From an uncultured Eubacteriales bacterium (GTDB lineage: Bacteria; Acidobacteriota; Aminicenantia; Aminicenantales; Saccharicenantaceae): DNA of 60,855 nucleotides. The stretch lies in the NCBI GenBank assembly GCA_964458655.1, contig CAYWJT010000007.1:1-60855 (forward strand), in the 5' to 3' direction. The notes beneath the pieces are model-generated. The model was not told the DNA's origin and searched no databases. It saw only the letters and a list, made by a program, of their open reading frames with translations. The translations under genes were made by a program, and so were the position numbers. Shown here piece by piece: positions 1-60,855 of the stretch (positions are counted from its first letter, which is position 1; each line of letters opens with the position of its first letter).

Positions 1-2
1 AT

Positions 3-54
3 GGCGGCACCTATCATAGCCCATCGTGTCACCTATGTATCTGAACGAGCTCAG
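3..54. repeat. 52-bp terminal repeat, exact reverse complement of 60804-60855; probable end of a multicopy IS (IS481-like, inferred)
   Basis: ggcggcacctatcatagcccatcgtgtcacctatgtatctgaacgagctcag matches the reverse complement of the last 52 bases exactly; identity stops at position 55. Confidence 0.9.
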
Positions 55-90
55 CAAAAACAAACGGGAAACAAACGGGACGTGTGTCCG

Positions 91-134
91 GTACCTGGTA
101 CCTCGGGTACCAGGTACGCGAGGTGCCAGGTACC
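91..134. repeat. GGTACC-rich palindromic REP-like hairpin
   Basis: gtacctggtacc-tcg-ggtaccaggtac is a perfect 12-bp stem, followed by a third unit ggtgccaggtacc (122-134). Confidence 0.7.
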
Positions 135-322
135 GCCTGATAAATCCTTACTTGCGCCCTGCTTATGATGTTCCTGGCCATAAGTTATTAATATAAAAGC
201 AATAAGACAATAACCTAAGGGGCAAGTCTGCCCTTCCCTTCCGCGGCCCTTCGGTTGTATAATCAGGGGGCGGTCCCTGAAGCGGGGCGCCGTTCAAGGA
301 AGACAAGGCGGGGAGGATTGAG

Positions 323-2152
<1,830 letters not shown>

Positions 2153-2279
2153 TTTGGTACCGGGCACCTGAGACGTAATCGGGTATATAATAGGCGTCCG
2201 AGCATAAAACATGTTCTCGAGAGCGTCATTAAGAGGGAGGCTGTTTTCGGGCCTCTTTTCAGCTTGATAGGAGGATACA

Positions 2280-3236
2280 ATGAGGGAAAAGCGGCCACAA
2301 AACATATTCAATATCTTTAGCTTACGGGCGAGAACCTGCCCGGCCGCAGCCGTGACTTCCGGCACGGCTGCACCGCCGCGTTCCCGTATCGCGATCCGTT
2401 CGGCCGCGCGACCCACGGCCCTCCCTGCAGCCCGCCCCGCCGCCCTAATCTCTCTCGCCCTTGTTTTCCTGTTCATAGCCGTGCCCGCGGCCTTCTCCGC
2501 GCGCGCTGACTCCGCTTCAAACCGCGCCGACGGCCAGTCCGCGAAGGTCGTCTTCGACAAGAAGGTCCACGACTTCGGGCCCATCAAGGACGGCGCCGTA
2601 GTCGAGGCCAGGTTCGAATTCCGGAACGAGGGCGACGCGCCGCTCGTCATCGAAAGGGTGGATACTAGCTGCGGCTGCACCGCGGCCGTGCTCTCGGAGC
2701 GGAACATCGCGCCGGGCAAGAAAGGCGTCCTCAAGGCCACCTTCGACAGCCGCGGCTACCAGGGCCCGGTGACCAAGTACATCTTCGTCACGACCAACGA
2801 CCCCCAAGCGCCGCGCGCCGAGCTTCAGATAAAAGCCGACGTCCGGGGCGAGCCCGGTCCCAAGATCGAGCTCGACAACTACAACCTCGACCTCGGCCTT
2901 AGCCTCGAGGGCGAGGAACCGACGGCCTCGGTGCTCATCAGCAACACCGGCCAGAAAGACCTTCGTATCGAGATAACGCACCCGGAGATAAGGTTCTTCG
3001 CCGACGGCAAGCCCGTCACCTTCCCGCTGTTCATCCGGCCCGGCAAGGAACGCCGCATCGAGTTCCGTTTCACGCCTCAGGCGCGCACCGGCCCCCTCCG
3101 CGATTACGTCCTCATCAAATCCAACGATCAGGTCCGCGCCACCCTTTCCGTCTACGTCAGCCGCTACGTCCTGACGAGGAAGGAGCTCAAGGAGCTCTTC
3201 GAGAGATATAAGAAGGTCCTTGAAGAGATAAAGTGA
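2280..3236 (+). CDS. Secreted/periplasmic protein with DUF1573 (Ig-like) domains
   Basis: aggagga RBS before ATG; hydrophobic signal segment; FxFxNxGDAPLxI..SCGCT motif typical of DUF1573, with a second degenerate copy. Confidence 0.75.
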   Translation: MREKRPQNIFNIFSLRARTCPAAAVTSGTAAPPRSRIAIRSAARPTALPAARPAALISLALVFLFIAVPAAFSARADSASNRADGQSAKVVFDKKVHDFGPIKDGAVVEARFEFRNEGDAPLVIERVDTSCGCTAAVLSERNIAPGKKGVLKATFDSRGYQGPVTKYIFVTTNDPQAPRAELQIKADVRGEPGPKIELDNYNLDLGLSLEGEEPTASVLISNTGQKDLRIEITHPEIRFFADGKPVTFPLFIRPGKERRIEFRFTPQARTGPLRDYVLIKSNDQVRATLSVYVSRYVLTRKELKELFERYKKVLEEIK

Positions 3237-3451
3237 TTCTCACCGTCAAGGTCCAGCCGAAGTCGAGCCGCCCGGGCGTCGAGAAGCTCAGCGACCGCGA
3301 GTTCCGGGTCCGCGTCCGCTCCGCGCCCGAGAAGGGCCGGGCCAACAAGGAGACGGCCGAGCTCCTGGCCGCATTCCTCGGCGTCCCGGCCTCGCGGCTC
3401 AAGCTCGTCCGGGGCGCCTCCTCCAGCCTGAAATGGTTCGAACTCGGATAG
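3233..3451 (+). CDS. DUF167 (YggU-like) family protein
   Basis: VKVQPKSSR...VRVRSAPEKGRANKE...GASSSLK pattern; GTG start overlaps the upstream stop. Confidence 0.85.
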   Translation: MILTVKVQPKSSRPGVEKLSDREFRVRVRSAPEKGRANKETAELLAAFLGVPASRLKLVRGASSSLKWFELG

Positions 3452-3464
3452 CGGAGGCCGGGCG

Positions 3465-4775
3465 GTGAGCGCTTACAACCTGGTCAGCTTCGCCGGCGTC
3501 TTCATCATCGCCGCCTGCGCCTGGCTCCTGTCCTCGAACCGCCGCGTCGTCAACTTCCGCGTGGTCGCTTGGGGCATCGGCCTTCAGCTTCTGTTCGCCT
3601 TCTTCGTCTTCATCGTCCCCGCCGGCACCAAACTCTTCCTCTGGATAAACGACGCCGTGGTCGTGGTCCTCAACTCGGCCACGGCCGGGACGCGCTTCGT
3701 CTTCGGCCGGCTGGCCCTGCCGCCGGGCGCCGTGAATGAAGCGGGCGAGGCTTCGCTCGGCTATATCCTTGCTTTTCAAGGACTTCCGACCATCATCTTC
3801 TTCGCCGCCCTGGTCGAGGCCCTGTATTTCCTGCGCGTCATGCCCTTCGTCATCAAGCTCTTCGGCCGCCTCTTTTCGAGGCTCATGCGCGTGAGCGGGG
3901 CGGAGTCGCTGGCCGTGGCCTCGAACATCTTCGTGGGCGTCGAGTCGGCCATCGTCGTCAAGCCCCACCTCAAGGAGATGACCCGCTCCGAGCTCGGCAC
4001 CATCCTGACCGCGGGCATGGGCACCATCGCCTCGACCGTGCTCGCCCTCTACGTGCTCCTGCTCCAGAAGAGCATCCCGACCATCGCCGGCCACCTCGTC
4101 TCAGCCTCCATCCTGTCCGCGCCGGCCTGCATCCTCACGGCCAAGCTCATGATGCCGGAAACGGAGCGGCCGACCACCCTCGGCGTGAAAGTCGAGCCGC
4201 ACTACGAGCGGGCCGACAACATCGTCATGGCCCTCATCAACGGCGCCGGCGACGGCCTCAAGCTCCTCGGGGGCATCATCGCCCTGCTCATCGCCTTCCT
4301 GGGCGTCCTGGCCCTGGTCAACATGCTCCTAGGCATGGCCGGCGGCGCCCTGAACAACCTGTTCGGCTGGCACGCGAACTGGTCGCTCGAAACGCTGCTC
4401 GGATACGTCTTCTATCCCTTCACGCTTCTCATCGGCGTCCCGCCCTCGGACGCTGCCGCCGTGGCTAGGATCATCGGCGAGCGGACCGTGACGACCGAGG
4501 TCGTGTCCTACACGGAGCTGGCCCGGCTCATCGCCGACGGCCGGCTCCACGACCCGCGCTCGGCCATCATCGCCTCCTACGCCCTGTGCGGCTTCGCCCA
4601 CGTGGCCTCGCTCGCCATCTTCATCGGGGGCACCGGCGCCCTGGCCCCGTCGCGCCTGCGCGACCTGTCGCGCGTCGGCTTGCGGGCCCTCCTGGCCGCC
4701 GTGCTCGCCACCCTGATGACCGGGGCCGTGGCCGGGGCCTTCTACACCGGCGGCTCCTTCTTCTTAGTCAAGTAG
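3465..4775 (+). CDS. nupC: Concentrative nucleoside transporter (CNT/NupC family)
   Basis: LPTIIFFAAL, ASNIFVG, YALCGFAH motifs; multiple TM segments. Confidence 0.9.
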   Translation: MSAYNLVSFAGVFIIAACAWLLSSNRRVVNFRVVAWGIGLQLLFAFFVFIVPAGTKLFLWINDAVVVVLNSATAGTRFVFGRLALPPGAVNEAGEASLGYILAFQGLPTIIFFAALVEALYFLRVMPFVIKLFGRLFSRLMRVSGAESLAVASNIFVGVESAIVVKPHLKEMTRSELGTILTAGMGTIASTVLALYVLLLQKSIPTIAGHLVSASILSAPACILTAKLMMPETERPTTLGVKVEPHYERADNIVMALINGAGDGLKLLGGIIALLIAFLGVLALVNMLLGMAGGALNNLFGWHANWSLETLLGYVFYPFTLLIGVPPSDAAAVARIIGERTVTTEVVSYTELARLIADGRLHDPRSAIIASYALCGFAHVASLAIFIGGTGALAPSRLRDLSRVGLRALLAAVLATLMTGAVAGAFYTGGSFFLVK

Positions 4776-5165
4776 TCCGGGACCGGAGTCGCGCGCCGAA
4801 AAAACCCGGCCGCCGTGCGGCAAGCCATAATTCATCGCGCTCACGTCGCGGGTCGGGAACGCGAATCGGAAACGCCGGTCACTTCCGTATCCCCAGGGAA
4901 ACGCCGTCCGCGAGGCCGAAGGCAGGCCGGCCGGCAGACAGGCCGGGGAACAAGCCTGCTGAACGCGGGCGCGCTAATAAGGGCTCGCTCTACGAACAAG
5001 GGGGAGTTTAGAAAATCCATGGAGATGCGTATGGAAACTTACATTGAAACGGCCGCGGCCCGGCGGCCGGAGAAATATCGGCGAAACTCCTTATTGGCAT
5101 CAGAGCGACGGCCCCTGAAAAAATCGCCCCGGCCCGTTCGTCAAGTCCTGTGGGAGGACCAGGCC

Positions 5166-6272
5166 TTGGAGGACGCGAAGCTCGAGCTGCTCGCTTTCCA
5201 CCTGCTGTTCGCGGCCTATCCCGGCCAGGCCGCCCTGGCGCTCAAGCGCTTCGGCTCCGTGTCGGCCGCGCTCCGGGCCGGGCCGGCCGCGGCCCTGGAA
5301 GCCGGCCTTCCCGAGTTCGTCTGCAAGTCCCTCCGCGACGGCGGGATTCTCGAGCGGGCCGCCTCGGAATTGGAAAAAATCCGCAAAAACGGGTATCATC
5401 TGCTCTCCTTCGAGGACGAGGCCTACCCGGAATATCTCAAGGAAATAACCGGCCCGCCGGCTCTGCTCTACGTGGCGGGAAGGCCGGAGGCCCTGGCCCA
5501 GCCGGCCGTGGCCTTGGTCGGTTCGCGCCGGCCGAGCCCTTACGGGCTGGCCGTGGCCGAGAAGCTCGCGACCGAGCTGGCCGGCCGCGGCTGTGTCATC
5601 GTGAGCGGCCTCGCCCTCGGGATAGACGCCGCCGCCCACTGGGGCGCGCTGCGGCGGGGAGGCGTGACGGTGGCCGTCCTCGGCTCCGGCCTGGACGTCC
5701 CCTACCCGCGCGCGAACCGCAGCCTTTACGGGAAGATCGCGGAGAAGGGCGCGGTCGTCTCGGAGTTCCCGCTGGGGACGCGGCCGCACGCGCTGAACTT
5801 CCCGGTGCGCAACAGGCTGATAAGCGGCCTCTCGCTCGGCGTGGTCGTGGTCGAGGCGGCCGGCCGCAGCGGCGCGCTCATCACGGCCAAGTTCGCCCTG
5901 GAGCAGGACCGCGAGGTGATGGCCGTGCCCGGGAGCGTCACGAACGAGCTCAGCCGCGGACCGCACGGCCTGATCAAGGACGGGGCGCGCCTGGTCGAGG
6001 GCTGGGAGGACGTCGCCGAGGGGCTGCCCTCGCCTTGGAAGGAGAAACTGCTTGCGCAAAAGGACGCGAATGTGGACAATAATCAGGTTTTCCTGACGGC
6101 GGAGGGACGCAAACTGCTGGAGCTGGTCCCGGCGGACGGGACGGCGGCTGTGGACGAGCTGGCCGAGCGCGCCGACCTTTCACTGCCGAAGCTCCTTTCG
6201 CTCCTTCTCGAGCTCGAGCTCCAGGGAGCCGTCGTCCAGCGCCCCGGGAAGATGTTCCAGAGGAGACTGTAA
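5166..6272 (+). CDS. dprA: DNA-processing protein DprA (Smf)
   Basis: VALVGSRRPSPYG, VSGLALGIDAAAH, NFPVRNRLISGLS, EAAGRSGALITA; TTG start chosen from the ggagg RBS (ORF track start at 4815 looks over-extended). Confidence 0.92.
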   Translation: MEDAKLELLAFHLLFAAYPGQAALALKRFGSVSAALRAGPAAALEAGLPEFVCKSLRDGGILERAASELEKIRKNGYHLLSFEDEAYPEYLKEITGPPALLYVAGRPEALAQPAVALVGSRRPSPYGLAVAEKLATELAGRGCVIVSGLALGIDAAAHWGALRRGGVTVAVLGSGLDVPYPRANRSLYGKIAEKGAVVSEFPLGTRPHALNFPVRNRLISGLSLGVVVVEAAGRSGALITAKFALEQDREVMAVPGSVTNELSRGPHGLIKDGARLVEGWEDVAEGLPSPWKEKLLAQKDANVDNNQVFLTAEGRKLLELVPADGTAAVDELAERADLSLPKLLSLLLELELQGAVVQRPGKMFQRRL

Positions 6273-8840
6273 GTGGCAAGATCGCTCGTCATCGTGGAAT
6301 CGCCGGCCAAGGCCAAGACCATAAACCACTATCTCGGCTCGGGCTACGTCGTCAAAGCCTCGATGGGCCACGTCTGCGACCTGCCCCAAAAGAAGCTCGG
6401 CGTCGACATCAAGAAGGACTTCGAGCCGACCTACCAGGTCATACCGGAGAAGAAGAAGCTCGTCGTCGAGCTGAAGAAGGCGGCCCGCGAGGCCGAACGG
6501 GTCATCCTGGCGGCCGACCCGGACCGCGAGGGCGAAGCCATCTGCTGGCACCTGAGCCAGCTCATCAAGGACGACAACAGCAACGTCTTCCGGGCCGTTT
6601 TCCACGAGGTGACGCGCGACGCCGTGCAGGCGGCCTTCGAAAAGCCGGGCTCGCTCGACAAGAACCTAATCGACGCCCAACAGACACGCCGCATCCTCGA
6701 CCGCCTGGTCGGCTACCTGATCAGCCCGCTGCTCTGGAAGAAGATCGGCAAGGGCCTGAGCGCCGGCCGCGTCCAGTCGGTGGCCCTGCGCCTGATCTGC
6801 GAGCGCGAGAAGGAGATCAAGGCCTTCAAGCCCGAGGAGTACTGGACGCTTACGGCCCTGCTCCGGGCCCAGAACCCTCCCGAGTTCAAGGCCGGGCTGG
6901 CCAAGGTCGACGGCAAGAAGGTCAGGCTGAAGAACGAGGCCCAGGCCCGGGAGGCCCAGGCCGACTGCGAGAAGGCGGCCTTCGTCCTGAAGAAGGTCAC
7001 GGTCAGAGAAAAGCGCAAGACGCCGGCCCCGCCGTTCATAACGAGCACCCTCCAGCAGGAGGCCTTCCGCATCCTGCATTACCCTGTTAAGAAGACGATG
7101 AGCGTCGCCCAGCGCCTGTACGAGGGCCTGAACGTGGGCGAGGCCGGCCAGACCGGTCTCATCACCTACATGCGCACCGACTCGATCCGGGTCTCGGAGC
7201 AGGCGGCGGCCGCGGCCCGCAAGTATATCGAGCAGGCCTTTTCGCCGGCTTACGTTCCGGCCAAGCCGCACGTGTTCAAGAACCCGAAAAAATCGCAGGA
7301 CGCCCACGAGGCCATCCGACCGACGCGGCTCGACCTGCCCCCGGAGAAGATCAAGTCCTACCTGAAGAAGGACGAGTACGACCTTTACCGGCTGGTCTGG
7401 AACCGCTTCCTGGCTTCCCAGATGGCGCCGGCGCTGGTCGAAGAAACGGAGTTCGAGATACTGGCATCGAGGCGTCCGCAAGCGGGCGCCGCGGCGGCGC
7501 CCGGCGCCGCCCTGATCGTTGAAGCGGGCGCGAAAATCGCCGCCAAGAAGCCGGTCGAGTACCTGTTCAAGGCCAAGGGCGAGGTCGTCAAGTTCGACGG
7601 CTTCCTGGCGGTCTTCCCCTCGAACGGCAACGACAAGGAGCTCCTGCCGAAGGCTTCGGAGGGCGAGGAGCTCAGGCTCGTCGGCCTCGACACCAAGCAG
7701 AATTTCACCCAGCCGCCCCCGCGCTACACCGAAGGCACGCTGGTCAAGGAGCTCGAGTCGCGCGGCATCGGCCGGCCGAGCACGTACGCGCCCATCATCT
7801 CGACCCTTCAGGACAGGACGTACGTCGTCAAGGAGAAGGGCAAGTTCCGGCCCACCGACCTGGGCATGTACGTCACTAACTTCCTTATCAAGCACTTCGA
7901 GAAGCTGATGGACTACGAGTTCACGGCCAGGATGGAGGAGGAGCTCGACCAGGTGGAGGAGGGCGGCCGTGGCTGGGTCGAGAGCCTGCGCGAGTTCTAC
8001 GGCCTGCTCGAGAAGTATCTCAAGGGCGGCCACGAGAGCGAGAGCATTACGCGCACCGGCATACCCATAGAGGAGAAGTGCCCCAAGTGCGGCCGCGGCC
8101 TGGTCATCAAGAGCGGACGGTTCGGCCGTTTCAAGTCCTGCTCCGGCTACCCGGAATGCGATTATCGGGAGAGCCTGGTCAAGAAGGAAGTCAAGGTCCT
8201 CGAGGAGAAGTGCCCTAAGTGCGGTTCGCCGCTCGTCCAGAGGTTCGGAAGGTACGGCGCCTTTGTGGCCTGCTCCAACTACCCGGCGTGCGAATACATC
8301 AAGAAGGAGAACTCGGACACGGGCGTGGCCTGCCCGCTCGGCTGCGGCGGCAAGGTCATGCGGCGGAAGACTCGGCGCGGGAAGTTCTTCTACGGGTGCA
8401 GCAGGTATCCCGAGTGCAAGTTCGCTTCCTGGGACGAGCCGGTCGTCGCGCCCTGCCCGTCGTGCGGGGCGCCGGTCCTCTACAGGAAAGTGCCGGCCAA
8501 GGGCGCGCCTTGCCTTTACTGCAAGAACGAGAAGTGCGGCTGGAAGGAAAAGGCCGGGGACGCCGGGAAGGGGAGCGGACCGGAAAAGGGCGCGACGCCG
8601 GAGAAATCCGGCGCGCCCGGAAAGGAAACGGGGAGCAGCGGGGACGCGGGCAAGGCGTTGGAGAAAAGCAAACCGGCCGAACCGGGAAAAGAGTTCGAGA
8701 AAAGCCAGGCGGATGACCCGGAAAAGGGTGGGCTGGCTGAAAGAACAGGCGAGTCGCCGAAAGAACCGGGAACGACGCCGAACGAACGAGGAGAGCCCGG
8801 CGGAGTCGGTGAGCCGGCCGACGCGGGGAAAAAGGGATAG
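6273..8840 (+). CDS. topA: DNA topoisomerase I with four C4 zinc-ribbon repeats and a low-complexity tail
   Basis: LVIVESPAKAKTI TOPRIM, DPDREGE, SAGRVQS, ITYMRTDS active-site Tyr, AHEAIRPT. Confidence 0.97.
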   Translation: MARSLVIVESPAKAKTINHYLGSGYVVKASMGHVCDLPQKKLGVDIKKDFEPTYQVIPEKKKLVVELKKAAREAERVILAADPDREGEAICWHLSQLIKDDNSNVFRAVFHEVTRDAVQAAFEKPGSLDKNLIDAQQTRRILDRLVGYLISPLLWKKIGKGLSAGRVQSVALRLICEREKEIKAFKPEEYWTLTALLRAQNPPEFKAGLAKVDGKKVRLKNEAQAREAQADCEKAAFVLKKVTVREKRKTPAPPFITSTLQQEAFRILHYPVKKTMSVAQRLYEGLNVGEAGQTGLITYMRTDSIRVSEQAAAAARKYIEQAFSPAYVPAKPHVFKNPKKSQDAHEAIRPTRLDLPPEKIKSYLKKDEYDLYRLVWNRFLASQMAPALVEETEFEILASRRPQAGAAAAPGAALIVEAGAKIAAKKPVEYLFKAKGEVVKFDGFLAVFPSNGNDKELLPKASEGEELRLVGLDTKQNFTQPPPRYTEGTLVKELESRGIGRPSTYAPIISTLQDRTYVVKEKGKFRPTDLGMYVTNFLIKHFEKLMDYEFTARMEEELDQVEEGGRGWVESLREFYGLLEKYLKGGHESESITRTGIPIEEKCPKCGRGLVIKSGRFGRFKSCSGYPECDYRESLVKKEVKVLEEKCPKCGSPLVQRFGRYGAFVACSNYPACEYIKKENSDTGVACPLGCGGKVMRRKTRRGKFFYGCSRYPECKFASWDEPVVAPCPSCGAPVLYRKVPAKGAPCLYCKNEKCGWKEKAGDAGKGSGPEKGATPEKSGAPGKETGSSGDAGKALEKSKPAEPGKEFEKSQADDPEKGGLAERTGESPKEPGTTPNERGEPGGVGEPADAGKKG

Positions 8841-9063
8841 CAGGACCGCAAGATTACGGTCGCGGGACGAAGGCGGTTCACGGCTCGGGACAAAGGCGTG
8901 AACGGAGCGCGGGGGCCGGGAAGCGCTTCGCGGCGGGCCCGCCGAGGGGATTAGACAGCGGGGCGGGCTGGACTGGTCTAAATGCAAACGTAACTGCGAG
9001 CTGCCCCGGTCCGTGACGCGACCTGGGCTGTCGTGGTACATTAGCCACGGACTGCCGAATAAT

Positions 9064-9969
9064 ATGAAGCGGGAAATAACCGAGTTCCTCCAGTACCTCA
9101 GGCACGAGAAGAACGCCTCGGTCCACACGATCGCGGCCTACGGCCGCGACTTGAAGGAGCTTGAAACCTACTTCAAGGAGGCCGGGGTCCGTTGGGACCG
9201 GGCCGACAACGTCAGCCTGCGCGGCTTCCTGGCCGGCCTGTACGAGAAGAAGCGCAAGAAATCCTCCATCGGGCGCAAGCTGGCCGCGGTCCGCTCCTTC
9301 TATGATTTCTGCGTCAGAAGGAAGCGACTGGCCGAGAACCCGGCCGGGCTGCTGGCGACTCCGCGCCAGGACAAGCGCGTGCCGTCGTTCCTTTCGGAGG
9401 ACGAGGTTTCGACCCTGCTCGACCTGCCGAAGGGCGGGAAGCCGGCCGACCTCAGGGACAGGGCGATGCTCGAGCTTCTCTACGCGAGCGGGATACGGGT
9501 GGGCGAGCTCGTCGGGCTGAACTTGGGCGACGTCCATTTGAGCGATCGATTCCTCAGGGTCAGAGGCAAGGGCAAGAAGGAGCGGGTGGTGCCGTTCGGG
9601 AGCAAGGCGGTCGATGCGATGGCGGACTACTTGAAGGCGAGGCCGATGCTGGCAGCCGCGGGGGAAAAGGCGGAGGCGGTCGAGGGCGTCGACCAGGCGG
9701 TGTTCCTGAACCGCGGCGGCGGACGGCTCACGGCGCGGTCGGTGCAGCGGATGGTCGCGAAATACATAAAGCGTACGGCCGTGGGGCGGAAGATAAGTCC
9801 GCATTCCCTGAGGCATTCCTTCGCCTCGCATCTGCTCGGAAGGGGCGCCGACCTCAGGGTCATCCAGGAATTGCTCGGGCACTCCAGCCTGGCGACGACG
9901 CAGAAGTACACGCACGTCGACTTGCGGCAACTCCTCGAGACCTACAAGAAAAGCCACCCCCGTTCTTAA
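9064..9969 (+). CDS. xerC: Tyrosine recombinase XerC/XerD
   Basis: ELLYASGIRVGEL, GKGKKERVVP, SPHSLRHSFASHLL, LLGHSSLATTQKYTH; in the dprA-topA-xer context. Confidence 0.9.
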   Translation: MKREITEFLQYLRHEKNASVHTIAAYGRDLKELETYFKEAGVRWDRADNVSLRGFLAGLYEKKRKKSSIGRKLAAVRSFYDFCVRRKRLAENPAGLLATPRQDKRVPSFLSEDEVSTLLDLPKGGKPADLRDRAMLELLYASGIRVGELVGLNLGDVHLSDRFLRVRGKGKKERVVPFGSKAVDAMADYLKARPMLAAAGEKAEAVEGVDQAVFLNRGGGRLTARSVQRMVAKYIKRTAVGRKISPHSLRHSFASHLLGRGADLRVIQELLGHSSLATTQKYTHVDLRQLLETYKKSHPRS

Positions 9970-9972
9970 AAA

Positions 9973-10134
9973 GGGGACAGTTTACTCATTCACCTAATTT
10001 CCATCATCCGGCGACAAGCGTCATAGTCTTCAGGAAGGCGTCCTGGCTTGGGCGCAGATGTCGGTGACCCCGGACGGCCATGGAGGCGACGGCCGAGCCT
10101 GCTTCAGCAGGCGCTAAATGAGTAAACTGTCCCC
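9973..10134. mobile_element. 162-bp MITE/REP-like element with 18-bp perfect terminal inverted repeats
   Basis: ggggacagtttactcatt (9973-9990) and aatgagtaaactgtcccc (10117-10134); internal hairpin gcctgc-ttca-gcaggc; no coding capacity. Confidence 0.65.
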
Positions 10135-10298
10135 ATTTTAATGACAACGGGAGTTCTGGCGGCACGGCCGTTGCGGCTACGCGCGTTGACGGAGGGCTGG
10201 GAGGAGCCGGTTTTAAGTGATTGTTAATGCACTAGTTAGCGCGGCGCCGGCGAATGGCATCGGGCTTGCTTTATAAGGGGCGAAAGGAGGTTCGTTCG

Positions 10299-10610
10299 AT
10301 GTTCTTAAAAACACGCGCAACTCTCAGTCTCGCCCTGGCCGTGGTGGTCTTCCTGGCGGCGGCCGGCGCGGCCCTGGCCCAGAGCGGCCCGGCCAAGGCC
10401 AAGGTCAACATCAACACGGCCACGGCCTCGGAGCTCGAAAGCTTGCCGAGGATAGGCCCCAAAGTCGCCCAGAGGATCGTCGACTACAGGACCCAGAACG
10501 GCAACTTCAAGAAGGTCGAGGACATCATGAAGGTCCGGGGCATAGGCGAAAAGCTCTTCGAGCAGATCAAGGACCGGATCACGGTCGGGCCTGAGAGCCA
10601 GGCGAAATAA
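10299..10610 (+). CDS. comEA: ComEA-family helix-hairpin-helix DNA-binding protein
   Basis: Signal peptide then KVNINTATASELESLPRIGPKVAQRIVDYR...VRGIGEK; aaggagg RBS. Confidence 0.9.
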   Translation: MFLKTRATLSLALAVVVFLAAAGAALAQSGPAKAKVNINTATASELESLPRIGPKVAQRIVDYRTQNGNFKKVEDIMKVRGIGEKLFEQIKDRITVGPESQAK

Positions 10611-10611
10611 C

Positions 10612-10636
10612 GGAAGGGGAGCCCCCTCCCCCTTCC
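10612..10636. terminator. Hairpin between convergent comEA and rdgB
   Basis: ggaagggg...ccccttcc 8-bp stem, without a clear U-tract. Confidence 0.45.
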
Positions 10637-10664
10637 CGCGGCCGGTCGGGCTCGCGCGGGAAAG

Positions 10665-11276
10665 CTAAGCGCGTTCCGCGAGATACTTTTCGAGGAAGGC
10701 CCTCAGCTTGCGCAGGGCCCGGCCGCGGTGGCTGACGGCGTTCTTTTCGTCGGGTGAAAGCTCGGCGAAAGTCCGGCGGAGGGGGTGGTAATAGAACACC
10801 GGGTCGTAGCCGAAGCCGTTATAGCCGCGCGGCTCGAAAGCGACCCGGCCGCGGACCTGTCCGCGCAGCTCCTTTATGATGCGTCCGTTCTCGGCCAGGG
10901 CCATGACCGAAACGAAGCGCGCCGCGCGGTCGCCGCGGCCGACGCCTCGGAGCAGGCGCAGGACCTTGCGGATGTTCTTCTCGTCCGAGGGAGCCGGGCT
11001 GGAGAAGCGCGCCGAGCGGACGCCCGGCGCTCCGCCGAGATAGGATATTTCCAGACCGGAGTCCTCCGCCAGCACCAGGCCGGCGACCTTCCGGCTGTAA
11101 TAGACCGCCTTGGCCCGGGCGTTATCGGAGAAAGTCTCGCCCCGCTCTTTGTAGGACGCGTCCGGCAGGGCCTGCCGCAGGCCGCGCACGCGCACCGGCA
11201 GGCCGCGGAGCAGCCGCCGGATCTCCCTTTCCTTGCCGGCGTTGGTGGTGGCGATGGTCAGGCCGAGCTCAGTCAA
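10665..11276 (-). CDS. rdgB: Non-canonical purine NTP pyrophosphatase (HAM1/RdgB)
   Basis: ATTNAGKERE, LAEDSGL, PGVRSARF, GFGYDPVF, KNAVSHRGRAL. Confidence 0.93.
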   Translation of the reverse strand: MTELGLTIATTNAGKEREIRRLLRGLPVRVRGLRQALPDASYKERGETFSDNARAKAVYYSRKVAGLVLAEDSGLEISYLGGAPGVRSARFSSPAPSDEKNIRKVLRLLRGVGRGDRAARFVSVMALAENGRIIKELRGQVRGRVAFEPRGYNGFGYDPVFYYHPLRRTFAELSPDEKNAVSHRGRALRKLRAFLEKYLAERA

Positions 11277-11916
11277 CTTTCAGCTCTTCGACGCCTTCCA
11301 GGTCCAGGATGCCCTGCACGAACTCGAGCTCCTTCTCTTCGGGGGCCGAGAAGGCGAAGTTGACGAACAGGAGCGCGCCTTCTTTCTTGAGCGTGATCTT
11401 ATCGATACGGACGCCGTGATGCATGGCCAACCGGCGGATGCTCGATAATACCGCCGGCCGGTCCTTGAGCCTAAGGTGGTACTGGAACTGGTTCCTGCGG
11501 CGGAACCCTTTTTCCACCTGGAGGAACAGGGTCAGAGTGATGACGGTCAGGGCGGCGAAGATGAAGGCCGGCAGGTAATAGCCGGCGCCGATGGCCAGGC
11601 CCAGACCGGCCACGAGCCACAGCGTGGAAGCGGTTGTCAGGCCGGCGACCGTGCCTCGCGACTGGATGATCGTGCCGGCGCCCAGGAAGCCGATGCCGGT
11701 CATCATGCCGGCGGCCATGCGGATGAGCGAGTCCGCGGTGCCGCCCTTGGCCTGGATGAGCATGACGGCGACGGCCATCATCATCGTCGAGGTGATGCAG
11801 ACGATGATGTTCGTGCGCAGGCCGGCCGGCTTCTGCATGGCCTCGCGTTCCAGCCCGATGATGCCGCCCAGGGCCACGGCCAGGACCAGCTTGAGCAAAA
11901 GTTCGAGTATCGCCAT
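11269..11916 (-). CDS. MgtC/SapB family membrane protein with C-terminal ACT-like domain
   Basis: IGLERE...PAGLRT, GIGFLGAG, GLTTASTLW; ATG at 11916 chosen over the ORF-track start. Confidence 0.85.
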   Translation of the reverse strand: MAILELLLKLVLAVALGGIIGLEREAMQKPAGLRTNIIVCITSTMMMAVAVMLIQAKGGTADSLIRMAAGMMTGIGFLGAGTIIQSRGTVAGLTTASTLWLVAGLGLAIGAGYYLPAFIFAALTVITLTLFLQVEKGFRRRNQFQYHLRLKDRPAVLSSIRRLAMHHGVRIDKITLKKEGALLFVNFAFSAPEEKELEFVQGILDLEGVEELKVD

Positions 11917-12058
11917 GTTGTTTTCCACGTGATATTTATCATCCTGTCGTGCCGATGTCAACGCCGTGAAAAAGGGCAACGGACCGGCGACGACGGTTCC
12001 TGAGGCCAATGGAGCTTTTACCATGAGTCCCCTTCCAGGGTCGCTCCTGTTCTGTTAA

Positions 12059-13426
<1,368 letters not shown>

Positions 13427-13444
13427 AAGCGGAATATTTTTCTC

Positions 13445-13501
13445 TTGACACGACACCTTTGGTTTTGTTATATGATTATGTCGATTGATTTAGTCGTCTA
13501 A
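13445..13501 (+). promoter_or_regulatory. Sigma70-like promoter with an IscR/Rrf2-type operator just downstream
   Basis: TTGACA at 13445-13450 with an AT-rich -10 region; TATGTCGATTGATTTAGTCGTCTAA (13477-13501) matches 19 of 25 positions of the IscR type-1 consensus ATASYYGACTRWWWYAGTCRRSTAT as I recall it. Confidence 0.6.
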
Positions 13502-13514
13502 TAGGCGAGGCGCC

Positions 13515-13982
13515 ATGAAGATCTCGACCAAAGGCGAATACGCGAGCCGGGCCATGCTCGAGCTCTCCCTGAGATACGGGGAGCGGCCCCTTCACATCAG
13601 GGAGATCTCCAAGGCCCAGAACATCCCCAAGCGCTTCCTGGAGCAGATCCTGCTCATGCTCAAGCGGGCCGGATACGTCAAGAGCGAGAAGGGCAAGAAG
13701 GGCGGCTACTACCTGGCCAGGCCGCCAGCCGAGATAAACGTTGCCGGCGTCATCAGGGCCATGGACGGTCCGCTCGCCCCCATCGAATGCGTCAGCGTCA
13801 TATCCCACAAGTCCTGCCCCATGGAGGAATTCTGCGGATTGCGCACCCTCTGGAAGGAAGTCCGCGACAGCGTGGCCGAGCTGCTCGAGAGGACGACTTT
13901 CGCCGACCTCGTCGAGCGTCACCGCAAGGTGCAGCGCCGGCCGGGCGGGGAGCCTCGTTCGGGCGGCAGGACGGAGGCCTGA
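13515..13982 (+). CDS. Rrf2-family transcriptional regulator (IscR/CymR-like, three Cys)
   Basis: MKISTKGEYASRAML, IPKRFLEQIL, GKKGGYYLAR, DGPLAPIECVSVISHKSCPMEEFC. Confidence 0.92.
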   Translation: MKISTKGEYASRAMLELSLRYGERPLHIREISKAQNIPKRFLEQILLMLKRAGYVKSEKGKKGGYYLARPPAEINVAGVIRAMDGPLAPIECVSVISHKSCPMEEFCGLRTLWKEVRDSVAELLERTTFADLVERHRKVQRRPGGEPRSGGRTEA

Positions 13983-13984
13983 CG

Positions 13985-15178
13985 ATGGGTCTTCACGCCC
14001 CGCGCGCTTTCGGACATTCCCGGCCGGACAGCCGCCGGCCGAGCCGGTTCGCGGCAGCGCTGATCCTGGCCTGCGCTCTGTGCCTGATGCCGTCCGGACC
14101 GGTCGCGTCGGCGCGAACAGCCGGGCCGTCGAGTCCTGTCCACTCGGAGATAGATACAGCAGCCGTTCCCGCGGCGTTTCGAAAGGCCGGTTTCAAGGCC
14201 GAAACGAAACCGGTTCCCGCCCCCGCGCCGTCCGAAACTTCAGCCCTGGTCAACCGGCGAGATCCTTTCTCTGCATCCACCTCCGCCGACGAATCCGGAG
14301 CCGTTTCCATCTCCGGCGCCTGGGCCATTTACCCCCTCGCCGTCCGTTGGCAGGAGGAGTTCCGGAAGGCCTTCCCCGGCGTCAGGATCGATGTCCAGGC
14401 CGGCGGCGCGGGCAAGGGCATGGCCGACGTCCTGGCCGGAGTCGTGGACATCGGCATGGTCTCGCGGGCCGTCAACCAGGTCGAGCTCGATAGAGGCGCC
14501 CTTCCCTTCGCCGTGGCCAAGGACGCCGTCGTCGTCACCGTCAGCCGCCGCAACCCCTTCCTGAAAGAGCTCCTCGAGCGCGGCCTGACCAGGGACGATT
14601 TCCGCCGCGTTTGGGTCACTGCCGAGGTCAGGAGTTGGGAAGAGCTCCTCGGCCGCGAGCCCAAGACACCTATCCACGTCTTCACACGCTCCGACGCCTG
14701 CGGCGCGGCCGAGACCTGGGCCGACTTCCTGGGCAAAAAGCAGGAGGACCTCCAGGGCCTGGGCGTTTTCGGCGACCCGGGACTGGTCGAGGCCGTGCGG
14801 CGCGACCCCTTGGCCATCGGCTACAACAACGTCAATTTCGCCTACGACCCGCGCACTAAAAAGCCCGTCGCCGGCGTCGAGATCTGTCCCGTCGACTTTG
14901 ACGGCGACGGCCGCCTCGAGCCCGCCGAGCGCTTCTACGCCGGCCGCGACGACCTCACCACTGCCATCGCCGCGGGACGCTATCCTTCGCCGCCCGCGCG
15001 CGCCCTTTACTTCGTGACGCGTGGCCGGCCGCGCAACCGGGCCGCCGCCCTGTTCCTGAAGTGGGCCCTGACCGAGGGCCAGGCCTTCGTCTCCGAGATG
15101 GGTTACATCGCCTTATCTAAGGAAACGATCGCAGCCGGCCTGGCCGCGGTCGAGGAGGCCCTCAAGGAGGCGAGATGA
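13985..15178 (+). CDS. pstS: Phosphate-type ABC transporter substrate-binding protein (PstS family, PBP_like_2)
   Basis: ISGAWAIYPL, GGAGKG, DIGMVSR, DAVVV, RSDACGAAET; N-terminal signal region. Confidence 0.82.
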   Translation: MGLHAPRAFGHSRPDSRRPSRFAAALILACALCLMPSGPVASARTAGPSSPVHSEIDTAAVPAAFRKAGFKAETKPVPAPAPSETSALVNRRDPFSASTSADESGAVSISGAWAIYPLAVRWQEEFRKAFPGVRIDVQAGGAGKGMADVLAGVVDIGMVSRAVNQVELDRGALPFAVAKDAVVVTVSRRNPFLKELLERGLTRDDFRRVWVTAEVRSWEELLGREPKTPIHVFTRSDACGAAETWADFLGKKQEDLQGLGVFGDPGLVEAVRRDPLAIGYNNVNFAYDPRTKKPVAGVEICPVDFDGDGRLEPAERFYAGRDDLTTAIAAGRYPSPPARALYFVTRGRPRNRAAALFLKWALTEGQAFVSEMGYIALSKETIAAGLAAVEEALKEAR

Positions 15179-16056
15179 GATATTTCCTGGACCGCTCGGC
15201 CCGCCGGCTCTTCCCGCTCCTGGCCGGCTTCCCGGGCTTCGTGGTCCTGCTCATCGCCGCTGGGCTCTTCTTCAGGTCCCGAGCCGTCGTCCTGACCCAG
15301 CCGTTCTCGAAGCTGCTGCTCTCGTCGGCCTGGCTCCCGTCCAGGGGCGAGTTCGGCTTCCTGCCGTTCATCGCCGGGACGATGTACGTGACGGTCGTCG
15401 CCGTCATCCTGGCCCTGCCGGTCTCACTGCTAGCCGCCGCCTACCTCTCGGAGTGCGCGCCGCGCCGCCTGCGCGGCCTGGCCGCCACGGTCATCGACGT
15501 TCTGGCCGGCCTGCCCTCGGTCATCTTCGGAGTCTGGGGCGTGCTCGTCGTCGTGCCCGCGGTGGGCGCTCTGGCCGGCCTGTTCGGGGCGGCCTCGAGC
15601 GGCTACTCCGTCCTGGCCGGCGCCGTCGTCCTGGCCGTCATGATCTCGCCGACCGTCATGCATATCATCTTGGAGGTTTTCTCGTCCATCCCGGCCTCGC
15701 TCCGCGAAGCATCCCTGGCCCTGGGCGCGACACGCTGGGAGACGACCAGGCGCGTCGTCCTGCGCAAGGCCGCGCCCGGCATCATCGCCGCCACCGTGCT
15801 GGGCTTCTCGCGGGCCTTCGGCGAGACCATCGCCGTCCTCATGGTCGTCGGCAACGTGGCCGTCATACCGCGCTCGCCCTTCGACCCGGGCTATCCTCTG
15901 CCGGCGCTCATCGCCAACAACTACGGCGAGATGATGTCCGTGCCCATGTACGACGCGGCCCTGATGTTCGCGGCCCTCGTCCTGCTCGTCGTCGTCATCG
16001 TCTCGAACGTCCTGGCCCGGCGCGTCCTGGTGCGCCTCGAAAGGAGGGCGGCATGA
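15175..16056 (+). CDS. pstC: Phosphate ABC transporter permease PstC
   Basis: LAGLPSVIFGVWG, LREASLALGATRWET, SRAFGETIAVLMVVGN. Confidence 0.9.
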   Translation: MRYFLDRSARRLFPLLAGFPGFVVLLIAAGLFFRSRAVVLTQPFSKLLLSSAWLPSRGEFGFLPFIAGTMYVTVVAVILALPVSLLAAAYLSECAPRRLRGLAATVIDVLAGLPSVIFGVWGVLVVVPAVGALAGLFGAASSGYSVLAGAVVLAVMISPTVMHIILEVFSSIPASLREASLALGATRWETTRRVVLRKAAPGIIAATVLGFSRAFGETIAVLMVVGNVAVIPRSPFDPGYPLPALIANNYGEMMSVPMYDAALMFAALVLLVVVIVSNVLARRVLVRLERRAA

Positions 16057-16940
16057 CCGCATCCGCGGCCGCCGCGGCCGACCGCCGCCTGGCCCGGCGC
16101 AAGCGCGCCGACAGGCTCTTCCGCGGCCTGGGCCTGGTCGCGACCGGCCTCGTTGGCGGCGTGCTGCTCCTCATCCTGGCCGTCATCGTCTGGAAGGGCC
16201 TGCCCGCACTCAACCTCGACATGCTCACCAGGACGCCGCGCGGCGGCTACTACATCGGCCGGGAGGGCGGCATCCTTAATGCCATAGTCGGCTCGGCCCT
16301 GCTCGGCTTGGGCGCCACGGCCGCGGCCTTCTTATTGAGCCTGCCGCTCGCGCTCTTCCTGAACATATACCGGTCGCGGACATCGCGCTTCGCGACTTTC
16401 ACCCGCTTCTCGCTCGACGTCCTCTGGGGCGTACCGTCCATCGTCTACGGCGCCTTCGGCTTCATCATCATGGCCGCCATGGGCCTGCGGGCGTCGCTTT
16501 TGGCCGGCATCATCACCGTGGCCCTGCTCGAGTTCCCCATCATGACCCGGGCCATGGACGAGGTGGTCAGGCTCGTGCCGCGCGAGCTTCTGGACGCCTC
16601 CTATTCGGTCGGCGCTACCCGGCTCGAGACGGCCTTCAAGGTCGCGGCCCGCCAGTGCGCCCCGGGCATCCTGACAGGCGTCCTCATCGCCTTCGGCCGC
16701 GGCGTGGGCGACGCGGCCTCGGTCCTGTTCACGGCCGGCTACACCGACCGCGTCCCGGCTTCGCTCTTTCAGCCGGCGGCCACCCTGCCGCTGGCCATCT
16801 TCTTCCAGATCGGGACGCCCTATCCCGAGGTCCAGCAGCGGGCCTACGCCTCGGCCGTCGTGCTGACCGTCCTCGTGCTCGCGATAAGCCTCATCGGGCG
16901 CTCCTTCTCCAGGCGATACAGGAAAACCGTGGTAAGGTGA
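16053..16940 (+). CDS. pstA: Phosphate ABC transporter permease PstA
   Basis: GGILNAIVGS, LWGVPSIVYGAFG, ASYSVGAT, GRGVGDAASVLFTAG. Confidence 0.9.
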   Translation: MTASAAAAADRRLARRKRADRLFRGLGLVATGLVGGVLLLILAVIVWKGLPALNLDMLTRTPRGGYYIGREGGILNAIVGSALLGLGATAAAFLLSLPLALFLNIYRSRTSRFATFTRFSLDVLWGVPSIVYGAFGFIIMAAMGLRASLLAGIITVALLEFPIMTRAMDEVVRLVPRELLDASYSVGATRLETAFKVAARQCAPGILTGVLIAFGRGVGDAASVLFTAGYTDRVPASLFQPAATLPLAIFFQIGTPYPEVQQRAYASAVVLTVLVLAISLIGRSFSRRYRKTVVR

Positions 16941-16945
16941 CGAAC

Positions 16946-17716
16946 ATGGTGCTGCGGCAGGACAAAGTCCACATCAGCGTCAGGAACCTGAACGTGAGCT
17001 ACGGCGGGCTCGCCGTGCTCCGGGACATAAACCTGGACATTCCGGCCCGCAAGACCACGGTCATCATCGGGCCCTCGGGCTGCGGCAAGACGACCCTGCT
17101 CAAGTCCATGAACCGGCTGCTCGACGGCATCGAGGGCGTCACGATCGAAGGGGAGGTGCTGGTCGACGGCGAGAACATCTACGACCCGGCGGCCGAGGTC
17201 ACCCTGGTCCGGCGCAAGATGGGCCTGCTGTCCCAGAAGCCCCAGGTCCTGCCGATGTCGATCTACGAGAATGTCGCCTACGGGCCGCGCATCCACGGCG
17301 AGCGCGACCGCCGCCGCCTGGACCGGGTCGTCGAGGACCATCTGAAGCTCGCCGGGCTGTGGGAAGAGGTCAAGGACAGGCTCCACCAGCCGGCCTCCAA
17401 CCTCTCGCTGGGCCAGCAGCAGCGGCTGTGCCTCGCCCGCGGCCTGGCCGTCGAGCCCGAGATAATCCTGGGCGACGAGCCGACCTCGGCCCTCGACCCG
17501 GCCTCGAGCCAGAACGTCGAGCGCCGCCTGGGCGAGCTGAAGAAGGACTACACCGTGGTCATCGTCACCCACGTCCTGCGCCAGGCCAGGCGCGTCGCGG
17601 ACTACATCGCCTTCCTCTACCTCGGCGAGCTCGTCGAGCACGGCCCGGCCGAAGAGGTCTTCGGCGCGCCGAAGGACCCGCGCACCCGCGCCTACCTGAC
17701 CGGCGAGATAAGCTGA
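16946..17716 (+). CDS. pstB: Phosphate ABC transporter ATP-binding protein PstB
   Basis: GPSGCGKTT Walker A, PMSIYENVAYGPRIHG, LSLGQQQRLCLAR, DEPTSALDP. Confidence 0.92.
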   Translation: MVLRQDKVHISVRNLNVSYGGLAVLRDINLDIPARKTTVIIGPSGCGKTTLLKSMNRLLDGIEGVTIEGEVLVDGENIYDPAAEVTLVRRKMGLLSQKPQVLPMSIYENVAYGPRIHGERDRRRLDRVVEDHLKLAGLWEEVKDRLHQPASNLSLGQQQRLCLARGLAVEPEIILGDEPTSALDPASSQNVERRLGELKKDYTVVIVTHVLRQARRVADYIAFLYLGELVEHGPAEEVFGAPKDPRTRAYLTGEIS

Positions 17717-18067
17717 CCCCGACGGAGCCAGAGGGCCGAAATTCCTGCTGTACTCGCAACGCAAGCGCTGCTCTAACTATATTGTAATAAATATATTACG
17801 GCGCTAGAAGGCCGGGTTTGCGACGACTGGGCGCGGCCTTTGACCGGAGGAGTTCACTTTTCATTGCGCGTTATCGCTCGGCCGGCCGGCATCCATGGGC
17901 AGGGTTTGGGGTGATGATGCCGCTCGTTTTGCGAGTTTTATGAAGGCGGATTCGCGGGCATGTCGGACCGGGAAGAGAACGGCTGCGCGGGACCGCTAAC
18001 TTCTGTTGATATAATCGGCATCCGCATGGAAAGGGCGCTCGGAAGAGTGGGCAAGGGCTGGAGAACA

Positions 18068-18097
18068 GGAAAATAGGTGAATGAGTAAACTGTCCCC
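18068..18097. repeat. Second copy of the 9973 element end (29/30 identical, inverted)
   Basis: ggaaaataggtgaatgagtaaactgtcccc; its reverse complement ggggacagtttactcattcacctattttcc compares with ggggacagtttactcattcacctaatttcc at 9973-10002; abuts the hypA stop. Confidence 0.8.
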
Positions 18098-18448
18098 TTA
18101 TTGATCGGTTTCGACCTCGAGCTTCTCGAGGATGAGCTCGTCGCCCGAGACGAGCTCGACGTCGCGCGAGCCGCACTTCGCGCAGGAATAATCGAGCTCC
18201 TCCCGGAACGACTCGCCGCCGCAGGCCCGGCAGCGGAAGACCGGCTTCGTGACGTCGATCTCCAGGACAGCGCTCTCGGCGAAAGTCCCCTTCCGGCAGG
18301 CTTCGAAAGCGGACCGCAGCAGCTCGGGCACGACGCCTGACAGGACGCCGACGCGCAGCCTGACGAGCGTCACGCGGCAGTCGCCGTAGGGCTTGACCTC
18401 TTCGGCGAGGCGCTCGAAAAGCCCCTGGACGACGGAGAGCTCATGCAC
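18098..18448 (-). CDS. hypA: Hydrogenase maturation nickel metallochaperone HypA
   Basis: MHELS start, two CxxC motifs (CRAC, CAKC), SGDELILEKLEVE. Confidence 0.95.
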   Translation of the reverse strand: MHELSVVQGLFERLAEEVKPYGDCRVTLVRLRVGVLSGVVPELLRSAFEACRKGTFAESAVLEIDVTKPVFRCRACGGESFREELDYSCAKCGSRDVELVSGDELILEKLEVETDQ

Positions 18449-19112
18449 CGGACGACCTCATCCTTTCGAGCGACTCCGCGAAAAAGGCGGCCAGCTCCTC
18501 GACGCCCGCGCCGGTCTTGGCCGAGGTGCGGAAAACCTGGAGCTTCGGGTTCATGGACAGGGCTTCCGCCTCCGCTTTGGCGGCGTCGAATTCGAGCGCG
18601 GCCGCGAGGTCCATCTTGGTCAGGATGAGGCACTGCGCCGTCAGGAAGGCCTTGGGGTATTTCTTGGGCTTGTCGTCGCCTTCGGGCGTCGAAAGCAGGA
18701 CGCAGCGCAGGCTTTCGCCCAGGTCGAAACTCGCGGGACAGACCAGGTTGCCGACGTTCTCGATGAAGAGAAAGTCGATGTCGGCCGGCACCTCGGCCAG
18801 GACCTTGCCTACCATCCGGGCGTCGAGATGGCAGGCGCCCCCGGTCGTGATCTGCCAGGCCGGCGCTCCTCGGGCGCGGATGCGCTCGGCGTCGCGCTCG
18901 GTCTCGACATCGCCCTCGATGACGGCCAGCCGGAAGCGGCCCTTGAAGACGTCGACCAGCCGCTCGAGCAGGGTGGTCTTGCCCGACCCGGGCGAGCTCA
19001 GGAAGTTGACGGCCAGGACGCGGCGTTCCCGCAGGCTGCGCCGAATCTCGGCCGCCACCTGGTTGTTGGTGCCGAGCAGGTCCTTGAGGACGAAGAGCTC
19101 TTTGCGGGTCAT
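18441..19112 (-). CDS. hypB: Hydrogenase nickel incorporation GTPase HypB (short form)
   Basis: SSPGSGKTTLLE, EGDVET, GGACHLDA, ENVGNLVCPASFDLGE, EGDDKPKKYP. Confidence 0.95.
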   Translation of the reverse strand: MTRKELFVLKDLLGTNNQVAAEIRRSLRERRVLAVNFLSSPGSGKTTLLERLVDVFKGRFRLAVIEGDVETERDAERIRARGAPAWQITTGGACHLDARMVGKVLAEVPADIDFLFIENVGNLVCPASFDLGESLRCVLLSTPEGDDKPKKYPKAFLTAQCLILTKMDLAAALEFDAAKAEAEALSMNPKLQVFRTSAKTGAGVEELAAFFAESLERMRSSGA

Positions 19113-19124
19113 CTTCCCATCCCT

Positions 19125-19574
19125 TCAGGCTTTCTCCAGCAGCTCCTTCAGGAACCGCTCCAGGAAACCAATGGCCGCTTCGAGGTCCTGTTCCGCCGCC
19201 GGCGAAAGCCCCTCGCCCTGGTCCCACTCGTGACCGCGGATGCCGAGGACGTAGGCGCGCGGGGCGCTGCCGAACACGGCGCCCGAGACCGCCAGGACCG
19301 CTTCCGGCGTCAGCGCGTGGGTCATGACCGGGATGTTCGGGTCCGGCTCGAGCGGCCTGAGGACGAACGCTTCTTCGATGTCCATGGCGGCGTCGATGAA
19401 GATCGCTATGTCGTGGCGCGCGCAGAGCGCGGCGTCCTCGAGGTTGAGCTGGTAGTTGGACTCGCAGGTCACATTGCCCAGGCCCAACCCGGCGACACGC
19501 TGCGCGGCCGCCGTGCCCAGGCCGTCGTCGCGGCGTCCCGGGTTGCCTATGCCGTAGACGAGGACGCGGGGCAC
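19125..19574 (-). CDS. hoxW: Hydrogenase maturation endopeptidase (HoxW-like)
   Basis: YGIGNPGRRDDGLG, IFIDA, THALTP, GEGLS. Confidence 0.88.
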   Translation of the reverse strand: MPRVLVYGIGNPGRRDDGLGTAAAQRVAGLGLGNVTCESNYQLNLEDAALCARHDIAIFIDAAMDIEEAFVLRPLEPDPNIPVMTHALTPEAVLAVSGAVFGSAPRAYVLGIRGHEWDQGEGLSPAAEQDLEAAIGFLERFLKELLEKA

Positions 19575-19590
19575 CTTCCCCCCGGCCGGC

Positions 19591-21039
19591 CTACCTGACC
19601 TTCCTCTGGACGACGCGGCCGTCGGCGTCGACCAGGCTGACCTCGAGCGGCATGGCGCCTAGGGCGTGCGTGGCGCAGCTCAGGCAGGGGTCGTAGGCCC
19701 TGATGGCCACTTCGACCCGGTTCAGCATGCCCTCGGTGATCTCGGGCTTCTCCGACAGCAGGTTATAGGCCACCCAGCGGACGGCCCGGTTCATGGGCTC
19801 GTTGTTGTTAGTCGTTGAAACGATGAGGTTGGCCATGGTCACCTGGTCGTCGTCATTTATCCGGTAGTGGTGGAAAAGCGTGCCGCGCGGGGCCTCGATC
19901 AGGCCGACCGCCTCCTGCTGCTTCTTCCCCTTCCTGACGAGCTCGTCGCCCTGGAGGTCGGGGTCGAGGAGCAGCTCCTTGATGACCTCGGCCGTGTGCA
20001 GGAGCTCGATGAGCCGCGCCCAGTGGGTGTGGAGACTCATGCTGTTCGGCTTGCCGTTCGTGTAGGCCCGGAAGAGCTCAAGTTCCTTCTGGGCCAGGGG
20101 CGAGGGGATGAAGTCGCAGGCGTTGAGCCGGGCCAGCGGGCCGACCCGGTACCAGCCGTCCTCCTTGCCCAGGGACTTGACGAAGGGGAACTTCATGTAG
20201 GACCAGGGTTTGGTCGTCTCGCCGATGTAGTCGAGGTAGTCGCGGTAGTCGACGTCATTGAGGACCTTCCGGCCGTCGGCGTCGACCACCCTGAGCCGCC
20301 CATGGTACAGGTCGAGCGCGCCGTCCTGCCTGACAAGGCTCATGTGGTTCGAAGGGAAGGCGGCGAAGCCGTCGACGAGTCCGCGGTTCTTGCGGTGGTA
20401 GTCCTTGAAGACCTCGAGGCCGAGCCGGGCCCACTCGATCATCAGGTCGGCCTTCATGGTCTCGGGGCCGTCGAGCAGGCGGTCGCGCTCGGCGAGGCTG
20501 AGGTTCTGGTTGACGCCGCCGGGGATGGCGCCGGTGCCGTGGATCTTCTTTCCGGCCGTGGCCTGGATGACCTCCTGGCCGTACTTGCGCAGCATGACGG
20601 CCTTGTAGACCAGGTCCCTGTCGAGGCCGGCCAGCCCGATGACGTTGCGCGAGTCTGGGTCGGCGTCCATGCCCATGAGGAAGTCCGGCGAGCTCAGGTG
20701 GAAGAAGTGCAGGGCGTGCGACTGCAGTATCTGGCCGTAGTGCATCAGGCGCCGCACCTTCTCGGCCGTCGGGGAGAGGCCCTCCGGCCCGACTCCCACC
20801 AGGATATCGGTGGCCTTGGCCGCGGCCAGGTGGTGGCTGACCGGGCAGATGCCGCACAGCCGCTGGACGAGCACCGGCAGCTCCCAGTAAGGACGGCCCT
20901 GGACGAACCGCTCGAAGCCGCGGAACTCGACGATGTGGAAGCGGGCATCCCGGACCTTGCCGGAGTCGTCCAGATGTATGGTGACCTTGCCGTGGCCCTC
21001 CACTCTGGTAACCGGTTCTATGGTGATTTTCCGTGCCAT
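19591..21039 (-). CDS. hoxH: NAD-reducing [NiFe]-hydrogenase large subunit (group 3d)
   Basis: PVTRVEGHGK, L1 motif QRLCGICPVSHH, L2 motif DPCLSCATH followed by a cleavable C-terminal extension. Confidence 0.95.
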   Translation of the reverse strand: MARKITIEPVTRVEGHGKVTIHLDDSGKVRDARFHIVEFRGFERFVQGRPYWELPVLVQRLCGICPVSHHLAAAKATDILVGVGPEGLSPTAEKVRRLMHYGQILQSHALHFFHLSSPDFLMGMDADPDSRNVIGLAGLDRDLVYKAVMLRKYGQEVIQATAGKKIHGTGAIPGGVNQNLSLAERDRLLDGPETMKADLMIEWARLGLEVFKDYHRKNRGLVDGFAAFPSNHMSLVRQDGALDLYHGRLRVVDADGRKVLNDVDYRDYLDYIGETTKPWSYMKFPFVKSLGKEDGWYRVGPLARLNACDFIPSPLAQKELELFRAYTNGKPNSMSLHTHWARLIELLHTAEVIKELLLDPDLQGDELVRKGKKQQEAVGLIEAPRGTLFHHYRINDDDQVTMANLIVSTTNNNEPMNRAVRWVAYNLLSEKPEITEGMLNRVEVAIRAYDPCLSCATHALGAMPLEVSLVDADGRVVQRKVR

Positions 21040-21052
21040 GTCAGCTTACCTC

Positions 21053-21598
21053 TCAGTCGAATTTCAGGAGCTCGTAGGTCAGGTTGAGAGGCCGTCCTTC
21101 GAGCAAGGCCGAAAGGGCTTCCCAGATGAGGTCGGCCGAGGGCGGGCAGCCCGGCAGGAAGTAGTCGATCTTGACGACCTCGTGGCAGGGGTAGACCTTG
21201 TCCAGGATGACAGGTATGTCCTCGTCGTTGGGGATGATCCGGTCCTCGGGCGCCACTGTGGGGCTGTTGAGGAAGGCCTCCTCCAGGCATTCCCTGAGCG
21301 GGATGCTGTTGCGCATAGCGGGTATGCCGCCCATGATGGCGCATTCCCCCACCGAAATGAGGATGCGGCAGTTCTTCCTGAAGTAGCGCAGGACCTCGAC
21401 GTTCTCGCTGTTGCAGCAGCCGCCCTCGATCAGGCCTATGTCCACGGGCTTGGTGAATCTCTTGATGTCGTTGATCGGGGACTTGTTGAACTCGACGAGC
21501 TCGGCCAGCTTGAGGATCCGGTCGTCGATGTCGAGGAAGGACATGTGGCAGCCGAAGCACCCGGCGAGCGAAGCTGTGGCGATGACGGGTTTGCTCAT
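21053..21598 (-). CDS. hoxY: NAD-reducing hydrogenase small subunit
   Basis: SLAGCFGCHMSFLD, IEGGC, GECAIMGG, LPGCPP; ATG at 21598. Confidence 0.93.
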   Translation of the reverse strand: MSKPVIATASLAGCFGCHMSFLDIDDRILKLAELVEFNKSPINDIKRFTKPVDIGLIEGGCCNSENVEVLRYFRKNCRILISVGECAIMGGIPAMRNSIPLRECLEEAFLNSPTVAPEDRIIPNDEDIPVILDKVYPCHEVVKIDYFLPGCPPSADLIWEALSALLEGRPLNLTYELLKFD

Positions 21599-21602
21599 GG
21601 TT

Positions 21603-22307
21603 TCACCTCCCCCGGCCTTCTTCGATGTCGCTGCCGATGGGTCTGCGGTCGAACTTGCGTTTCCCGATCGGGATGATGAAACCGGTCTCTTTCTTGAGGA
21701 TGGCGCCGACCGGGCAGATGTCCATGGCCCGGCGGGCATCCTCTTCGCTGAGGCTTTGGGCCAGGGACCGGTCGATCTCGATAGCGGCCCTCAGTCCACG
21801 GTTGACCACGGCGAAGACCTTCCGGCCTTTTTCCGTTTCGAACTTGAAGACGCAGCGGTAGCAGAGGACGCAGCGGTTGCGGTCCAGGTAGATGCCGTGC
21901 GACTCGGCGTCGACTTCCTTTTTGGGGAAGAGGAAGGGGAAGCGCGGGGCCAGCATCTGGTAGCGGTAGGCCAGGGCCTGGAGCTCGCAGTTGCCGCTCT
22001 TTTCGCAGGCCGGGCAGATGTGGTTGCCCTCGACGAAGAGCATCTCGATGAGGGAGCGGCGCAAGTCCTCTATGTCAGGCACGGCGTTCTCCACGACCAT
22101 GCCTTCGGCCGCCGGCTGGGTGCAGGCGGCGGCGTAGCGGCCGTTGACGCGGACCGTGCAGATCCGACAGCCGCCCGCCGGCTTCAAGCCCTCCAGGTTG
22201 CACAGGGCGGGGATATAGATGCCGCACTGACGTGCGGCCTCGAGGATGCTCTGGCCGGGCTTCGCCGGGCATTCCCGGCCGTCAATCTTGATCTTGATCT
22301 CACTCAT
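21603..22307 (-). CDS. hoxU: Diaphorase Fe-S subunit HoxU (NuoG N-terminus-like)
   Basis: PALC...GGCRICTV...C [2Fe-2S], HICPACEKSGNCELQ, CVLCYRC, CPVGAI. Confidence 0.93.
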   Translation of the reverse strand: MSEIKIKIDGRECPAKPGQSILEAARQCGIYIPALCNLEGLKPAGGCRICTVRVNGRYAAACTQPAAEGMVVENAVPDIEDLRRSLIEMLFVEGNHICPACEKSGNCELQALAYRYQMLAPRFPFLFPKKEVDAESHGIYLDRNRCVLCYRCVFKFETEKGRKVFAVVNRGLRAAIEIDRSLAQSLSEEDARRAMDICPVGAILKKETGFIIPIGKRKFDRRPIGSDIEEGRGR

Positions 22308-24108
22308 GATGTCCCTCCGCGGGAGCCGGCTTCCGGCCGGCGGCTTCGCAGCCGACTTCCAGGGACTTCCGGAAGTCGAATTCCGGCGAGAAATCCACGT
22401 CCTTCAACAGCCGCGCCCGGTAGAGGTCGGGGAAGCCATGGAGCGTGGTCAGGATGGGGTTTGGCGAAGTCTGGCCCAAGCCGCAGCGGCTCGAGGCCTT
22501 GATGAGCTTGCCCCATTCCTCGACCTCCCGGATGTCGCGCTCGGTGGCCCGGCCGTCGGCGATCTTCCTGAACTTCTCGAGGAGCAGGCGGTTTCCCACC
22601 CGGCAGGGCACGCAGCGGCCGCACGATTCGTCGACGAAGAACTCCATGAAGTTCTCGACTGCCTGGAAGATGTCGCGTTCCGGGCCGAAAACGATGACGG
22701 AGCCGCCCGTGGCCAGGTCCTCGAAGGCTATCTTCCGGGAAAAATCGCGCCGCGGCACGCAGGTCCCGGACGGACCGCCCACTTGGACGGCGGCGGCGTT
22801 CGCGCCTCCGACCAGCTTGAGCAGTTCCTCGAGCGTCAGGCCGAACTCCACCTCGTAGACGCCCGGGAGGCCGCAATCGCCTGAAACGCTCAGGAGCTTG
22901 GTGCCCGGGGACTTGGCCGTGCCGAACCTGGTGAACCAGTCGGCGCCGTTGGCCAAGATCCGGGCCGCCGCGGCCAGGGTCTCGACGTTGTTGACGGTCG
23001 TCGGCCGGTCCAGGTAGCCGACCTGCACCGGGTAAGGAGGCCGGTCGCGGGGCTCGCCGCGCTTGCCTTCGGCGGACTCGAGCAGGGCCGATTCCTCGCC
23101 GCAGACGTAGGCTCCGGCGCCCATCCGTATGCTGATGTCGAAGTTGAAACCGGCTCGGCCGGCAATGGCCTTGCCGAGCAGGTTCTTTTTCCTCAGGTCG
23201 GCCAGGGCCGCGTCGAGATGGTCCCGGAGGTAGGCGTACTCGGCCCTGAGGTAGAGCAGGCCCTCTTCGGCCCCGACGGCGAAACCGGCCACGGCCATGC
23301 CCTCAAAGACAAGCCCGGGGTTCTCCGTCAGGATGACCCGGTCCTTGAAGGTCCCTGGCTCGCCCTCGTCTGCGTTGCAGACGACGTAGCGCCGGTCGGC
23401 GGCCTGCTTGCGGCAGAACTCCCATTTGAGGCCGGTCGGGAAACCGGCGCCGCCGCGGCCGAGCAGGCCGGAGCGCTTGACCTCTTCGATGACCTGTTCC
23501 GGTTCCAGGGCCGCGGCCTTCCTGAGCGCAGAGCCCGGCTCGAAGGGAGACAGGATGACCGGCCCAGGCTTCCGGATGTTGCTGGCCACGAGAGAGCGGA
23601 TGAGAGCCGCCTGGCTCTCGCCTTTGCCGTTCCCCCGGGCCAGGCCGGCAGCATCCTTCCCGGCCTTGAGGCCGCGGACGATCTCCCTGACCCGCTCCGG
23701 CGTGAGGCGCGTGAAGACAAAGCCGTCGATGATGGCGGCCGGTTCCTGGTCGTTCATGCCGACGCAGGCCGTGGAGAACAGGCCGAAACGACCGTCCGCG
23801 GAGACACCGTTCATGGGACAACCGGCCTCCTCGGCGAAGGCCGCGGCCACTTCGGCCCGGCCGTTCATGATGGAGGTGATGCTGTTCGTGAGATAGATCG
23901 CGTGCCTGCCCCTCGGCTCCAGCGAGAAGAAGTGGTAGAAGCTGGCGACGCCCTTGACGTCCGCCTCCGACACGCCGAGATGGCCGGCCAGGGACTTGAC
24001 GGCCGCCCCGGTCAGGGAACCCTCGGCCGCCTGGATGTCCCTGATGGCGTCGATCAGGCGCGACGGGTCGCGGGGGTAATTCTTGAGTATTGTATCAATG
24101 CTGGCCAT
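22300..24108 (-). CDS. hoxF: Diaphorase FMN/NAD-binding subunit HoxF (NuoE+NuoF fusion)
   Basis: GRGGAGFPTGLKW, CNADEGEPGTFKDR, GAYVCGEESALLES, ESCGRCVPCRVG...CGLG. Confidence 0.94.
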   Translation of the reverse strand: MASIDTILKNYPRDPSRLIDAIRDIQAAEGSLTGAAVKSLAGHLGVSEADVKGVASFYHFFSLEPRGRHAIYLTNSITSIMNGRAEVAAAFAEEAGCPMNGVSADGRFGLFSTACVGMNDQEPAAIIDGFVFTRLTPERVREIVRGLKAGKDAAGLARGNGKGESQAALIRSLVASNIRKPGPVILSPFEPGSALRKAAALEPEQVIEEVKRSGLLGRGGAGFPTGLKWEFCRKQAADRRYVVCNADEGEPGTFKDRVILTENPGLVFEGMAVAGFAVGAEEGLLYLRAEYAYLRDHLDAALADLRKKNLLGKAIAGRAGFNFDISIRMGAGAYVCGEESALLESAEGKRGEPRDRPPYPVQVGYLDRPTTVNNVETLAAAARILANGADWFTRFGTAKSPGTKLLSVSGDCGLPGVYEVEFGLTLEELLKLVGGANAAAVQVGGPSGTCVPRRDFSRKIAFEDLATGGSVIVFGPERDIFQAVENFMEFFVDESCGRCVPCRVGNRLLLEKFRKIADGRATERDIREVEEWGKLIKASSRCGLGQTSPNPILTTLHGFPDLYRARLLKDVDFSPEFDFRKSLEVGCEAAGRKPAPAEGHHE

Positions 24109-24282
24109 GTTTCACCTCTCTCTAAGGTGAGCTAACCAGTGTACCATAAAAACGCAGCCCGGCGAAGCAATACCGGAGGTTTTTCCGCCCGTCGGGGCCG
24201 CCAATTAAGGGCTTGCTTTTTGATTTTGAAAAGCGGTAAAATCATAAGGGCGATAGAACAATATCAAACGGGAGGAGGACTT

Positions 24283-24975
24283 ATGAAGAAAAACATACTG
24301 ATTCTTATTCTTCTTGTCGGGACGCTGGCCCTGTTCCAGAGCTGTTCCACGCATCCCGAGAAAAACCTTCTTTCCAGCTATTTCCACGCCGTCGCCCTGA
24401 ATGACAACGATACGATGTCCTCGATGGCCATGGAGCCGATCCAGGTCGATTTGGCTTCGTGGCAGATCCTGAGCGTTTCCCCTGAAACCGTGGAGCCGGC
24501 GAAGCTGCCGGACCTGAACGCCAAGGAGCTCGAGCTGAAGAAGGCCGTCGAGGACCACATCGGCCCCACAGTCGCCGCCAAGGACGAGCTCGACGCCGCC
24601 AAGGAGCGGCTCGACCTCGAGAGGACGGCCTCCGGGAAGGCCGCCGCCAGGAAGCAGGTCGAGCAGCTCCAAGCCGTCTATGACCGGGAATACCAGAAGC
24701 ACAAGGAGCTGCAGCAGGCCTACAACGACGCTAAAGCGGCCGCCGCCCGGGAAGAGGAGATGACGGCGTTCTCGCTCGGTGTCAGGGAGCTGGCCACCAT
24801 CCGCACCCTGACCGGCGACGTCCATTCCAAGACGGTCGACGTGCTCCTTAAGCTCAAGAACAACACCGAGAGGAAGTACACCATCCATCTCAAGAGATAC
24901 GTCCTCAAGGACGAGGCTGCCAGGCTCTCGCACAACGGCCGCTGGGTCATCATCCAGTTCGAACAGATAACCTGA
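24283..24975 (+). CDS. Hypothetical lipoprotein with central coiled coil
   Basis: ggaggagg RBS; MKKNILILILLVGTLALFQSC lipobox-like; heptad-rich central region. Confidence 0.75.
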   Translation: MKKNILILILLVGTLALFQSCSTHPEKNLLSSYFHAVALNDNDTMSSMAMEPIQVDLASWQILSVSPETVEPAKLPDLNAKELELKKAVEDHIGPTVAAKDELDAAKERLDLERTASGKAAARKQVEQLQAVYDREYQKHKELQQAYNDAKAAAAREEEMTAFSLGVRELATIRTLTGDVHSKTVDVLLKLKNNTERKYTIHLKRYVLKDEAARLSHNGRWVIIQFEQIT

Positions 24976-25031
24976 GCCGTCGGAAAGGCTTCAGAACGCT
25001 GTCGAACCGGCGAACGGAGGACGGACCCTCC

Positions 25032-25059
25032 TTGACTGGCGGGCGCGTTCCTCTATAAT
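25032..25059 (+). promoter_or_regulatory. Sigma70 promoter of the tRNA-Lys/Glu pair
   Basis: TTGACT-16 nt-TATAAT, 12 nt upstream of tRNA-Lys. Confidence 0.7.
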
Positions 25060-25071
25060 AGAGCTTTTTCG

Positions 25072-25144
25072 GGGCCGTTAGCTCAGCTGGCAGAGCACCG
25101 GCCTTTTAAGCCGGGTGTCGCTGGTTCGAATCCAGCACGGCTCA
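25072..25144 (+). tRNA. tRNA-Lys (TTT), CCA not encoded
   Basis: Acceptor GGGCCGT/ACGGCTC, anticodon arm ccggc-ctTTTaa-gccgg, T-loop GGTTCGAATCC. Confidence 0.95.
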
Positions 25145-25154
25145 TTTCCCGCGC

Positions 25155-25229
25155 GCCCCTGTCGTCTAGCCCGGTCTAGGACATTGCCCTTTCAAGGCAG
25201 CAACACGGGTTCAAATCCCGTCGGGGGCG
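25155..25229 (+). tRNA. tRNA-Glu (TTC), CCA not encoded
   Basis: Acceptor GCCCCTG/CGGGGGC, anticodon arm ttgcc-ctTTCaa-ggcag, T-loop GGTTCAAATCC. Confidence 0.95.
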
Positions 25230-25375
25230 CTTTTCCCTTTCTTTTAAGCTAAGCGCGGTGATGATGCTCGAAGCCCGGCTTCCCGGCGGCGGCCTGATCA
25301 AGTATTAGAGCGCGCGGGCGGCCCTCAGGTCGAGCTTCGTCGGCGCTCAGGACGTCGGGGCGGACCCGCCAGGGC

Positions 25376-25624
25376 TCAGCCCTCATCAGCGCGTGTCTTG
25401 GCCAGCTCTTGCCGCGTTCTCCTATAAAGGCTGAAGACTAAAACGGCCGGCGCCTGGTAAAGGGGCAGGATGACGGAAGAAAGGATGAGCCAGTAGACGT
25501 TGAAGCCGCGCCGGAAGAGGAAGTAGAACGCGGCGAAACCGGCGGCGGAGAGGATTATCGAGGCGGCCAGAAGAAGACGGGCTTTGAGCCTCAAGCGGGC
25601 CGGGCCGCGGCCGGGGGAGTTCAC
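25376..25624 (-). CDS. Small hypothetical membrane protein (two TM helices)
   Basis: Two hydrophobic stretches flanked by basic residues; GTG start. Confidence 0.55.
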   Translation of the reverse strand: MNSPGRGPARLRLKARLLLAASIILSAAGFAAFYFLFRRGFNVYWLILSSVILPLYQAPAVLVFSLYRRTRQELAKTRADEG

Positions 25625-25658
25625 GGCGCTGTCTCCGGGGCCCGGACAGCGCGGGGAA

Positions 25659-25730
25659 TGGGCGGTGCAGGGTTCGAACCTGCGACCCCCGGTTTGTAAG
25701 ACCGATACTCTGCCACTGAGCTAACCGCCC
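25659..25730 (-). tRNA. tRNA-Val (TAC), CCA not encoded
   Basis: Reverse complement GGGCGGTTAGCTCAGTGGCAGAGTATCGGTCTTACAAACCGGGGGTCGCAGGTTCGAACCCTGCACCGCCCA. Confidence 0.95.
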
Positions 25731-25853
25731 GGCTTGACCCGGTAAATAAGGGTAGAGAAAACCCTCCAGGGTGTCAAGCCGGCCTGATTTGACAGGGGCG
25801 GGCGGCTATGCTAAATTTGAGGGGCATTTTTATTCCTCAAAAAGGGTTAGAAG

Positions 25854-26414
25854 ATGTACGCAGTTATCTTGACGGGCGGCAAGCAGTACCGGGTGAAAGA
25901 AGGGGAGACCCTGGACGTAGAGAAGCTCGAGGCCCCCGCCGGCTCCAAGCTGGATATAGAACAGGTCTTGCTCCTCGAGGACGGCGCGGACGTCCTGATC
26001 GGCACGCCTTACGTGGAGAACGCCATGGTCAGGGCCGAGGTGCTGGAGACTTTCAAGGACGACAAGGTCCTGATCTTCAAGAAAAAGAGAACCAAACAGT
26101 ACAGGCGGACCAAGGGACACCGCCAGCTGCTCACCCGGATACGGGTCGAAGCCATATACTCGGACAAGAGCAAGGCGCCCGAGGCCGGGCCGGCCAGGGT
26201 CGAAGAGGCCCCGGCGCCGGTCTCCGCCGAAGCGCCGGCTCAGCCCCCCGCCGCGCCGGCGCCGAAGCCGGCCGCGAAGAGACCCGCTCCGGCCGCCAAA
26301 CCGGCCCGGGCCTCGGTTCCCAGAGCCGTCTCTCCGGCGAAGACGGCGGCGGCCAAGAAAGCCGCGGCCAAGAAATCGGCCTCGGACAAGAAAACGAAGA
26401 AACGCGGAGAATAA
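25854..26414 (+). CDS. rplU: 50S ribosomal protein L21 with Ala/Pro/Lys-rich C-terminal extension
   Basis: MYAVILTGGKQYRV, KVLIFKKKR...KGHRQ. Confidence 0.96.
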   Translation: MYAVILTGGKQYRVKEGETLDVEKLEAPAGSKLDIEQVLLLEDGADVLIGTPYVENAMVRAEVLETFKDDKVLIFKKKRTKQYRRTKGHRQLLTRIRVEAIYSDKSKAPEAGPARVEEAPAPVSAEAPAQPPAAPAPKPAAKRPAPAAKPARASVPRAVSPAKTAAAKKAAAKKSASDKKTKKRGE

Positions 26415-26417
26415 GCC

Positions 26418-26672
26418 ATGGCTCATAAGAAATCAGGCGGCAGCGCCAGGAACGGCAGGGACAGCCAGTCGAAGCGGCTCGGCGTCAAGCGCCATGGCGG
26501 TCAGCTCGTCGAAACGGGGACGATCCTGGTCCGTCAGCGCGGGACGCCGTTCAGACCCGGTTTGAACGTCGGCCGCGGCAAGGACGACACCCTGTTCGCC
26601 CTGACCCGGGGCATCGTCAAGTTCCAGGACCGGGGCAGTCGGGGAAAATTCGTTTCCGTAATTCCCGCTTGA
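26418..26672 (+). CDS. rpmA: 50S ribosomal protein L27
   Basis: [41 protein letters not shown]. Confidence 0.98.
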
Positions 26673-26782
26673 GGCCAACGTCACGACACTCGTCTTTTCG
26701 GCCTTCCGCCAGAGGGCGGGACACATCACGGGTAGAGCCTTCGTCGCGTCTTTTTTCCCGAGTGTAAGGAGAGGGCGCCGCT

Positions 26783-27829
26783 TTGTTCATTGACCAGGTC
26801 CGCGTCAAGCTGAAAGCCGGCCGGGGCGGGAACGGCTGCGTCAGTTTCCGCCGGGAATACCGCGTCCCCAAGGGCGGCCCGGACGGCGGCCGCGGCGGCG
26901 ACGGCGGCAGCGTCTACATCGTTTCCGACGGCAACATCAGCTCGCTGGCCTATTTCCGTTTCCATCCCCTCATCAAGGCCGGCAACGGCGCCCACGGCGA
27001 GGGCGGCAACCGCCAGGGTAAGAGGGGCCGGGATGTGCGCCTTAGCGTGCCTCCGGGAACGATCGTCAAAGAGGAAGGTCGCGACCAGCCCCTGTTCGAT
27101 TTCACCGCTTCCGGGCAGGTTTTCCTGGCCTGCCGCGGAGGCAAGGGCGGCCGCGGCAACGCTTCCTTCGCCACTTCGACGCACCAGGCCCCGCGGGAGT
27201 GGGAGCCGGGGCGTCCGGGCGAGGAAAAGGAGCTCACCCTCGAGCTCAAGCTCATCGCCGACGTCGGCCTGGTTGGCTTCCCGAACGCCGGCAAGTCGAC
27301 GCTCATCTCCAAGGTCTCGGCGGCCCGGCCGCTCATAGCCGACTATCCTTTCACGACGCTCGTCCCCAACCTCGGAGTGGTCGACCTGGGCGGGTACAGA
27401 AGCTTCGTCGTCGCCGACATCCCGGGTATAATCGAAGGGGCCCACCAGGGGCAGGGCCTGGGCCTGCGCTTCCTGCGCCATATCGAGCGGACGAAAGTCC
27501 TGGTCCACCTTGTGGATGTTTCGCCTTATACCGGGCGCGACCCGGTCCAGGATTTCAAGGTGGTGATGAAAGAGCTGGAGGCCTTCAACCCGGTGCTGGC
27601 GCGAAGGCCGCAGATACTGGCCGCCAACAAGACGGACCTCCTCGGGCCAGGAGACCAGAAGCGGCTGGAGAGCCTCAGGAAGCTTGCTGCCCGCGAGAAG
27701 GCCCCGTTCTTCGCCGTTTCGGCCCTCAAGGGCCAAGGGTTGAAGCGGCTCGTCGCGGCCATGGCCCGCGAGCTCGAGAAGGCCGGCGCCGAGATGGGAC
27801 GGCAGGAAGGCGGACGCGGCAATGGATAG
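26783..27829 (+). CDS. obgE: GTPase Obg (CgtA)
   Basis: GGPDGGRGGDGG, ADVGLVGFPNAGKST, DYPFTTLVPNLG, DIPGIIEGA, NKTD. Confidence 0.97.
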   Translation: MFIDQVRVKLKAGRGGNGCVSFRREYRVPKGGPDGGRGGDGGSVYIVSDGNISSLAYFRFHPLIKAGNGAHGEGGNRQGKRGRDVRLSVPPGTIVKEEGRDQPLFDFTASGQVFLACRGGKGGRGNASFATSTHQAPREWEPGRPGEEKELTLELKLIADVGLVGFPNAGKSTLISKVSAARPLIADYPFTTLVPNLGVVDLGGYRSFVVADIPGIIEGAHQGQGLGLRFLRHIERTKVLVHLVDVSPYTGRDPVQDFKVVMKELEAFNPVLARRPQILAANKTDLLGPGDQKRLESLRKLAAREKAPFFAVSALKGQGLKRLVAAMARELEKAGAEMGRQEGGRGNG

Positions 27830-28472
27830 CATCGGCCTTTACGGCGGCACATTCAACCCGATACACCTCGGACACCTGAAGGCCGCCGAGACGGTGACGG
27901 AGGCCTTCGGGTTGGAGCGCGTCCTGTTCATCCCCTCCTACATACCTCCGCACAAGGAGAGCCGCGAAGTGGCCTCGGCCGCTCATCGCTTGAGGATGGT
28001 CGAGCTGGCCGTCGCCGGGCACGACAGGTTCGCCGCCAGCGACATCGAGGTCGCGGCCGGAGGCCGGTCCTATTCGATAGCGACGGTGAGGAAGGTGAAA
28101 GGGCTGTATCCGGAAGCCGAGCTCTTTTTCATCGTGGGCATCGACGCCTTCCTCGAGATCGGCACCTGGCGTGAGTATGAGGCCCTGCTCGCCGAGTGCC
28201 GTTTCATCGTCACGAGCCGGCCCGGTTGGGCCCTCGACGCGTCGGGCGTGCTGGGCGGAAAGCTCCGCGAGAGCGTCAGTCCGGCGCTTGATGGTATAAT
28301 ACCGGCGAAGAAGGTGCGAGAGAGGTACAGGATCTTCCCGCTGGTCATCGACGCTCTGAACATATCCTCCACGGAGGTCCGGGCCAGGGCCAGGCAGAGC
28401 CTGAGCCTTGAGGGCCTGGTGCCGCCGGCCGTCGAACGATACATAAGGGAAAACGAACTCTATTCTCGATGA
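27822..28472 (+). CDS. nadD: Nicotinate-nucleotide adenylyltransferase
   Basis: GGTFNPIHLGH, PPHK, IVGID, ISSTEVR. Confidence 0.94.
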   Translation: MDSIGLYGGTFNPIHLGHLKAAETVTEAFGLERVLFIPSYIPPHKESREVASAAHRLRMVELAVAGHDRFAASDIEVAAGGRSYSIATVRKVKGLYPEAELFFIVGIDAFLEIGTWREYEALLAECRFIVTSRPGWALDASGVLGGKLRESVSPALDGIIPAKKVRERYRIFPLVIDALNISSTEVRARARQSLSLEGLVPPAVERYIRENELYSR

Positions 28473-28481
28473 AAGGGGAAA

Positions 28482-28853
28482 ATGCCGGAAAACAAGCCGC
28501 AACGCTTCACTAAGCGCAGCCTTCCCCGCGAGGTCCGCCTGGCGGTGGAGGCCGGACTGGACAAAAAGGCCGAAGGGCTCTGCGTCCTCGACCTCAGGGA
28601 GCTCAGCTCCTTCACCGATTTCTTCCTCATCGCGAGCGGGGCTTCCTCGCGTCAGAACCAGGCCATTGCCGACGCCCTGGAGGTCAGCCTCAAGCAGGCC
28701 GGCCGCCGGCCGCTGAGCGTCGAGGGCTCCGGGACCGCCGAATGGATCCTCATGGATTACGGCTCTTTCGTGGTCCATGTCTTTTCACGGCGGGCCAGGG
28801 ACTTCTACGCGCTGGAGAAGCTCTGGGGCGACGCCCCGCGCCTCGATTTCTGA
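28482..28853 (+). CDS. rsfS: Ribosome silencing factor RsfS (Iojap)
   Basis: DKKAEG, FTDFFLIASG, WILMDYG, FYALEKLWGDA. Confidence 0.94.
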   Translation: MPENKPQRFTKRSLPREVRLAVEAGLDKKAEGLCVLDLRELSSFTDFFLIASGASSRQNQAIADALEVSLKQAGRRPLSVEGSGTAEWILMDYGSFVVHVFSRRARDFYALEKLWGDAPRLDF

Positions 28854-28939
28854 ACCCGGGCGATTCCCCGTTTTTTTATCGCCGCCGCTATTGACAACGT
28901 CAGGTCGAATCATTATTGTTTTAGGGCATTTTTCAGGTT

Positions 28940-29404
28940 ATGAGGCTGAGATTCCTCTGGCCGGGCAGGACGAGAAGCCCCGAGTTCCGGGCGCTCGAAG
29001 AGGCCTATCTGGAAAAGATCGAGAGGCTCCAGCCCGCCGAGGTCGTCGTCACCAGAGAGGCGGCCGGGCTCCGGGAAAAGGACGCCGCCAGGGTCATGGC
29101 GGTCGAAGCCCGGGGGCTTGAAAAGTGCCTGTCCGATTCCTATATTGTCTGTCTGACTGACGGAGGGAGAGAGATGACGTCGGAAGGGCTGGCCTCCTTT
29201 CTCGCCAAGAGGAACGAGGCTGCGCGGGACACGGCTTTCGTGGTCGGGGGCTTCCTCGGCCTCGACCGGGCCCTGCTCGAACGCGCCGACCTCAAGCTGT
29301 CCCTTTCCAGGATGACGTTCTCGCATGAGTTGAGCCGCGTCATGCTGCTCGAACAGGTCTATAGGGCCCTGACGATGATACGGGGCCGAAAATACGCCAA
29401 GTGA
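28940..29404 (+). CDS. rlmH: 23S rRNA pseudouridine1915 N3-methyltransferase RlmH
   Basis: FVVGGFLG, LSLSRMTFSHEL.RVMLLEQVYRA; follows rsfS as usual. Confidence 0.9.
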   Translation: MRLRFLWPGRTRSPEFRALEEAYLEKIERLQPAEVVVTREAAGLREKDAARVMAVEARGLEKCLSDSYIVCLTDGGREMTSEGLASFLAKRNEAARDTAFVVGGFLGLDRALLERADLKLSLSRMTFSHELSRVMLLEQVYRALTMIRGRKYAK

Positions 29405-29416
29405 GGGGGTCCCAGA

Positions 29417-29788
29417 GTGACCAAGAGATTCGACAAGAAAGAGAAGGAGCAGTTCAAAAAGCAGCTCCGCGACAAGAAGTTCGGCATCATCCACAAGTTG
29501 AGCAAGGTCATCGACGAGAGCAAGGAGATGGAAAGCAACGTCGCACAAGACGCGGTCGACAAGGCTGAAACGTCATATACCAAGGAGTTCCTCCTCAGCC
29601 TGTCCGACGCGGACCGGGAACAGCTGGTCCAGATCGACGAGGCGCTGAGAAGGCTCGAGCACGACGAGTTCGGGCTGTGCCAGCAGTGCGGGAAAGAGAT
29701 AAGCCGCAAGAGACTCGAAGCCATCCCCTGGGCCCAGTACTGCATTTCCTGCCAGGAAAAGATAGAAGCAGAGTACAAGTCCGGCTGA
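29417..29788 (+). CDS. TraR/DksA family C4 zinc-finger protein
   Basis: DAVD...DAD coiled-coil tip, IDEALRRL, CQQC...RLEAIPWAQYCISCQ. Confidence 0.88.
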   Translation: MTKRFDKKEKEQFKKQLRDKKFGIIHKLSKVIDESKEMESNVAQDAVDKAETSYTKEFLLSLSDADREQLVQIDEALRRLEHDEFGLCQQCGKEISRKRLEAIPWAQYCISCQEKIEAEYKSG

Positions 29789-29802
29789 GGCCTGCCCTCA
29801 GT

Positions 29803-30540
29803 CTGCTCGCGCCTTTCGTCCGGGCCGTCAGGCTGGCTGCGAGCCTGCTCGTCTATCCCTCGTTTTGCCGCCTGTGCGGCCGCTTCCTGGAAGACCCCGC
29901 GGACAAGATAGTCTGCCGCGAATGTCTCGACCGTCTGGACGCCCCCGGTGGCCCGGTCTGCGTGTGCTGCGGCCGCTTCTTCTCGGGAGACGGGGAGGCG
30001 CATCTCTGCGGCGAATGCCTGACTGAGCCGCCGCCTTTCAGCCGGCACCGCTCGGCCGGCGTCTATGACGGCGTCCTAAGGGGGCTGATACTGGTTTTCA
30101 AGTACGGCAGGGTCCAGGCACTGGGCGGCTTGCTGGCCGATTTCATGTGTCGGGCGCCGGCCTTGGAGAGCGATGATATCTTCGAGGGCGTGGATTACGT
30201 CGTCCCGGTCCCCCTGCACCGCCGGAGAAGGAGACGGAGGGGATTCAACCAGGCCTTGGTGCTCGGCCGGGAACTCGCGAAGAGGAAAGAGCTCCCGGTG
30301 CTGGCCCGAGGCCTGGTCCGGGTCAAAGACGCGCCGCCCCAGGCCTCGCTCGACGCCAGGGAGCGCGGCCGCAATATCAGGGGCGCGTTCCGGCCGGCGA
30401 AAGGGCGGCGGCTTAAGGGGAAGACCGTATTGCTCGTGGACGACGTCTATACGACCGGCGCGACCGTCAGGGAGTGCAGCCTGGCCTTGCTCAAGGCCGG
30501 CGCGGCCGAGGTGCGCGTGGTGACGGTCGCCCGGGCATAA
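29803..30540 (+). CDS. comF: ComF family protein (double zinc ribbon plus phosphoribosyltransferase domain); start uncertain
   Basis: CxxC repeats, VPVPLH...RGFNQA, LLVDDVYTTGAT. Confidence 0.88.
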   Translation: MLAPFVRAVRLAASLLVYPSFCRLCGRFLEDPADKIVCRECLDRLDAPGGPVCVCCGRFFSGDGEAHLCGECLTEPPPFSRHRSAGVYDGVLRGLILVFKYGRVQALGGLLADFMCRAPALESDDIFEGVDYVVPVPLHRRRRRRRGFNQALVLGRELAKRKELPVLARGLVRVKDAPPQASLDARERGRNIRGAFRPAKGRRLKGKTVLLVDDVYTTGATVRECSLALLKAGAAEVRVVTVARA

Positions 30541-30545
30541 AAAAA

Positions 30546-30574
30546 GGGGACAGGCACCCCTGGTCCCTGTCCCC
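30546..30574. terminator. GGGGACAGG hairpin between convergent comF and hsp20 (REP-like, probable bidirectional terminator)
   Basis: ggggacagg...cctgtcccc 9-bp stem preceded by an A-run. Confidence 0.6.
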
Positions 30575-30592
30575 CGTACCGGATGTCGGCAG

Positions 30593-31072
30593 TTACTTCT
30601 TGGCTTTCTCTTCCGGGGCGCTCTGGGGCTTGAGGATCTTGACCTTCTTGGGCTTCACTTCAGGCTTCTTGGGCATCCGGATTCGCAGCAGGCCGTTGTC
30701 GTACTCGGCCTCGATCTTCTCGTGGTCGACATAGCTCGGCAGGGCGAAGCTCCTGAAGAAAGAGCCGTAGGAGCGCTCGATGCGGTGGTAGTTCTCCTCC
30801 TTGGTCTCCTTCTCGAACTTGCGCTCGCCCTTGACGGTCAGGTTGCCGTCCTCGATGTTGATCTCGATGTCCTTCTCGTCGACGCCGGGCACCTCAGCGC
30901 TGAGCACGACCTCGCTCTCGGTCTCGTAGATGTCCACGGCGGGCACCCAGGAGCTCGAGATGAGGTCTTTTTCCTCTCCCCTGGAGAAAGCCACCATGTC
31001 CTCAAAGAGCCGGTTCATCCTGTCCCTGAGGGTCATGAAATCCTTGAATGGGTCCCATTTTACGATAGCCAT
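30593..31072 (-). CDS. Hsp20/alpha-crystallin small heat-shock protein
   Basis: PAVDIYET, EVPGV, LTVKGERK, ERSYGSFFRSFALP, AEYDNGLL. Confidence 0.94.
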   Translation of the reverse strand: MAIVKWDPFKDFMTLRDRMNRLFEDMVAFSRGEEKDLISSSWVPAVDIYETESEVVLSAEVPGVDEKDIEINIEDGNLTVKGERKFEKETKEENYHRIERSYGSFFRSFALPSYVDHEKIEAEYDNGLLRIRMPKKPEVKPKKVKILKPQSAPEEKAKK

Positions 31073-31107
31073 TGCTGACCTCCTTGCTTAAGGTTTAGTC
31101 AATTATT

Positions 31108-31137
31108 AATATAATATATGAGTATTTATTTGTCAAG
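31108..31137 (-). promoter_or_regulatory. hsp20 sigma70 promoter overlapped by a HAIR-like (HspR) inverted repeat
   Basis: Minus strand TTGACA-17-TATATT; cttgaca-N7-actcata matches CTTGAGT-N7-ACTCAAG at 10 of 14 positions. Confidence 0.5.
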
Positions 31138-31320
31138 TATTAGCCGGAAGTTTTTTATTTTTTTCCCTTAGTCCCATGAATATACCTGGGATTGGCAGTG
31201 TCCTCCGTTTCAGGGGCCTTCTTCACGGAACAGGCGGCAAGCCGGCCTGGCACATCTGGGCTTCGCGCGACGGGTGCCGCCTGTATCGATCATGATTTCG
31301 GGCGTGAGGCGCGGCGGCTT

Positions 31321-31492
31321 CCCCTGTAAGGCGTGAGCAGTGCTTTTAGGAACTTGAGGCGGCTTCTGGAAGAACCTCATTCAGCGGCCGGCTCTCCGCG
31401 TCCCTTGACGCAAGGCCCTCAGGGCCGACACATCGGTTTTCCAGACGGCCCGGGGATCGCCAGGAGAACGGTCGATTTTGGTATGGCAGGGG
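31321..31492. ncRNA. Candidate structured ncRNA (6S-like architecture); strand unresolved
   Basis: Closing stem cccctg/cagggg, inner stem tctggaagaacc/ggttttccaga, unpaired central bubble, branched apical hairpins; about 172-198 nt in a non-coding gap. Confidence 0.35.
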
Positions 31493-31541
31493 GACTGCGG
31501 AAGTCCCAGGGGAGCAATGGGCGGTATCCCGCCAGCTTCCT

Positions 31542-32243
31542 TCAGGCTCTTGCCTGCTTCAGTCTGGTCAGGCCTTCGACCAGCACGGCCGCTTCGCCTT
31601 TGATCCGGGCGATCTCCGGCCGGTCGGCCAGCTCCCGCGCGCCGCCCCGGACGAATTCCTCATGGACTTTGGTGAGTTCCCGAGCTATGACGACGCGCCT
31701 GTCGCCGAGGACCCCGTCCACGGCCTTCAGGAATTCCCGGATCTTTCTCCCCGGGCTGTAAAAGACCAGGGTCCCCGGCTCCAAGGCGACCGAGGCCAGC
31801 ATCTTCTCCAGGCCAGTTTTTTTCGGCGGTATGAAGCCCAGGAAAAGGAACCTGTGCGTGGGCAATCCCGCCGCGCTGAGGGCCGCGACGGCCGCGGACG
31901 GCCCCGGCACCGGGATCACCTGTATGCCTGCCTCTATCGCCTTGCGGATGAGCGGGAAGCCGGGGTCCGATATGCCGGGCGTCCCGGCGTCGGACACCAG
32001 GGCTACGTCCCGGCCGCTTCCCAGCATAGCCAGGATTTCCGGGACGCGCCGTCCCTCCTGCGGTTGGTAATAGCTGATGAGCCTCTTCGAGATGCCGTAC
32101 CTGTTGAGGAGCTTCAACGTCCGCCGGGTGTCCTCGCAGGCCACGGCCTCCACTTCACCGAGTATGCGCACGGCCCGAAAAGTGATGTCCTCCATGTTCC
32201 CGATGGGAGTGGCGACGACGAACAAGCGCCCGCTCACGCTCAC
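31542..32243 (-). CDS. rsmI: 16S rRNA C1402 2'-O-methyltransferase RsmI
   Basis: VVATPIGNMEDITFRA, ACEDTR, VSDAGTPGISDPG, ARELTKVHEE. Confidence 0.95.
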   Translation of the reverse strand: MSVSGRLFVVATPIGNMEDITFRAVRILGEVEAVACEDTRRTLKLLNRYGISKRLISYYQPQEGRRVPEILAMLGSGRDVALVSDAGTPGISDPGFPLIRKAIEAGIQVIPVPGPSAAVAALSAAGLPTHRFLFLGFIPPKKTGLEKMLASVALEPGTLVFYSPGRKIREFLKAVDGVLGDRRVVIARELTKVHEEFVRGGARELADRPEIARIKGEAAVLVEGLTRLKQARA

Positions 32244-33061
32244 TTGCCTCGGTCGTACGGATAGAGGAAGTCATGGCCGACCGAGCGTATGGAGAGCTTG
32301 GCGATCTGGGGCATCTTCCTTTTGAATTCCGACCTCTCGATCATTTCCGCCACCCTGTTCACCTTGGCCGCGGCGAAGCCCCGCGCCGCGACCTCTTTTT
32401 TGGAGAGCCGCAGTTCGACCAGATGGAAGAGGATGCGGTCCAACTCCTCGTAGGCCAGGCCGATCTCGCCTTCGTCGGTCTGGCCCGGCCAGAGGCCGGC
32501 CGTGGGCGTCTTGGCGACTATCTTCTCCGGCACGCCCAGGTGGCGGGCGAGCTCACGGACCTGGGTCTTGTAGAGGTCGCCGAGGGGGTTCAGGGCCGAG
32601 GCCATGTCGCCGTATATCGTCCCGTAACCGATGAGAAGCTCGGTCTTGTTGCTCGTGCCGAGAGGCAGGGCCTTCTCGCGGGCCGAATGGTCGTAAATGA
32701 TGGACATCCTTTCCCGGGCCATCTTGTTTCCGCGCAGCAGCCGGCTGCGGGTGGGATGGGCCGCGAAATAGGCGTCTATCTGCGGCGAGATGTCGATCAG
32801 CCGCCGCTTTATTCCCAATCGCCGCGCGACGAGCCCGGCGTCCCCCACATCGGCCTGGAAGGACCGGCCGTAAGGCATTATCAGGCCGATGACGTTCTTC
32901 GGACCGAGCGCCTCGGCTGCGAGGAAGGCGCAGACGGAGGAATCGAGGCCGCCGGAAAGGCCCAGGATGCCCTTTTGGAAACCGGCTTTGCCGACCTCCC
33001 GGCGGATGAAGCCCGTCAGGACCTTGGTGACGAAGACCGGATTAATCTTCAGGCTGGCCAC
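32240..33061 (-). CDS. nadE: NAD+ synthetase, synthetase subunit
   Basis: LGLSGGLDSS PP-loop, GNKMARERM, GTSNKTE, GYGTIYGD, TPTAGLWPGQTDE. Confidence 0.94.
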   Translation of the reverse strand: MASLKINPVFVTKVLTGFIRREVGKAGFQKGILGLSGGLDSSVCAFLAAEALGPKNVIGLIMPYGRSFQADVGDAGLVARRLGIKRRLIDISPQIDAYFAAHPTRSRLLRGNKMARERMSIIYDHSAREKALPLGTSNKTELLIGYGTIYGDMASALNPLGDLYKTQVRELARHLGVPEKIVAKTPTAGLWPGQTDEGEIGLAYEELDRILFHLVELRLSKKEVAARGFAAAKVNRVAEMIERSEFKRKMPQIAKLSIRSVGHDFLYPYDRGK

Positions 33062-33899
33062 GGAGCAACCTCTCCAGGGATCTCAGGATGACTTCGGGCT
33101 TTTCGTCCCGCTTGAACAACCAGGTCTTGCGCGCCCGGCGCACCTCGTCGAGGTCGATGTCCTGGACGAGGAGCTCCGGCTCGACGTCGACCGCCCGGGC
33201 GAGGAGCCGGCCTCCCGGCGCGTATATGAACGAACCGCCGGCGAAGGTCACCCCTTCCTCGACGCCGACCCGGTTGGCGTAGACGACGAACGACGTCGTG
33301 AAGTAGGAAACGGCCTCGCCCATGAGCTCCCACATGCGGCTGGTCTCGAAAGCCCGGCCGCCGCCGACGCCCCGGCCGGGCGCCGCCGAAATGCAGACGA
33401 TCATGTCCGCCCCGCCCGTGAACAGGACGTAGGAGGAGCCGAGGTGCAGGAAATCGCGGCAGACGAGCAGGCCGGCCGTGCCGAAGGCCGTCCTGAAGGG
33501 CTGGAAAGCGCGGCCGGCGGCGAAGAACTTGCCTTCCTCGAACATGCCGTTGGTCGGCAGGTAGACCTTGCGGTGGATGTGCAGGAGGCGGCCGTCGCCG
33601 ACGCAGGCCGCGGAGTTGTAGAAGATGCCCTTTTCGATGCCGCGCTCTTCCATGAAACCGAAAACGAGCGTGAGCCCGCGGCCGGCCGCGGCGAGCCTCT
33701 TGAAAACGGGGCTGCGCCGGGGGTCGAGAGCTACTTCCTCGGCCAGGTCCTTGAGAGTGTAGCCGGTGAGGCTCAACTCCGGGAAAACGACCAGGTCGGC
33801 TTTGCGGCGGCGGGCCTCGCCTAGTAGCTCAAGGTGCAGCTCCAGGTTCCGGTTGACGTCGCCGAGACACGGCGAGAACTGGGCGACCGCGATCCTCAT
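33042..33899 (-). CDS. Nitrilase/carbon-nitrogen hydrolase; probable stand-alone glutaminase partner of NadE
   Basis: Catalytic triad FPELSLTGY (E), HRKVYLP (K), VCRD (C); NRVGVE..FAGGS; overlaps the nadE start. Confidence 0.85.
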   Translation of the reverse strand: MRIAVAQFSPCLGDVNRNLELHLELLGEARRRKADLVVFPELSLTGYTLKDLAEEVALDPRRSPVFKRLAAAGRGLTLVFGFMEERGIEKGIFYNSAACVGDGRLLHIHRKVYLPTNGMFEEGKFFAAGRAFQPFRTAFGTAGLLVCRDFLHLGSSYVLFTGGADMIVCISAAPGRGVGGGRAFETSRMWELMGEAVSYFTTSFVVYANRVGVEEGVTFAGGSFIYAPGGRLLARAVDVEPELLVQDIDLDEVRRARKTWLFKRDEKPEVILRSLERLLRGQPED

Positions 33900-34003
33900 G
33901 CCCCAAAATTAGCACACTCGGCCGGCCGTTTCAATTTATGTTGAAAATCCCGCGCGATTGGGCTATATAATTAGGGCGCAATCAGGAACCGGGCAGAGGA
34001 AGC

Positions 34004-38710
<4,707 letters not shown>

Positions 38711-38895
38711 TCGATACCTCGCTCCGAAATTTCGGAAATGTTAGCCTGAATGAACCCGGTTGTCAATAACGTCCGAAGAGCAAATAAGCCCGATACTTCC
38801 AACACAGACAATATTATAGCAAATACCGTGCCAACTCCGCCATCAGGTGGAGCGCCCCTTTGCTTTCCGTAAACCCATAAAATATAATACCCGCG

Positions 38896-39840
38896 ATGAC
38901 CTCCAAAGAAGACTTCAGCCGGCTTTTCCTTGAACGAATAGGCAAGAATCTTTACATCGACAGGCCGCTTGCCGAGCTTTCCAACTTCAGGATAGGCGGC
39001 CCGGCCGACCTCTTTTTCGAAGCCGGGAACACCGAGGAATTGCGTCTGGCCGTCCGCACGGCGGCCGAAGCGGGCTTCCCTTTTTATGTAATCGGGGGCG
39101 GGTACAACGTCCTCTTTTCCGACGCCGGTTACCGGGGGCTCATCATCAAGAATGCCGGCCAGTCCGTCCGTGAAAGCCGCGGCTGTCTCGTGGCCTCCTC
39201 CGGGACCAGCCTGGGCGCGCTTCTGCAGACGGCCCTGACCCGGAACCTCCGCGGCTTGGAATTCCTGGCAGGCATCCCTGGCACGGTCGGCGGCGCGGTC
39301 TTCGGCAACGCCGGCGCCTTCGGCGGCTGCGTCGGCGACCGCCTCGACGAGGCGCTGGTGCTGGAATTCGCCGGCGGCCTGCGCGAAGAGTCGGTCGGCA
39401 GGGACGGACTCGGGTTCGGCTACCGGCATTCCCGGCTGAAGGCAACCCGTGCTCTCGTCCTGGAGGCGGCCTTCAGGACCGAGCCGGGCGAGCGCAAGGA
39501 ATCCGAAGCCCTGATCCGCGATTATCTCGAGCGCCGCAAAGCCAAGCACCCGCCCTGGGGAACGGCCTGCGCCGGAAGTTATTTCAAGAACCCCTGCCTG
39601 CCTGACGGCCGCAGGGTCGCCGCGGGCGAGCTCCTGGAGAAAGTCGGGGCCAAGGGGCTGGCTGTGGGCGGCGCCTCGGTTTACGAGGGCCACGCCAATT
39701 TCATCATCAACCGCGGCGGGGCGACGGCGTCCGACGTGCTCGCGCTCGCCGCCGAGCTCAAGAAGCGCGTGTTTGACCGTTTCGGGGTCGGCCTCGAGGA
39801 AGAGGTCATCCACGTCCCAGAAGACGCCTCAATGCTCTGA
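38896..39840 (+). CDS. murB: UDP-N-acetylenolpyruvoylglucosamine reductase
   Basis: FRIGGPAD, GGGYNVLFSD, GIPGTVGGAVFGNAGA, AGSYFKNP, HANFIIN, LEEEV. Confidence 0.95.
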   Translation: MTSKEDFSRLFLERIGKNLYIDRPLAELSNFRIGGPADLFFEAGNTEELRLAVRTAAEAGFPFYVIGGGYNVLFSDAGYRGLIIKNAGQSVRESRGCLVASSGTSLGALLQTALTRNLRGLEFLAGIPGTVGGAVFGNAGAFGGCVGDRLDEALVLEFAGGLREESVGRDGLGFGYRHSRLKATRALVLEAAFRTEPGERKESEALIRDYLERRKAKHPPWGTACAGSYFKNPCLPDGRRVAAGELLEKVGAKGLAVGGASVYEGHANFIINRGGATASDVLALAAELKKRVFDRFGVGLEEEVIHVPEDASML

Positions 39841-40672
39841 GCCTCGCCGGCGGCAGGCTCCCCTTAGGGACCATGTTTAGAGCGCTGCGGCCCAGGGCGA
39901 CATAGAGCCCTTTCAGCGCCGGCGTTCTTTTCAGAAGCTCGAGATGGCCGCGGACCGTTCCCACATCGCCCCTGACCACAGGGCCGCTCAGCGACCGGTC
40001 AATTCCCAGCTGTTCCATGTTGCTCAGCGTGCCCCGCATGAGCGGGAGCAGGTAGGCGCAAGCCGCCGCGCGGTCGAACCCGGCTGCCGTGAGAAGAGCG
40101 ACGGCCGCGGCCTCGAGCGAACTGAACCCGTTCGAAGCCAGGCTGCAGGCCAGATGAAGGAGCGGTTTGCGGCGGCCCGACACGATGAGCGCGCGGCCCC
40201 CGAGCGCTCTGACGACTTCCTCGGCCGCTTTCACGGCCGGCGCGTCCCCTTCGACGCTCCACCAGACGCCGCGGAAGCGGGAGGCCGGCAGCCCCCTCGC
40301 CGGGAACGATTGAGCCGGGTGCATCGAGGCAGTCGAGGCCCCCTTCAGTCTGAGCTTCGCGAGCGCTTTTGAGGTGAGCAGGCCGCTCGTGTGGACTACC
40401 GCCTTGCCCCGCCAATCGGCGCCGTTTTCGGACATGACCGCCGCCACTTCGGCCACCGCGGAGTCCGGGACCGAGATGATGACCAGGCTCTCACGCCGGC
40501 CCAGCCGGCCGTATCCGGCCGCTGTTTTCGCGCCAGGGATGAGCCCGCGGGCTTCTTGCCTGGCCCGGCGGCTCGCGTCCACGATAAGGACGGGTTCCCA
40601 ACCCCGGCCGGCCAGCGCCGCCGCCAGAGCCGACCCGAGACGACCCGCTCCAACCAGCGAAAAGGCCTTCAT
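39806..40672 (-). CDS. Rossmann-like + DUF2520 domain protein
   Basis: VGAGRLG, ISVPD, VHTSG, SMHP.QSF, LHLACSLASN, SGPVVRGD.GTV..HL. Confidence 0.85.
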   Translation of the reverse strand: MKAFSLVGAGRLGSALAAALAGRGWEPVLIVDASRRARQEARGLIPGAKTAAGYGRLGRRESLVIISVPDSAVAEVAAVMSENGADWRGKAVVHTSGLLTSKALAKLRLKGASTASMHPAQSFPARGLPASRFRGVWWSVEGDAPAVKAAEEVVRALGGRALIVSGRRKPLLHLACSLASNGFSSLEAAAVALLTAAGFDRAAACAYLLPLMRGTLSNMEQLGIDRSLSGPVVRGDVGTVRGHLELLKRTPALKGLYVALGRSALNMVPKGSLPPARLRALRRLLGRG

Positions 40673-41145
40673 TTTCGGCTCCTGAAAAAATCCTCCCATA
40701 GGTCGAGCTCGAGAGGCGAAGGCGCCCTGACGTGCTTTTCGAGCTCCTTCTGCTTCCGCCTGACCTTCAGGGCCGAGCCCAGCTCGCGGGCGAACTCCTC
40801 GGACCGTATGGAGGCCACTCCGGCCTTCCTGGCCGCTTCGCGCAGACGGCTGTCGGAGCTGACCAGGAAGAAACGCCGCCTGTCCGTCAGCCCGGCCAGC
40901 ATCTCAAGGATGAGGTCGTCGGCGCTCCGGCCCTGCCCCGGGAAATAGACCGTCACCTTTTCGCTCAGTCGCTCCGTCGTTGTTTCCGGGTCGCTGCCGC
41001 CGTCGAAGACCAGGTGTATGCGGGTTCTCGTCACCTTCTGGAAGGCGAGGAGCCTGGCGGTCAGACGCCCGCGGCCATCCTTGGACCTAAGCTCGCAAGG
41101 CGCCACCTTGCCCAGAAGGTTATTGCCGTCGATTAAGTAGGCCAT
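40669..41145 (-). CDS. NYN/YacP-like PIN-fold ribonuclease domain protein
   Basis: YLIDGNNL, VFDG, SADDLI, VSSD. Confidence 0.8.
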   Translation of the reverse strand: MAYLIDGNNLLGKVAPCELRSKDGRGRLTARLLAFQKVTRTRIHLVFDGGSDPETTTERLSEKVTVYFPGQGRSADDLILEMLAGLTDRRRFFLVSSDSRLREAARKAGVASIRSEEFARELGSALKVRRKQKELEKHVRAPSPLELDLWEDFFRSRK

Positions 41146-41152
41146 GTCCGGC

Positions 41153-41497
41153 TCACCCGGGCGGCCAGCCCATCGGCCTTCCGCCCAGAAGATGCAGGTG
41201 TATATGGAAGACAGATTGCCCGGACCAAGGCCCGGTGTTGAGCACCAGTCGGTAACCCTTCCGGTCGAGCCCCCTGGAGCGGGCGATCTCCCGAGCCCTG
41301 AGCATGAGCTCGCCTAGGATCTCCTTTTCCGCCTCCGTGACGTCGCCGAGCGAAGCGATGTGCTTCTTCGGGATGACGAGGATATGCGTCGGCGCCTGGG
41401 GGTTGATGTCCTCGAAGGCGAAGACCCGCTCGTCCTCGTAGACCGGTTTGGAGCGGGATTCCCCGTTGACGATGCGGCAGAATATGCAGTCGTCCAT
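41153..41497 (-). CDS. hinT: Histidine triad nucleotide-binding protein
   Basis: DCIFCRI, DINPQAPTHILVIPK, GQSVFHIHLHLLGGR. Confidence 0.93.
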   Translation of the reverse strand: MDDCIFCRIVNGESRSKPVYEDERVFAFEDINPQAPTHILVIPKKHIASLGDVTEAEKEILGELMLRAREIARSRGLDRKGYRLVLNTGPWSGQSVFHIHLHLLGGRPMGWPPG

Positions 41498-41512
41498 GTG
41501 CCGGCCTTCCGT

Positions 41513-42775
41513 TCAGTCCTGGAGCCTCTCGACCCGGGCTCCCAGCCCGGCCAGTTTCTGCTCCAGATTCTCGTAGCCCCGGTCGAGATGCTCGATGTCG
41601 TTTATCACCGTCCGGCCGCTAGCGATGAGCCCGGCCAAAACGAGCGAAGCCGAGGCCCGCAGGTCCGTCGCCAAGACCTCTGCGCCGGAAAGCGGCGTTT
41701 TGCCCCTGATGACGGCCTTGTCGCCCTGAACTTCGATGAAGGCGCCCAGCCGGATAAGCTCGTTGACGTGGCCGAAGCGGCGGTCGAATATGGTTTCGGT
41801 GATTATGGACGTGCCTTCGGCCTGGGTCAGCAGTACCATGAACTGGGCCTGCATGTCGGTGGGGAAGCCCGGGTAGGGCGAAGTCGTGATGTCTTGGGGC
41901 CTGACCCGCGTGCCGCCGACGACGCGCAGGCTGCGCCGTCCGGCCGGCTCGACGCGGGCCCCAGAAAGGACGAGCTTCTCCGCGACCGTCCGGACGTGGG
42001 CCGGCTCGACGTTGGTGAGCAGGACGTCTCCCCCGGTCAGGGCCGCCGCCACCATAAAGGTGCCGGCTTCGATTCGGTCGGGAATGATGGAATGTTCGGC
42101 GCCGTGGAGCTCCTTCACCCCCCGGATCCGGAGAGTGTCCTCCCCGGACCATTCGAGCTTGGCGCCCATTTTCCTGAGCAGGGCGGCCAGGTCCGTGACC
42201 TCCGGCTCCAAGGCGCAGTTCCTGAGCACGGTCTCGCCCTCGGCCAGGACGGCGGCCATCATCAGGTTCTCGGTGCCCGTGACCGTTTTTTTCTCGAACT
42301 CGACCTCGGCCCCGCGCAGCCTCTTCGCCCGGGCGTGGATGTAGCCGTGCTCGATGCTGATCTCGGCCCCGAGCTTTTGCAGGCCGGCGATATGCAGGTC
42401 GATGGGCCGGGAGCCGATGGCGCAGCCGCCGGGCAGGGCCACGACCGCTCGGCCGGCGCGGGCCAGGAGCGGCCCGAGCACGAGCACCGAGGCCCGCATC
42501 GCCCTGACGAGTTCGTATGAGGCCTCGTCGGAAGCGATGTCGGCCACCTTGAGCGAAAGCGACCTTTTCTCGATGCTGTAGGCGCCGCCCAGGCCTTCGA
42601 TGAGCGTCAGGATGGTCTGGACGTCCTTGACGAGAGGGACGTTCTTCAGGCGCAGCTCGTCGGCCGTGAGGAGCCCGGCGGCGATGGCCGGCAGGACGGC
42701 GTTCTTGGCGCCGCTTATCCGGACCCGGCCCTTGAGGCGCAGGTCGCGGCTTCCCGAAACAACCAGCTTGGCCAT
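41513..42775 (-). CDS. murA: UDP-N-acetylglucosamine 1-carboxyvinyltransferase
   Basis: GAKNAVLP, MRASVLVLGPLL, PGGCAIGSRPIDLH, PDRIEAGT, PGFPTDMQAQ, DLRASASL, HLDRGY. Confidence 0.97.
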   Translation of the reverse strand: MAKLVVSGSRDLRLKGRVRISGAKNAVLPAIAAGLLTADELRLKNVPLVKDVQTILTLIEGLGGAYSIEKRSLSLKVADIASDEASYELVRAMRASVLVLGPLLARAGRAVVALPGGCAIGSRPIDLHIAGLQKLGAEISIEHGYIHARAKRLRGAEVEFEKKTVTGTENLMMAAVLAEGETVLRNCALEPEVTDLAALLRKMGAKLEWSGEDTLRIRGVKELHGAEHSIIPDRIEAGTFMVAAALTGGDVLLTNVEPAHVRTVAEKLVLSGARVEPAGRRSLRVVGGTRVRPQDITTSPYPGFPTDMQAQFMVLLTQAEGTSIITETIFDRRFGHVNELIRLGAFIEVQGDKAVIRGKTPLSGAEVLATDLRASASLVLAGLIASGRTVINDIEHLDRGYENLEQKLAGLGARVERLQD

Positions 42776-42858
42776 GGCCTGATTCTATCGGAAAGAGGGG
42801 GTGAATTCAACGCGCGGCCCGCTTCCGCCGACCCGGATACTCTTCCCGTGCCCGGGGC

Positions 42859-44766
42859 TCACTTCTCCGGCGCCAGGCCCTGCTCCGACCAGCCCCAATA
42901 CCTGTAGTAAGCGTCCAGGACGGCGTTGTAGAGGGCCTCGTCCACGGCCTGGCCAGCGTGGGCGCCGCGGCTGAGCGGCTCCTTGAGCTTGGGCGGCACG
43001 AAGGAGTCGTAGGACCGGTCCCGGCCCTGGATGTTGTTGACTCGGCGCTCGAGGCTGTAGATCCTGCGGCCGCAGGCCTTGAGCGACTCCGGCGTGTGGG
43101 CGATGTCGGTCAGCGCCGCGTAGAGGGACAGGAACGGCTCGGCGGTGACGTCGGCGGTGAAGAAATCGCACAGGCCGAGCGAGTCCACCAAGGCCTTGCC
43201 GACCTGGCCTTCGGCCACGTAGGCCGCCAGTTCGGCCGCCCCCTTCAGCCCGGCTTCCTCGGCCTGGATGGTCCAGGCGTAGGTGTGGTCGCCCCGGCCG
43301 CGGTTGGAAGTGCCGTAGGCGGTGAACATGCCCGGAAAGGCCTTGGGGTTGATGCCGGCGTAGCCCAGCCCGCCGAAAGCCGTCGTGACACAGTAAAGGA
43401 TGTCGTTCGCGGCGGCCGCGCCGTTGCGGGCGACGAGTTCCGAGACGACCCTGTCGCTGTGGGAACCGAGCAGGCGGCCGAGATCGCTCGACTGATAGGC
43501 GATCTCCTGGATAGCGGCGATCATGGCCGGGGCGTCGCCGAACTTGAGCCGGCTGCCGTAGCTTCCAAGGAAGCCTTTTTCGCTTAGCTCCATGGCGCCG
43601 GCCATGACGCTGCCGAAGGTCATGGTGTCGACGCCGAGTTCGTTCGCGAACCGGTTCAGGTGGAATATGGCGTCGCGGTCGGTTATGCAGCAGTTTATCC
43701 ACAGGGCGATGGTCTCGAACTCGGGCCGCACCCCGGCGCCGGCGTACGGGCCAGACTCGACCCTGGCCGTTCGGGTGCAGAAGATGTGGCGGCACTTGTT
43801 GCAGACGGCGTGCTTGCCGGCGATCTTAAGGAAGGCCTCGGTCGAGACCTTCTCGTATTCGGCCGGGTCGAACTCCCCCTCGTCGAAGTTGTGCCAGGGC
43901 AGGTAGCCGCCGCGCACGCCGAGATAGCCGCCGTTGAAGGCCCGGTCGAGCCACCAGGTCGTGCCGGTCGTCGGCCGGAAAGAGGCCGTGCGCGAGGGGT
44001 CCTCGACGCTGGCCTTGACGATGCGGTCGAGCTCCTGGCCCAGGGCCTTGAACTTTTCCGGGTCGGCGTAGGACGGCGCTTCTTTGCCGTAGGCCGTTAT
44101 CGCCACCAGGTTCTTGGAACCGAAAACGGCCCCGGCCCCGCCGCGTCCGAAATTGCGGTGGTAGTCGCCGGTCAGGCAGGCGAAGTCCACCAGGTTCCAG
44201 CCGGCCGGGCCGGCGCAGACCGTGGCCGAGCCCTTGACCTTGCCCGAGAGGAAATCGGTGATGTCCGAGGTTTTGCGGATGACCTTCCGGCCGTTCACGG
44301 TTTCGAATAACTCATCCTCGGCGTCGACGACGCGGAGACCGCCTTCCCTCGCTTCTATCCGGACCGGCTTTTCGGCCCGGCCGTCTATGATGAGCTGGTC
44401 GAAACCGGCCCGCTTTAGCATGTTGGGGAAGAGCCCGCCGGAACTCGAGTGCGTGATGAGGCCGGCGAGCGGCATCCACCCGGGCAGCCAGCTTGCCGGC
44501 TCGGGCGAGCGCGTCATCGCGCCGATGAAAGAGCACGAGCCCCGTCCCGCGGTAGGTATGGTCGTGTCGTTAAGCGCGGCGTTGCCGACGATGATCCTGT
44601 TCGCGGGGCTGAGCGGGTCCCTGACCGGCCCGTGTTCGAGGATGTGGTCGGCGATGAGGCTGGCCTGGAGGCCGCGGCCGCCGATATACGCCTTCTCGCG
44701 GGCCGGGTCAGCGGGCTCGATCCTTACCGTCCTGTCAGTGAGGTTTATCCATGCCCATTTGCCCAT
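42859..44766 (-). CDS. Aldehyde:ferredoxin oxidoreductase family (W/Mo-bis-pterin) protein
   Basis: IGGRG, LKRAGFD, GRGGAGAVFGSKNL, CxxCxxxxC, EFET, DTM, SNRG..H, SLGLC; start at 44766 or 44796. Confidence 0.88.
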   Translation of the reverse strand: MGKWAWINLTDRTVRIEPADPAREKAYIGGRGLQASLIADHILEHGPVRDPLSPANRIIVGNAALNDTTIPTAGRGSCSFIGAMTRSPEPASWLPGWMPLAGLITHSSSGGLFPNMLKRAGFDQLIIDGRAEKPVRIEAREGGLRVVDAEDELFETVNGRKVIRKTSDITDFLSGKVKGSATVCAGPAGWNLVDFACLTGDYHRNFGRGGAGAVFGSKNLVAITAYGKEAPSYADPEKFKALGQELDRIVKASVEDPSRTASFRPTTGTTWWLDRAFNGGYLGVRGGYLPWHNFDEGEFDPAEYEKVSTEAFLKIAGKHAVCNKCRHIFCTRTARVESGPYAGAGVRPEFETIALWINCCITDRDAIFHLNRFANELGVDTMTFGSVMAGAMELSEKGFLGSYGSRLKFGDAPAMIAAIQEIAYQSSDLGRLLGSHSDRVVSELVARNGAAAANDILYCVTTAFGGLGYAGINPKAFPGMFTAYGTSNRGRGDHTYAWTIQAEEAGLKGAAELAAYVAEGQVGKALVDSLGLCDFFTADVTAEPFLSLYAALTDIAHTPESLKACGRRIYSLERRVNNIQGRDRSYDSFVPPKLKEPLSRGAHAGQAVDEALYNAVLDAYYRYWGWSEQGLAPEK

Positions 44767-44883
44767 GTCGCTCTCCCCTTTCGGTTCCGTCGTCATGCGT
44801 AAGCGCTCGTCGCGTCCCCTTTCGTATATCCCGCGTCCCGTGCCCGCCTCCGTTGCATTTACGAGTCAAGGATGCCGCCCGCC

Positions 44884-46287
44884 TCAGATGGAGTCCAGGG
44901 CCTGTTTGAGGTCGGCGATGACGTCGTCCGGGTGCTCGGCTCCGACGCACAGCCTGATGAGCTGGGGCGGCACGTCGGCCATCCGCCTGGCCTCCTCGCC
45001 CTGCTGCTGGTGCGTCGAGATGGCCGGGATGGTGGCGACGCTCTTGATGCGGCCGAGGTCGGTGGCCCTGTGGATGAGCCGGAAGGCGCTGTAGACCTTG
45101 CGGGCGTTCTCCGGCGGGCCGTCGACCCGGAAGCTCATCAGGTGGCCGTAGCGGTTGACCTCATGGCCGGTGCCGTCGTCGGAGTCGACAAGCTTCATGT
45201 ATTTCTTGGCGATCGGGTGCAACTTATTGCCCTTCAGACCCAGGAAATCGACCTGGTAGACCTTCGGGTGGGTCTGGAGGAATTCGGCCACGGCCTGGCA
45301 GTTGGCGCTGACCAGGTCCATGCGGGAGCGGAGTGTCCGCAGGTCGTTCAGGGCGTACATGGCGTTGACCGGGGAAGCCGCCGGACCGTTGTCGCGGTAG
45401 GGCCAGAACTTGACGTACTCGGCGAAGCTGGCCTTGAAGTTGGGGTCGTCGTTCTTGACCCTGGTCGTGATCGGCTTGCGGCTGATCAGGGCGCCGCCTA
45501 TGGCCAGGCCGCCGGCGGTAATCGACTTGGTCAGAGAGTGGACGACGATGTCGGCGCCGTAGGCGATAGGCCGCATCAGGGCCGGCGTGGCGCAGGTGGC
45601 GTCTATGATCACCGGCACTTCCCAGGCGTGGGCCAGGTCCACGAGAGCTTTTATGTCGGTGAACGACTGCTGGGGGTTGGACGGCATCTCCATGAAGACC
45701 AAGCGGGTGTCCTCGTCGATGTTGGCCTTCCATTCCTGCGTGTCCTCCGGGTTGTGGACCCAGCGCACTTCGATGCCCCTTTCCTTCTTCTTGCGCACCG
45801 AGAAATGCTGGTAGGTGCCGCCGTAGACCCGCAACGAGGAAACGAGATTCATCCTTTCCGGCCCTTCCTTTTGCTTGACCAGGAAGGGGTCGACGGCGGC
45901 CGCGATGGCCGACATGCCCGAGGCCGTCACGAGACAGGAGGTTTCATACCCGGTCTGATAGCCTTCGAGCAGGGCCAAAGTCCACTCCAGGTAGTAGGTG
46001 GTCGGGTTGGCGATCCTGGTGTAGCACCAGGTCGGGACGAGGTAGGCCAGGGCCGCCTCGAGCTCGTCGGCGTCGGCGTAGCCCTGCGAAGCCGAAAGAT
46101 AAAGCGGCTCGATTATGGCGCCCTGGTTCCTTTTCAGGGACTCCTCGAGCGTGTAGAGGCCATGCACGGCCAGGGTGTCGAACTTCATCTTCCTGGCCCG
46201 GGCCAGGGCTTCCTCCCGCTCGGCCAGCAGGAGCTTGGCCGCTTCCACATACTTTTGAACGCCAGGGGAGAATTGCTGGGAACCCAT
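44884..46287 (-). CDS. Cys/Met metabolism PLP enzyme (O-acylhomoserine sulfhydrylase MetZ/MetY-like)
   Basis: FDTLAVHG, YTRIANPT, ASGMSAI, VYGGT, EMPSNP, IDAT, VHSLTK PLP-lysine, IRLCVGAE. Confidence 0.85.
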   Translation of the reverse strand: MGSQQFSPGVQKYVEAAKLLLAEREEALARARKMKFDTLAVHGLYTLEESLKRNQGAIIEPLYLSASQGYADADELEAALAYLVPTWCYTRIANPTTYYLEWTLALLEGYQTGYETSCLVTASGMSAIAAAVDPFLVKQKEGPERMNLVSSLRVYGGTYQHFSVRKKKERGIEVRWVHNPEDTQEWKANIDEDTRLVFMEMPSNPQQSFTDIKALVDLAHAWEVPVIIDATCATPALMRPIAYGADIVVHSLTKSITAGGLAIGGALISRKPITTRVKNDDPNFKASFAEYVKFWPYRDNGPAASPVNAMYALNDLRTLRSRMDLVSANCQAVAEFLQTHPKVYQVDFLGLKGNKLHPIAKKYMKLVDSDDGTGHEVNRYGHLMSFRVDGPPENARKVYSAFRLIHRATDLGRIKSVATIPAISTHQQQGEEARRMADVPPQLIRLCVGAEHPDDVIADLKQALDSI

Positions 46288-46743
46288 GATGCCTCCGTTA
46301 CCTATGCTTCGGGGTTGAAAGGCCTGCCGCGCCGTCCGGCGGGAGTTTACAATCCCGGCTTTTCCGGCGGGAAAAGCGAGGCTTGTCGTGTTTCACGATA
46401 CAGGCATAGCTTAAGGGGAAAAAGGGGCGAAAGTCAAGGAAACAGGGGCTTTATGCCGGGATCGCTGTTTCCGGTGCGGCGTTGATTTGTGATGGGGTCC
46501 TCTCACGGCTCGTCCCCGTCCGTCCTCGCTCCACCCATCCCCCGTGGGGAACCCCTTCCGCTGCGGGCGTTGCGGGGACCGGAGCCGCGCCACCCCTCGC
46601 CTTGCCCTGCGCGTTTTCACCGGACCGGAATGCCTCCGGCCGCTATGATGAGAAGTGGGTATGGATTGAGAAGACAAGCGGGCGGGCAGCGGCTGCATGC
46701 CGATTGCCGCCGGTCGGCGCCCTGGCGCCCGTTCAGGGCGTCC

Positions 46744-47811
46744 TCAGAGCACCTGGGTCCGTGTCTTCTTAAGGCGGCGGTGGATGGCCAGCATGTCGGA
46801 CAGGATGGAAAAGCCGGTTTCCGTCTTCCCGGCCCCGGCGCCCTGGATGGTGACCTTGCCCATGAGGTCGGTAACGAGGCTCAGGGCGTTCTGGGCGCCC
46901 ATGACCCCCGCCAGCGGGTCGGAAAGCGGCAGTTTCCTAGGCGCGACGGAAGCCTTGACCGCGCCCCCCTCTTTTTTGGCTTGGGCGATGAGCTTGAAGC
47001 GGAAACCTTCCTGCCTGGCCCGGACGACATCGTCCCTGGTGATGGAAGTGATGCCTTGCCTGGCCACGTCCTGGGTCTTCAGGGAGGCGCCGAGGAGCAC
47101 GTTGGCCAGGATGACGATCTTGGCCAGGGCGTCGTAGCCCTCGACATCGGCCGTCGGGTCGGCCTCGGCGTAACCGAGCTTCTGGGCGAGCGTCAGAGCC
47201 TCGCCGTATTCCATTCCTTCGGTTTCCATCTTGGTCAGGATGAAGTTGGTCGTGCCGTTCAGGATGCCCAAAACCTCGCTGATCTCGTTCCCGGCAAGCC
47301 CGCATTCGGCCAGGTGGAAGACGGGCGTGCCGCTCATGACCGTTCCCTCGAACCTGAACTGGAGGTCGTTGGAATAGGCGAGTTCCTTGATCTCGCGGTA
47401 ATGAAGGGCGGCCGGGCCCTTGTTGGAGGTGACGACGTGCTTGCCGTGCCGCAGGGCCTTCTTGATGTAGCTTGTGGCCGGCTCGCCGGTCTTGATGTCA
47501 GTGTAGGTGAGCTCGGCTATTATGTCGGCGCTGGTGCGCTCGAGGACGTCGAGCGGGTCGATGTGCCCGGTCACGACCCCTGGGCCTTTGGGATAGTCCG
47601 TGAGACTGCCGCCCGCGGCCAGTATCTCGAGCACTTTGCCGATATCTATCCCGTCCTCGGCCAGGACCGTGCCCTTGAGCTTGTCTGTTACGGCGACGAC
47701 CCGGGCCTCGAAGCCGTGCCTGTCCCGAAGGAAAGCCCGCTTCCGCGCCAGGATGTCGAGCAGTCCCTGGCCGACGGTGCCGCAGCCGATAAGTCCGATC
47801 CTGTATTCCAT
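46744..47811 (-). CDS. hom: Homoserine dehydrogenase (no ACT domain)
   Basis: IGCGTVG, HVVTSNK, FEGTVMSGTP, GILNGTTNFIL, GYAEADPTADVEGYDALAK, GAG. Confidence 0.93.
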   Translation of the reverse strand: MEYRIGLIGCGTVGQGLLDILARKRAFLRDRHGFEARVVAVTDKLKGTVLAEDGIDIGKVLEILAAGGSLTDYPKGPGVVTGHIDPLDVLERTSADIIAELTYTDIKTGEPATSYIKKALRHGKHVVTSNKGPAALHYREIKELAYSNDLQFRFEGTVMSGTPVFHLAECGLAGNEISEVLGILNGTTNFILTKMETEGMEYGEALTLAQKLGYAEADPTADVEGYDALAKIVILANVLLGASLKTQDVARQGITSITRDDVVRARQEGFRFKLIAQAKKEGGAVKASVAPRKLPLSDPLAGVMGAQNALSLVTDLMGKVTIQGAGAGKTETGFSILSDMLAIHRRLKKTRTQVL

Positions 47812-48169
47812 TTTAGAACCTCCCCCTGAGCTTAGGTTGAGGCCCTAAATATAGCACAGCCGGCCTGCGGAAAAAAGCGCCGTTAACGCGCTCGATCCGG
47901 CCGAGTGGCGCGTCCCCCGGACCGTTCACGGGTGACGTTAGAGCGGCACCCCTTTCGACTTTCCAGCGTCCGGGTTCGATGCGTGCTGTAAGAGACAGCG
48001 AAAAAGCGGGGCTGCCGGGACTATGGATATTACCGCCGGTTCCCGGACCCCCGGCGGCCGGAGGGTCGCCCGCCGCAAGCAGCGTATGCATCTTTATCTG
48101 CGTGAACCGTCAGGCACGACGACCTTCGCCGCCTTTCCCGGCGATACGGAATGCGTAGGAGAATAGGAG

Positions 48170-48207
48170 AAAAAAGAGGGCCGCCCGCCTCGGGCGGACG
48201 GCCCTCC
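48170..48207 (-). terminator. Rho-independent terminator of citrate synthase
   Basis: Minus strand ggagggccgtccgccc-gagg-cgggcggccctc-ttttt. Confidence 0.75.
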
Positions 48208-48238
48208 GAGAATTCCGCTTGCGAGAAGCCTCAGTCGC

Positions 48239-49558
48239 TCACTTCGGCTGGGCGCTCTGCTTGACCTGGCTTTCGAGCCACTCGGTCGTGACCGACTTCG
48301 GCCGCTCGATGGGCAGGCCGAGGGCGCGGTCCCAAACGAGCTGGGACAGGATCCCGATGGCCCTGGAGACGCCGAAGAACACGGTGTAGAAGTCGTACTC
48401 GCTGATGCCGTAGTAGTAGAGGAGGACGCCGGAGTGGGCGTCGACGTTCGGCCAGGGGTTCTTGGCCTTGCCGTGCTTGGTCAGGACGTCAGGAGCGACC
48501 TCGTAGACCAGGCTGACGACCTTGAACAGGTCGTAATCGGGCAGGTGCTTGAGGGCGAATTCGCGCTGCGCGATGTAGCGGGGGTCGGTCTTCCTGAGGA
48601 CGGCGTGCCCGTAGCCGGGGATGACCTGGCCGCTGTTGAGCGTGTCCCACATGTACTTTTCGAGCTGCTCTTTGGTCGGAACGCCGCCCAGGTCCTTCAT
48701 GAGGTCCATGATCCAGCGCAGGACTTCCTGGTTGGCCAGCCCGTGCAGCGGCCCGGCCAGTCCGTCCATGGCGGCGGAGAGGGAGTAGTAGGCGTCGGAG
48801 AGGGCCGAGCCGACCAGCCGGCAGGTATGGGCGGACACGTTGCCGCCTTCATGATCGCTGTGGATGACGAGGTAGAGCCTCATCAGCTCCTTGAAGGCCG
48901 GGTCGTCGCTCACGCCGAGCATATGGGCCAGGTTGGCGCCCCAGTCGAGCTTGGGGTCGGCCGGGATGTGCTTGTCTCCCCTGTACATGCGGCGGTAGAT
49001 GTAGGCCGCGATGTTCGGGAGCTTGGCCAGTATGTCCATCGTGTCTTCGAACATGGCGTCCCAGTACTCGGACTTGGGCATGCCTTCGCGATAACGGCGG
49101 GCGAAGACGGAGTCCTTCTGGAGCTGGAGGATGGCCAGAGAGAACTGGGTCATCGGATGCGTGTCCGCCGGGACGGCGTTCATCATCTTGATGAGATACT
49201 CAGGCAAGGCGCTGCGCTTGCGCCATTCCTCGGTGATGGCCTTGCAGTCCTCGTAAGTGGGGATCTCGCCGAGCAAGAGCAGGTAGAAGATGGCCTCGGG
49301 CAGGGGCTCGGTGCCGCCGGGGGCCTTGGGCAGCTTTTCCCTGAGCTCGGGGATGCTGAAGCCGCGGAAGCGGATGCCTTCGATGGGGTCGAGGGCTGAG
49401 CAGTCCCAGAGCATGTACTTGATGCCGCGGCCGCCGCCGATGACCTGGCCGACGGTGGCGTCGGAGATCTTGACCTCTCCGAATTCCTTGTTGAGCTTCT
49501 GGACCCGTTCCTTCATCGGGCCCATTTTTGCGGCAAACTTCTCCTTTAGCGTAGCCAT
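48239..49558 (-). CDS. gltA: Citrate (Si)-synthase, eukaryote-like type
   Basis: LDPIEGIRFRG, EPLPEAIFYLLLLGEIPT, HSDHEGGNVSAH, GLAGPLHGLANQEV, VIPGYGHAVLRKTDPRY, WPNVDAHSG, IERPKS. Confidence 0.93.
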   Translation of the reverse strand: MATLKEKFAAKMGPMKERVQKLNKEFGEVKISDATVGQVIGGGRGIKYMLWDCSALDPIEGIRFRGFSIPELREKLPKAPGGTEPLPEAIFYLLLLGEIPTYEDCKAITEEWRKRSALPEYLIKMMNAVPADTHPMTQFSLAILQLQKDSVFARRYREGMPKSEYWDAMFEDTMDILAKLPNIAAYIYRRMYRGDKHIPADPKLDWGANLAHMLGVSDDPAFKELMRLYLVIHSDHEGGNVSAHTCRLVGSALSDAYYSLSAAMDGLAGPLHGLANQEVLRWIMDLMKDLGGVPTKEQLEKYMWDTLNSGQVIPGYGHAVLRKTDPRYIAQREFALKHLPDYDLFKVVSLVYEVAPDVLTKHGKAKNPWPNVDAHSGVLLYYYGISEYDFYTVFFGVSRAIGILSQLVWDRALGLPIERPKSVTTEWLESQVKQSAQPK

Positions 49559-49691
49559 TCGGGTAAAACCTCCTCGGAATTTATTATCACCTCGCTACGG
49601 AGGGGAAAGTATGATAACACGGCCTTTTCAGGGCTGTCAATCGAAATCGGGCTCTATGACGAATAGCGTGGTAGGCTTGGACTGATTAATG

Positions 49692-49762
49692 GGGGAAAAC
49701 GCGGGACAGGTACCGACCTGCGGCGGTTGGTATATAGTCGGTACCTGTCCCCGGTTTTCCCC
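49692..49762. repeat. REP-like palindrome with GGGACAGG core
   Basis: gggacaggtaccgac (49703-49717) / gtcggtacctgtccc (49737-49751) 15-bp perfect IR nested in ggggaaaac/gttttcccc. Confidence 0.75.
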
Positions 49763-49909
49763 TTTCACACTTTTCGTCATAGAGCCTCGAAATCGGAACC
49801 GGGGCTGACAGGACTGGGGCGGAACGGTCAAGCCCTTGATTTTGCGGCCGATTGCCCGTATCCTTGTAGGCGAAGACTGAGGAAAGGCAAACCGCCAAAG
49901 GAGAACCGA

Positions 49910-50464
49910 ATGGAAGCTCTACTTCTGTTACTCATCATCGTCGGCGTCGTCGTGGTCGTTTTCATCGGCATCTACAACAGCCTGGTGACGCTGCGCAACC
50001 GTTGCGACAACGCCTGGTCGCAGGTGGACGTCCAGCTGCGCCGCCGCTACGACCTCATCCCCAACCTGGTCGAGACCGTCAAGGGCTACGCCAAGCACGA
50101 GCGGGAAGTGTTCGAGAAGGTCACCCAGGCCCGGGCGGCGGCCGCCGGCGCCCAGGGCGTCCGGGAGCAGGCCCAGGCCGACAACATGCTGACGGGCGCG
50201 CTGAAGACCCTCTTCGCCGTGGCCGAGAACTACCCCGAGCTCAAGGCCAACCAGAACTTCCTCATGCTCCAGGAGGAACTGGCCGGGACCGAGAGCAAGG
50301 TCGCCTACGCCCGGCAGTTCTACAACGACACGGTCATGAAGTTCAACATGAAGCAGCAGGTCTTCCCCTCGAACATCGTGGCCGGCATGTTCGGCTTCAA
50401 GCCCAAGGATTACTTCCAGATCGAAGAGGAAGTCGCCCGCGGGCCGGTCAAGGTCAGCTTCTGA
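49910..50464 (+). CDS. lemA: LemA family protein
   Basis: N-terminal [52 protein letters not shown]. Confidence 0.94.
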
Positions 50465-50537
50465 GCGGTGACCGGAGCGGCGGCCGGGGCCTTCGCGCCG
50501 CGGCGCTCGGCCGTTGTCGTCATTTCTGGGGCCCAGG

Positions 50538-51437
50538 ATGTATGAACAGATAACGCGGAACAAGTGGAAGTCTTTCTTCCTTGTCGTCTTTTTTATCGCC
50601 TTCATCTTCCTGCTGACCTGGGTCTTCGAGGAAGTGACCGGCTGGGGCAAGGGCGGGCTGGTGCTGGCGGTCGTCGTCTCCATGACCATGGCCGCCGGGG
50701 CTTATTATTCCAGCGACAAGATCGTTCTGGCCATATCGCGGGCCCGGCCCGTCACCAAAGAGGAATTCCCCTACCTCTATAACGTCGTCGAGGGGCTGGC
50801 CATCGCCGCCGGCATCCCGGCGCCGCGCTGCTACGTCATCGACGACACGGCGCCCAACGCTTTCGCCACCGGCCGCAACCCGGAGAATTCGGTGATCTGC
50901 GTCACGACCGGCCTGCTCGAGAAGATGAACAGGGTGGAGCTCGAGGGCGTCGTCGCCCACGAGATGTCCCACGTCAAGAACTACGACGTTCGGCTCCAGA
51001 CCGTGGCCGTGGTCATGGCCGGCGTCGTGGCGCTGCTCAGCGACTGGATCCTGAGGAGCTTCCTCTGGGGCGGCGGCCGGCGACGGGGCAGGAGCGGCGG
51101 AGGCGGCAGCGGGGCCGCCGGAGGCGTCCTGGTGCTCGTCGGTCTGGTGCTGGCCCTGGTCTCGCCGCTCATCGCCCAGCTCATACGCCTGGCCATCTCG
51201 CGCAAGCGGGAGTTCCTGGCCGACGCCAGCGCCGCCATGCTGACCCGCTACCCGGCCGGCCTGGCCTCGGCCCTGCGCAAGATCGCCGACGACAAGGAGC
51301 CGCTCGAGGCCGCCAACAAGGCCACGGCCCATCTCTATATAGTCAACCCGCTCAAGAACGTCCAGGGCGCTTTCAACAGGCTGTTCAGCACCCACCCGCC
51401 GATCGAGGAGAGGATAGCCGCGCTCGAGAGGATGTGA
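50538..51437 (+). CDS. htpX: Zinc metalloprotease HtpX (M48)
   Basis: PNAFATG, ELEGVVAHEMSH (HExxH), SRKREFLADA, STHPP...RI. Confidence 0.93.
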   Translation: MYEQITRNKWKSFFLVVFFIAFIFLLTWVFEEVTGWGKGGLVLAVVVSMTMAAGAYYSSDKIVLAISRARPVTKEEFPYLYNVVEGLAIAAGIPAPRCYVIDDTAPNAFATGRNPENSVICVTTGLLEKMNRVELEGVVAHEMSHVKNYDVRLQTVAVVMAGVVALLSDWILRSFLWGGGRRRGRSGGGGSGAAGGVLVLVGLVLALVSPLIAQLIRLAISRKREFLADASAAMLTRYPAGLASALRKIADDKEPLEAANKATAHLYIVNPLKNVQGAFNRLFSTHPPIEERIAALERM

Positions 51438-51468
51438 TGTCCGTCAAACTGAGCCGAAAGGACCAGGG

Positions 51469-52404
51469 ATGCCTGCCGACCAGCCCAGCCTGACGGACGC
51501 CGGACCTTCGATCACCCTGGCGCGGAATAAACGGCTGCTGAGGGCCGCGCTCGGGATAACGGCCTTCATGATGCTGGCCGAAGCGGCCGGCGGAATCTTG
51601 AGCGGCAGCCTGGCCCTTCTCGCCGACGCCGGCCACATGCTCACGGACGTCGCCGGCCTCGGCCTCAGCCTCATCGCCTTTCATTTCAGCTCGCTTCCCC
51701 GGACTCCCGCGCACACCTTCGGCTGGCGCCGCTTCGAGATCTTCGCCGCCTTGTTGAACGGCCTCGCACTCTGGGCCATCGCCGGAGCGGTCGGCTATCA
51801 GGCGGTTGTCAGGCTGCGCTCGCCTCAGGAGATAAAGAGCGGCATGATGATGGTCATCGCTGGCCTGGGCCTGCTCTCCAACGTCGCGGCGGGCGCCGTA
51901 CTCCTCCACGGAGAAAGGAGGAACCTGAACATAAAGGGTGCGCTGCTTCATATAGCGGCCGACGCGCTCGGGAGCGTCGGGGTCCTGGCCGCCGCCGTGC
52001 TCATCAAGCTCACCGGCTCGACGGCCTGGGACCCTATAGTGAGCATCGGCGTGTGCGTGTTGATCCTGCTGAGCGCCGGCCGCCTGATCCGGGACTCGGT
52101 CCACGTGTTCATGGAAGGCGCGCCCGCGGGCACGGATGTGGAAGGGATCCAAAGAGCGCTGAACGCGGTCCCCGGCGTCGTCGACGTCCACGACCTGCAC
52201 GTCTGGACCATCACTTCCGGGTTTGTCTCGCTCAGCGCCCATCTGAAGGTCGCAGCCGGAGAGGACGTCGGGCGAGTCCTCCGAGAAGCCCACGAGGCCG
52301 CCTCCCGGCATTTCAACATCGTCCACACCACCTTCCAGCTGGAGGAGGCCGAAGCGCCGGGCTGCGAGACGGGCTCCTGCCCGGAGAACGCAAAGCCCTG
52401 TTAG
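51469..52404 (+). CDS. Cation diffusion facilitator (CzcD/ZitB-like)
   Basis: SLALLADAGHMLTD, TFGWRRFE, LHIAAD, DLHVWTITSG, HTTFQLE. Confidence 0.9.
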   Translation: MPADQPSLTDAGPSITLARNKRLLRAALGITAFMMLAEAAGGILSGSLALLADAGHMLTDVAGLGLSLIAFHFSSLPRTPAHTFGWRRFEIFAALLNGLALWAIAGAVGYQAVVRLRSPQEIKSGMMMVIAGLGLLSNVAAGAVLLHGERRNLNIKGALLHIAADALGSVGVLAAAVLIKLTGSTAWDPIVSIGVCVLILLSAGRLIRDSVHVFMEGAPAGTDVEGIQRALNAVPGVVDVHDLHVWTITSGFVSLSAHLKVAAGEDVGRVLREAHEAASRHFNIVHTTFQLEEAEAPGCETGSCPENAKPC

Positions 52405-52461
52405 CCGGCCTTGCCGCCCGTCTTTTTGTTGCCGGGAGAGAGGCGACCCCGCCTTTCTTTA

Positions 52462-53040
52462 TCAATACTGCATGGCCTGCAAGGTGGCGGCGACGAAGCG
52501 ATAGGCGGTTAGCTGCTTGTCGTCCAGCCGTGCCTTTTGACCGGTCATGAGGACCGAGAAGCAATACCAGTATTTCGAACCGGGGTTTATGTAGGTGATG
52601 TAGTCGTAGAATTCGCCTTCCACGAAGACCAGTTTGGCGAAACACCGGTACAACATATTGCCCACGTTCAGGCCCTCATACTGGACCTGAGGGGATTTTT
52701 TCCGGTATTCTTCCAGGTCATGTTCCAGGTCCGCCGCGGTGTTTTCATCCGCTTTTCTGTTCAGCCGGACCCGTATGATAGGGTTCGTGGATTTCCAGCC
52801 GGCCCCCCTGGGGTAGAAAATGAGGTCGGCGTGATAATAAGGGGCATGGCGGGTGTCGCCCTGCCAGCCTTCGGGAATGCAAACCCCGAACTGGAAATTC
52901 CTGCCCGTGATGATGATGACCTCCGGTTTCTTTCTTTGGGCCGGAGAAACGGCGGCCAGACCCGTTGAAAGAGCTGCGGTCATCAGGGCCGAATATCCCA
53001 AGGTCCTTGTCAGTCTCTTGCCCAGGCAACAGTTCATCAC
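52462..53040 (-). CDS. Hypothetical exported protein
   Basis: Signal-like N-terminus; ggagg RBS; globular domain with PEGW motif (PsbP/DcrB-like fold is a guess). Confidence 0.6.
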   Translation of the reverse strand: MMNCCLGKRLTRTLGYSALMTAALSTGLAAVSPAQRKKPEVIIITGRNFQFGVCIPEGWQGDTRHAPYYHADLIFYPRGAGWKSTNPIIRVRLNRKADENTAADLEHDLEEYRKKSPQVQYEGLNVGNMLYRCFAKLVFVEGEFYDYITYINPGSKYWYCFSVLMTGQKARLDDKQLTAYRFVAATLQAMQY

Positions 53041-53344
53041 TTGCCTCCCAGCCGGTCATTGCGCCCTCTTGATGCGCCAAGCATGAACTTGCTCTCCGCC
53101 CCTGCTAGGTCAGGCGACCCCTCATAAAACCGGCGCTGGGGCCTGGCCCGCCCGACATAGAAGCCTACGCCCTGATCCTGTTGTCCGGGATTATAAGCCG
53201 CTCGTTTTTCGCTGTCAATTCCGCGTTCATCATAGGCGCCGGAGGGCGCCGGGACGCCGGCGGCTCTCCTGCTTGAAAGGATGCGGCGCCCCGGTCAGGA
53301 TGCGGGCTCTCGAGGCGCCGGCCGACGCAGCCGGCCCGTACATG

Positions 53345-53373
53345 TTGAATTGAGCGCCGGGAATATCTATAAT
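53345..53373 (+). promoter_or_regulatory. Sigma70 promoter of tRNA-Asp
   Basis: TTGAAT-17 nt-TATAAT. Confidence 0.65.
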
Positions 53374-53389
53374 AATCGAGCCCGAACGC

Positions 53390-53466
53390 GGGGTCGTAGT
53401 TCAGCTGGTTAGAACGCCGGCCTGTCACGCCGGAGGTCGCGAGTTCGAGTCTCGTCGGCCCCGCCA
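53390..53466 (+). tRNA. tRNA-Asp (GTC), CCA encoded
   Basis: GGGGTCG/CGGCCCC acceptor, ccggc-ctGTCac-gccgg anticodon arm, GTTCGAGTC T-loop, GCCA end. Confidence 0.97.
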
Positions 53467-53711
53467 CCTTTATTCCCTGATTTTCCCCATCTGAGTCAGC
53501 GTTTTCCATTGTTTTTTGTTTAATCCCCAGTAGGCCAAGCTAAGCGAGTTTTAGCAAAATCTGTTACACCGACGTTATACAGCGAGAAGTCTGAATCATC
53601 GGCAGGATACTGGAAAAGGAGCTCTTCGTCTCGATTTCCATAAGGCATGAATTGACTTCGCAAGCGCGAAAGAAAGGGGATGCGAACTGAAGATTCGCGG
53701 CTCAGGGGGTA

Positions 53712-54503
53712 CTAGCCCCTTTTTAAGGAGGGATAAAAAACACCCAAAACGGTAAAAACGTCTTGAAATCTATGCAAGTTGCCTACGTATAAATAAACAT
53801 CTTTTGTAGTACTATCGACCATCATCATCCAGCGCTCCTTAATCTTACTCAGCAGTTCTCGTTCGTCTCGGTACTTCCCTCTCCATTTACGATAGGATTG
53901 GTGTATTTCCCAGTCTATTATGGAGAGCTTATGTCCCCCACAATCGGGTTCTGAGATGCATCTGAACTGGTAATAGAATTGGAATGGAATCTCTTCAACT
54001 GGCTCCTTTGGCCTGTCAAAGAGGCCGGGGCGAGCATAGGCCCTTTTTCTCTTATCCGAATCCTTAATCTGCCGCTTCTCTATCAGAAATGAGACGCCCT
54101 CAGGTTTAATGAGAGCCAAAGAAGTTTTGTGCTGTTTTTCTTCTTTGATAACTTGACACATGGACTTGACTGAGAGCTTCTGGATAATTGTCCTTCTTCT
54201 GTCCCAACCATCTTTGCGTGTGTCAATTTGCTCAATTATCCTGATTGAGTCAGGCTGAATACGAAAACTTTCCGGCCGCAAATCGTCCGTGGCCTTTGCA
54301 CAGTTCGCTTCAATCAGGCTATATTTCTTGAATCTCTTGTCGTTCTCAAGGTCCCTGAAAGGTATCGGATAAAGTCTGACCCAACTTCCCGTGGCGATAT
54401 CGACCCCGGCACAGCAAACAGTTTCTCCATAGTTGTAGCTGGGATTTGGATATGCTTTGACGGTAACGAAAATCTTCTTTGGTCGAAAATCTAGCCTTTT
54501 CAA
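53712..54503 (-). CDS. Conserved hypothetical protein with KAYP...ETVCCAG...WVRLYP motif (possible dual-OB nucleic-acid-binding protein)
   Basis: Open 263-codon frame from a TTG that overlaps the DUF488 stop (ATTTGA); AT-rich codon usage distinct from the host. Confidence 0.7.
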   Translation of the reverse strand: MKRLDFRPKKIFVTVKAYPNPSYNYGETVCCAGVDIATGSWVRLYPIPFRDLENDKRFKKYSLIEANCAKATDDLRPESFRIQPDSIRIIEQIDTRKDGWDRRRTIIQKLSVKSMCQVIKEEKQHKTSLALIKPEGVSFLIEKRQIKDSDKRKRAYARPGLFDRPKEPVEEIPFQFYYQFRCISEPDCGGHKLSIIDWEIHQSYRKWRGKYRDERELLSKIKERWMMMVDSTTKDVYLYVGNLHRFQDVFTVLGVFYPSLKRG

Positions 54504-54943
54504 ATGTGAACGATTCTTAATCCGTTCCCATCTTGCTCTTTTATTTTCATCGCGACGGCCGAGCGGTGACAATATTCCGGAATACGCTCGAAGCACATTA
54601 GGCAGTTGATGCCATCACGCACATACTCGTAGGCTTTTAAGATAGCCTCTGGATTATCATCAAGATACTTCATATATGACGAAAAGAACTTTTCATAATC
54701 ATGGTCATCCTTGAGTTGGCGACGCATATGGGAGGGGCTGCCGAGCGACTTGATGTGTACGTACTTAATGTCCGCGGACTCTGCCCGGCTCTTTAGCAGT
54801 GACTTTGAGAATCCCTTCTTTCTCGATATTGGTATTTCCCTTACATCTATGAGCCGGGTTATATTGAAGGTTTTAAGATAGGCTATAAATGTATTGATGT
54901 CTCGGCCTTCATAACCAACGGTATATAGCTCCAGACCATTCAT
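54500..54943 (-). CDS. DUF488 family protein
   Basis: LYTVGYEGR, LIDVREIPISRKKGFSK, IKYVH...LG, CLMCFE....CHRS motifs. Confidence 0.85.
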   Translation of the reverse strand: MNGLELYTVGYEGRDINTFIAYLKTFNITRLIDVREIPISRKKGFSKSLLKSRAESADIKYVHIKSLGSPSHMRRQLKDDHDYEKFFSSYMKYLDDNPEAILKAYEYVRDGINCLMCFERIPEYCHRSAVAMKIKEQDGNGLRIVHI

Positions 54944-55581
54944 CCTTTACATTATACTGCAGTCTGTTCGGCGAAAAGCAAGGGGAAAAATTCTTCCGCA
55001 TTAATGACTCTGGCAAGGCCTCTTGAGGCGCCGCTATCCACACCCTTTCAACCCGAGGAGAAATCTCGCCCATTGGTATATACTCAAGGGGCTAAGGCAC
55101 ATTTTTCATAGCCGATTTGCCGGATGTACATGTAAATAAGCTTCATGAGGGGATACCGAATCCCGCTGGTCTCACTAATGCTCGCCTGCTCCCTCCGGAA
55201 ATAGTCGTTTTTTTCCATCTAATGAAGCATGAAGGATGTGGCGCCGGCGAAGCTGACGGGTTTAAGCCGAGTCGGGTCTTGCAGACGTCTCCGTATGAGA
55301 CGACAGGTCGTCCAGGGCGCAGAGTTAGCACGGGAAGCCCTTAAAACGATCCCTGGGAAGGCGGACCGTTTTCTGGAGGCCTGAAACTCGAAAGTTCGTT
55401 CAAAGCTTTTGGCGGTTCGATTGACTAATATAATTGGAGGCGGAGCTGCTAAACATGGCCAGACGAGGAAGCGACGCTGGGGCTGGCTGTCCCCAGGCCG
55501 GTCGTTGACGCCTGCCGCGGCGTTGAGATAGAATAGAAAAAGGGAAGGGGCCATAGATTAACGGCTGAAAAGGAGGATCCC

Positions 55582-57363
55582 ATGCATCGTCTGATGCGCG
55601 CCCTGGCTTATTGTCTTCTGGCCGTGGCGGCCTTGTCGGGCCTCGGCCTCGTCACATCCTGCGTCGTCGCCACCGACTCCTTGTCGGGCAGGACCGGCAG
55701 CCTCAACATCCTGCTGACCGACGCTCCCGCCGACGACTGGCAGGAAGTTTCCGTCCTTCTCAAGTCCATCAGCCTTTACAATCGGGACAGCCGCGTCTGG
55801 CAGCAGGTCTGGGCGGCCGACCCGGCCAACGCGGAGTCGGGCAGGGTCAACCTGGTCGACCTGAGCGGCGTCGCGCTCATCCTGGCCCAGGCCACGATCC
55901 CCGAGGGCACATACAACCGGCTGAAGATGGTCATCAACACCAACCCGTCCACGATGAAGCTCGTCGACGACTCGGGCAACGTCATCGACCCGTCCCTGAT
56001 CCGGATCGTCAACTCCGTACCCCTGGGCGAGGTCCGCGTCGACCTCGACCCGGCCGTCACGGTCACGGCCGACGGGACCGCCAACCTGCAGGTCGATTTC
56101 GACCTGGCCCACCCGCTTTCGATCGTCAACCTGAACGGCGTCATCTGGCTGAACTTCCAGCTCCGGCATAAGCCTCTCCCGCACAAGCTCTTCACGCTCC
56201 AGTTCGCCCGCAGCATCGGGCAGATAACGGCGGCCGCGGCCGACGGCACGAATTTCACCATCAAAACGCTCAACGCGGCCGAGATCACGTTCAATGTCAA
56301 CTCCAACACCATCTATGTGGACGCCGACACCAGGCAGCCGGGCAGTTTCAGCGGCCTGGCGGCCCTGGCCGGCACGGGCTACGCCCTGGTGGCCTCCAAC
56401 ATGAACGCCGACGGCAGTCTCTTCGCCCGGCGCGTCTGGTACTCTGCTAGCGTGGATGCCCTGCCGCGCTTCACGCCCGAGGGCATCGTCAGGCGCGTCG
56501 GCGAGAACTGGATCCGGGTCATGAAGCAGAAGCCCCAGACCGTGGCGCCGGCCCGCTTCAGGTGCGACTGGAACGCCGAGACGATCTTCATCGACGAGAA
56601 CACGGCGTGGAAGTTCCGGGGCGATGTCCACATGGGCGCCGGCCTGGGCGTCCTCCAGTTCATCAAGCGCGGCTTCCGTGTGGAAGTCACGCTGGTCGAC
56701 CCGTCCGCCGCGATGAAAGTCGCGGCCGAGGTCAACGTCCTCTGGGCCCACGAAGAAGGCGCCATAACCGCCGTATCGGAAACAGGCATCACCATGGGCT
56801 GGTGGGGCCACGCGACCCATACCCTGCCGTACAGCGCGGTCGAGAACCATGGCTTCTCCTGGTGGTATTTCGGCCTGCCCTGGACGGCTTCCACGAACGT
56901 CCAGGACTTCATTGACACCGTCAACCAGGCCTTGAACGCCCGCCTCTGGGTTTTCGCCATGGCCGGGCTCTACTGGGATGAGCTCGGCGGCGGCTGGGCG
57001 GTCGAACATCTCGTCCTCGCGCCGGAGAAGCTGGCCGAGCCGACCGCGATCACGACCGGCTACAGCGCCGATACCGGGACCATGGACGTGACGACCTACT
57101 GCTGGTGGGACGCCGCGACGCCGCAGTTGATGACCATCCATCTGGACGCGACCGGCGACTTCCAGACGGTCGTGGGCTCGTTCAGTTTCAACACGACGAC
57201 CAAGGTCCTGTCGGTGACGTTCCCGGTCAACCCGAGCGATTGGCCGGCCCTGCTCACCCCGGCGCTGCCCAGGGTCCAGATCTGGGTCAGGCCGGTCAAG
57301 GGCAGCGACGGCACCTTCACCTGGCACGCTTACACGGTCCTGGCCTACCAGCTCACGAGCTGA
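55582..57363 (+). CDS. DUF4382-domain secreted/lipoprotein with repeated beta-rich modules
   Basis: aggagg RBS; signal ending LVTSC; GSLNILLTDAP, PEGTYN, LQVDFDL are typical of DUF4382. Confidence 0.75.
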   Translation: MHRLMRALAYCLLAVAALSGLGLVTSCVVATDSLSGRTGSLNILLTDAPADDWQEVSVLLKSISLYNRDSRVWQQVWAADPANAESGRVNLVDLSGVALILAQATIPEGTYNRLKMVINTNPSTMKLVDDSGNVIDPSLIRIVNSVPLGEVRVDLDPAVTVTADGTANLQVDFDLAHPLSIVNLNGVIWLNFQLRHKPLPHKLFTLQFARSIGQITAAAADGTNFTIKTLNAAEITFNVNSNTIYVDADTRQPGSFSGLAALAGTGYALVASNMNADGSLFARRVWYSASVDALPRFTPEGIVRRVGENWIRVMKQKPQTVAPARFRCDWNAETIFIDENTAWKFRGDVHMGAGLGVLQFIKRGFRVEVTLVDPSAAMKVAAEVNVLWAHEEGAITAVSETGITMGWWGHATHTLPYSAVENHGFSWWYFGLPWTASTNVQDFIDTVNQALNARLWVFAMAGLYWDELGGGWAVEHLVLAPEKLAEPTAITTGYSADTGTMDVTTYCWWDAATPQLMTIHLDATGDFQTVVGSFSFNTTTKVLSVTFPVNPSDWPALLTPALPRVQIWVRPVKGSDGTFTWHAYTVLAYQLTS

Positions 57364-57383
57364 AGTTCACGCCGATTCGCTTC

Positions 57384-57420
57384 AGGCGGCCGCGGGTCGA
57401 GAGCCCGCGGCCGCCTTTTT
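57384..57420 (+). terminator. Rho-independent terminator
   Basis: aggcggccgcggg-tcgaga-gcccgcggccgcc-ttttt. Confidence 0.85.
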
Positions 57421-57562
57421 CGCCTCGGGGACAGGCACTCTTAAGAACGCCGCGGCCGCCGGCCCTCTCTTCTCCGGCTGGCGTTCCCGTATTTCCGGGG
57501 ATTGCCCTCCGCGAGGCCCCTCAGATGAAACACACGTTCTTCCCATCATAGAGGCGGGCGGG

Positions 57563-57591
57563 TTGACACCCGGGGGCACGGCCCTTATAAT
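57563..57591 (+). promoter_or_regulatory. Consensus sigma70 promoter of tmRNA
   Basis: TTGACA-17 nt-TATAAT, perfect consensus. Confidence 0.8.
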
Positions 57592-57609
57592 TGTCTTGAA
57601 AGGAGTTAT

Positions 57610-57963
57610 GGGGGCGAACTGGTTTCGACGGAGGTAATGAGACAGAAGTGGCATGCCGAGGTCCCACCCACCTCGCTAAACCGGTGGAAAACAATTAACT
57701 GCAGAACCTCTAGCAGTAGCGGCCTGATAGAAAGGCACGCCGTTCCCGGGACCCTCTCCCGCGGGGTGTCGGGAGCGTCGACCAAGCGGGATAGCGAGCC
57801 GGCTTCGCCCTGAAGCCGGGGAGCGAAGCTCAACTTCGGGGCTGGTTTCGCGGAGCTCTTCCTCTTCGAGCACTGCGGAATGAGACAGTGGAAGAGGATA
57901 AGCATGTAGTCACTTCCTGTTGAATGCCTTCGGACGCGGGTTCGATTCCCGCCGCCTCCACCA
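57610..57963 (+). ncRNA. ssrA: tmRNA; tag reading frame AEPLAVAA
   Basis: 5' GGGGGCGAACTGGTTTCGAC; 3' GGGTTCGATTCCCGCCGCCTCCACCA; TAACT followed by GCA GAA CCT CTA GCA GTA GCG GCC TGA TAG at 57701-57730. Confidence 0.95.
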
Positions 57964-57980
57964 TTTCCTGCTTACAGAAC

Positions 57981-58826
57981 ATGGCCAGAACCGAAAAAAA
58001 AGAGCACCGGAATAGGCCGACCCCTGTCGCCCTCGTCGCGCTGACCGCCATCGCCCTTATCCTTCTCGCCGGGATTGGCATAGAGGCGGCGGGACGGCAA
58101 ACCTCCCAGGAATCCGCCCGTCCGACGCAGAAGCCCGATGAGAACCGCATCAAGACCGTCGTCCTCGACCCGGGGCACGGCGGGATCGAAGTCGGGGCGA
58201 AGGGCAAGCTCGGAACGCTGGAGAAGGACGTCACCCTGGCCGTCGCCCTCAAGCTCAAGACCCTGATCGAGAAGTCCATGGCCTTCGACGTCGTCCTGAC
58301 CCGAGACCGGGACATCGATGTGCCCATCGAGAACCGGGCGGCCATCGCCAACAACCGCAAGGCCGACCTGTTCATTTCCATCCACGCCAACGGCTCGCGA
58401 CGCGACACCGCCCAGGGGTCCGAGACCTATTTCATGAGCCTCAACGCCACCGACGAGGAGACGCGGCGGCTGGCCTACCTGGAGAACAAGGGGACGGAAA
58501 TAGGGAACAGGATAGCCTCCTCGAGCGAGGACGAGCTGAAACTCATACTCTGGGACATGGCCCAGACGGCCTTCATCCGCCAGAGCAGCGGGCTCGCCGA
58601 GTTCATCCAGGAGGAGCTCAACATCCTGCTCGGAACGAAGAACCGCGGCGTGAAGCAGGCGCCCTTCAAGGTGCTGTGCGGAGTGGCCGCGCCGGCCGTC
58701 CTGGTCGAGGTGGCCTTCATCTCCAACCCGGAAGAGGAGAAGAAGCTGCTCAACGAGGATTACCAGCAGGGCGTGGCCCAGGCCATCTACAGCGGCCTCG
58801 CGAAATTCCTCCAATCGTACAAGTGA
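57981..58826 (+). CDS. N-acetylmuramoyl-L-alanine amidase (Amidase_3)
   Basis: VVLDPGHGG, EKDVTL, LFISIHAN, GSETY, AVLVEVAFISN. Confidence 0.93.
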   Translation: MARTEKKEHRNRPTPVALVALTAIALILLAGIGIEAAGRQTSQESARPTQKPDENRIKTVVLDPGHGGIEVGAKGKLGTLEKDVTLAVALKLKTLIEKSMAFDVVLTRDRDIDVPIENRAAIANNRKADLFISIHANGSRRDTAQGSETYFMSLNATDEETRRLAYLENKGTEIGNRIASSSEDELKLILWDMAQTAFIRQSSGLAEFIQEELNILLGTKNRGVKQAPFKVLCGVAAPAVLVEVAFISNPEEEKKLLNEDYQQGVAQAIYSGLAKFLQSYK

Positions 58827-58832
58827 GCGGTC

Positions 58833-59441
58833 ATGGCAAGCAGAAGGAAGAGAACGAAGAACCTCAATAAATGGCTGCTGCTCGGCGGCCTGACCGTGCT
58901 TCTCGTCATCCTGGTCGCGGTCTTTTTCTCCGACGGCGCCAAGGAGAAGGTCAAGCGCTTCGCCGAGCAGAACCTGCCCAAGCCCGCGGCTGCCCCTTCG
59001 CCCTCCGGGCCGGTCGCCCGGACGAGCGTGACCCTTTTCTTCCTGTCCGAGGATGACGACCTGCTCCACAAGGAAACCAGGGAGATCCCGGCCGGGCCTT
59101 CGACGGCGGACGAGGCCGAGCGGGTCATCGCCGAGCTCGTCAAGGGCTCCTTTAAGGGCCTGCTCTCGCCCCTGCCTCCCGAGACCCGCGTGCGCCAGGT
59201 CTTCGTCAGCAAGGAAGGCGTCGCCTACGTCGACTTGAGCAGGGAAGCCGCCGACAAGTTCGCCTACGGATCTTCATCGGAGCTCGGCGCCGTGTACTCC
59301 ATCGTCAACAGCCTGGCCTACAATTTCAAGTCCGTGAAAAGGGTGACCATACTGGTCGAAGGGGCCGAGCGCGAGACCCTGGGCGGCCACATCGATATTT
59401 CCAGGCCCATCGCGCCCGACTTCAAGCTCGTGGCCAGATGA
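58833..59441 (+). CDS. GerMN domain-containing membrane-anchored protein
   Basis: N-terminal TM; ELVKG..SPLPPETRV, VAYVDLS, E..AVYSIVNSL, ETLGGHID. Confidence 0.85.
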   Translation: MASRRKRTKNLNKWLLLGGLTVLLVILVAVFFSDGAKEKVKRFAEQNLPKPAAAPSPSGPVARTSVTLFFLSEDDDLLHKETREIPAGPSTADEAERVIAELVKGSFKGLLSPLPPETRVRQVFVSKEGVAYVDLSREAADKFAYGSSSELGAVYSIVNSLAYNFKSVKRVTILVEGAERETLGGHIDISRPIAPDFKLVAR

Positions 59442-60790
59442 GGTCCGGCGGGGAGCCGACCGTGAAAAAAATCCCGCGGGTCGCCATCGTCGGCTTCCCC
59501 AACGTCGGAAAATCCACGCTGTTCAACCGCCTCACCGGGAAGAGGAAAGCCCTGGTCCACAGCCTGCCCGGCATGACCCGGGACTGCATCGAAGAGAAGG
59601 TGGAGCTCGCAGGCAGGAGCTTCATCCTGGTTGACACCGGCGGGCTGTTCGGCGTGCCCGACGAGCCGCTCAGCGACCTCGTCAGGGAGCGGGCCTGGCG
59701 GGAGGTCGAGCGGGCCGACCTCGTCCTGTTCATGTTCGACTCCAAAAGGGAAGTGACGCCCGCCGAAGAGGAGCTGCTTTCGTCCGTGAGGAAGACGGGC
59801 GTGCCGCGCCTGCTCGTCGTCAACAAGGTGGATTCGCCGGAGCAGGAGGCCGCGGCCGCTTCCTTCTACAGGCTCGGCGAGAAGGAAACGCTCTTCGTTT
59901 CGGCGGAGCATAAGCGCAACATCGAGCTTTTGGAAGAGGCCGTCGCGCGGGCCCTGGCGCCCGGCGAAGGGGCCGGCGACAAAGAACAGGAGCCGCTCCG
60001 GGTGGCCATAGTCGGCCGCATAAACGTCGGCAAATCCTCCATTATCAACAGGTTGCTCGGGGACGAGCGTCTGCTCGTCAGCGAGATCCCGGGCACGACC
60101 CGTGACAGCACCGATTCGCTCGTAGTGCGGTACGGCAGGCGTTACTGCCTCGTGGACACGGCCGGCATAAGGAAGATGGCCGACACCCGGGACAGCCGCG
60201 AAAAGGCCGGCATCCTGAGGGCCAAACAGAACATCAGGCGGGCCGACGTCATCTGCCTTGTTCTTGACGCGCGGGAGTTCCCGACCCGCCAGGACGCCCA
60301 CATCGCCCAGCTCGCCCACGACTCGGGCAAGCCGCTCATGATCGCCCTTAACAAGTGGGACCTCGTGGACAAGAAGGCCGTCGACCCGGAAGCCGTGCGC
60401 AGGATAATCTTCGGGAAGCTGGGCTTCGTCGACTACGCCCCTCTCCTGCTCATCTCGGCCCGGACCGGCCAGCGGGTGGCCCGGGTCCTGGACCTGGCCG
60501 GGGAGATCTACGAGAATGCCTCCCGCCGGGTCGAGACCTCCAGGCTGAACGCCTTTCTCGAGGCCGTCTCGGCGGCCCATCCGCCGCGCCTGGTGGACGG
60601 CGGCCGGGCCAAGCTCCGCTACATGACCCAGAAGGGCGTCAGGCCGCCCGCCTTCATCCTGTTCCTCGGCGGCCGGGGCCGGCTGCTCCCCGCCTATGAG
60701 AAGTATTTCTTGGAGGCCCTGAGGGAGAAGTTCGGGTTCCACGGCACTCCGCTGCGCCTGTTCGTCAGGGCCAGCCCGGGCCGCGGGTGA
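59438..60790 (+). CDS. der: Ribosome biogenesis GTPase Der (EngA)
   Basis: Two G domains: GFPNVGKSTL/DTGG/NKVD and GRINVGKSS/DTAGIR/NKWD; C-terminal KH-like domain. Confidence 0.96.
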   Translation: MRSGGEPTVKKIPRVAIVGFPNVGKSTLFNRLTGKRKALVHSLPGMTRDCIEEKVELAGRSFILVDTGGLFGVPDEPLSDLVRERAWREVERADLVLFMFDSKREVTPAEEELLSSVRKTGVPRLLVVNKVDSPEQEAAAASFYRLGEKETLFVSAEHKRNIELLEEAVARALAPGEGAGDKEQEPLRVAIVGRINVGKSSIINRLLGDERLLVSEIPGTTRDSTDSLVVRYGRRYCLVDTAGIRKMADTRDSREKAGILRAKQNIRRADVICLVLDAREFPTRQDAHIAQLAHDSGKPLMIALNKWDLVDKKAVDPEAVRRIIFGKLGFVDYAPLLLISARTGQRVARVLDLAGEIYENASRRVETSRLNAFLEAVSAAHPPRLVDGGRAKLRYMTQKGVRPPAFILFLGGRGRLLPAYEKYFLEALREKFGFHGTPLRLFVRASPGRG

Positions 60791-60803
60791 AGACCGGGGT
60801 TTC

Positions 60804-60855
60804 CTGAGCTCGTTCAGATACATAGGTGACACGATGGGCTATGATAGGTGCCGCC
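60804..60855. repeat. 52-bp terminal repeat, inverted copy of 3-54
   Basis: ctgagctcgttcagatacataggtgacacgatgggctatgataggtgccgcc; begins 13 nt after the der stop. Confidence 0.9.

What the first reader, a model, noticed from the sequence alone, without database searches (positions are those of the whole stretch)
53467..54943. Low-GC islet at tRNA-Asp encoding a coupled DUF488 + Cys-motif hypothetical pair: candidate novel defence or nucleic-acid repair module
Seen: GC falls from about 65% to about 33-40% (spot counts) immediately after the tRNA CCA. There are two minus-strand genes coupled by an ATTTGA stop/start overlap: a DUF488 protein with an intact C-x-E...C-H-R motif, and a 263-aa protein with KAYPxPS..ETVCCAG...WVRLYP and later DWE and GN motifs. 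No integrase is present. Established: tRNA 3' ends are integration hotspots enriched for defence genes. From memory, DUF488 has been linked to the rhodanese/phosphatase-like fold and to neighbourhoods with DNA ADP-ribosylation (DarTG-type) and dual-OB proteins; the partner's CxAG...WxRxxP pattern resembles those dual-OB proteins. Inference: a stand-alone two-gene system, here without DarT/DarG, that binds and processes modified or damaged nucleic acid, possibly against phage. This is the best candidate for an undescribed system in the window.
Basis: partly seen in the sequence, partly recalled or inferred. Interest (0 to 1): 0.72.

Follow-up and report, generated by a model that had tools for sequence, protein, structure and literature searches.

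The report
Mobile DUF488 plus dual-OB gene pair
A small foreign DNA patch next to a tRNA gene carries two tightly coupled genes, a cysteine phosphatase-like enzyme and a DNA-binding-like partner. The pair already appears in a public catalogue as an untested candidate anti-phage system, so it is real and conserved but not new.

Summary
Two intact minus-strand genes sit there: DUF488 (54500-54943, 147 aa) and a 263-aa partner (53712-54503). The partner's TTG start overlaps the DUF488 TGA stop.

Both proteins match the PADLOC candidate system PDC-M19 (E 3e-40 and 2e-63). PDC-M19 was proposed by guilt-by-embedding in RM/BREX/DISARM loci, and I found no report that it has been tested. The partner is a peripheral member of Pfam DuOB, and its model shows two OB-like barrels resembling tandem-OB DNA binders.

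New here:
- The two genes are adjacent in 78 of 78 informative genomes across many phyla, and convergent in Actinobacteria.
- They co-evolve (r = 0.74) and are under purifying selection (dN/dS 0.11-0.20).
- They are almost always lower in GC than the host.
- They occur on plasmids, and beside the immunity repressor of temperate Gordonia phages.
- In the closest relative, the same tRNA-Asp site holds the pair plus a type I RM system. The window keeps only a 37-codon remnant of the next gene.

Most likely function: a mobile two-protein module that acts on nucleic acids, probably in defence. The mechanism is inferred.

The parts
53390..53466 (+). tRNA-Asp (GTC) with encoded CCA. It marks the left edge of the low-GC islet. 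The closest relative uses the same site.
   Evidence: ARAGORN; Rfam tRNA 70 bits. L015 has tRNA-Asp 256 nt from the pair and is collinear with window 53367-55199 at 88.6% identity.
53467..53711 (-). Non-coding stretch of 245 nt between the tRNA and the stop codon of the dual-OB gene. It travels with the gene pair.
   Evidence: No ORF and no Rfam family. It is conserved together with the pair in L015, L016 and L001, where similarity starts at 53367, 53605 and 53507.
53712..54503 (-). Dual-OB (DuOB-like) protein, 263 aa, TTG start at 54503-54501. It corresponds to PADLOC PDC-M19B.
   Evidence: PADLOC PDLC04508 E 2e-63, covering 4-262 of 269 positions. Pfam DuOB 22.1-22.5 bits, below the cutoff of 27. 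777 homologues, all about 260 aa. AlphaFold model pLDDT 89.7 with two beta-barrels. Foldseek hits to LEF-3, HIN-200, RPA, CST and TEBP. Invariant at depth: C30, R43, P46, R76, W100, W198. At least 90% conserved: E27, R50, D74, E78, R103, C182, H191, D197, E199. dN/dS 0.13-0.16.
54500..54943 (-). DUF488 protein, 147 aa. Its TGA stop overlaps the TTG start of the dual-OB gene. It corresponds to PADLOC PDC-M19A, but only to the C-terminal half of the longer profiles.
   Evidence: Pfam PF04343 E 2.3e-27, 96.5 bits. PADLOC PDLC04505 E 3e-40, aligned to profile positions 150-294 of 294. Invariant residues: T8, G10, Y11, E12, D33, R35, S40, R41, K42, H63, R74, C114, C117, E119, C125, H126, R127. Model pLDDT 90.2. 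Weak fold matches to PTP-type phosphatases, tetrapyrrole methylases and RapZ-C. dN/dS 0.11-0.20.
54944..55086 (-). Upstream leader of the operon, where its promoter presumably lies. It is conserved with the pair in relatives.
   Evidence: Nucleotide similarity to L015, L016 and L001 extends to 55199, 55086 and 54988. The sigma-70 consensus scan found no promoter on the minus strand here.
55087..55197 (-). Remnant of a gene. It encodes the last 37 residues of the 223-aa protein that lies upstream of DUF488 in the relative L015.
   Evidence: tblastn of L015:8749-9420 residues 187-223 against the window: 81% identity, E 2e-15. Similarity to L015 stops at 55199.
55198..55581 (.). Unassigned stretch of intermediate GC (0.50-0.61 in 200-nt windows) between the deletion junction and the DUF4382 gene. 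It is the right edge of the islet.
   Evidence: Composition profile. The only ORFs here are overlapping ones of at most 111 aa, none assigned. No similarity to L015, L016 or L001. A promoter-like site at 55505-55534 on the + strand probably serves the DUF4382 gene.

Best explanation
The islet is the trimmed remainder of a horizontally acquired island at tRNA-Asp. Its surviving cargo is a self-contained two-gene module of the PADLOC PDC-M19 type.

Shown:
- The two genes are intact and translationally coupled.
- They are under purifying selection, always found together, and co-evolving.
- They move between genomes, plasmids and temperate phages.

Inferred:
- The two proteins work as a complex.
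- The dual-OB protein binds nucleic acid. By fold analogy this is single-stranded DNA or DNA ends and replication intermediates. A Cys/His cluster (C30, C182, C188, H191) may stabilise it by binding zinc.
- This binding gives the complex its target recognition.
- DUF488 is the enzyme. It belongs to the rhodanese-phosphatase superfamily and carries an invariant C-x-E...C-H-R centre. It would use a cysteine to remove or transfer a phosphate-bearing group on a sugar at a nucleic-acid end, or on a nucleotide or ADP-ribose-like adduct.
- The biological role is most likely protection of the carrier (cell, plasmid or prophage) against invading phage or other foreign DNA.
For: Identity:
- PADLOC PDC-M19A E 3e-40 and PDC-M19B E 2e-63 on adjacent genes.
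- PDC-M19 was defined from genes embedded in BREX, DISARM and type I RM systems.

Functional linkage:
- DUF488 lies directly upstream in 74 loci and convergent downstream in 4 actinobacterial loci, so 78 of 78 informative loci.
- The same convergent pair occurs on Rhizobium pRL8, a Streptomyces plasmid and Gordonia phages.
- Where a partner start codon could be assigned (57 of 69 co-directional loci), spacing ran from -6 to +22 nt apart from one -50 outlier; 12 loci share the 4-nt overlap.
- Pairwise identity matrices of the two proteins correlate, r = 0.74, Mantel p = 0.001.
- dN/dS is 0.11-0.20.

Fold:
- The dual-OB model has pLDDT 89.7. It matches the baculovirus ssDNA-binding protein LEF-3, HIN-200 DNA sensors, RPA, CST and TEBP.
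- The DUF488 model has pLDDT 90.2. The invariant Cys/His/Arg residues sit at a strand-loop-helix junction. Weak matches are to PTP-fold phosphatases and RapZ-C.
- The general chemistry of the superfamily and of the sister clade DUF4326 is described in PMC9503650.

Mobility and conflict context:
- The pair is lower in GC than its flanks by a mean of 9.8 points (52 of 67 loci by more than 5 points).
- It is found in 333 species genomes across Aminicenantes, Planctomycetota, Omnitrophota, Nitrospirota, Firmicutes, Actinobacteria, CPR and Archaea.
- It is on 24 plasmids.
- In seven records of six Gordonia temperate phages, the dual-OB gene overlaps the end of the immunity repressor gene.
- Neighbours include type I RM (L015, L181-184), Mrr, PIN, type ISP RM, HNH, PemK and integrases.
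- At the same tRNA-Asp site, L015 carries the pair plus hsdRSM. There the islet is 88.6% identical while the flanking core genes are 75% identical.
Against: - No experiment on this pair or on any DUF488 enzyme was found.
- The two nearest neighbours on each side in 75 genomes are mostly housekeeping genes. Defence genes are a minority and no family recurs in more than three loci. One instance sits beside rpsF-ssb-rpsR.
- Both proteins are unusually conserved for defence genes, at 50-60% identity across phyla.
- Fold matches are weak. TM-scores are 0.3-0.44 for the dual-OB protein, and the best E-value is 6.5e-3 for DUF488.
- The window's DUF488 covers only the C-terminal half of the best PADLOC M19A profile.
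Confidence: 0.5

Rival explanations
1. A toxin-antitoxin or addiction module built like DarTG. The dual-OB protein would be a DNA-directed toxin that blocks or modifies single-stranded DNA. DUF488 would be an enzymatic antitoxin that reverses or prevents the damage. The pair would stabilise mobile elements and could give abortive infection as a side effect.
For: - It has the two small genes, upstream-first order and 4-nt overlap typical of type II/IV TA operons.
- It occurs on conjugative plasmids, prophages and islands.
- In L178-L180, DUF488 is intact but the dual-OB gene is reduced to a 24-codon remnant. That is the pattern expected when a toxin is lost and its antitoxin survives.
Against: - In Actinobacteria, Rhizobium and Gordonia phages the genes are convergent, so they cannot be one autoregulated transcript.
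- Neither protein has a DNA-binding regulator domain.
- Both proteins are highly conserved across phyla.
- There are no toxicity data.
- No orphan dual-OB gene without DUF488 was seen, but also no case that demands neutralisation.
Confidence: 0.2
2. An accessory DNA-repair or counter-defence module carried by mobile elements. It would recognise single-stranded DNA or DNA ends bearing a blocking group (3'-phosphate, or an ADP-ribose- or sugar-phosphate adduct placed by a host or rival system) and remove it. This would protect the element's own DNA rather than attack invaders.
For: - The pair is encoded by plasmids and phages themselves.
- The sister clade DUF4326 is proposed to process phosphate on ADP-ribose products in viruses (PMC9503650).
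- One instance lies next to ssb-dnaB.
- The high conservation fits an enzyme with a fixed chemical substrate.
Against: - In Gordonia phages the pair sits with the immunity repressor in the lysogeny region, not among early lytic genes.
- It recurs embedded in or beside RM systems on chromosomes.
- It is rare and patchy: 333 of 185,579 species genomes by the pattern scan.
Confidence: 0.2
3. A chance juxtaposition or decaying leftovers of an old island, with no current function in this organism.
For: - The islet has been trimmed, with a 37-codon remnant of the next gene and no integrase.
- The consensus scan found no promoter upstream.
Against: - Both ORFs are full length and retain every invariant residue.
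- dN/dS against three relatives is 0.11-0.20.
- The pairing holds in 78 of 78 loci.
Confidence: 0.03

Closest known systems
PADLOC phage defence candidate PDC-M19 (Payne et al., bioRxiv 10.1101/2024.01.29.577857)
   Same: - Both proteins match the M19A and M19B profiles strongly and are adjacent.
- Like the archetype, relatives lie in or beside RM systems.
- It is a two-gene cassette with DUF488 first (supplement entry FAM_02799>>FAM_02993).
   Different: - The window's DUF488 aligns only to positions 150-294 of the 294-position M19A profile, and to 91-234 of the 234-position one. The archetype profiles therefore carry an N-terminal part that is absent here.
- PDC-M19 is itself only a prediction. 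No test was found.
DUF488 / DuOB families of the rhodanese-phosphatase superfamily analysis (Burroughs and Aravind 2023, NAR Genom Bioinform lqad029; Pfam PF04343, PF22751, PF22557)
   Same: - DUF488 is a clear PF04343 member.
- Several close homologues and the Gordonia phage copy also pass PF22751 (DUF488-N3a, the 'active' subclade).
- 28 of 54 partner homologues match DuOB at E <= 1e-3.
- The predicted fold has two OB-like barrels.
   Different: - The window's own proteins fall below the curated cutoffs of PF22751 (23 against 27 bits) and PF22557 (22 against 27 bits).
- The paper is not in the held library. What it predicts for this pairing, including any DarTG link, rests on memory only.
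DarTG (DNA ADP-ribosyltransferase toxin with macrodomain antitoxin)
   Same: Both are two-gene mobile modules in which one partner addresses single-stranded DNA and the other is an enzyme acting on a sugar-phosphate group. Both are found in defence contexts.
   Different: - There is no DarT or macrodomain protein in the islet, nor as a recurrent neighbour.
- No ADP-ribosyltransferase fold was found.
- The resemblance is in logic only.
Prophage-encoded defence cassettes next to the immunity repressor (for example Gordonia phage CarolAnn 43/44, PMC6426606)
   Same: In Gordonia CZ1 phages (Nymphadora, Eviarto, BatStarr, TimTam, Herod), the dual-OB gene follows and overlaps the immunity repressor gene. 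That is the position where CarolAnn's defence genes are co-expressed with the repressor.
   Different: CarolAnn gp43/gp44 are RexAB-like (a membrane protein plus DUF4747) and unrelated in sequence. The similarity is one of position only.
Tandem-OB nucleic-acid binders (baculovirus LEF-3, HIN-200 domains of AIM2/IFI16/p202/p204, RPA, CST, TEBP)
   Same: These are the best structural matches of the partner's model (Foldseek probability 0.9-1.0, E down to 5e-5).
   Different: - TM-scores are only 0.3-0.44 and sequence identity about 10%.
- The partner has its own invariant polar and Cys/His residues, which suggest more than passive binding.
- A profile search of PDB sequences found nothing.

Membership tests
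PADLOC PDC-M19 | A protein matching a PDC-M19A profile | tested here: met
   PDLC04505 E 3e-40 and PDLC04504 E 6.7e-25, but only the C-terminal 145 positions of each profile are covered.
PADLOC PDC-M19 | A protein matching a PDC-M19B profile, encoded next to the M19A gene | tested here: met
   PDLC04508 E 2e-63, covering 4-262 of 269 positions. The genes overlap by 4 nt.
PADLOC PDC-M19 | Anti-phage activity | not testable with these tools
   It is a candidate only. No published test was found.
Pfam DUF488 (PF04343) | Score above the gathering threshold, with the conserved C-x-E...C-H-R centre | tested here: met
   96.5 bits against a cutoff of 22.2. C117, E119, C125, H126 and R127 are invariant in 53 sequences.
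Pfam DUF488-N3a (PF22751) | Score above the gathering threshold of 27 bits | tested here: inconclusive
   The window protein scores 23 bits, below threshold. About a dozen close homologues carry the precomputed hit. The Gordonia phage copy scores 29.5 bits.
Pfam DuOB (PF22557) | Score above the gathering threshold of 27 bits | tested here: not met
   22.1-22.5 bits for the window protein. 28 of 54 family members match at E <= 1e-3, with a best E of 1.9e-7.
Pfam DuOB (PF22557) | Two OB-fold barrels in one chain | tested here: met
   The model (pLDDT 89.7) has two beta-barrel halves joined by helices. Its best fold matches are tandem-OB proteins.
DarTG | DarT ADP-ribosyltransferase and DarG macrodomain genes | tested here: not met
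   The islet holds only the two genes, and neither matches DarT or DarG in Pfam or PADLOC. Neither appears among recurrent neighbours.
tRNA-integrated genomic island | Position at the 3' end of a tRNA gene with deviant composition | tested here: met
   The islet starts at the base after the CCA. GC is 0.44-0.47 against 0.64. The same site is occupied in L015. Other relatives have different cargo after tRNA-Asp.
tRNA-integrated genomic island | Integrase, and a direct repeat of the tRNA 3' end at the far boundary | tested here: not met
   No ORF over 111 aa lies in 54944-55581. No repeat of the tRNA end was found. A truncated gene remnant indicates later deletion.
Type II/IV toxin-antitoxin system | One product is toxic and the other neutralises it | not testable with these tools
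   The evidence is indirect only: the operon layout, and orphan DUF488 with a deleted partner in L178-180.

The most novel reading that the evidence does not exclude
The DUF488/dual-OB pair is an active immune or conflict system that works through chemistry not yet seen in defence. A cysteine-dependent rhodanese-phosphatase-type enzyme would be guided by a tandem-OB sensor to single-stranded DNA or DNA ends of an invader. There it would remove or transfer a phosphate-linked group, so that replication or packaging fails. Alternatively, the dual-OB protein is itself a DNA-directed toxin that DUF488 holds in check.
Probability: 0.3. Interest if true: 0.7.

Novelty: new member of a known kind. Interest (0 to 1): 0.4.

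Why it matters
DUF488 is a large family, with members in many bacterial genomes (from memory, including E. coli YeaO). This compact, obligately paired version may be the easiest route to its chemistry.

If PDC-M19 is shown to protect against phages, it would add a defence system with an unexplored enzyme class.

The copy beside the immunity repressor of Gordonia CZ1 phages gives a ready experimental system: a culturable host and a large sequenced phage collection.

For this window, the practical result is an annotation. The islet is a trimmed tRNA-Asp defence-type island carrying a PDC-M19-type pair, not a new kind of system.

Tried and rejected
- **att repeats.** I looked for a direct repeat of the tRNA-Asp 3' end to define an att site. 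None was found, only short chance repeats.
- **RNA families.** An Rfam scan of the islet for an RNA partner (antitoxin RNA, retron RNA) found only the tRNA.
- **Promoter and terminator scan.** It found no convincing promoter upstream of DUF488. Promoters in this phylum may not fit the sigma-70 consensus.
- **Solved structures.** Sequence and profile searches of the PDB found no relative for either protein.
- **NCBIfam.** No model matched.
- **PHROGs.** Only unknown-function families matched.
- **Burroughs and Aravind 2023.** I tried to read it by DOI and by PMC id. It is not held, so its predictions are cited from memory only.
- **Empty site.** I searched metagenomes with the neighbouring CDF transporter for a close relative with an empty site. 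The nearest relatives are only 66% identical. They keep HtpX-CDF-tRNA-Asp synteny but carry different genes after the tRNA. This supports a variable hotspot but does not give a clean empty site.
- **CarolAnn 43/44.** I considered that these Gordonia phage defence genes might be homologues. They are unrelated RexAB-like proteins.
- **A conserved third gene.** None recurs among 231 immediate neighbours.
- **Fusions to effector domains.** The top 150 of 2577 cluster representatives are all stand-alone proteins of about 250-310 aa, or shorter fragments.
Full report
**1. Observation**

ARAGORN and Rfam place tRNA-Asp(GTC) at 53390-53466 on the + strand, with an encoded CCA at 53464-53466. GC in 200-nt windows is 0.61-0.65 before the tRNA. 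It is 0.50 across the tRNA's end and 0.40-0.48 from 53500 to 55000. It then rises through 0.50-0.56 back to 0.61-0.66 by about 55550.

The gene pair is 0.439 GC against 0.640 for the window. The bin 54001-55000 (0.45) is the lowest 1-kb bin. The next lowest, 0.53, is the adjoining bin 53001-54000, which holds the start of the islet. No bin elsewhere is below 0.58.

Two minus-strand ORFs fill the islet:
- 54500-54943 encodes a 147-aa DUF488 protein.
- 53712-54596 is the partner ORF. Read from the TTG at 54503-54501, it gives a 263-aa protein.

On the minus strand the junction reads CAC ATT TGA. The TTG start shares two bases with the TGA stop, so the genes overlap by 4 nt.

The TTG start is supported in three ways:
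- 777 homologues are about 255-265 aa long.
- The alignment begins at that residue.
- The closest relatives keep the same G/ATTTGA junction.

No ORF longer than 111 aa lies between 54944 and 55581, so there is no integrase. No repeat of the tRNA end marks an att site.

**2. What the genes are**

*DUF488.* It scores 96.5 bits against Pfam PF04343, whose cutoff is 22.2.

*The partner.* It gives only a sub-threshold hit to Pfam DuOB (22 bits against a cutoff of 27). However, 28 of 54 family members match DuOB at E <= 1e-3.

*PADLOC.* Against PADLOC-DB both proteins hit one candidate system: PDC-M19A (E 3e-40) and PDC-M19B (E 2e-63). PDC systems are 145 untested 'phage defence candidates'. Payne et al. 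derived them from genes embedded inside BREX, DISARM and type I RM loci and added them to PADLOC. Their supplement lists the cassette FAM_02799>>FAM_02993 as PDC-M19. The phrase 'PDC-M19' occurs in no held full text. [quoted passage not shown]

*One difference from the archetype.* The window's DUF488 aligns only to the C-terminal 145 positions of the M19A profiles. The same is true for the phage family phrog_14939. I could not identify the missing N-terminal part.

*Other libraries.* NCBIfam has no model for either protein.

**3. Structure**

*Dual-OB partner.* The model, built from a 54-sequence alignment, has pLDDT 89.7. It shows two beta-barrel halves joined by helices. Foldseek against the PDB and BFVD returns tandem-OB nucleic-acid binders:
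- the baculovirus ssDNA-binding protein LEF-3 (E 5e-5);
- HIN-200 domains of p202, p204, AIM2 and IFI16;
- RPA, CST and the Oxytricha telomere end-binding protein.

TM-scores are only 0.3-0.44.

In an alignment reaching 29-48% identity, the invariant residues are C30, R43, P46, R76, W100 and W198. E27, R50, D74, E78, R103, C182, H191, D197 and E199 are conserved in at least 90% of sequences. Within the closer family, C116 and C188 are also invariant.

The C182-x5-C188-x2-H191 hairpin together with C30 looks like a zinc site. The cluster of charged residues suggests more than passive binding. I could not inspect coordinates, so both points are inferences.

*DUF488.* The model has pLDDT 90.2 and is an alpha/beta fold. 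Invariant C114 and C117 lie on the strand at 113-117. E119 and C125 lie in the loop that follows it, and H126 and R127 start the next helix. That is the position of the catalytic loop in cysteine phosphatases.

Fold matches are weak (best E 6.5e-3). They are the expected ones: archaeal and plant PTP-fold phosphatases, PRL-3, tetrapyrrole methylases and RapZ-C.

PMC9503650 describes this superfamily as metal-independent enzymes that take terminal phosphates from sugars or proteins onto an active-site cysteine. It proposes that the sister clade DUF4326 processes phosphates on ADP-ribose products in virus-host conflicts.

Neither family has a solved relative detectable by sequence.

**4. The pair is one unit**

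A pattern scan of one genome per species found 333 genomes encoding the partner. The 80 best loci span Aminicenantes, Planctomycetota, Omnitrophota, Nitrospirota, Firmicutes, Zixibacteria, CPR, Actinobacteria and Archaea.

- In 74 loci, DUF488 lies directly upstream on the same strand.
- In two loci the contig ends at the partner gene.
- In the four actinobacterial loci, DUF488 lies directly downstream in convergent orientation.
- That makes 78 of 78 informative loci.

The convergent form recurs on Rhizobium plasmid pRL8, a Streptomyces plasmid and Gordonia phages. Linkage that survives a change of gene order is strong evidence of a functional tie.

Where my heuristic could assign a partner start codon (57 of 69 co-directional loci), spacing ran from -6 to +22 nt apart from one -50 outlier, and 12 loci share the 4-nt overlap. 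The pairwise identity matrices of the two proteins correlate, r = 0.74, Mantel p = 0.001. dN/dS against three relatives is 0.11-0.20 for both genes.

A profile search of 1.84 billion cluster representatives finds 2577 at E <= 1e-3. The top 150 are all stand-alone proteins of about 250-310 aa or shorter fragments, with no fusions. Among 231 immediate neighbours, no third gene recurs.

**5. Mobility and context**

*Composition and tRNA linkage.* The pair is lower in GC than its flanks in nearly every genome. The mean difference is -9.8 points, and 52 of 67 loci differ by more than 5 points. A tRNA lies within 300 nt in six loci, at Asp, Arg, Glu, Ala, Gly and Ser genes.

*The closest relative.* L015 is an Aminicenantes MAG. 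It has the pair at the same tRNA-Asp site. The islet is 88.6% identical in nucleotides, while the flanking HtpX/CDF genes are 75% identical. In L015 the low-GC island continues for at least 9 kb and carries a type I RM system (hsdR, hsdS, hsdM) and a NucS-like protein.

The window retains the last 37 codons (81% identity) of the 223-aa gene that lies upstream of DUF488 in L015. Similarity ends at 55199. The window's islet is therefore a trimmed version of a larger defence-type island.

*The same module elsewhere.* The same 1.5-kb module, at 82-84% nucleotide identity, sits in other contexts:
- L001, with Mrr, PIN and Hypoth_Ymh genes;
- L016 and L181-184, with type I RM and Mrr.

More distant relatives of the pair have other neighbours:
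- an integrase and excisionase-like HTH genes at tRNA-Arg;
- HNH;
- PemK/RHH;
- a type ISP RM enzyme.

*The counter-evidence.* The census of the two nearest genes on each side in 75 genomes is dominated by housekeeping families. It shows only scattered type III and type I RM, AbiE, DruA, AIPR, caspase and resolvase hits. One instance sits between a sulfatase-maturing enzyme gene and rpsF-ssb-rpsR. Defence association is real but modest.

*Plasmids and phages.* The partner is found on 24 plasmids, including conjugative Rhizobium and Sulfolobus plasmids. It is also in seven records of six temperate Gordonia CZ1 phages.

In phage Eviarto, gene 43 (dual-OB) begins at the last base of immunity repressor gene 44. 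Gene 42, convergent with it, is a DUF488 that passes both PF04343 and the DUF488-N3a threshold. This is the region where the unrelated CarolAnn 43/44 defence genes are co-expressed with the repressor in lysogens. The analogy is positional only.

*After tRNA-Asp in other relatives.* In relatives that keep HtpX-CDF-tRNA-Asp synteny, different genes follow the tRNA.

**6. Mechanism**

Shown:
- a coupled, conserved, co-evolving, mobile gene pair;
- a tandem-OB-like fold for the partner;
- a cysteine-phosphatase-like centre in DUF488.

Inferred:
- The two proteins form a complex.
- The dual-OB protein supplies recognition of single-stranded DNA or DNA ends.
- DUF488 performs cysteine-based removal or transfer of a phosphate-linked group on a nucleic-acid end or a nucleotide adduct.
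- The role is protection of the carrier against invading DNA.

I give this explanation 0.5.

A DarTG-style toxin-antitoxin reading gets 0.2. The operon layout favours it. So do L178-L180, where DUF488 is intact but the partner is cut down to a 24-codon remnant. The convergent arrangements and the high conservation count against it.

A repair or counter-defence role for mobile elements also gets 0.2.

Non-function is essentially excluded by the selection data.

**7. Novelty and verdict**

The finding is a correct and careful observation of a real two-gene module. It is not an undescribed system. It is a new, short-DUF488 member of the catalogued but untested candidate PDC-M19, built from domain families already in Pfam.

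What this analysis adds:
- the universality and order-independence of the pairing;
- the co-evolution and selection figures;
- the conserved Cys/His and charged residues of the partner;
- the history of the islet at tRNA-Asp;
- the copy next to the immunity repressor of Gordonia phages, which offers a practical test.

Interest is 0.4. The function of DUF488 is a genuine open question, but a specialist would recognise this pair.

Noticed in passing
window 52462-53040 (minus strand), within 52353-53366: A 192-aa ORF with a signal- or lipoprotein-like N-terminus lies between the CDF transporter gene and tRNA-Asp. Its GC is lower than the surroundings (0.52-0.60). About 1 kb here has no counterpart in the relative L015, where CDF and the tRNA are about 130 nt apart. 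There are no Pfam or NCBIfam hits. It may be a second small insertion on the other side of the tRNA.
   Followed up: partly
window 55087-55197 (minus strand): A 37-codon C-terminal remnant (81% identity) of a 223-aa hypothetical gene that is intact in L015 (8749-9420). It marks a deletion junction at about 55199.
   Followed up: yes
L178, L179, L180 (DUF488 at 8001-8444 in L178 and L179; remnant at 8477-8548): DUF488 is intact here (the protein is carried on at least 9 contigs), but the dual-OB gene is reduced to a 24-codon C-terminal remnant. This is a natural orphan DUF488. It bears on whether either partner is toxic alone.
   Followed up: partly
L175 (Gordonia phage Eviarto MH479912, genes 42-44); also Nymphadora, BatStarr, TimTam, Herod: Temperate CZ1 Gordonia phages carry the dual-OB gene overlapping the end of the immunity repressor gene, with a convergent DUF488 gene next to it. 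The integrase lies about 1 kb away. Both genes are annotated as hypothetical.
   Followed up: partly
L015 1355-8320: At the same tRNA-Asp site, the closest relative carries a complete type I RM system (HsdR 978 aa, HsdS 436 aa, HsdM 515 aa) and a 377-aa protein with a weak NucS C-terminal domain hit.
   Followed up: yes
window 57610-57963: A tmRNA gene (tag peptide AEPLAVAA) lies about 2 kb from the islet. tmRNA genes are another classic integration site, but the composition after it looks native (GC 0.62-0.65).
   Followed up: no
window 55582-57363: A 593-aa protein with DUF4382 and DUF5666 domains and a signal-like N-terminus borders the islet on the right. A promoter-like site lies at 55505-55534.
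   Followed up: no
PADLOC profiles PDLC04505 and PDLC04504; phrog_14939: The profiles that best match this DUF488 are about twice its length, and the match covers only their C-terminal half. Many catalogued relatives must therefore carry an extra N-terminal domain. A ParB-CTPase-DUF488 fusion is reported in bioRxiv 10.1101/2025.10.10.680097, but I did not establish that it is the same domain.
   Followed up: no
L181-L184 (partner called as 228 aa at 8555-9241): Automatic gene calls truncate the dual-OB protein to 228 aa because they miss the TTG start that overlaps the DUF488 stop. tblastn shows the full 263 codons from 8450.
   Followed up: yes
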